Assembly: GCA_039096225.1 (NCBI GenBank)
Contig: JBBPEB010000005.1
Location: forward strand, 124,001-188,000
Direction: 5' to 3'
Length of the DNA stretch: 64,000 nucleotides
Origin: Blastocystis sp. Blastoise
Taxonomy: Eukaryota; Protista; Bigyra: Opalinata
Shown: positions 1-64,000 of the stretch, piece after piece
How positions within the stretch are numbered: position 1 is the first letter of the stretch
Layout of the letters: the number at the start of each line of letters is the position of its first letter
Made by a program: the position numbers and the translations under genes
Notes under the pieces: generated by a model
Database searches by the model: none
What the model was told of the DNA's origin: nothing
What the model saw: the letters and a program-made list of their open reading frames with translations, nothing else

Positions 1-2
1 AT

Positions 3-2988
3 ATAAATAATAATATTATGAATAATATCTCAGATATTAATATGAATAATAATGGTGATATGAATAATAATATGAATAATAATATGAATAATAATGGTGA
101 TATGAATAATAATATGAATAATAATGATATCTCTGATAATAATAATTGTGATCTGAATAATAATGATATGTCAGATAATAATAATGGTGATATGAAAAAT
201 AGCGATATCTCAGATAATGATATCTCAGATAAAAATACTACTACTAATATTACTATGGATGATATTACTTCTAATAATCATCCCTTACAAGATTCAGATA
301 CTATTTATAAGCAAATACCAAAACAGATTAATTCTTCTGAATTACCTACGTTGACTCTTTCTCCTTCTTCTATTTCTACTTCTTCCTCTTACAAACAATA
401 TATCAATCCCCAAAGTGTCTTAAAACAGCATGTATCACATACCAAGGAACACCTTGACTCTCTCTATATATCAGATATAAATGAATACACTCGTAATCCT
501 CAATCTCCTTTAGTTTCTATTCCTCACAATGAGAATTATACTCTAAATAATAACCACTCTTCTTTATTTCCCATTCCAACAGATACTGTAGTATTCTCTG
601 AAAATCAAGAAATAATAGAGAATGAAAAAGAAATGAAGAAGAATTCATCTGAAAAGCCTAAAGTAACTATATCTGTTTTACCTTCTCTTGCGAATCAAGT
701 AAATAATCCATCAAATAAACAATCAAGTATATATATATCATAATATATCATATGTATAATATATACTGTATAACTCATCAGAATTCTTATTTATATATGT
801 AATAATAAATATATATAAAACTCTTTGTGATACTATTAATATTTATAATTATCTATATATATAATACTCATAGTATTCCTTTCTATATATATATAATACT
901 CATAGTATTCCTTTCTATATATATATAATACTCATAGTATTCCTTTCTATATATATATAATACTCAGTATTCCTTTCTATATATATATAATACTCATAGT
1001 ATTCCTTTCTATATATAGATACATCATGGATAAATGACCCACGGTTATTGGCTCCAAAGGATCCTCAGGAACTGAAAGAAGCTCTCGTTTATTATATGAA
1101 GACCCTTAAGGAAGAAGATAAACCCTTAGAACCTGTGTCTATTCATGGAAAGAAAAGACCTATATTAGGATTAAACTCGAATGGAGAAATCGAATTTCGA
1201 TTAGAAACCTCTTCTGATGATGATAGTGATACTATAAATAATAATAATAATATGAATAATAATGATATGAATAATAATAATAATATGAATAATAATAATA
1301 ATAATATGAATAATAATAATATGAATAATAATAATAATAATATGAATAATAATAATAATAATAGTAAGAAGAAGAGTAAAGAAGAAGAATTAAAGTCTAT
1401 TGTACCTGTCTATTCTCCATATAAAGAGAAGCCCAAAGTAACTATACGTGTTCTTAAAGAACAAAAAAAAGAGGATTTGAAGAAAAAACAAATTATTTCA
1501 AAAATGATTCCTGTAACTCAAACGAGTATATATAATAATAATAATAATTCTACTTCTTCTTCTTCTTATGGTTCTACTAGTAGTAATAACAGTAATAATA
1601 GTAATTCTACTATATCTATGGATGATAATACATATAATAATAATTCATATTCTTCTTTAAGTTATATACATAATAATAATAGTGATGATGATGATGATGA
1701 TGATGATCCTTCGAAACATCATCATTTTGATGAGTTCAACTATATATATAGATCACAAGAAGATCAAGATAATCAAGAGAATCAAGAGGATCAAGAGGAT
1801 CAAGAGAATCAGCATAAATTACGAAAAGAAGAAAGTCGTTTAATGAAGAAACGTCGTGCTATGTCTTCGAGACAAAAAGATACTATTGATTATAATGAAC
1901 CATATCCTAATTGTTATACTGCTCATCAACGTCGCAAAGTACATCGATTGACAGTTCGATTATTTCCTGAATTATATACAGAAGAAGAGAGAGAAAGTGT
2001 ATATCAAGAACTAATGAATATGGATGATAAGGATATAGAGAATGAAGAAATTGAAGAAGATCCTGAAATGAATTATTTTAATCATTTACAAGATGATGAT
2101 GATGAGTTGATCATGAGAATAAAACATCATGATTCAATGGATTCTTCTTATTCTTCTCCTTCTACTAGTACGTCTAGTAGTGGCATGGATATTCCTATCA
2201 ATCATTTAAGTCCAGCAGTATATATGCCTGAATTTATGTTTGTAGATCAACCCCAAGTCAATGTAAATACATTTATGAAAGGAATCAATAAAAATAATAA
2301 ACCAACTGTTAAAGTTTCTGTTCTTAAAGTACCCTCAAGAAAGAATTCGAAAGAATTCTATATACATCAACAGAGCAATATGATGAATACTCAATCTCTT
2401 CATTTAAAAAGACATACTGGATCTTCTGCTGAACTCACCAAAGAACCCGCTAATCACCCATTTCCATTATTTCATGAACAAGAGAATTCACAGAATATAG
2501 AGAAACAAGAGAATTCACAGAATATAGAGAAACAAGAGAATTCACAGAATATAAATAAACAAGAGAATTCGAAGAATATAAATAAACAATCGATTGATAT
2601 GAATATAAATAAACAATCGATTGACAACAATGAAAAGAACAATGATCATTTAGCATATGATGTGAAAGATCAGTATTCTAAAACATATAATCCTGAATAT
2701 CGACCAACAAATGTAAAAGAGGGAAATATTAGCAATGTAGAAACATCAAATCATGCTCATGATAACGGTAACAATAGCCTTGAAGAAGGTTATATCATGT
2801 CTCTTAACTCTGAGAATAATCAGCCAAAGAGAATAATAAGAGGAATTGACCCTGTAGGAAAAGAAGTGAACACTACAATTAAACATGATGTGAAAAACAT
2901 CACTGAATGGAAACCATTGCCTCAATTTGATATTCACAAGAATCCCAACGACAACTTAAAGCTTAATCAACATCGATATTTCAATTAA
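3..2988 (+). CDS. Asn/Ser/Asp-rich low-complexity hypothetical protein (probably 5'-partial, 2 exons in window)
   Basis: ORF 18-743 joins ORF 1048-2988 through GT-AG intron 727-1018 (CAA TCA A|gtatat...atatag|AT ACA TCA TGG). The frame is open to the window start. Repeated KP(K/T)V(T/K)(I/V)(S/R)VL motif. Confidence 0.75.
855..1018. repeat. Intronic ~32-bp tandem repeat (tatatatatataatactcatagtattcctttc) x~5
   Basis: Directly visible; the last unit runs into the AG acceptor. Confidence 0.9.
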
Positions 2989-3367
2989 ATACTATCTAAT
3001 TCTTTACTAATTACTGTTTTTCATTCTTTATCACTTTCTAATATATATTTTCCTGATCACATATATCTAATTAATATTATTTTATAACTTATTTCATAAT
3101 ATATACTTTTTTTTTGTTCTACTTTATTTTAATTTGTTCTATTACTTTTTTGTTGTTGTGTTAACTGTTCAAAGAAGAATTATTCATAACTTTTTCATTA
3201 CTTAAAAACTAAGAAAAAAAAGTTTAAATTATTTCTATCTCAAAAAAAAATTAAAAAAAAAAGGAGACCTAGTTTTGATTGCTTTTCTATCAAAGAAAGC
3301 TTAACCTGCTTTATTTTTCTTTATTATTGCTTTCAAACATAAGAATTACATCTTAAAGATACTTAAA

Positions 3368-4418
<1,051 letters not shown>

Positions 4419-4583
4419 AAGAAATAACGTTTTCATATATATATATATTGCTAATAATATATTTTTATGTCTTTCTTCTATATATAAGTATTACTGATAT
4501 GTTTCTTTTTTTCCCTTTTCTATCTATTCTTTTCAATTATTTAAAAAAAAAACATTTTTTTTTGTTTTGTTATACTAAGTATA

Positions 4584-5356
4584 ACAAAAAACCGGATACG
4601 GTTAATTATCTGGTTTAAACCGGATAAAATTTTTATCCGGTTTTTTATTTTCTTAAATAAACTTAATTATACATGCTATTGTTGTTTGATTTATGTATAA
4701 AAGTCACTATAATACATATATCTATATAGATATGCACTAATATGCATTATAAAAAAAAAAGAATTATGGTTAAAATTGTTTTGAATTATGCTATTAAAAG
4801 TAATTATAAAACTTAAAAATGTAATTGGAATACTAATAAAGAATAAGCATCTAATTAAATAAAAATTTTACTAATAATTCAAGATAATTAATTTTGAATT
4901 GTATTTTTTATTCAGAGGCTTGTATTATATACTACGAACCATTGAAATAGAAAAACACTCGTAGTGAGATATTCAGTATCTCACAAGTTTTGCAAGAAAA
5001 CAGTCCATTCAAATACACATTTATAGCAGAACAATAATTTAATATGGCAGAGTAAATTAATTTGAGCATATAGGAATAACTCAATACATTTCTTCATGAA
5101 AGAAATAGGAATGGAATCATTTTCTTTATTATATACAACGTATACCATTGCTAATTTTTATTAATAATATATATAGGCATCAAATATATTTATAATAACA
5201 GAAATAAAGCAAAATTATGCTCAATAATACACAAAAAAGAAAAAAAAATTTTAACCGGTTTTGAAACCGGTTAAAATTTTTGACTGTAAAAAACAAAAAC
5301 CGGATAAAAATTTTATCCGGTTTAAACCAGATAATTAACCGTATCCGGTTTTTTGT
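4584..5356. mobile_element. Non-coding element bounded by perfect 62-bp inverted repeats (MITE-like or invertible segment)
   Basis: 4584-4645 (acaaaaaaccggatacggttaattatctggtttaaaccggataaaatttttatccggttttt) is the exact reverse complement of 5295-5356. There is an extra CCGG palindrome at 5244-5281. No ORF and no clear TSD. Confidence 0.7.
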
Positions 5357-5400
5357 GATTCTCTATTATACTTTTTAAGAAAATTTAATTTTTTGTTTAA

Positions 5401-5682
5401 ATGAAATCCATTAGTATTATTTTTTTAATATTGCTTTTTGTAATCAGTACATCACAATTCTGCGAAGAATGCTATGCTGGTTATGGAAAAACGACTTGGT
5501 CAGAATGCTTAAATAAGAAAGCAGAGGATTGTGAACAAATTATAAAGAAGAATTCACCATTAGTAGAAGTTGTTCTAATTCCAATTAATCAGCATATACC
5601 TAATGATTATCAATTCAACAGAGTTCGTGTTCTCTACTCGCCAAAGGATGGACTTGTACACATTACTCCTCGACTTGGATAA
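5401..5682 (+). CDS. Secreted potato inhibitor I family (I13, CI-2/eglin-like) protease inhibitor
   Basis: Signal peptide; GKTTW, IPNDYQFNRVRV and PRLG match the family pattern K..WPE...T.DY...RVR...P..G. Intronless. Confidence 0.9.
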   Translation: MKSISIIFLILLFVISTSQFCEECYAGYGKTTWSECLNKKAEDCEQIIKKNSPLVEVVLIPINQHIPNDYQFNRVRVLYSPKDGLVHITPRLG

Positions 5683-5838
5683 AATGATTTGTTTCATTAT
5701 TCTAAATATGTGAAAAGCAGTATGTTAGATCATTTGAGATTTTAAATTATATTTTATAACAATTCGAAAATGTTAATTATGTGCCATTTAATTATTTTTT
5801 ATATTTTCATTATTTTTTTTGTTTACTTAAGAACATTC

Positions 5839-5934
5839 TAATAAACAAACACAGTGTGAATTTAATAAACAAACACAGTGTGAATTTAATAAACAAACAC
5901 AGTGTGAATTTAATAAACAAACACAGTGTGAATT
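5839..5934. repeat. Perfect 24-bp tandem repeat x4 (taataaacaaacacagtgtgaatt)
   Basis: Directly visible between convergent 3' ends; each unit reads TGTTTGTT on the minus strand. Confidence 0.95.
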
Positions 5935-6008
5935 CAATTCATTTAGAATACACTAATTTCAATAACAACAAAAAATAACAAAAAAAAATGAAAAAAATGT
6001 GAAAATAA

Positions 6009-6599
6009 CTAGTAGAGAAACGACAGGAGAACGCTCTGTATTAAAATAATTCCAAGAATAACTGATAACACAGTACATATAAATACAATAATAGAAACAA
6101 TCTAAAGAATAGAGTAATTAAAACAATAGACAACTAAATAAATATAGCTACAATATATATACTGTTTTCTTCTTAGGAAATAAAATCATGAATAAATAAT
6201 TTAACACTTGAGCTCCATCGGATAATTTCCACGGGAATATATTCAAGATAATGAAAGAGAACGAAAATAAGGATATATATTGGAATAGAGTTGGTAAAGA
6301 GATTGGTATCTATATATATATATATTGAAGATATATTAATATATATATTAAGAGATGAAGCAGAAGAATTATATATATATATACATAGAATGGATAATAT
6401 GATGAATATTTTGGGTAATAATGGCTGGCATAGAGAGAAGAAGAGAGATCTATATATATATAGTTATATATAGTTATATATATACTTGATAGTGATTTTG
6501 AGTGTATAGAAAGTAGATATATAGATTGATTCTTATATATATCATTCTTATGTATATATTTAATAAACATTTCAGAAGAATGAAGAATTGGATATATAC

Positions 6600-6645
<46 letters not shown>

Positions 6646-8506
6646 TTGAGTAATAACAATCAGTATCAACCGAACAAATCATTCTTGGGGAGGAAGAAAG
6701 GTATTGAAGTGGTAACTATATATATTATATATTATATATATATATATATAAAGCTATACATATATATAAATAAAGCTATACATATGTAGATGAATGTGTT
6801 CCATTTGACTGTTCAATATAATAAACAGCATCCTCCAATAGAATATTTGTGTTCCATCTATATAATAATGATTTATAATCTATATATATATATATATATA
6901 TATATACTGAAATAACAATGAATCCGGCATGCAGAAACCAGTTTGTAATACACCCTATATATATAATATAGTAATGATAATAGCATATATATACCTGAGT
7001 TATAGTTTTTGAATGTAGTCTATACAATAAATAAATATGTATATATATGAATATGAATATACTTTTGATTATATATAAAAGAATAAAGTTGATTTTTTTC
7101 GTTAAGAATCATGTTATCGACAGATAAAAGTTGTGTTCCCGCGGTTAATCCTACCGATTGGCATTCATCTATAGAATAAGAAGGAGTTATAATAAAGTGA
7201 GTAAAAGAGAAAAACTTAATATATATATATATAATTCTTGGTACCTATATTTATTGAGTTTATATATAGTGAATTGGGTGAGTATATAAATAGAGGAGAA
7301 AGAAGATAAGGAAGAAGTGATAGAAATAATGAACTGAAAATACAGAGAAACTAAATAGGAAGAAGATGATATATATATAGATATATATAGTGTTAATAAT
7401 AATGATACTATATAGATATATACAATATTATTTATAATTCCAGACATATATGTATATAAAAGTTTCCCCTTATTTGTTGATTGTTCAATATTCACATACC
7501 TATAGTATATAATTATATAATAGAATAGTATATAATATAATTATATAATAGTATATAATATAATTTTATATAATATATTATAATATAATAGAATATAATT
7601 TTATATAATATATTATAATATAATAGTATATAATTATATAATATAATAGTATATAATCGTATATAATAGTATATAACATAATAACATAATATATATACCC
7701 TAAAAGAATAGGTCCTGAGAAGACAAAATCAATCGAGTCAATTGTTAAATGATAATAAATAGCGCATAATATATGACTATATAGAACGTTTCATATAATA
7801 TATAATAATAGAATAAACACATAAATATAACTTAATCTATAATTAATATATATTTTCTAAATATACAATAATTACCCGAATTCATGTATAATCTGAGTGA
7901 TAAAAAATGCAAGTATAAAGACTCCTAATAATGGAGGGAAACTGTGAAAATCAGGTAGAATTGTACTTACTTGAACGGTATCTATAGAATATAGAATTAA
8001 TATATAAAAATTATAAATGATAAATAAAAATTCAAGAAAAATTTGTATTACCTTTGAGAATCGAGTCAATTGATGACGAATTCATATAATCAGTACTGTT
8101 CTGGAAATAATCCAATATTCTCATAAAAAATGGACTTATAAACACCCTATATCATAATCAATTACGTGATATACAAAAGAATAGAGATACGTATGCACTA
8201 AAGAACTAATAACTATATATGCAGAAATAGGGACCATAACCAAATATGATATTCTTCCAATTATTTGCCATCCAAACAAAAGTTTCTGATTAAAATGACT
8301 CTGAGGAATCTTATTATGGAGACTAAAACTCAATTGAAATCCATACTATTCTTAGGTCATAGAACATACGATATAATACAAATATATACCCAATGAATGG
8401 ACCACGAATGAAAACTAAAGTTTAAATGAAATAATCTGCATGTCACTAGAATAGAAAGTAGTGATAGTAGACTTGCTATAAGCAGGAAAATAAAATCAGC
8501 AAACAT
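6009..8506 (-). CDS. MBTPS2: Site-2 protease (M50 intramembrane zinc metalloprotease), multi-exon
   Basis: Spliced product has HEFGH (split by an intron), SGIINN, a PDZ-like/Cys-rich insert and NIFPWKLSDG. All introns are GT-AG. The last exon is slightly uncertain. Confidence 0.88.
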
Positions 8507-8560
8507 CTTATATAAAAAATTAATAAAAAAAAAAGAATAAAAAAATGATCGATGTTGCAA

Positions 8561-8657
8561 ATATCTATTGGACAAACAAACTTAATATGAATATCTATTG
8601 GCTTATTTGATACTGGCACTATTTTGGTTTCTTTCATTATTCTTTATTATTATTGGC
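8561..8657 (-). promoter_or_regulatory. Three CCAAT boxes upstream of S2P
   Basis: ATTGG at 8567, 8597 and 8652; the first two sit in identical 11-mers 30 bp apart. Confidence 0.5.
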
Positions 8658-9101
8658 TAAATTTTATTAGAACATTTTTCAAATATTATAGAGAATAGTG
8701 GAAAACATAATAGTAAAGATATATAGCATCTTATCAGAAAATTGTCTATATTAATGTATTTTGGAAGTTGTATATAGACATATAAACGCTAGAATAATGT
8801 TATAAATGTTTGTTCCATATTGTTAGTTTTAGAAATGGAAGTTATTTCTGATTTGTAAGTGAATTAGTAGTTTTTGCAAAAAAATGACAACGAAAGAACA
8901 AAATAAATAAAATAAGAAAATACACAGCAATGTTAATGAAAAAAGAAAAGTGATTGTAAAGAACTATATCACAGATACTGGTAATTCACAAAATGAAAAA
9001 CAATAAAACCGACTAATTGCAATATTCATGTATAAACAAACATATATCTCCATTCAAAATCACAAGAAAGAGAATTAGAGCATAATATATATATATATAT
9101 A

Positions 9102-12100
9102 TTATGAATCCGAGTCACTACTTCCAAAAGAGAATTCTTCAACAATATCATTATCACTATCGCTATCAAACTGAATCTTTCGAGCAATCTTCTTGGATTT
9201 TGACTCCGTTCGTTTTGCAGGAGTTTTCCGCGGTTTTACACGCTCTGTTTGAGGAGTTGTTAACGGTCTTGAACGTTTTGTCTAAAGAATAGAGTAGATT
9301 AGTAGTATATATATTATAGGCTATTATTCTATATGGAATAATAGAACAAGTAATAGTATATATATATATAAATATACTCTTGTAGATCTAGTAATAGTGG
9401 AAGGAGTAGGAGGGACTGATGAAAGCTCTTCTTCATCTTCACCATTATTATTTATCTATATATATATATATAATGAAGATAAATAGAAACAAAGAGTATA
9501 TACTATATAAATAGTTCAACATAAAAACAAATATATATATATATACAAATGTTGTTAATTCTTCAATAGCCTGTTGATTGTCTACTTTTGTACCTCGTTT
9601 TAACTAATAATAATAAGGATTGTAATCAATATAATAATAATATATATATATCTATATATATATATACTTTAGATAGAACTTGTTGAAGTAGTTTATTAAT
9701 TTCTTCATCAGCCAATAGATCTTTGAGTTCCTTTTTGTGTTCCAGAAGAGGGATACATGAGGATGAAGTTAACGGCAACGAATAAATAGTGAATACAATA
9801 CACTTCCAATGGCGGGGGTAAGCAGTAGCAGCAATTCGTTGACATAATTTATCTACAAGTGTTGTACATTGCTTTTCCTATAGTAATAATATATGTATAA
9901 TATATAAAATATAATAATATATAATATAATAAATATAATATAATAAATATAATATAATAAATATAATGTATATATATACCTTGTCAATAAATTGTGATAT
10001 ATATTTTACGATTTTGGAAAAGTCGTCGAAGGGTAGGTCTTCGTTATTAATAAGGAGAGATATACAATCAGGGAATATATTATAAACTGGATTATTTCCT
10101 ATATATATACATATAAGAGTAGTTATAGGAATATACTATGAAAACCATAAAAAAATCCTGAAAATATATATAAATATATATATATATACCTCGTTTAGCC
10201 AGTTCTAAGAAGAATAACTCCGCGAGTTGTTGAATACGAATATTCTTATTAACGAGACACAAGGCGATCTCTGCAATTTGCCCTTTGATTTTAATCATAT
10301 CATTGAGAATTAGATGTGTTAATACCATTAAACAATCTTTTTGAACCAAAGGAGACTATATATATAGTTATATATATAGTTATATATATAGTTATATATT
10401 CACTTATAATATATAGTTATATATATTCACTTATAATATATAGTTTTATATATATATACCTTATCCCTAAGGGCTCCATAGAGATGCGGTGTCCAGGGTT
10501 CAATCATATTGGGGTATCGAAAGAAGAGATCTCCCACGGTTATTATGATGTTTGTTCGAATATATTCCTCAGGCGCACGATGAAGAAGAGTTATCAATAA
10601 CTATATATATAGTGATATATGTAATGTCTTATTATAGAATATTAAAATTCAACAATGATATATATATATAGAATATAAATATAGAAAGTCAATTAATGAT
10701 ATTATATATAAGAATATACAGATAGATTTTGTTCACAGAAATCTTTACATATAGAACAGTACTTACATAATGTAAGTACACAACTTTCTCGTAATTCTGT
10801 GTCATGATATATATTATCCTCATTCTTAACAATAGCTAATAATAAAGGAGCAAATGAACCCAAAAAATTACTATAAATATAATATATTTTTATATATACA
10901 TATATATTTCATAAATAGAATAGATCTATAATATCAATTAAATATATATAGAGCATAATAATAATTATATAAATACTTATTGACAATTTCATTTCTGGCT
11001 ATATCTTCTAATAATTCTTCTTCTGCGTCATCTACGGACCCCACTAGTCCCAATTCTTCTTCGTCTTCTCTCTTTCCTTTCATCGTCTCTTTCTCCTTCT
11101 TTATATCACGAAGGGTCTCTTGATGCTTCTGACGACTCTTCTTAGCTTCTTTCGCTAAATACTCACTAAATACTAATAACTTTATAGCTATATGACCCGC
11201 TATAAACATAAAACGAGAAAGTTGACGAGAAACTATTTGTGTCTTCCTTGTTTCAAATAATATAGCAGAAATATGATGAAGAATAGACTCCGTCTCTATA
11301 TCAGGTCTATATATGTTTATTATTATTATTATTATATTTATTATATTTATTATATTTATTATATTTATTATATTTATTATATTTATTATATTTATTATAT
11401 TTATTATATTTATTATATTATTATATTTATTATATTATTATATTTAATATATTTAATATATTTATTATATTTATTATATTATTATATTATTATATTATTA
11501 TATTTATTATATTTATTATATTATTATATTTATTATATTTATTATATTTATTATATTTATTATATTTATTATATTTATATACCTTTTACATAATATAAAA
11601 ATAGAGTTGACTCCAGCCTCCGCAGCTTGATACCAATATTTATAGCTATATACATTAGTAGTAGAAGAATTGGTAGGATTTTCAGATGGTAACTTCATAG
11701 AATTCTCTTGATTATCAGAAATAGAATGAGTCTCTTCTTCAATGTCCATCTTATTTGCATCTTCCCCGCGGTTATTATCATTTTCGAGAGAAGATGAAGA
11801 AGGTGATTCATCTATACTTAATGTTGTCTTTCTGAAAAATGCTGATATTTCTGAAATAAGTTTATTACAATCCTCGTCACTAAGAGATGGCTATATAATA
11901 ATAAGCATAATGTATAATAATAATTCTATATAATATACATATATATATATACAGCAATTTGAATACGTCCCCATATATTGAAAATATATTTTATTTGTAT
12001 ATAATAAGAAGAGATATCATTTCGATTTACAAAAGAAGCCAGTTTGAGGATACGTTGGGGGTGATATACCGCGGAAGCGTTGGCGCCAGCAATCATGGAG

Positions 12101-12808
12101 AGAAGACACAGAGAGTTTTCTCTCTATAAAGAATAATACTTATATATATTCATAGTCATCATAATATATTAACATATCTATATATATATCTAAATACAAT
12201 CATTTCATCATCTTTTTCCTTATATATTAAAGACCATAAAATATCAATCACATCGTCCGTTATTAATCCCTCACCCGTTAAGTGTCTGACGCACTCCTCC
12301 AAAGAAGTTCGTTCAGAGATTGATGCACCTGACAATAAGCCAATCAAATTCTTAGCAATCTGAATAGGTGGATAGAATACATCATCCCCCGACTCGTCAT
12401 AACTCGACGTGAAATATAAATGTTTTAATGTCTATATATATATATATATATGTGAAAAAAAGAGATTATTTTTAATGATTTCATATGTAATTATTATTAT
12501 ATACATATCTTTAATAACATATATATTTAAATTATAATTATTATATACATATCTTTAATAACTTATATATATACTAAAATAACTTCTTTAACAATTGAAG
12601 GCGAATTACTCCAAATAAGAGCCAACATCTTTCGTAGTCCCGTGGTTAAATTCGGTATTTTAAATTTATACCCAATTCCAAAGAAATCCAGTGCCTCTTG
12701 CACATCGGTATCATTCTTACTACTAAGGAGTTGACAGAGAGAAGGGATTGCCGTCTGTATATATAGAAAGAAATCAATAATTATATAAAAAGTAATAGAG
12801 AATAAAAC

Positions 12809-12846
<38 letters not shown>

Positions 12847-15440
12847 CGATAGTATCACAAAATTGATTTAAACTCGAATAATATAAATAGAGACGTTTCG
12901 CTTTCTTATAATCAGTCATAGGATCCTCATTTTGTTCTTCTCTTTGAATATCATCTTCTGTATATACTTTTAAAACAGTTTCCAATTCCGTTAGTTTCTG
13001 TTTATATAGTGAGGGATTCAGTACACCCTGATAGGGATTGTGCTCCAACAAAGAAGTAAGTAATTGAATTGAATATTTTCTCACGAGGACAGCCTTATCT
13101 TTGATTCGCTCAATTGTAAGACACGTGACTTCACTCCAATAATTCAACGGAATAGCACCATCTTCGCAGAGTGTGATCCATGTCTTGATGGTAGCCGCAC
13201 GTGCAAATGCATTAATATCACATGCTCTTTCCTATAAAATATATATATATTTATGCGAATAGTAATAAATAGAAAATATATTATATATATTATATATATT
13301 ATATATATACTCTAAGTATGTCTAATAATTGATATCTTGTTTTCATTGTTATAGTTTTTGTTTCTTTCTCTTCTATCTCACCCTCAATCTCCATAGTAGC
13401 GCCATTCTCTGTATTTCCCGCCATTAGACTTTTCGTACGACTTTGGCGGTCATGATAATTACGCATTTCTTCCTCTTCCGTCATTTTACATCCTTTCAAA
13501 ATACCTCCGATTCCCGTGATTATGGCACATCGTATCATGTAGTTCTCTTTATTGAGAAGAGGAAGAAGAAGAATAAGAGAAGCAGAGAGCAATAAGGGGC
13601 ATTGATCACCTAACTCTGTCTATATATATATTATTATTATTATTAGTAGTAGAGTAATCTTTATAATAAGTGTACTGATAAATCAACTATAAATAATATA
13701 TATTATACAATAAATGAAGATATATTCTTAATTTCCATAGTATTTTTACTGTTTTCAGAGAAATTATAAGTACTTATTTCTTTAATAAATTCCACATATA
13801 GGGATATATTGTTATGATTCTTATATAGAATCTATATATAGAATATAGAATATAGAAACTGAATAATATAGAATATAGAATATAGAATATAGAAACTGAA
13901 TAATATAGAATATATAGAATATAGAATATAGAAAAAAATAATATAGAGAAAAATACATATAGAGAAAATATATATATATATAGAATATATAGAATATATA
14001 ATAAAAAAGAGAAATGAGGATATAATATATAAATACACTTCTATTAATATATATAAAATTATTAATAATGATATATACGTATATATAAAGCAATATAAGA
14101 AATTATATCGATATATATATATATACCTTATTTAGTTTAGCCATAAATGCAGGGGTATGTTCTAAGTTGGAGAGAAGATGAAGGAGAGAAACTGATAAAG
14201 GGGAAACGGTAGAACTATATATAGGATAGTAATAAAGAACAGACTAGATTCCTAATTAAAATATAATAAAATAGAATTTCTTTATTCGTCATAAGAAAGT
14301 CGTTAATAATAGAATTATAGAGAATTCTACATCATATATAGATATTTAAAAAAAGAAATAATAATAATAAACATAATAATAATAAACATAATAATAATAA
14401 ACATAATAATAATAAACATAATAATAATAAAACATAATATATATATACGGATATTTCACAATGATAAAAGTGATAATATCTAGCATTAGTTCTTGTATAT
14501 TATTATTTTTTAGATATATATTCTTTTCCAATAAGAAGAGGACAGTTCGATAATATAATTGTAAATATGTCTATATATACAATAAATTACATATATAGTA
14601 ATAAAAACTGATTAACTTATTAGTTATAAATATACTATAGCTCTTATAATAATAATAGTATATATATACTTCTTCAGGGATATTCATTCTCCAAAAACCG
14701 AGAAAATCAATTCGTAATCCTTCATTCATACTGGTTAATATTTGATATATATAATCCTCCCAATTAGTCCCGCCATTATTTATACGCTTTTTCTAGAGAA
14801 GCAATTAATCATATACACATATATATAAAACAAAAAATTTAAAAAAAAAAGAAAAAATATATATAACAATAAAAATTTTATACTTTTTTTCCTTTACCAT
14901 TATTATTTAAAGCATCTTCATTGATAACTGACTGATATAACACATCCATTTCTTTGACGATAATTGAAAAACAGTATATTAATCTAATGTTAATAATCAA
15001 TAATAAGGTTTACCTTACATTTTCATAATATCACGAAGTTGTACGTCATTATATTCATCTGTAACACCATTACGTAATATAGGATAAAAACGTTGTGCAA
15101 ATGAGAGAAGAAACTCGTTTAATTTGCAACGAACCTCATCTGAAATCGATGAGTAATATCTAAATACAATAATAATCTAATATTTATACAATACTTGATC
15201 AATGAGAAAAGAATATCAAAGTTATCTTGTTGTAGTATAAGATTGTATGAACCATCACTGATAATATCTGATTGTAATCCTATAAAAAATAGATATAAGA
15301 TAAAATTATATACGTTCAACGAAGTCTAGACACTCATTGGAATCTAAATCGTCACAACTTGTAAGATTTTCAATAAAATAACGGTCCTCTTGTTGTTGTA
15401 AGAGATTATCTATAGTCAGCGGGATCTTAAATTCTTTCAT
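9102..15440 (-). CDS. NCAPD2: Condensin I subunit CAP-D2 / Cnd1, about 20 exons
   Basis: DKAVLVRKYSIQLLTSLLEHNPY, RTNIIITVGDLFFRYPNMIEPW and LTHLILNDMIKIKGQIAEIALCL Cnd1 motifs. ATG at 15440 (MKEFKIP); all introns GT-AG; TAA at 9102. Confidence 0.93.
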
Positions 15441-16400
15441 TTTCAAGAATGCAGACTTTTTATTTCTTAAAACAAATTTAAATTTTTTGGGTTGATAAAA
15501 GTCTTTTTATGTGAGGTAAACTTTTTGTTAGATAAGGGCTTTGAAGTTGTATGTTATAACTATTTTATATGTAAGGCTAATAATCACTTAAAGTATGGAA
15601 TCATCACTATTTGAAGATCCTCAATTACTGTTGATTTAGCGTATTATAAAAAAATACACATTTTTAATTATTGGTCAGAGTCATACCGTAAATAAAAAGC
15701 AAATGTAAAATATGAAAAGCCAAATATGTCGTGTAATTTCAATCATTTGTAGATTATTTTTGTATTTAATATCTTATCAAGCATTGTACATTGCTACGAA
15801 ACATGTGAGTGATATCTCTGATAAAAGAAAATTGATATTAAGCTGATTAAATCAATAAGAATCATGGAAAGATTGTTATTACGATTATTCTGTGTATGGA
15901 TGTAAGAAAGTAGATAGAAGAGTAAAGAGGATAAATGAATAATTATGGGAAAATGGATAAATGAAAAGAAAGAGAGGAAAAGGAGCAAAAAGAAAAAATT
16001 ATATGTATATGAAGGATAGGAATAGAGTGGAAAATCGAAATATTTTGTTTTTTTTTTTTAAATAGAAAAAGAAAAAGAAAAAGAAAAAGAAAAAGAAAAA
16101 GGAAAAAAGAAAAAGACACAAAATAAAAAGAAGGAATAACCAGGTTTATATTTTAATTTTTTATTGATTATTTATTTTTTTTCAATTAATCAATATATAT
16201 ACTTGATATCAATTAATATTTTGATATTTTAAATATTTTATTCCGAAGGTTCTTTGTGATTAAAGTAAATATATTGATTATTTTGTCAAAATTCGTTTTT
16301 CTTCCTAGTAAGTTTTTTCTTTTTGATATATAAATATAATGAAACTGTATATAGAGTCATTTGAATATTTATTAGATATAAACTAATCAAAAAATTCATA

Positions 16401-17149
16401 ATGACAGACGAACCTACTGATGAAATGATAGATTTACAATCTTCTGAGCAAGGATCAAGTTATCAAGCAGGTATGGAATCTAAACGGTCTAGTTTTTCTG
16501 AATCAAATATCGAATGTTCGAAAATAAATCCTTTTTTTCCAGATTATTTCTTTTCAACAGAGACTTGTTTACCTATAAAAACAACAGATAATTCTTTACA
16601 GTACTCTATGTTGAGTAGTGATGAAGATACTGATATGAATAATCATATGGAAACTCATCAATATTTAGATTATAATTCGATATCTAGTTCTAATTATAAT
16701 GTTTTTTCACCTATTGCTATTCCTTCAAATCTTTCTGATTCTGTAAATCCATATATAAATTCTATTTCTTCTTCTGTAAATGAATCATTATTACCTTTAT
16801 CAGATACAACAAGATCTGTTCTTAATAATAATAATAATAATAATAATGAATTACAATCACAAAAGTATATATATATATTTTTATTTCTATATATATTTTA
16901 TATTCTTATTATTCGTAATATATAATGTTATATATATATAGTATATCTTTATCTCCTGATTCTATGTCTCTACATAAATCATCTATATCTTCATTAAATG
17001 GAATGTCTTCTCTTCTTTCTATGTCTAATCCTCCTTTATCTCAAAATCTATATACTTCGAACTCAACACATAATTCTCTTCTCCTTCAAGAAGGAATACA
17101 ATCTGTAAATACTATAAAATCAAATCTACTTAATTCTATTTCTTCCTCT

Positions 17150-17184
<35 letters not shown>

Positions 17185-17697
17185 AAATAATAATAATAAT
17201 AATAAATCAATAGATAATCCTGTTGAATCTACTTATATTCTTCCTTCTACTCCTTCTACTCCTCTTCCTCTTATAGATCCATCGAATACAACATCTGTCT
17301 CTTCTTCTCCTTCTACTTCTACTCCTATAAAACAAAACACACAACAATCTCAACTTACAAAAGACACGATGAGTATCTCTTCTTCTTCTTCTTCTGTTTC
17401 TCTCTCTTCCTATTCTACTAAATCAACAACACCTACACTATCAAATTCTAATATTATAACTACAAATAATAATAATAATAATAATAATGTTAATAATAAT
17501 AATGTTAATAATAATGTTAATAGTGATAATAATGTTAATAGTGTTAATAATAATAATAATGTTAATAATAATGTTAATAATAACAATAATAATGTTAATA
17601 ATAACAATAATAATGTTAATAATAACAATAATAATGTTAATAATAATAATAATGTTAATAATAATAGTAATAATAATACAGCAACTACTACTAATAA

Positions 17698-17735
<38 letters not shown>

Positions 17736-19627
17736 ATACTACTACTACTAAAAATAATAATACTACTACTACTAATAATAATAATACTAATACTACTACT
17801 AATACTAATAATAATAACACTAATAATAATACTTCTCCTTTATATCCTATTTCTACTTCTTCTTCTTCTTCTTCATTTACATATACATCTATGCCTCCTC
17901 CTATTCTTAAGAATGTTCCTATAGCTCCTGCTCCTGTTCCTCGTTCTTCTTCTCCTTCTCTTTCTTCACTCCTTCCTTCTTCTTCTTCTTCTTCTCTTCC
18001 TTCTCTTTCTCTTCCTTCTCTCTCTTCTATATCAAATACTATTAATAGTAACTCAACAATCAACTCTAAACAACTCCATCTTAATCTCCAAGAAGATGCA
18101 TTGAATGTCTCTATAGAGGATTCCATACTCACAGGAGAACAGATGGAAACACTCAAAAATCAATGTATACAACTTATTAAATATCTTATTGATAATAAAA
18201 TCACACTCCTTAAAGTTGAAGAACTCTCTATTCTTCTTAGTATATATTTTATTTTATTATTTATTTTATTGTTTTCTCTATCTATATATATATATATATA
18301 TTATCTATCTATCTATCTATAGATATAGATTGTTCTCGACTCCATATTATTCTTGAAATATATAGTTTATTAGGATGTATTGAAAAGTATGAGAAGGAAT
18401 ATTATTGGAGAGGAATGCATTGTGTCATCAACACATTACGTGAATATAACGAACGACGTGTCATTCTGACACTCCAGAAGAAAAAAGGGAAATTAATTAC
18501 CGATGATCTTCCTCTTCTTTCTACTAAAGATACTGTATATTATTATTATATATTGTTATATATTATATAGGGTATATATGATGTAGTATTTACAAATATG
18601 CAATTTGGATTAGAAGTAAAACAGAATGAAAATGATTTATGTGCTTATTCTATTGTTATTAAACGTACTATATATCAGAATGCTTCTGCTTCTTCTCCTT
18701 CTGATTCTCTTATTTCAGAAGGAGATGTTATTCGAGGTATTTATGGACGATCTTTTGCGGGTATATAACTATATATCTATTATTCTAATATTTATTATTC
18801 TATATATTTAATATTCTATATTATTCTATATAACTATATATATATTATAGGATTATCTTTTTCAGATGCTATTGATATATTAAAAAGAGAGACACGTCGA
18901 CCTATTACTATTTCTTTCAAACAAAAACGATTTACTGAAGAACTTAAAGTATATATAATAATCATATATAATAATAATAATAATTATTATTATTATAGTT
19001 TGATAATAAACCAATTCCTATTCTATATGCAATCACAAAACGTCTTCTTTGTGTATATATATATATATATATATTATAATATATTAATAATTCTATTATT
19101 TATAGTATTTTTATACAAATTCAGAATCAATTTTACCTTTAAAAGAAGTATGTACTCAACTTCATACAGAATTTCCTATTTATTCTCTCTCTTCTATTGG
19201 AAATAAAGTTCAAGAAATACTCTCTATTCTTCATGTATTCAAATTCCTAGATCTTCTCTCTTCAGAAACACCAGAACCTATTATGAATATTGTTCCTACG
19301 TATTATATTAAATATATGGAAAACTTATCTTATGATGATTGTTCTTCATTAGTTCTTTTCCCTTCATCTTCATCTTCTTCTTCTTCTTCTTCCTCTTCTT
19401 TCTTCTCTATTAACACACATCCAACATTACTTAGAAAAGATAGTAATACACTTCAAAGGAAAACTATTAAAAAACCATTCAAAAAATATAATCCAAAAAT
19501 TCCACAAAGTCAACCAAAACCATGGACATGTCCTTGTGGATATAATAATCGATTCACTTTTGATATATGTGCCAAATGCACAGCTCCTCGAGATCCTTCT
19601 ACTGCTATTAATACAAATAATAATTAA
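16401..19627 (+). CDS. Low-complexity protein with two degenerate E2F-like winged-helix domains, a PDZ-like domain and a C-terminal RanBP2-type zinc finger
   Basis: Six GT-AG introns give a continuous frame. WTCPCGYNNRFTFDICAKCTAPR zinc finger; QFGLEV...EGDVIRGIYGRSFAGLSFSDAIDILK PDZ pattern. E2F7/8 similarity judged by eye. Confidence 0.7.
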
Positions 19628-19904
19628 ATGTTATAGTCTTTTTTTTTATTTATTTTTCTTCTTTTTATTATTATTTTTTTAAATATAATACAACTTTTTC
19701 TTTTTTTCCAAAATAATAATCATTTTAAAATATCATTGTTTTGTTATTTTTAATATTTTTTTGATTTTAAAATAATAATAAGAAGAATAAATAAAAAAAA
19801 ATAAAATAATAAAAAATCCTTAGAATAACAAAACAAAACATATTTTTTTTTTACCAATATCAATTCTTCTTGCTTTTGAATTTTCAATAAACAAACTATA
19901 TGAT

Positions 19905-20662
19905 TTAGAACATACGGAATTGTTTACGAATGTTAGATAAACCCTTGGATTGTTGAGCAACATGATCAAGGACATTGAAACGAACAGTCTTAGAAAGAGG
20001 TCTGCATTGACCAATGGTAACAATATCACCTTCCTTTACATGGAAAGCAGGAGAACAGTGAGCAGCAATGTTACAATGTCTCTTTTCATATCTTCATATT
20101 TATAATATATTATTCAATTTATATATATTCAAATAAATTATATAATTTAATATAATAATAATAATATTTTAATAGAATTTTAAAAAAATATATATATATA
20201 TATTTATTTATATATCTTCTGTACTTCTTGATGTATTGAAGATAATCACGACGAACAATAATAGTACGTTGCATCTTAGTAGAGATAACAAGACCTCTAA
20301 GAATAGCACCACGAATACTAACATTAGAAGTAAAAGGACACTTCTTATCAATGTAAGTTCCCTTAATAGCAGTTTCAGGAGTCTTGAAACCTAAACCAAC
20401 ATCACAATACCAACGTTGATTACCACCTTTTTTACCTAAAAGATGAGCCTTACGGGCAGAAAACATTTCTTGCTTTTGGAAAGCAGTTTCATTTTGTTTA
20501 AATGTATTATTTGATTATAATAATCTATTAATTTACAGCAAAAAAAGGAAAAATAAAAAAGAATAACGATGAATTAAATTAAAACATCTCAAAAAAACAC
20601 AATCCACTCTCTCTAACTTTAATATAAATGTTTGTATATACTTGTTCGATAAGTTCAGCCAT
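19905..20662 (-). CDS. RPS11: 40S ribosomal protein S11 (uS17), 3 exons
   Basis: MAELIEQ|NETAFQKQ...[18 protein letters not shown]...KYR|RYEKRH...[14 protein letters not shown]. Exons 20662-20642, 20493-20216 and 20091-19905. Confidence 0.96.
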
Positions 20663-21449
20663 GTTTGGAGCAAAAAGAAAAGACTTAATACGGTTGTATA
20701 AACTTTAGAAACAAAAAAAAATAACAAAGGAAATTTTTCTCTCCTGGGGGTATTTATTTTTACTTAAGATTCCACTATTATTTTTTAATTTCTACCCCCT
20801 GGATTTTTATTTTCTTTTTCCTAAAAAAACAAAACAAATAATCAAGAATATTACTTTTTTTTGCCCTATTTTTTCATAATAAACCTTGTTTCTTTTTCAT
20901 TCTTTTATTTTATATCAATAGTTTATGATTCAAATGTTTTTACAAGTTATATTTATGGTTTCATGTTGAGAATGACTAGTTCCTACACATATATCTTAAT
21001 CAAATTAAAATAAGTACATTACGAAATGTCATTTTTATTTGTTATTATCTTTATGATATTTTGATATATTTGATGATAACAAGGTGTTCTATTTGATTCA
21101 ATGATTCAAATTATTTGGTAAATCAAATTTTTAAATTTGTAGAATTTATTTATGTCATTATTGCAGAATTAATATGTCATTTTAATCAATGTGTGACTGA
21201 GTCTTATCTATATCTTCAAAATTGTAAAAATTATTACATATTTGTTATTTAAAATTTTTTTTTGTTGTATAAAAGGTTAATATACTGTAAATTTAAAACA
21301 ACATTTCATATAAAAACACAGAATAGCCTATTCTTGTTAATTTTTAAAGACATAAATCCAAAAATATATATATAATCACATTGAGAAAAGATCAAAATAA
21401 TAGAAAAATAAGAAAAGTTATAATATTATGATTATTTATTGCATTGAAA

Positions 21450-29043
<7,594 letters not shown>

Positions 29044-29502
29044 TTTTATTAGTATGTCTCTCTTAGCTACACTAATTTAAGTACTAAAAATAAGAAAAGG
29101 GCACAAAAGAATACAATAAGTATAAAAATATATAGATCTCGAAAATTTTGAAAAACTAAGTGTTCTTTGATTTATTCCCAAGAATATATTTTTTATTACT
29201 ATTTGTTTAAAAAGACCGCGAGTTTATTTAAATTTCTTATAGTATATATAAAAAACTTAATTTGAACAAAACAAAATAATAATTGTATGATTATATATCT
29301 ACAAATAAAGGAATAATAATCAAGAACAGAGAAAATAAACACTTTTGAAAGTAGAATAAATCTCTCTCTTCAAAACTAAGGAAAGATCGGTTTTATATAA
29401 ATTAATTTTTAAAAAAATACATAATATTATAAACATATAGAAAAAAAAACAAATTTAAAAATATTTCGAAAAATATATAAATTACTATTATAGTTTATTG
29501 TT

Positions 29503-32500
29503 TTACTTGGCTTGGAACATATCAAGCATACGTTTAGTAACAATGAAACCACCACCAATATTAATAGCAGAAAGGAAGATAGCGGCAACAGAGAACCAAA
29601 TGGAAACAGATGCAAGTTTATCAAGCATTTGAGACATACCACCAAGAACGACAATACCAGAAATAGCGTTGGTAACAGACATAAGAGGAGTATGAAGAGA
29701 AGGAGCAACTCCCCAAATAGAGTTATAACCAACAACACAAGAAAGAGCAAAGATCATAAGTTGGCTATTTAAGGAAGAAGGAAGGAAAACACCACAAAGA
29801 GCAAGAATAACAATAAGAACAAGAACAGCTAAAGTACGTCTAACACCATCAGATAAGTTTTGTTGAGGTAATACAGAAACGGACTTAGTCATAGTCTTCT
29901 TATGAACAAGTTTTTGTGGAGGAGGACCAACAGGAGCAGGAGGAGGATAAGTAACAACTTTTTCATGAGCAACAGTCATAGCACGAATAACATCATCATC
30001 AAAAGAAATCTTAAAGTCTTTAGCACCACCCATTTGTTCTAATAATCTGAAAATATTATTAGCATACATTTCAGAGGCAATACGACCCATACGACATGGA
30101 AGTTGTTTATAACCAACAATAGTAATACCATTATAGACAATTTTCTTACCAGGTTCAGTAAGTTCACAATTACCACCAGTTCTAGCAGCTAAATCAACAA
30201 TAACAGAGCCAGTCTTCATAACATCAACAGCTTCTTTCTTAACAAGAATAGGAGCTCTCTTACCAGGAATAGCAGCAGTAGAAATAATAATATCACATTC
30301 AGAAGCTTGTTTTTTGAAGAGTTCCATTTCAGCAGCAATATATTCAGGAGACATAGTCTTAGCATAACCACCAGCACCTTCACCAGATTCATTCTTAGCA
30401 AAATCAAGAAGTAAGAAAGTACCACCCATAGATTCAACTTGTTCTTTACAGACTTCTCTAGTATCGAAACAACGGACATCAGCACCAAGAGATTTAGCAG
30501 CACCAACAGCTTCAAGACCAGCAACACCAGCACCAATAATAAGAACTTTAGCAGGAGCAAATTTACCAGCAGCAGTAATTTGAGGAGCAAAGAATCCTTC
30601 AAAATTATCACAAGCTTCAATAACAGCACGATAACCAGAAATCTTACCCATAGAAGAAAGAGAATCAAGTTTTTGAGCAGTAGTAGTACGAGGAACACAA
30701 TCCATAGCTAACCAGCTAACACCCTTAGCAGCTAATTCTTTAAGATCATCAGTATGTTGAGCAGGAGAAGCATAAGAAATAAGTACTTGATTTTCATGAA
30801 GAAGAGCTTTTTCTTCATTAGTAGGTTCATTTATCTTAATAATAATATCAGAAGTAGAGAAAAGTTCTTCACGAGTAAGAATCTTAACACCAACTCTTTC
30901 ATATTCAGCAGGAAGAATCTTAACACCATTACCAGCATTTTGTTCAATATTTACTTGGAAACCAAGTTTACGAAGTTTAATAGCAGCATCAGGAGTAATA
31001 GCAACACGAGTTTCTTCTTCACCAGTTTCAAGAGGAACACCAACAGTCTTAGTAGTAGGGAATTCTTCAGGATTAAAAGCTTCAACAACAGGACCAGTAA
31101 CAGCCTTCATTTCATGAGAAGAGCCAGCAGCAATAGTCTTAGATTTTTCTCTTAAAATATCAACAAGTTCTTGAGTAGTTTTCTTAGCATCACCAAAGAA
31201 CATATTAGAATTTTCATAGAAGAAAAGAGGATTAGAAACATCAGCATAACCTTTACTCATAGATCTCTTAAAGACAATAACTCTCTTAGATTCCCAAACA
31301 CGAATAACAGGCATACCAGCAATAGCAGATTCAGGATCAGTTTCAGCAGCAGGGTTAACAGTATCATTAGCACCAATAACTAAAACAACATCAACATCAG
31401 ACATAGTAGGGTTAACTTCATCCATTTCAAGAACAATATTATAAGGTACATTAGCTTCAGCTAAAAGTACATTCATATGACCAGGAAGACGACCAGCAAC
31501 AGGGTGAATACCAAACTTAACATCTTTACCAGCAGCTCTAAGAATAGAAGTTAATTCAGCAACAGGATATTGAGCATGAGCAACAGCCATACCATAACCA
31601 GGGACAATAAGAACTTTCTTAGCACTCCAAAGATAATCAGCAACACCAGCAGCTTCAATAGGGAAATGAGGACGTTCAGGTTCATCAGCCTTCTTAGCTT
31701 TCTTAGGACCAGAACCTTCACCAAAACCACCAGCAAGAACGTTCATAAGAGAACGATTCATAGCTTGACACATGATATAAGATAAAATAGTACCAGAAGA
31801 AGCAACAATAGAACCAGTAATAATTAAAATAGTATTACTAATCATAAAACCAGCCATAGTACAAGAAATACCAGAGAAAGCATTAAGAACAGAAATAACA
31901 ACAGGCATATCAGCACCACCAATAGGAACAACAAAGAATATACCATAGACAAGAGAAACAATAATTAAACCAAGCATATAAAGCCAGTTTAATTGACTTT
32001 CAGGGAACCAATCAACAGTATAATAACCATTACTTTCACCACAACCAACGTTGTAATAAGAAGTCCAACCAGTTAAAAGCATAAAAGCAATAATAAGAAC
32101 ATAGAAGACGATATTGAAGAACATCTTAGCAGGAATATTAACGTTCTTAATAGTACCACTAAGCTTTAAACAAGCAATAACTGATCCAGAGAAAGTCATT
32201 AAACCAACAAATAAACCAATAATAAGGAAAGCCATTTGAAGTCTACTGTTTTCAACAGGCATAGGAGCACCTTCCATAGACATACCAGCACTATATATAT
32301 ATATATATATTATATTGTAATATAAATGATATTAGTTTCTGATATATATATTTAAAAACAATAATGAAAACATACTAACTAGAGAAATAGAGACCAATAC
32401 TTTCACAGGCAGCAGCGAGACCACCAAAAGCATTAAGAAGACCAACCATTTGAGGCATACCAGTCATAGCTACAGTAAGAGCCATCCACTATATAAATTA

Positions 32501-33076
32501 TATATATATTATTATCATGATATTATCACTATTCATAATGATTATGATTTCAAAATATGTATTTAAAAAAAATCTAAAAAAAAAAATTTTAATTTTATAA
32601 AAGAAATGAAATAAACAAGCATAAAATAAGTGTTAAAGCAATTAAAGAAGAAAATTAAATTAAAATTTAAATTATTTAAAAAAAAATCCATTAAAAAAAA
32701 ATAAAAAACACGAAAAAAAATAATCATATATATATACAGCACCAACAAAGATACCAAGAATAATAGCAACAACGGGTATCCACCAAACATAATATAAATC
32801 ATTAATTCCTTCAATAGATGACATAAGAGAATATAATCCAGTCTTTACAAATTGAGCAAGACAAGCAATAAGCATACCAATGATACCAAACCAGTTACCA
32901 GCTCTAGCACTTTCTTGTTGAGAAAGACCAAGAATGGAGAAGATGAAGAGAACAGCAGCAGCTACAAAAGCAACTTCTATAATATCATTAATCTTATCAG
33001 TAGTAAATGGGAATAAATTAGTATTCAGTGAGTAGGTACACTCAGCTAAATTAACAGAATCAAAAATTTGAGCCAT
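29503..33076 (-). CDS. NNT: Proton-translocating NAD(P) transhydrogenase, single-chain beta-alpha fusion, 3 exons
   Basis: Beta TM region (MPQMVGLLNAFGGLAA), dIII (GIHPVAGRLPGHMNVLLAEA), linker, dI (IIGAGVAGL) and alpha TM (LHTPLMSVTNAISG). Confidence 0.96.
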
Positions 33077-34155
33077 TTTTATATAATGGTAATATATAAT
33101 TCCTTAATTAATTTTTGAATAAAAGTTCTACCTATTACGTCTTAAAGAATTATAACCATTGAATTTTTAATTCAACTATTGAATGGTTTATTTGGAGATT
33201 ATGGACTACACCAAACTTCTAAACCAATCATATGTAGATTCCTTTTTGATGCAGCCTCTTCGAGATCGACAAAGAAAGCCTCATCGTCTGATTAACCAAT
33301 AGAAACCTATTTAAAAAGGAGGGCTAAATAGAATGGTTTCTAGAATTTCGTTTTTTATTGCCAAAAACAATTCTTATCTTCACGGGGATTCCAACAGAAT
33401 GAAGGGTCTCCAAACGATCTTGGTCATATCTTAAGAAAAAAAGATTATTGACCTATATATATATGTACCCATATTTTCTCACATTCTTCAAATTACAAAA
33501 ATCATAAATACAAATGAACGAATCTTTATCATTAACACTGAAAGAAATTCCATTCCCCTCTTTTGTTTTTTTCGAGATCTTCTTCTTTAATGAAATTATT
33601 TTGCTATTCACACTAGACCTGACGTATTGTATTCACATTCAAACTTTGTTAATAAAATTATGACACCGAAGAAGAATGTGATCTGTGATTATTTGAGTTT
33701 TTCTTTTGTTGATAGAAGAGTCATATTTGTTTTTGATCCACCTTGTTGTGAATAGAATATCTTACGTTTCATAGATAATATTTAATAAAGTAATATCATA
33801 ATAATGTGTTATTGACTTGAATTTCATTTCTCAAATGATTCTAGAATTTGTTAGTAGATGATTTAAATAGTGGTAATTCTATACATGATCGCTAATCATA
33901 ATAAATAATAAGGAAATAATTTTCTATTATAAAAAAAAATGTCAATTGCGTGTTTAAATCAACAAGTATTGTTTAATGTACATATTATCTTTAAAGAAAC
34001 AATAGCATCACACATATAGAATCTGAAAAAAGAAAAGACTGAAAGAAATTTTATAAATAAAAAAAAAATACTAGAAGGAAAACAAAACAAATAGTATTAA
34101 ATAGTGTAATATATTAACATGCAAATAATGTAATAAATAGTTATAATAGTACAAT

Positions 34156-37100
34156 TTAATTCCAATAGCTATTAGGATCATCATTTTCTTCTTCATCTTC
34201 TTCCTCTTCTTCATCATCATCATCTTCTTCTTCTTCTTCATCATCATCTTCATCATCGTCATCTTCTTCTTCATCATCGTCGTCATCTTCATCATCATCA
34301 TCATCTTCATCATCATCATCGCTATCATCATCATCATCGTCATCGTCATCATCTTCACTATCTTCAGCTTCACGTCCTTCATGAACAGAAGCCTTCTTAA
34401 CGAAAGATTCAGGATTCTAAAGAAAAAATAATTAGATAGAATATATTGAATAGGCAAATAATATATATAATAATAATAATAATATATAAAAATAATAATT
34501 ATAAATAAAATAATAATTATAAATAAAATAATAATAATAAATAAAATAATAATAATATAAATAAAAATAATAATAATAATATAAAATAATAATAATAAAA
34601 TACCTTTTGATAGACAGCAGCAAGAGTAGCAATATTGCCAATAAGTAAATCAAGAAGAGAAGGTTCTAAATCATCAGAAGCATCAGAAATAAGAGGTCTT
34701 TCAGCACAAACGATATCTCTGGCAGTTTCAGGATCAGCAGATAATAATCTCCAATACATAAAACCTCTATCACGAATATCAGGATTATTACTATATTGAG
34801 TAACACTACTTAAAACTTCTTTTACTAAATCTTGAGATTCAGAAGGATTATATAAGAATAATTTAACAGTAGCAGTTAATAAAGATAATTGAACAACAGC
34901 AGGTTCTTCTTCAAATCCTTCAACGAAAGATTCTAAAAGTTCATCAGAATTATCAATACGATCAGCATATCTATAAAAAAGTATATGTTATATTATATAT
35001 AAATATAATAATAATATAAATAGTAATGATATTAATAATAATAGAATATATAATAATAACACAATATAAATAATATATGAATAGAATAACATACTCACCA
35101 ATAATCCAGATCATAGCAGCCTTAGCTTCAGGTTCATCGAGAGTATCAAGATTTTGACATAAGATACCAATAATAGATTCGTATTTATTAGGATAACGTC
35201 TGAAAATATCACGAATAACAATAATAGCTTCTTGAACGACATAATTAACCTTTTCTTGAATAAGACCTAAAAGAGCCTTAACACATTTTTCAGATGATTT
35301 TTGAAGTCTAATAGCACATTTACCAATACAACGGACAGCTTTTCTAACGATATCAACATCAACTTCTTGAGCATAACCCTTAAATTCAGATAAAACTTGA
35401 TCAATATTTCTATCAGTAGCTAACTTGACCATAATATCCATCTTTTCAATCTTAACGTAAATAGGATCATTATATTTACAGAAGAAAACACGAATTTCAT
35501 TAGATAAAATATCAGATCTCTTTTGAACAATAAGGTTAATGTTACGAAGAGAAACATATTGAATTTCACTATGTTCATTAGAAAGAAGAGTTACAAGCTA
35601 TATAAAGGATTATAGTATTATATTTATATTATATTTATTATATTTATATTATATTTATTATATTTATATTATATTTATTATATTTATTATATTTATTATA
35701 TTTATTATATTTATATTATATTTATTATATTTATATTATATTTATTATATTTATTATATATATACAGGAGGAGCCATCTTACGAACTAAAGAACGAATAG
35801 TATCTTGACGAGTAATGTATTCAAGATAACTAGAATTGAAAAAAAAATTATTATATATATATTAAATAAATAATAAATAAATAAAATAGATCATATATAT
35901 ATATACGCCATAATGACTTTAACAGCACAAAGGACAACAGCAGTATTATTATGTTGTAATCTGGATTGAATTCTTTCAATGATTTGTTCAGCTTCACGAT
36001 CATCTCTTGGTTCATAACGAACTAAACAATCTAATATATAACATTGACCCCATTCAGTACATTCTTGAAGAGCAACAAGTAATTTTTGTAAAACAGAAGT
36101 ATTAATTTGAAGAATTTCAGTAGGAGAATTATCAGAAATTTCACAAAGAGCAGCAATAGCATTAGCAACAACCTATATTATAGACATATAATTAGATTCG
36201 CATTATTATCAATAATTTATAAGAATATAATTTAATGATTATTTTACACAATAAAAAATAATAAATAAAAAAATAATAAATAAAAAAATAATAAATAAAA
36301 AAATAATAAATAAAAAAATAATAAATAAAAAAATAATAAATAAAAAAATAATAAATAAAAAAATAATAAATAAAAAAATAATAAATAAAAAAATAATAAA
36401 TAAAAAAATAATAAATAAAAAAATAATAAATAATACATACAGTTGGGTTATCATCAGAAATCATATCATGAAGAATATCAATAAATCCTTGTTCTTCGAC
36501 CATTTGAGGAGCGATATCATATAATTTACAGACACACATAGCAGCAGTCTTACGGACATAAGGATCCTATATAGAAGAAACATCAAATTAAACATATATT
36601 CAAATTATTATAAACTTTAAAAAATATATATATATGCAATATATATACAGGATCACTTAAACAGGTTCTTAAAGGTTCAGTTAAGTATTCAGCAATTTTA
36701 TCACTATGAATACAACCCATAGTTCTGACAGATAAACCTCTAAGAAGAGCATTTTGATCACTAGCATCCTATAAAGAAATAAATATCCATAGAATAAATC
36801 TTATTATAATATAGAAAACATAAAACTATTCACAACAATAACAAAAGGTATCTTTCAATGAATTCTATAAATACCTTAATAAAAGATTGGACAGCAAGAA
36901 TAGCAAGATCTGGCTTTTCATCAGCATAGTTAATTAAATAAAGATAACAAAGTTTCTTCATTTCAAGATCACCTTGTTGCATACAGTTGACAACATCAAT
37001 GAAAAGTTTAGAGACATCTAAACCAATGGTCATAAGAGCAATAACCTTCTTAAGAGCCTCTTTCTTATCTTGAGGTTTATTGGAATCAAGTAAAGTCTTT

Positions 37101-37162
37101 AATTCACCAACTTCACCCTTCTTACCATCAGCAAATATCTTCTTATCGTTCTTACCAGACAT
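34156..37162 (-). CDS. AP-1/AP-2 beta-adaptin: trunk followed by a poly-Asp/Glu tail, 8 exons
   Basis: [35 protein letters not shown] and [16 protein letters not shown]. All introns GT-AG; stop TAA at 34156-34158. Confidence 0.93.
36255..36432. repeat. 15-bp tandem repeat (aataataaataaaaa) x~12 in a beta-adaptin intron
   Basis: Directly visible. Confidence 0.9.
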
Positions 37163-37820
37163 GACGATTTAATAGATTGAACAAAGATAAAATAATAAAA
37201 AGATGCGATACTCTTTATCATTTGAATGTCTGTAGGAGCTTCAATTTCTTCATATTTTTTCATCGTTATCATAGAGAGGATTGCAGAGACGACAGACGCA
37301 AAACCATTGATTTTTCTTTGGAAATCTCTTCTTAGGTGATTTGACGATAATTCGTGAATAATCTCGTTTTATCCCTTATTTTTGACTCTTTTTCTACTAT
37401 TAATTGTATTTTAGATCTATTTCTATCGTTTTCCATATTATTTCTCTTCTATACATTCAATAGAATTGTTCTCTTGCTTATACATAAGTTTGTCCTCAAT
37501 AAAAAGTCACTATTATATAATTAAGTGTTAATCATTATATGGGTCGTTGTCTTTATATAATGTATTATCATGTCTATGGAATTGCTAGCATGTTTAAAGA
37601 GATCTAGATTTGTTGATTTTATAGGATGTGTCATTGCTAATCATGTTTTCTAGAAAATACGTGTTCTTTTTATTTATGAATAATACCTATTATCTTTAAA
37701 ATCCTTAAACAATCAATTAGCGTAAGTGTAATTATGAAAAAAAAAACACAACAAGACTACAATTTAAAGAAATTTCTAAAATCTACAATATATATAGATA
37801 AATAATAAATAAAATAGTAA

Positions 37821-38802
37821 TTACTCTATTTTGTTCCATGTGTTAATTGTAGTATAACGAGAAAAGAGTACAAATAGCCATCGAAACCACACAAACTGAC
37901 TAGCATGACTCTTCATTGCGTGAATGTTTTCTATGATACAATTATTATAAACCATAAACGCATGTTTAGACATTAAGGACATCATATAATCAAAAACACC
38001 AATATATTTTCTAATGATACTCACACTTTGAAGAGTATATAAAGGAATACCTATCTTCATTAATTGCAAGTATTGAACGCATATTTGAAAACATGAAATA
38101 TGATTGGGATGCCCGGATACACCATAATTATCAAATGTAAAGATCTATATATATAATCATGAATTTTTTGTTAAATACATATTAGACGAATTAAGAGTGA
38201 TTCAAGAATAGATTTCTAATTAAAAATGTGACTAAATACATACGCAATCAATAGAATGTTCATGAATGTAATTGGAAAGAGTCTTAACAGCTTTATTGAT
38301 ATCCCAAACTGCTTTCATACCATCCTAAATTTAATAAATTAAATTATATAATGCATTATACAAGGTTTTACAAGAAAATTATTAAAAAAAAAGAGAATAT
38401 TTGTCATACAAGATAATTTTTATCATCAAGAACTTCTACATTGTCTCCTTTAATTCCGAGAGACATTGCAGCTTTATACAATTCTTGTTTTCTGATCTCT
38501 CCTAAACCATTAAAGTTACCTATAACGTATAAAACAAATAACAGTAATACTGTTTATATAACTTAATAAAATATACCAGTTGTAAAGCATAAAATATGGA
38601 GATTCTTATTGTGTTTCACCAAATAATCAACTGTCGGAACGTAGAACATTGATTCGTCATCAGGATGAGCAATCACAAGAAGAGGTGATTGAATGGAATC
38701 CAAACAATTATGTATATTTTTTTGATTTCTCTTCTTATAATCAGCAAACATGATCACAAGGACAACAATTATTATTATTATAAAAATTATAAGTGCCAAC
38801 AT
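37821..38802 (-). CDS. PIGL: N-acetylglucosaminyl-phosphatidylinositol de-N-acetylase, 4 exons
   Basis: N-terminal TM, VIAHPDDESMF, TFDNYGVSGHPNH and HASQFVWFRWLF. Confidence 0.95.
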
Positions 38803-39080
38803 AGATCACAATGCAAAAAAAAACAAATCTATCAGAAAAAAGTTTCATTTCTATTATAAATATTCTCTCGGATTAGATAAAAAAAGGATAATCTGAAAAT
38901 AAGCTAAAAATTTGGTTTTGGCGGTGTTTATTTTGTTTTTTGAATCACTTATTATTCTAATAGAGTTCAGTTATAGGTTTAAAATGAGCAAGTTTCTTTT
39001 TCTTGGTATTCATTATGAAACATCATTCACAATCTTTTTTTTCCTTTTTAAAGCTTTATTAGTTTTTTTTTTTTAGAAAA

Positions 39081-39869
39081 ATGGTGATGGATACAAGATT
39101 GTATGATTTATTTGATGTAGCTCCTGACGCGACACCACAAGAAATTAAAAAAGCTTTCCACAAGTTAGCATTGAAGTACCATCCTGATAAGAATCCTGGA
39201 GATGAAGAAGCAGCAAAAAAATTTATTAGCTTTAAGAATGCTTACGATATACTTTCTGATCCTAGAAAACGAGATGCTTATGATAAATATGGATTTAATG
39301 TTGCAAATGCCCTTGACGATCCTTATGCCGCTGCTACATCACCTGAAGTATTCATTTTTATATTTTTTAGTAGTGCCTTACAAATCAATTTCATTTTTAT
39401 TTTTTTTTGGCAGTGCCTAACAATTAATTTCCTTTTTTTATAGGCTATGGCTGGTATTCTTCAATCTTTTTCAAATGGCTTTCGATTATTTATTTTCCTT
39501 TTCTTTTTCTTTGTTGCTTTTATGATCATTTATTTCCCAAGTATATATAAATATTTCGTTTATTTATTTTTTTTGAAACGAAAATGGGATATGTTAATAT
39601 ATATAGTTATTTTTTAATATTATTATTGATATTTTGTTTATATATATATATATATATAGTAACATTAGGGTTACAATTGGATGGAACTATTCAATGGTTA
39701 TATACATGTGTGTTTATTCCTATATATCTTTTAGATATACCCGTCATTCTTATCTGTTTCTATTCTATATATACACTCTTTGTATATTTATTTACTTATA
39801 AGAAACGAAAGAATCAAGACTCAGAACTCGACGAAGACTCCGATCCTATTCAAGATATATTATCCTCTT

Positions 39870-39903
<34 letters not shown>

Positions 39904-41761
39904 TAAAAATATATTTCATCATTTCTTTATTTATATTTTTTATTATTTATATATATCATTATTTAAAAAAAATGTAATTTTTATTAATTTTTTATTCTAT
40001 ATATTATAAAGTATTTTTATTCTTATCATATTTTTTAAAATTCTATATATATATATATATATAATATTTTTACTTCATTATAGAATACTATTTCTTCTCT
40101 TATTGTTTACTCTCTATATATAGATTCCAGTCTGTGTCTACCTTATTCTATGTTATAGCTACTATTACTGTATGTCTTTCCTTAGACTTTCATTATTTCA
40201 ATCTCACCTTATCCCTAATTCCTCTTTTTATTGGATATCTACTTGGACTCATGTCTACTATTATTGAGTATATATATATATATATAGAATTATTTTATTA
40301 TACTTTATATACTCTAATTGCTATATTCCAAATCAATATAGTTTTATATAACTTATATATATAATAATTATTGTATATTATAATATATATAATAATTCTA
40401 TTTGTTATATAACTATCATAATTATACTATAGTATACATATTATATTCTATAATAACAATACTGTATTATATATAATAATTATACTATAGTATACATATT
40501 ATATTCTATTATCACTATACTATATCTTCTTCTAGTGCTATCTTTTCCCGTATATCTTGGTCTGATGCTCTCTCTAGTCTTCCCTCCGTTATTGTTATTG
40601 TCACCATTCTTCTCTCCTCTCTTGTCTATGACCAAATCGCCACATTCTCCTATTTCCATGCATTTATACCCATTTGGGTCTTCTTTGCCATCAAATATCT
40701 TCTTACAGTATTCATGATTATATTATTATTATTATTATTATATGTTTATTATTATTATATGTTTATTATTATTGTTATTATTATTATTATTATTTTAGTT
40801 AAATTTATTCCGATTAAGTCATGTTGCTAAACGAAATGGAGATAGTTTCAATGGTGCTAATTTTAAGATGAATGCTGTTGCTAGTCTAATTGTAGATACA
40901 GTTTGCTTTATTATTATTCTTTGTATATTCTTAAAGATCAATGGAAATACTATTTATCTTATTTGGGTCTTTGTACCTTTCATTGTTATTGTATATTCTT
41001 ATTATTTATTCATTTATATATATATATATTATATACATTATTTTCCATTTATATATAGTTCTTCTTCTTTTTTCATTTATCTTTTTTAATCATTTTTTTT
41101 TATAATTAAATATTTAAAAGTCATTTAAATCATTTGAATTATGTTTCATCTTCTTTATTCATATTTCATCTTCTATATTCATGTTTAATCTTCTATATTC
41201 ATGTTTCAGTGTCTCATTATCTCCTATAGGCATTCTGTGTTATGACTCCCTTCTTATGTTCTCTTGGGTTCCTTCTCTCTACTCCTAATATATTAGCTCA
41301 AGCCATGAATATGCAAGGCATATATATACATATTCTATATATATTATTATATTCCATATATATTATTATCATTATATATTATTATCATTATATATTATTA
41401 TTCTATATATTATTATGATTCTATATATTATTATTCTATATATTTCTCTATTTCTATCTATATATATATCTCTATTCTTCTCTTCATCCTCTATATATTC
41501 ATTCATAATTATTACTATCTTCTCTATAGAGAATCCTAATGATGCTCATATCAATATCAATCCTCGTATATAACTATATATATATATATATATATATATG
41601 CTATTCTATATATAGGTGAAGAAATGAACTCATTCCATGCTGAACAAACGAACACTCAAAGTCGTATATATATATATATTCTAATCTATTTCTTTATATA
41701 TATCTCTGTTTATATAGAATCTGTACCTATGGCAGATAATGATATATCTGCAATGGATTAA
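39081..41761 (+). CDS. J-domain protein with multi-pass membrane region (TMEM185-like repeats), about 9 exons
   Basis: KYHPDKN J-domain followed by LQLDGTIQWLYTCVFIPIY-type TM repeats. One GC-AG intron (41318-41529). Confidence 0.85.
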
Positions 41762-42370
41762 AGACCCTATTTATAAAAAATATAAATAATGTTTTTTTTT
41801 ACACAATAATTATTGTTTTCTTTATCATTTCTTCTTCATATCATTCATATACTTCTATTCTATTATATAAATATCTATGTTCTATAATATTCTCATATTT
41901 TATATCATCATCATTATACACTACTCCTCTATTCTTATGAACTCATTTGATTATTACTTTTTTCTAATCTAAAAAATAATTCTTTGTTATATTTATATAT
42001 TATTTTAACTCAAGATTATTTTTTTATCATCGTCAACTCACTAAAAGCATTTCTTTGATAATTAAAATCCAAATATTTCATTTTTTATTCTTTACAAAAT
42101 ATATATTTTTTTAAACATAGAGAAAACGTTTTATATATAATATTCATCTAATAATAAAGAACTCATTCGTATTCAAAATGATTCACCATAATTACAGTTT
42201 AATTAATTTGAATCAATCCACTATTATTCTCCATAATCTTATTGTCATTAGCATTTTACACACATTAAACTCATTTAGAATCTTCATCTGTCTTCTCAAT
42301 TGGATAAAACAATCTCTTTAGAGTTCTTCATTTATCTTCCAATGTGTTTCCTATTAATTGTCTAATTTAC

Positions 42371-42442
42371 GTTCAACCAATAAATCCAGTCTGAAATATA
42401 GTTCAGCCAATCAATATAGGATTATGTTTCATTCAGCCAATA
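42371..42442 (+). promoter_or_regulatory. Three CCAAT boxes with exact 30-bp periodicity upstream of the lipase
   Basis: gttcaaCCAATa (42371), gttcagCCAATc (42401), attcagCCAATa (42431). Confidence 0.6.
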
Positions 42443-42608
42443 ATTGAACTCAACGTATTACGAGTTTTCTCTGCCGCTTTTTATTACTTTTTATAGTTTA
42501 TGTAATGCTAAAAAAATATTATAATTCGATTCATTTCATATACTATAATTCCTTCTTGAGATTTATAGAAATCTACAGATATATTAAACAATACGTTACT
42601 AGTGTCTA

Positions 42609-44232
42609 ATGAGTAATAATTTATCGTTTTTGTTTCGTAATACTTCTTTGACTTGCGAAGAGGTTCAACTATCCTTAAAGGCTATCAAGGCATTCAAAAA
42701 TCGTAATGTATATTATTCATTTAGTGTCTCTTCATTTCTATTTTCGTTATTTAGATAAAGAAATATGCTGAAAAACATATAGATGGTCTCCAATATCTCT
42801 GGGCAAATAATGATTATTCTGGATATGTGTCTATGACAGAAAAATATATTATAGTAGCATTTCGTGGAACTAATTGTATAGAAGATTTATATAATGATCT
42901 TGACTGTTCATTGATTCCATTTTACAATGGATATTGTCACAGAGGTATATAGTTTATTTTCATTTTCATTTTTTAATAATTATAATAATAATAATACATA
43001 TAATAATTATAATAATAAATATACTAAATATAAATATAATAATAATAATATTTTATATATTTAATAATGAATTATATTTCTAGGGTTTTACAATCTTGCG
43101 CATTCTATTAATATAGATTTAGTTCTTTCAATAATAGATACTTATCCTGAGAAGTCAGTTTTATTATGTGGTCATTCAATGGGTGGTGCTGCATCTCTGA
43201 TTCTTTATTATGAATTATGTGAATATTCACATTCTGAGTCTACTAAGGTATTTACTTTAGGTGCTCCTTTCTGTTTAAGTATGGATGTATGTCATACTAA
43301 TGCAAATATGTTTAATATTATGAATATGATCAATGTGAATGACCCTGTTCCTCTTATTACAAACTCAAAAAGACATTCTTATTTCTTAAATTCTCTCTAT
43401 ACTTCCTTCTTAAAGGTATTTCATACTATATGTGAAGATTCTGAATCTACTGAATATCTATTACAATACTTTAATCAATATGATGATATATTCAGAAATA
43501 CATTAAAGAAATCGACTTTATTCTCTCCACAAGGATATTTCTTCTTAGTATTTATTATTATATTATTATTATATTTATATTATTATTATATTTATATTAT
43601 ATTTATATTATTATTATTCTATTTATTATTATAATATTTATATTATAATTTTATTCTTTTGCTTAATATATATTCTCTCATTATTATTATACCTATAATT
43701 ATTATGAAAATATATCATTTCTCACAAACTATATATTTATATATATATAGATCTATGGGAATAGGCAGATAAAATATCTCTCGTCCTTTCAAGTTGTAGA
43801 CTATATATATAAGAATAGTGGTACTATACCTTCTCTCTGGCAACATATTGTATGGTATTATATTCATCAATGTCAAAATATACATCCAAATACACTTGTC
43901 TATTGATTTCTATTAATTCTACAGTAGACCATCTTGAGTCTTTCTATAATCATTATAAAAATATGTATATATTACATAGTTTAAACAAATTATTTCTTGT
44001 ATTATTTAATAAGAGTGTAGAATATTTTATAGTATTAGTATTATTTATCAATTTGTTATTATTCTTTTTAGTTTTATTAATATGTAAATATTTATTTACA
44101 GTCAATATGATCTTGATCTCTAATCGTTTGCTTTCAATACGTTTTTTCTTATTTTCTTTTGGTTTTTATCATCATCTATTCTATTTTCTTTGGCTTTTTT
44201 ATCATCATCTATTCTATTCTTCCTTTTGTTAA
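42609..44232 (+). CDS. Class-3 lipase (3' end uncertain)
   Basis: IIVAFRGT, CHRGFY, LCGHSMGG nucleophile elbow, TLGAP, NVNDPVP, and a candidate catalytic DH near 43930. Confidence 0.8.
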
Positions 44233-44501
44233 GTTATAATTGCTCATTTATTAAACAATGAATGATATTTATTGATTATATATATTATTCAAACAAAAGA
44301 AATATTATTCTATAGCACAATGAAACTTATAATAATAGTAGGAAAACAAAGAGAGAATAGAATTATGTAAATAAAAATAAAATTGTGTAACCAATAGAAA
44401 AATATAATTATATAACAAAAAATAAAAGAAAAAAATAAACATTACAAAAAAAAGTTAAAAACTATGACAAATAAAAATTTATATAAAACAAAAAACATGA
44501 T

Positions 44502-46687
44502 TTATTGAGAAATAAAGGTCTTAATATCAATAAGGATTCGTTGTGCTACTTGATTATAGTTATAAGCATCCTTTTTTAATACAAATCTCTGTAAGATAAT
44601 GAGGATAATTCCAATAATAGGGAAAAGAAGAGATAACCAAAGGACATAAGGAATAAGAGGATAGTATATAAGTAATAGTATAAATAATAATAAACCAAGA
44701 ATTAATAGAGAATATCCAATTATTTGAAATATTGTACTTTTCTTAAAGTTGTAATGAGAAGACTAGATTAATATATATAATAAAATAAAAACAACAATTA
44801 GAAATTTAAGAAAATTCATATATTATTAACCATACAAAAATAAAGCAGAAATAATATATAGTTAGTAAATAAATATATATATACTTTATAGAATCTTCTT
44901 CCTGCTTCGATAAGAACGTCCTCATAGGTCATATATTGAGGATATAGAGAAGGTATATTAGAGGAAGTAGTAGTAGTAGTAGTAGCAGTAGTAGTAGTAG
45001 TAATAAAAGTATTCGATGATATTAATGGACTTTTATTTGATGTATTTTCATGGGAATCAGAGGATTGTACAGAAGATGAAAACTCTGGAATCTCTTCTTT
45101 CGGATTAGATCTATTTGTATATAAATATAAATATCTATATAAATAAATATATATATATGTACTTTGTAGGAATAGTTATAAAATTTGCTTGTATACCTTC
45201 ATGATCGGAGAGAGAAAGGTATGGAACTATATAGTATTATTATTATTATTATAAAGATAATAATAATAATAATAATGATAATATATATATTATTCTATAT
45301 ACATTGTTTAGGTTGGTTGAGTGACGCTGTCCCTTGGTAATGACATATATCGCAAGAGGAGAGTGTCCAGATAGGAGGTTGAGATGAAGAAGGAGTCTAT
45401 AGAAGACAGTATATATATGATGATATGTGTATAGTATAATAAATGTATATAATAAGAATATAATAATATAGTATAAACATATAATAATATAATAAATATA
45501 TAATATAATACATCATAAATAGCGAAAAGATAATCGAGTCTGTCTATATCAGCATCTCCAACAAATATATTATCATTATTACCATACGTACCTTGCTTAT
45601 CATCTATATGGAGTAGTAATAGTAGTAATACATATTATGTTTACTTTAAGCAATATATATATAAATTATAGAGATTTATTTAAGAAATGATCTTATGATA
45701 ATAAATATAATAAAAATTATAAAAATAATAATGAAAAAAAATAAAATTTATAAATATAATAATAAACATAATAATAGTAACACAAAAAAACATAATAAAC
45801 AAAAAAAAACATAATAAACAAAAAAAAAACATAATAAACAAAAAAAAACATAATAAACAAAAAACATAATAAACATAATATATACTAGAATGTAAGGAGT
45901 ACCAGCAGTCTTGTATTCCTTGTACTAATGTAACAAATAATGTATAAAAGAAAGAATCTGGCGTCATATTGAAATCACCTGCTATTAAACATAAAGGACT
46001 TTTTCTTGTAGAGTTAATTAATTTAGAGGCTTCATATAATTGACTTAATCGACAACCATAATATTCATCATGATCTTTATGATATTCAGCAATAGTATGA
46101 GTTATATATACATCTACATTAGAAGTCTCCGTTTTTAATCGTACTAAACCAATTCCTTTATAACCATAAAAATCACCATGCCATATCTTCAAAGGATTTC
46201 CATTAATACTATAAGGAAAAAAGAATGTTTCTAATATAGGATAACGAGAGAGTATCACTAATCCAGTTCCTGAAAAATTTGGTAATAACGGCATTCCAGG
46301 ACCATAAGAGAAATCACAAAATCCAGTATATCCATTTTCTTCACCTACATTTCGAATAGTTTCTCGATCTTTTCCAGACCATACTTCCTGAAAACAAAAT
46401 ACATCGATATCTTTGTCTCTTATAATCTCAGCAAGCATTTGAAACCTTGTGGACACCAATTTTGAAATAATTGGAATACCCCACATATTTTGAGTATATA
46501 TCTTCAAGTGATTTGAGTTCGACACAGGAGTAAGGTCAGATTGAAGTGTCTTTAACAGTCTCTCTTTAGAAACATCTTGATCAAACAATGACGTACCTGC
46601 TTGTTCTTCATCATTCCCTGAAGAACAACAACAAGAGCTCCTCATATGAAGAAACTCAGGGATTTCTATCTTAATTATCTTGTCCAT
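44502..46687 (-). CDS. Neutral sphingomyelinase / ISC1-like EEP phosphodiesterase with C-terminal TM pair
   Basis: TQNMWGI, FCFQEVWS, GTGLVILSRYPI, AGDFNM, RLDYLF and LSDHEG motifs. Confidence 0.9.
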
Positions 46688-47555
46688 AATAAAAATAATT
46701 ATGAAATGATTTTCAAACTCAGAATAGAATTCTAAATACTGTTCTTTTTCAAAAAGAATCATAATATATTTTGGTTGTTTCTTTTTTGAAAAAACGCCGT
46801 TTCTTTTTCAGGATCCATTTAATTTTTGTTATTTGGAGAATATGAGACTCTAATATCAAGATAAAAGGAAACAAAGAATAGTGAAAGAAAAAAATAGCAA
46901 ATAAACTAAATTATAAGAATGGAACACGATATTTTGTTTTTTTTTGTATAATCATCTGAATCAAATAAGTCAAGATAAATTAAGGGATTGAATCTGAATT
47001 GTATACACATGAAATAAAAAAAAATAAATGGAGATAATTAATAAAAAATAATTGTTGAACATCAGAATAGACTACTAGACATACTTATAATTCTTTTTAT
47101 TTATATATTGAAACTTTTTTGTCAATAAATTCAATTGATTATCTCAAATCTCGCTTGAACAAACAATAAAAAACATTATCCTTTTTTACAAATACTATAA
47201 TCATACCTTTCATGAATTGTAGTAGATTATAAAAGTGCAGCTATATTGATTATGATATAAATAATAAAAATTGGCCATAAATGGAATATTTATGAGTATT
47301 CTCTTGATTGTTATCTTATAAGAATTACTCAACAATAATATATAGATTCATAATAGAACTATAAATGGACATATAAGTTAAAATAAACCAAACAAAGCAT
47401 CTTCTTTATAATCTAGATTATATAAGGATTATGACTGAAAACACTCTTTTTTTCATAAAAATCAACAAAGATTTTGTGTATTTTTGTTCATATTTTTAAT
47501 TGAATAATTATCTACAGAATAAGTACTTTCGTTTGTTGATAATAAAAACAAAAGA

Positions 47556-52813
<5,258 letters not shown>

Positions 52814-53177
52814 ACATACTTTATTCTTCATTTATTTAGAATTCTTTTTTTATATATTGTGTCTCCTATGTTTTCTATTTTATCATTATTTATCTATTCA
52901 TATTATGTATTTATAATTCCTATGTTTTCTAAAACAAGCTTTTCTGAATATTTTTTTTTCTTTTTCATATATAGGTGAAGAAAACACTTTTTTAATTTAT
53001 ATATTTCTTTTGTTTATATGAATCATTTTTTTTTGTCAACATAGAATAATCATTTAGATCAGTAGAAATATCAAATATTTTAAAATAAATATTTCCTTTC
53101 AAAAATCAGTTCATATAACAAAGAAACAAAAAAACTTCGTTAAAAAATATGTGTATTTTGATAAAATAAGCATAACG

Positions 53178-54217
53178 ATGAAAATAAATATGCACATATT
53201 CTATGTAACAATTCTTACAACATTTGTATGGCTGATATCACGAGATATTCCATGGTAAATCTCGCATTCGTTGATCTTATTGTATAGGATTACATGTTCA
53301 TTGATACCATTCAAATACATATTCTCTCCAGAGTTGAAAATAGATCGGCTTGAGCAGTTTGAACTGAATTGTATCAACATGTGTTGTTCAAACTTGATTA
53401 ATAAGAATTCTTATAATGTCAGCATTATTAACAGTATATAAAATAAGCTTCTATAATATCAATATTTCACAGATTCATCGATATATCCACAAATCAGAAG
53501 AAATGAACAAAAGGAAGATGAATTTCTGATTTATTCTTCAGAGAACAGCCAACCACTCTATTGTTCACACAAGACACTTCATGAGTTTCTTCACTTTATT
53601 TCAAGTCTTTCTATGAAAACCATAGAGTATAAAAATCATTTATTATTTTTTTCACATATTATTTATAGAGAAATAGTAATTAAGTACGATATTCATATAT
53701 ATTCAGATTCTGAATCAATTATTAAACATATTTCTTCACAAAATCAGTCATTTTCGTATATATATATATTAATAATAATATATGAATATAGTCTTCTTAT
53801 TCCAATATCCTTATCTTCTCTTGATATACATACAGAAAGCTATTATTTCTCCAATCACACTATTGTATATTTCATTATAAATATCAATTAATATCTTATA
53901 ATTCTTATATATATATATATATATAGGAATGGGAATCATCATTATCTTCTCCTTCTCTTCCTTTATCTTCTCTATATACATCCATAATACCTTCTCTTTA
54001 TGATATACCTACGAGAACCAATACTAAATTATATAATATTATATTAATTGAATCACGTATATTGATCATTAGATTATATATATGATTTTTATTTATTCTT
54101 ATTCTTATATAGTTACTCCAAAAATACCTGCCTATATATATGATTCTACAATGCATTCTTCTACGGTATCTTTTGAAAACACTATATTACATATTAAACA
54201 ACCTAATGAAATACCAA

Positions 54218-54259
<42 letters not shown>

Positions 54260-54958
54260 TATAGATAATGACACTCTATATATGACTCTACTATTATTTC
54301 TTAATTATTGAATTCTATAGTATATTCAAAAAACAATACATTTCTTAATTTCATCATCATTCCCGTGGTTATCAAATCTTTCTTCAGAAGAAGCTTCTAT
54401 TTATATGACCCTAACAATTCCTTTTATATATTATCAACAGTATTTATATATTTATTATAACTTTCTCTTATTCTATATATATAATAACATTATATATATT
54501 CATTATAACTTTTTCTTATTCTATATCTATAATAACATTATGTATAATATATATAGACAAATCACTCTTCTTAAAACTCAATATCATCAATTATATATGC
54601 TATCTAACTTTTATCTATCTCATCTCTATACTCTTTTGTCTTTTTCTTATAAATACTATTCTTTTTCTACTTCTTCTTCTTCTTCTTCTTCTTCAATTCT
54701 TACTTCTCTTCCTACTCTTGAATACTATAATAATAATCTCTATTCTGTTCTTCATAATTCTCAAAGACAATATATTCCTCCTTTTGAAAACATTCAACTA
54801 CTTGTTATGTATATCTATAATATAAATAATTTATTATAATATATATTTATAGTATTCTACCTACACTAATGGTATTATTCTTTCCATTGATGGCGTTAAG
54901 GAAGAAAAATAAAAAAGAGCAAAAAGAACAAAAAGAACAAAAAGAACAAAAAGATTAA
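53178..54958 (+). CDS. Multi-exon membrane protein with N- and C-terminal TM segments, possibly a divergent GPI-transamidase PIG-S
   Basis: A chain of GT-AG introns gives a continuous frame to TAA at 54956-54958. Ends QYIPPFENIQLLVIILPTLMVLFFPLMALRKK plus a KEQ repeat. The PIG-S call rests on topology only. Confidence 0.55.
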
Positions 54959-57747
54959 AACAATCTATATCTTTCTTTTATTTATATTCTATTATTATTA
55001 TGAATAACTGATTGTTTTATATCTTTTATTACTTGCAATGATGTTCAAAATAAGCTAATATTGTTTATTATTAAATCAAATATAATTTAATCACTGTTAT
55101 TAATCATATTACTCTAAGATTCAATGTGAAATCAAACGGTTTTCGGAATTAATCACTTATTCAGACATTGAAAATCTTTTTCTATATACTAATATATATA
55201 TTATTAGAGATGAAAATGACAGTATTAAACCAGTATTATTTGATTTAAAATTTCCTTATAATAGATACATAAGTAAAAACATATGTTACATATATTATTC
55301 TCGAATCACATTGATATTAATTAACAAATTATTATCAAGAATAAAATAATAAAGAATCATGCTAATTGATAGCTATTATTTTTAACAAAACAAATACAAT
55401 AATGAAATTTAATAAAAACAATATATTACTATCATTATTGTAAATAAAAAAAAATATATATTTAACTATGAATTACTAACAAATTGGAATTATATATAAA
55501 TATTATCATTAGTTCAGATATAGTTTTGGTAATAACAGCAATCACTTTAATAACACATATATATATCATAATTAATTATCTAAATAAAGACAATATTTAT
55601 TAAAATATAAATATGATACAAGTTTGAATTATAGATTTTACATCTATACTCTTTATTAACTAGCATAAAATAAAACAAGAACTAATACACCTAATATCCT
55701 TTTTTATTATATATATGTATATATTAAAAATATTTTTATGATATATGATTCACTTGTTCTATATATCAACTATATAAAATATTCCTTTTTTATTATACAA
55801 TAACATAGTTAAAGGTTTCATCTACTATAAAAAATATTTTCTAATAAATACTTACTTTTTAATTTTAGAAAAAAAATAAGTATTTGAGATGAAACGTTAA
55901 ATGATTCGAAAAAATATTGTGATTATAATAAAACTTATATTTCTATAAAGTTGATGAAATTTTGTTTTTAATCGTAAAAAAATAATTTTATTAATTAAAT
56001 TATCGTTAATTTATGATAGTAATATAGATTATTATTTATTATGTCATCATTATTACAACATATAAAGTTGTATTTGATTTAATGAACACCCTTAATAATG
56101 AATAAAATAAAAACATATTAGAATATATAATTGATGTAAATAATTTTATTTGATTATTTATATAATTATGAAACTTGAAATATATATATATATATATTAT
56201 TTTTATATACCTTAATAGAATTTTGAATAGAATAATATATATATTATTAGTTTTTCGACAACTGTTTCGTTAAAATAATCTCATATTACTATTCCAATAA
56301 TATCAGTGATAAAAAAGAATAGATATAAGATAATGATAATAATATTGACATATCTATACATATATAAAGTAGATTTATCAGAAAGAAATCCAAAAGGACC
56401 TGAAATAGCTGAAGATAGCATAAATATGAAACTCTAATTATCTAGAATGATACTTTAAACAATGTAATAAATATATGATATGTTGGATTCATGAATATAA
56501 ACATTTACATAAAGTAATTATTAATTTACTATCTAGGAAACGATTCTAATTATTTGTTAATAATCAGCAATATATATATTCATTGAAAAATAGATAATAA
56601 CAATAAAAAATAGTAAATTATTTATAATAAATTAAGAATAGTATGTTAAATTATAAATGAGATAAATAAGTATGTAGAGAAATGCTACGTGAGTATTTCC
56701 TGAGAATAAAATAGAACCAAAGTACTTGTTACAGCTTATAGGCATTTATTAAAAAGTTCGATCAAGTTATTTTCAGACTATTGCTGAATTCATTATTCAA
56801 GTCTATTAAAAATGTCTTTAATCATTTATATTGCTTAATTAATGATTAATTATGTATTATTCATGCCGAATCTATAATCTTCTGTATTTATGTTATAAAT
56901 TATCAATCTTATTTGAAGTAATTCGTTTTTTATTTCTGTGATTACGTTAATTATTGTTCTCAAGTTAATTTATTGTCATTTAAAATTATATTCTAATAAT
57001 AATAAAATGAGTTATTCAATTAAATAATGTATTTTTTAATACAAAATGAGAAAAATACATTTTTATATTCCTCAAAACCATTAAAATATGTCTTAATACG
57101 AATTTTATTCACTCATACATGATAAATTAAAATGTTCATAACCCTTTATAAGTCACAAATCATTCAAACACAACTCTTTTATTATTCATAATTATGTAAT
57201 CAAGAAAATACAAAAAAAAATACGATCATACCAAATAATTTTGTTTTATTTCTATACACAAAGAAACACAGAATAGTATAAATTATCCTCTTAACTCTGC
57301 TATTTTCAATCAAATAAAGTTAGTTATTATGAGAAATCAATCAACTAATCTTTTTATTGCATAACAAATGCAATAAACTCAATGATTATTTAAATAAACG
57401 AAAAAATACAATCCAGAATATATTTTAAAAAACATAATCAAAATACCCGTAAAAAATACATAATTTTTGGTATCAATTTGAAAATAACCGTGAATATAGA
57501 AGTAAAGAGACTCATCTTTGTATGAATCTAAATATTTCATTATTGTAAAATGGGAATCGCCAATCAAGTGGTCAATATCTATGAGATAGCCAATAATATT
57601 ACGTTTATTATGGTTCCAAGATGTTTGCTCTGATGGACGCATCGGTATACTCCATATAATAGAGCAATCAGGACATTTATGTAATCCACAGCTTACATAT
57701 GAATTTTTAAAACATTCTATTAAAGAATTAAAAATAAATTTTTATAG

Positions 57748-60700
57748 ATGAAAGTATCAATAATTATCTTCTATTGCTTGATTGCACTTCATTGTATGTT
57801 TATTAGCCTGTCTTTCTTGAACTAAAATAGAATTATTGTTTCTAATTATTATACTATTTAGGTGTTCAAGCTTGCTCTAGTAATGAACAAGAGCTTATTG
57901 TTCAGAGAAATTATATGAAGAATGCTGGTGAAACCACTCAACTTTATTCTGGCGAATCTACTAATTTAAGAAATAGTCTTGTTTTCTATGATGAATCTAT
58001 TGATTCTCAAGACTCTGTAGTTGATTACAAAATCTGCTTAGATGGAAATACCAATTATAGTCTTGAACTATCTTCAATGTATTTTATTTTTTTGTTAATG
58101 TATATTTTTTGTAGGAATTCTTCTGTTTGGATTGATGGCTCTTTTGTTAGCTTGATGTATAATAAAATAATTCTCGTCAACTCTCGTGTAAATGCTGATG
58201 ACAATGGAAAGAAAATCATTAAATTTAATTGTATGTTTATATTTTATTATATATTTGTATATATTTTATATAGTATCTTCTCTACTTTCTTCAAGAATGC
58301 ATTGGAAATATTCCACTACTGTTGATGCTGCATCTTGGAAGGAAAATAAGATAGAAGAATGGGGTGAAGACTATAAGAATAAAGAAATCAAGAATGCTGG
58401 TTCTAGTGTTTATTTTAGAAAGGATATCACTGTTGATAACTCTTTTACTCTTCTTCAATTATCTATTCAAAGTCAAAGTGAATTCATTGTTTATGTAAAT
58501 GGAATTAGAGTGCATACTTATTTATTACCAGAGTATGTTTTTTTTATTATATTTAATAAACATAAATTTATATATAGATCCTCAAATACCACTCAATATA
58601 CTCCTTCTCAATCTCTTGAAGATGTTCCTACTTATAAACAGTATATATCTTATTAACATTACTCTATAGTATATATAGTATTATCGTTCCTAAAGAATTA
58701 CTTGCTTCCTCTGTTTCTCTTACTATATTAAAAATAGTTATTGAATTACATACTACTGTTGATCATCCTGAACTTCTTTCTTCTTTTGATGTTCTTACCT
58801 ATATTACGAATTCTAAAGGTATATACATAATAATAATATATATATATACTATAGATTCTTTAGATACCCTCTCTATGTTTGCTTCTCGAAGACTACAGGA
58901 TATCCCTCAATATACTATGAACGCCTTTGAAGAGAATCAATCTATTGATTTCTCTACTATAGTATCTCTTTCATTATCGAATTGTGTTCTATCTACTGAT
59001 TTACCTACTGGTTTAACTTTATCTTCTAATGGTATTCTTTCTGGTACTCCTAAAGAAGTTATTAGTGCTGAATATACTCTTTCCTATACTAATGATGAAG
59101 ATGGTAGTTCTTCACATACATATATATTTAATCTTCAAATATTATGTAATCCCACTTTTTGTGCACATATACGTGTGAATAGAATTACATCCTATTATGC
59201 TTCTTATGAACAAGTTATAATTAAATCAGAAGATGGAAATAAAATAGTTTCTTTAATTCAAGGTAATAATATAAACAAGAATTATGATTATTATGGTCCT
59301 GTAGGTACTTGGTCATTTGAATTAATAAAAGAAACTAGTGGTATATGGTCTGTTGGATCAATTATGACAGTATATGTCATAGATGATCTTAGTAGCACAT
59401 CTATTCCTGTAACTAAAATGAGAACTATATATAAGTCTCCTGAAACATATTATGTTAATACTATTTATTCTATGTTAATGAAGTCTGAATGGAAATATAA
59501 TACTTATGATTCTATACCTACAGCATGGTATGGATCTTCTGTTGATGATTCTACTTGGTCTACTATAAATGGTGGTGCTGCTATTACTCCTATTGATTCT
59601 AAACAATATTATGTATTCCGAAGGACTATTAATACTCCTTCCATTGTTGATCAAAAATATTTTATATTAAATTATAAAACATTATCAAATACAAAGATCT
59701 ATATAAATAATCATGAACTCGCTGTGAATGGGTTTATAGATGGCTATTTAGATTCAACAGATGCCTCTACTATTATAGAACAAACAACAACAGGTCCTCT
59801 CTCTCTATTTGACAATCAAGAAACTATTACTATTTCTGTATTACTATATGATAAGCAACATACTATTGATATATCTTTTGATGCTTCTCTTCTAATGGCT
59901 GTTGATACTAATCTTCCTGTTTATGGTGATTATGAGGTAACAGTCACTAATGATTCATCTACTAGTAATCCTAATAATGTTGTGGACTTGTCTATGATAT
60001 CATATATATATATTATGGGTGAATCAGATAAATCAAGCCCTATATTATCCATAACAACTAAAGATGGATATAATTATATAAATAGATATTGTATAACTTA
60101 TCATATTGATTATTTTCTTTATGCTCCAACATCATGGAAAGTAGAATCTATAGATATAAATGGTAATCATCATGAACAATCAGTTGTATCGGATGCATTT
60201 ACATCAATTGATGATCCACGAAGAAAATGTTTCTTATTATCTGATGTTACTACAGGAATCAATAAACTAGAATTTACATTAACAAATAATATGATTAATA
60301 AAGCTAAGAATGATTATTATATATCTCAAATTGAATTATTCGTAGATGATGTTACTTCTAATACATTACCTTCTTTATCTACTTCTTCTAATCCTTATTC
60401 TGCTTATGATAATACTACTCTATTAATATTATTTACTAATTCGGAATATTATCATGATTTTACTATAACTCCTTCTCTTCCTGATGGACTATCATTTAAT
60501 ACTAATACTGGTTCTATATATGGTATTATTCATGGTGAGACTGGTAATACTGATTATACTATACATGCTACATCTGTAATTGGTACTCCATATGAATATA
60601 CATTAACTATTTCTATTCAGTCATGTCAATATCCTAATAATTTTGTTAATATCCAGTGTGAATATGAACAAGAAGCTGCTTATAAAGTAACATTAAAAAG

Positions 60701-63678
60701 TTATATGACATATCAACAAGAGAAAGAAATATACCATATATATGAAAGAAGTTCAGAAGACTATAATTTATGTCTATCTCCATCAATATACTCCTTGTCT
60801 ATGTCTATTGTATATGGTGAATCTAAGTCAGTATCCCATGTATACGTCAATAATAATTATTATAGAGAATTTAGTCAATCTAATAGAGTTTCTTTATCTT
60901 TCGCTCAATATGCTGATTCTTCCAAGATGCCTATTGTTTATTCTTATGATAATATAACTCCTCCTAAACATTGGAATACAAATCTATTTAATGATGATCT
61001 ATGGTCTACTGTTCCTTCTGTTTCTTCTCTTCCTGATGTTCCTAGTGATAGTATTACTCAATACTATAGAATGCATTATACTATAGAAGAGTTAATATCT
61101 AAAAGTTATCAATTCGATATATCTGTATCTACCTATGCTGGCATGATCATATATATAAATGGCCATGAAATAAGAAGAGTAAATATGAATGATGATGATA
61201 ATATAGAATATAGTACATTAGCTACTGCTGGATATAGTGAATATAAAGCATATAGAACTAGAATCAGTACTTTTATTGATCCAAATATACGTCTTATGGG
61301 TGATAATATTATTGCTATTGAAATACATAAATATAATAATATTATTCAACCAAATAATGGACTTTCTGTGACAATAGGTGCTGTTGATTCATACTTTTCA
61401 CAAATAGATGGTTCATGGTCTGTAAACGGTGATGTAGATCCTGACTATCCATTAAGTAATCTATATGATGGTGATGATAGTACATATACAAAAGTACATA
61501 ATAAATGTTCAAATACTATATTCACCTATACATATAATGATGAAATATGCATAGATATAAAATCTTTTTATTTATATTATAACCATGATATGAGTTTATC
61601 CTATAGTCCTGAATCTGTTGTAATAGAAGGAACTTATAATAATGGAGTACGATGGGATGAACTTTTTTCAGGAGATGGAATCAGTATGAACTATTATTAT
61701 TCTGGAGATATTTATTTAGATAAATGTTATAATTCATATCGTATGAGAATAACAAAATGTGGAACAGATCCAGATATATCTGAAAGTGGAAGTGAAAGCA
61801 TGACTGTTCTAAATGAACTAAATTATTATGATTATTATTTTGATAATGATGGTTGTGTAGACAATGAATGGTCTGCAGCTAGAAAAGATAAATACTCTTA
61901 TAAGGTTTGTCCTAAAGGATATTCTAGTAATGCAAAGCGTTTATGTATAGTTAATATATTACAAACAATTGAAGGAGATAACACATGTGTAAAGATAGAT
62001 CCTTCTGAATTGTATTTTGAGGAAACAAATATTATTATTAGGAATAATAACTATTATGAACAATATTATAGTATAGATGCTATTGATACTATTATTACAA
62101 GTTCTCCTTCTCTTCCTGAAGGTATTATTATAGATTCTGTAACTCAAAGAATTTATGGTACTCCTACAAGTGTATCTCCTAGAACTACTTATAGTCTTTC
62201 GTATACAAATAATAATGAAGAAAAGATAACTATTGAAGAAATTAGTATTACAATCATTCTGCCTGTTTGTTATGCCGACGGAAATTGGCCAGAAACTAAT
62301 CCTGAATCTACTGCTTCTATTTCTTGTCCTCAATATTATGAAGGTAATCAATCTAGATTATGTAGTTATAATGGTGAATGGGAAGAAGCTAATACTAATG
62401 AATGTATATTTAGTTCTACTCCTTGTACTGGTACTACATATTATAATGGTAATGAATGTAGTGAGTGTATAAATGGTTATGTAACTTCATTAAATGGTAA
62501 TAATATACAATGTACTCTTTGTAATGAAAATGAAATTGTTATTAATAATAAATGTTATCCTAGTGGTGCTACTTGTCCTGCTAGTACTATTGATTCCTAT
62601 TTATATCCTGAAACGAATATAATGAAGAATGCTGTTGTTAATTGTACTAATGAAAATCAATATGGCTATTACAAAGTATTTTGTGATTACATATCTGAAC
62701 CTACTTGGTCTAATGATATTCAGAAAGATCTTTGCTGTATGCTATTATATTTATTATATTTATTATTATATTTATTATTATATTTATTATCATCTATAGA
62801 TCCTCGACCTGTTTCAATTCCTGGAAAAGCTTTAGAATCATTAGATTATTCTATGCAACTACAGACAACTATTGATGATATTTATTCTTTATTAGAATCT
62901 TTAGCAAGAACATTTGTAAATACTTATAAGTATCAACTCACAGATCTTCTTCTTACTACAGATTATATAACTGGTGATGATGTATATTATTATTTATTAT
63001 TCTCGTTATAATATATTATATATATAGTCCATTACTTCTCTTCTTCTTCACGTATATTATGGTTCTAGTATAGATATCTATTCTGCTTCTTATTCTTCTA
63101 AAAGACAATTATATATGAATAGTATTACGAATTATCAAAATACTCCATTCAGTTCTTCTTCTCTTCTTAATAATCATACTACTTTATCTAATACTAATGA
63201 GTACTGTCAACTTCCAAACCAAGGTGTAACTATTCCATTAAATTATTATGCCATGATTGCTAAGGACACAGAAAATCAAAAACAAGAATATATAACATAT
63301 TTCTGTAAACAGGAACAATTAAATTATATTCCAATTCCAGTAAAATTTACTATAATTGAAAAAAATAACTTAAGTTTATTAGTAGTAGGATTTAAAGATT
63401 TCCCTACTATGTGGATTCAACCTGATATACTTATACCTATCTATACATCTATTTTAATATCTAGCAAGGTTCCTATTTCTCAATTAAGAAATAATATTAT
63501 AGCTTCTAGTCCTGGATCACTTATTGTTTATTTTTCATTTTCTTTACCTGATCCATTTAAATTTGAAATCACAACTGTTTCCAATTGTTTTGATGAAGAA
63601 GTATTAAAGAATCAATTAAAGAAGAATATCCCTATCAGCTTTACTTCTACTTTTTTTACGTTCATATTATCAAACTAA
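57748..63678 (+). CDS. Large secreted or surface protein with putative-Ig (He_PIG-like), galactose-binding-like and HormR-like Cys domains; 3' end may continue
   Basis: Signal peptide MKVSIIIFYCLIALHCVQA. Three LP.G.......G.I.G(TP) Ig motifs; CYADGNWPET...CPQYYEGNQSRLCSYNGEW domain. Eight GT-AG introns link the ORFs. Confidence 0.85.
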
Positions 63679-64000
63679 TACTATGATTAATTGAAATATC
63701 ATTCTACCTATTTATATATATATATATATATTATCTTCTTTAAGTCATTTCATTATTTATTGAATACTCATCTTTTTGTTTTTTATTATATTTTTTTATA
63801 TATTTATTTTTTACATTGTCATATTGATATCTTCTCAATACCCTATATTATATACATATATATTTTCTGTATATAATATTCTTCATGTATATATAGTGAA
63901 TTATATACAATTGTTTATTACGTATTATATATATATACTAATAACTATTTATCATCTTCTTTTTATATTATATCTTTTATATTATATAACTTCCTTTGAA

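Follow-up and report, generated by a model that had tools for sequence, protein, structure and literature searches.

An AG at the 3′ end of the intron is near-universal and ranks among the most constant signals of eukaryotic gene expression. The nonconventional introns of euglenids and diplonemids have no GT-AG ends; short flanking direct repeats make their exact cut ambiguous, and the mechanism of their removal is unknown (PMC12501133, PMC12621601, PMC3935182). These introns also require inverted repeats near their ends (a CAG/CTG signature); the two ends pair with each other, and the excised introns are circular (PMC12501133, PMC12621601, PMC3935182). The non-canonical introns and introner elements of Amoebophrya vary widely in their terminal dinucleotides and have 3-5-nt direct repeats spanning their boundaries (PMC7789003), and the non-canonical U2 introns of Fritillaria borealis are, according to the account cited there, thought to be processed by a modified major spliceosome (Henriet et al. 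2019, cited in PMC7789003). Within Blastocystis, the intron classes on record are GT-AG, GC-AG, GA-AG and U12-type AT-AC, so that non-GT donors and abundant minor introns have already been recorded in this genus (PMC5608401). In contrast, U2-type introns with non-AG acceptors, or with acceptors that copy the end of the exon, are described in neither PMC5608401 nor PMC12129017.

The window analyzed here is a stretch of 64,000 nucleotides from Blastocystis sp. strain Blastoise. It is AT-rich, with about 24% GC, and comes from a genome of 33.3 Mb in 34 contigs. The isolate Rus-B, from a Russian tortoise, has a genome of 33.3 Mb with 23.1% GC (PMC12129017), and we infer that strain Blastoise is this isolate. 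The minus strand of the window encodes the ribosomal protein RPS11 (uS17) in three exons, and both introns have unusual ends. The features of the gene are given below in window positions; X1 is a public run from the same strain, and the paralog is a second copy of the gene described further on.

To at least 20683, minus strand: RPS11 5′ UTR, from the loose end of an X1 contig.
20642-20662, minus strand: coding part of RPS11 exon 1 (MAELIEQ), from its translation, the N-termini of the ST1 and ST7 proteins and an X1 contig.
20642-20646, minus strand: exon-1 copy of the direct repeat AACAA, a 5-base match upstream of the junction, seen as 5 ambiguous bases in the RNA contig.
20494-20641, minus strand: RPS11 intron 1, 148 nt, GT..AA, phase 0, from the RNA joint between 20493 and 20642.
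20494-20498, minus strand: copy of the direct repeat AACAA at the 3′ end of intron 1, the same in the paralog, where the repeat is 7 nt.
20216-20493, minus strand: RPS11 exon 2, encoding Ribosomal_S17_N and the start of the S17 domain, with 0 differences from the paralog.
20212-20219, minus strand: 5′-junction copy of the direct repeat GAAGATAT, 4 exon and 4 intron bases, for a total repeat of 8.
20092-20215, minus strand: RPS11 intron 2, 124 nt, AT..AG (GT..AG in the paralog), phase 2, from the sequence and comparison with the paralog and other subtypes.
20088-20095, minus strand: 3′-junction copy of the direct repeat GAAGATAT, 4 intron and 4 exon bases, read from the sequence.
19905-20091, minus strand: RPS11 exon 3, coding from 20091 to 19908, with the stop codon TAA at 19907-19905, from the sequence and translation.
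19852-19904, minus strand: RPS11 3′ UTR, the mRNA ending at about 19851-19854 by RNA contigs and depth.

The translation of exon 2 matches Ribosomal_S17_N and S17, and its top database match, at 100% identity, is a protein of strain Blastoise. The ST1 and ST7 proteins (P0011 and P0017) have the length and layout of the spliced RPS11 model and align with it residue for residue; their N-terminus reads MADIQEQ and then NQAAFQKQ, and KKYRRYEKRH is also present. The initial annotation had claimed that the conserved protein is made only if intron 1 runs from 20641 to 20494 with GT..AA ends and intron 2 from 20215 to 20092 with AT..AG ends, and these coordinates were borne out, as were the arguments given for them. 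The upstream AG (20526-20525) is unusable, since the frame after it meets a TAA at 20517-20515. Conserved residues would be removed by the nearest canonical pairs that keep the frame: NETAFQK is lost when GT 20641 is used with AG 20474-20473, and the three residues YRR are lost when GT 20224-20223 is used with AG 20093-20092. Joining the outer GT to the outer AG yields MAELIEQI and then a stop. Both public models of RPS11 in the Blastoise genome avoid the odd splice sites. The model of the window copy (P0001) starts at an internal Met within exon 2 and uses the cryptic GT 20224, with the loss of three residues, and the model of the paralog (P0121) takes an ATG inside intron 1 as its start; both are wrong, having been broken by the non-AG end of intron 1. 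Our analysis adds to the initial annotation the direct repeats at both junctions and the extension of the phenomenon beyond RPS11. The 5-base AACAA match at the end of exon 1 was reached by none of the null positions, and the repeat at the intron 2 junctions, 8 nt in total, has a P of about 0.008 against the null.

About 30% of the sampled words of the stretch were present in four public runs, which is the share expected from the exons alone, and these runs were placed on positions 19600-21000 of the window. There was no depth within either RPS11 intron in any of the four runs. The contigs of all four end at 19846-19874, with zero depth beyond, which coincides with the 3′ end of the mRNA and indicates that all four behave as RNA, including two that had been taken for DNA. 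Run X1 showed no differences from the window. One of its contigs joins 20642 to 20493, skipping 148 nt, with 5 bases that fit both sides and 24 nt on the exon-1 side; these 24 nt and a further contig that extends to 20683 correspond to the window copy and not to the paralog, which differs from it at 20648, at 20663 and throughout the 5′ UTR. The window copy is therefore transcribed, and splicing of its intron 1 takes place at the AA end, so that the RNA check called for by the initial annotation was passed at this intron, and the AA end of intron 1 is shown to be a working non-AG acceptor. For intron 2 the same check was passed in part. Contigs of runs X4 (record 21, 415 nt) and X3 (records 18 and 19) join 20221 to 20095 with one base between, which amounts to the removal of 124 nt inside the 8-nt repeat with YRR kept, and this YRR-keeping junction between exons 2 and 3 is carried by contigs from two relatives. 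However, these contigs fit either gene copy, since the exons of both are identical; precise removal from the mRNA is thus copy-specific for intron 1 (X1), and for intron 2 it is seen as a joined form that is not assignable to a copy (X3 and X4). The AT of the window-copy intron 2 is accordingly a candidate donor, and the AT..AG form of this intron may instead represent a lesion. Both junctions of the RPS11 model also occur in a cDNA-like contig with a poly(A) tail from a relative that is 92% identical in protein. Contig L001 (ENA ERZ13405077, 1569 nt) is chimeric, with a GC-richer, unrelated coding stretch fused to an RPS11 transcript; its RPS11 part is intron-less and polyadenylated, comes from a related Blastocystis and reads MAEIQDQNEN...

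Comparison with other subtypes indicated the origin of the two introns. Introns occupy both RPS11 positions, with the same phases, in two ST1 assemblies, two ST7 copies and four metagenome contigs of ST3-like type: one follows the EQ codon (phase 0) and the other interrupts the second R codon (phase 2). These orthologous introns are all GT..AG, with CTAAC or CTGAT branch motifs. Since they share the positions and phases of GT-AG introns, both RPS11 introns of Blastoise descend from ordinary major-type introns and are not new insertions. The third RPS11 intron of the ST1, ST7 and ST3-like loci is missing from the Blastoise genome, and a search for RPS11 loci of other tortoise isolates through public protein models gave no match on record. 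As for the remaining hallmarks of the major type, intron 1 has the donor GTATAT, and the 5′ end of U1, loop 1 of U5 and the ACAGAGA box of U6 are canonical in the Blastoise genome; intron 2 starts with AT in the window copy and with GT in the paralog. At the 3′ end, intron 2 has AG and intron 1 has AA in both gene copies. Taken together, these data show that the non-AG acceptor of RPS11 intron 1 works, is kept in both paralogs and descends from an AG acceptor.

Several other intron classes were considered and rejected. For the U12 type, neither RPS11 intron has an RTATCCTT or ATCC donor, in agreement with what the initial annotation had read from the sequence, and neither has a TCCTTAAC branch motif, which would be expected 10-15 nt from the 3′ end. 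The sole U12 snRNA candidate in the genome (L012, C24:844725-844868) scores 46.8 bits against the Rfam gathering score of 53 and keeps the canonical stretch for branch-site pairing, and a scan of the window for the U12 donor motif gave 7 matches against 11.5 expected, none of them convincing as an intron. The RPS11 introns resemble those of euglenids and diplonemids in the direct repeats at their boundaries (5 nt and 8 nt, and 7 nt in the paralog) and in the ambiguous cut. However, introns of the RPS11 type keep GT donors, show no pairing of their ends by folding and are orthologous to GT-AG introns. A Euglena-type intron was rejected on the grounds that the RPS11 introns fold no better than shuffles and have no end-to-end helix and no CAG/CTG signature (published signature: PMC12501133); folding found no stable structure around the RPS11 sites (z +2.2 and -0.2).

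The likeness to Amoebophrya and Fritillaria, as far as PMC7789003 describes their introns, lies in the many different terminal dinucleotides and in the boundary direct repeats. The introns described there belong to repeated, transposon-like families with inverted repeats and occupy new positions, whereas RPS11 intron 1 is single-copy, has no inverted repeats and occupies an old position. An origin from introners or MITEs was likewise rejected: a search of the 33-Mb genome for copies of intron 1 found that it matches only itself, the introns 1 of the two gene copies are about 50% alike, and the positions are old. A ciliate-type genetic code or DNA elimination, which the AT-rich inserts with pointer-like repeats had raised, was also dismissed, the organism being Blastocystis, with TAA as a stop and GT donors kept.

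The second RPS11 copy lies on the same contig, 93 kb away in inverted orientation (G000:C31:51243-51518, L003). Its intron 1 is GT..AA, with a 7-nt repeat of its exon end, and its intron 2 is GT..AG; the AA acceptor of intron 1 is common to both copies, and the AT donor is private to the window copy. The initial annotation had named supply of RPS11 by a canonical paralog as an outcome that would refute it. This may apply to intron 2, where the paralog is canonical and encodes the protein with identical exons, but not to intron 1, which is GT..AA in the paralog as well. The upstream region and intron 1 of the two copies are about half different, indicating that the duplication is old. Zero differences were found between the copies over 20498-20216, which takes in exon 2 and the five bases of intron 1 next to it, and over 20104-19853, which starts 13 bases before the end of intron 2 and runs through exon 3 and the 3′ UTR. 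The copies differ by 11 events in the 111 nt of the intron 2 core and by 11 in 152 nt of flank past the mRNA end; the first downstream difference between the paralogs is at 19852, where the RNA contigs end. Two of the nine base substitutions in intron 2 fall within its first four bases (+1 and +4), and both are window-copy changes toward the first four bases of exon 3. The RPS5 paralogs also show identity that is limited to exons. The confinement of paralog identity to the mature mRNA suggests active RNA-templated conversion, and selection on codon usage could be partly responsible for the exon-only identity.

The initial annotation had also proposed a survey of ribosomal protein genes. We took a sample, most of the genes being present as paralog pairs, in which the junctions outside RPS11 were placed by protein conservation alone, and non-AG ends did recur. 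The acceptors are AA and GT in RPS5; GG, AT or GT, and AC in RPS23; TG in RPL23; and TG and CG in RPS18. Ordinary AG introns adjoin the odd ones in the same genes, and a GT or GC donor could be read in every case except the window-copy RPS11 intron 2. RPL23 intron 1 (C21) and the first introns of RPS14 (C14) and RPS18 (C3), whose placement requires RNA, did not enter the counts. At eight of the nine placed non-AG introns of this sample, the intron closes with the same dinucleotide as the upstream exon, the exception being RPL23 intron 2; the chance of such agreement, calculated as a product from the intron dinucleotide frequencies, is about 1e-13. RPS11 intron 1 thus belongs to a class whose odd bases copy the neighboring exon. 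The direct repeats reach 5, 7, 8, 10 and 15 nt against null means of 0.2-1.0, and some are just 2 nt. In two cases one paralog is canonical and the other has the exon copy, namely RPS18 intron 2, where the canonical end is AG, and RPS11 intron 2, on the donor side. The junction does not move in paralogs with 4-nt indels just upstream of the acceptor, an observation that speaks against the site being simply measured off from the branch point. An amino-acid-level copy of the exon at RPS23 intron 1 was considered and discarded: the bases are better read as real coding sequence, MGKGKPS, which we take to be as in the yeast protein, giving a GT..GG intron.

Ribosomal protein genes of this genome gave further observations. 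In copy C14 of RPS23 (L028, 648600-649600), intron 2 has a 15-nt perfect direct repeat across the whole exon-exon junction, and the paralog C16 has a repeat of only 2 nt and a junction 4 nt away; judged from the sequences, the intron looks as if it has shifted by 4 nt between the copies. An RPS14 intron that is GT-AG in copy C4 (L049/L050) is precisely missing from copy C14 (L048), and uL3 and uS8 have no introns within the range matched by Pfam. Together with the absence of the third RPS11 intron, these cases suggest ongoing precise intron loss. The small contigs C9 and C12 carry the same bacterial-type cluster of S7, S12, L14, S8, S11, S13 and L16 with equal scores (L018, L019, L026, L027, L032, L033, L041, L042, L051, L052, L059-L062) and are probably an organelle genome assembled twice or in two orientations. 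In the window itself, two long microsatellites lie in or beside neighboring genes, (AAT)n with about 121 units at 17465-17831 and (AT)n with about 126 units at 22143-22383.

The explanation that we favor, with our confidence evenly divided for and against it, is that these are old U2-type introns whose ends were overwritten by mRNA-templated conversion, and that the spliceosome processing them accepts a terminal base other than G. The odd intron-end bases repeat the exon across the splice (AACAA at intron 1, GAAG and ATAT at intron 2) and would hence not be random; the repeats may have been left by short conversion tracts for which spliced mRNA or cDNA was the template. These would hold the exons of both copies identical while extending a few bases into the ends of the introns, and near the looped-out intron, conversion could replace a few terminal intron bases with those of the opposite exon. 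The mRNA-confined identity of the RPS11 paralogs, together with the RPS5 pattern, fits repeated conversion by spliced RNA or cDNA. We infer that the major spliceosome is the processing machinery; that of this lineage, with its canonical U1, U5 and U6, would complete exon ligation without a terminal G, and the 3′ site would probably be placed by position and context rather than by AG. Among the three ideas put forward by the initial annotation, a spliceosome tolerating a changed terminal G is the only one that fits the evidence.

The Fink model, in which reverse transcriptase-mediated intron loss and cDNA gene conversion act on highly expressed genes, homogenize exons only and remove introns precisely, is close to this account. 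The likeness extends to the intron-less uL3 and uS8 (within the Pfam range), the RPS14 intron gone from one copy and the absent RPS11 intron 3. In contrast to that model, the RPS11 intron would stay and its terminal bases alone would be converted, and we know of no described case of an intron left in place with its terminal bases converted.

Tolerance of the altered ends has to be weighed against a reading in which the direct repeat serves as the signal, the 3′ site being chosen, at exon ligation or in a step outside the spliceosome, by its repetition of the end of the upstream exon. The eight matches among nine non-AG acceptors involve seven different dinucleotides, the repeats of 5-15 nt lie far above their null means, the junctions stay fixed despite upstream indels, and AG is kept otherwise, so that the terminal bases are not free. 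If the ends were merely tolerated, non-matching ends would be expected to be common, and the single one seen among nine hints that the match itself may be needed. However, no component is known that could read sequence identity in place of complementarity; the U1, U5 and U6 snRNAs are canonical, certain repeats measure just 2 nt, RPL23 intron 2 is an exception, and conversion scars would produce the same pattern equally well. We therefore consider repeat-read excision unlikely, and find slightly less credible still its fuller form, a splice code in which the last bases of the upstream exon, repeated, set the 3′ site and the start of the downstream exon sets the donor, the reader being the spliceosome or another partner. 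If true, excision that reads the repeat would be a new splice code. The exon-copy pattern would also be mimicked by overwriting of the assembly with spliced reads, the true bases being G and the intron ends miswritten, and two metagenome scans for independent DNA of the RPS11 junction found none. Such an assembly or polishing error is nevertheless very improbable: the DNA was RNase-treated, the library was PCR-free and several rounds of short-read (Illumina) polishing were applied; a newer ST1 assembly, probably from the same project's pipeline, equals the 2017 one at RPS11, with canonical introns; AT occurs in only one of two copies with identical exons; canonical and odd introns stand together in the same highly expressed genes; and many odd ends are common to both paralogs within otherwise diverged introns.

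For intron 2 of the window copy, a separate explanation comes fairly close to being an even match for use of the site: its AT donor would be a recent disabling lesion, the transcripts being mis-spliced (for instance at GT 20224) or retained and degraded, with the paralog supplying RPS11. The paralog has a GT donor there and exons so alike that no contig can be assigned to a copy, the window copy has in addition lost two C's from the 3′ part of the intron (20110 and 20105), the public model P0001 itself uses GT 20224, and in X1 the depth of the window-copy exon-1 contig is, as a rough figure, about one sixth of that of exon 2. Against a lesion, the window copy is transcribed with its intron 1 spliced, and its exons have no other defect. 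Turning to both introns, minor-spliceosome introns with unusual termini have in their favor that each RPS11 intron starts with RTAT and that U12 splicing tolerates varied 3′ ends. In Blastocystis, moreover, U12 introns number in the hundreds and the full set of four minor snRNAs is present (PMC5608401, PMC10639083). We nonetheless give this reading hardly any weight, as the introns have neither an ATCC donor nor a TCCTTAAC-like branch site, the U12 snRNA candidate keeps its branch-binding stretch, so that the motif should still be required, and the orthologous introns are U2-type with CTAAC or CTGAT branch sites. The initial annotation had suggested that splicing acts as a control switch for this gene, for example through NMD, or that A-to-I editing generates the splice sites, and both odd RPS11 bases are indeed A where G is expected, and skipping of exon 2 does lead to an early stop. 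The AT donor, however, is not conserved in the paralog, and non-AG ends also occur in RPS5, RPS23, RPL23 and RPS18, where editing cannot yield the AC, AT, TG, CG, GT and GG ends; there is no stable duplex at the RPS11 sites, and the skipped isoform, which the initial annotation had expected might be found, is absent from the contigs of the four runs, although contigs drop rare forms. A switch of this kind or editing is thus extremely unlikely.

Whichever way the ends are recognized, AA takes the place of AG, with RNA support, in a gene that is essential and highly expressed, and in a protist that can be cultured. RPS11 intron 1 arose from a normal GT-AG intron and close relatives still have the normal form, a comparison that the euglenids do not offer and that bears on how exon ligation finds its site without AG. 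Annotation of tortoise isolates that admits only canonical sites will break on many conserved genes. RNA-templated conversion, if true, would connect the loss of introns with concerted evolution among duplicated ribosomal protein genes and with the way in which odd splice sites arise.
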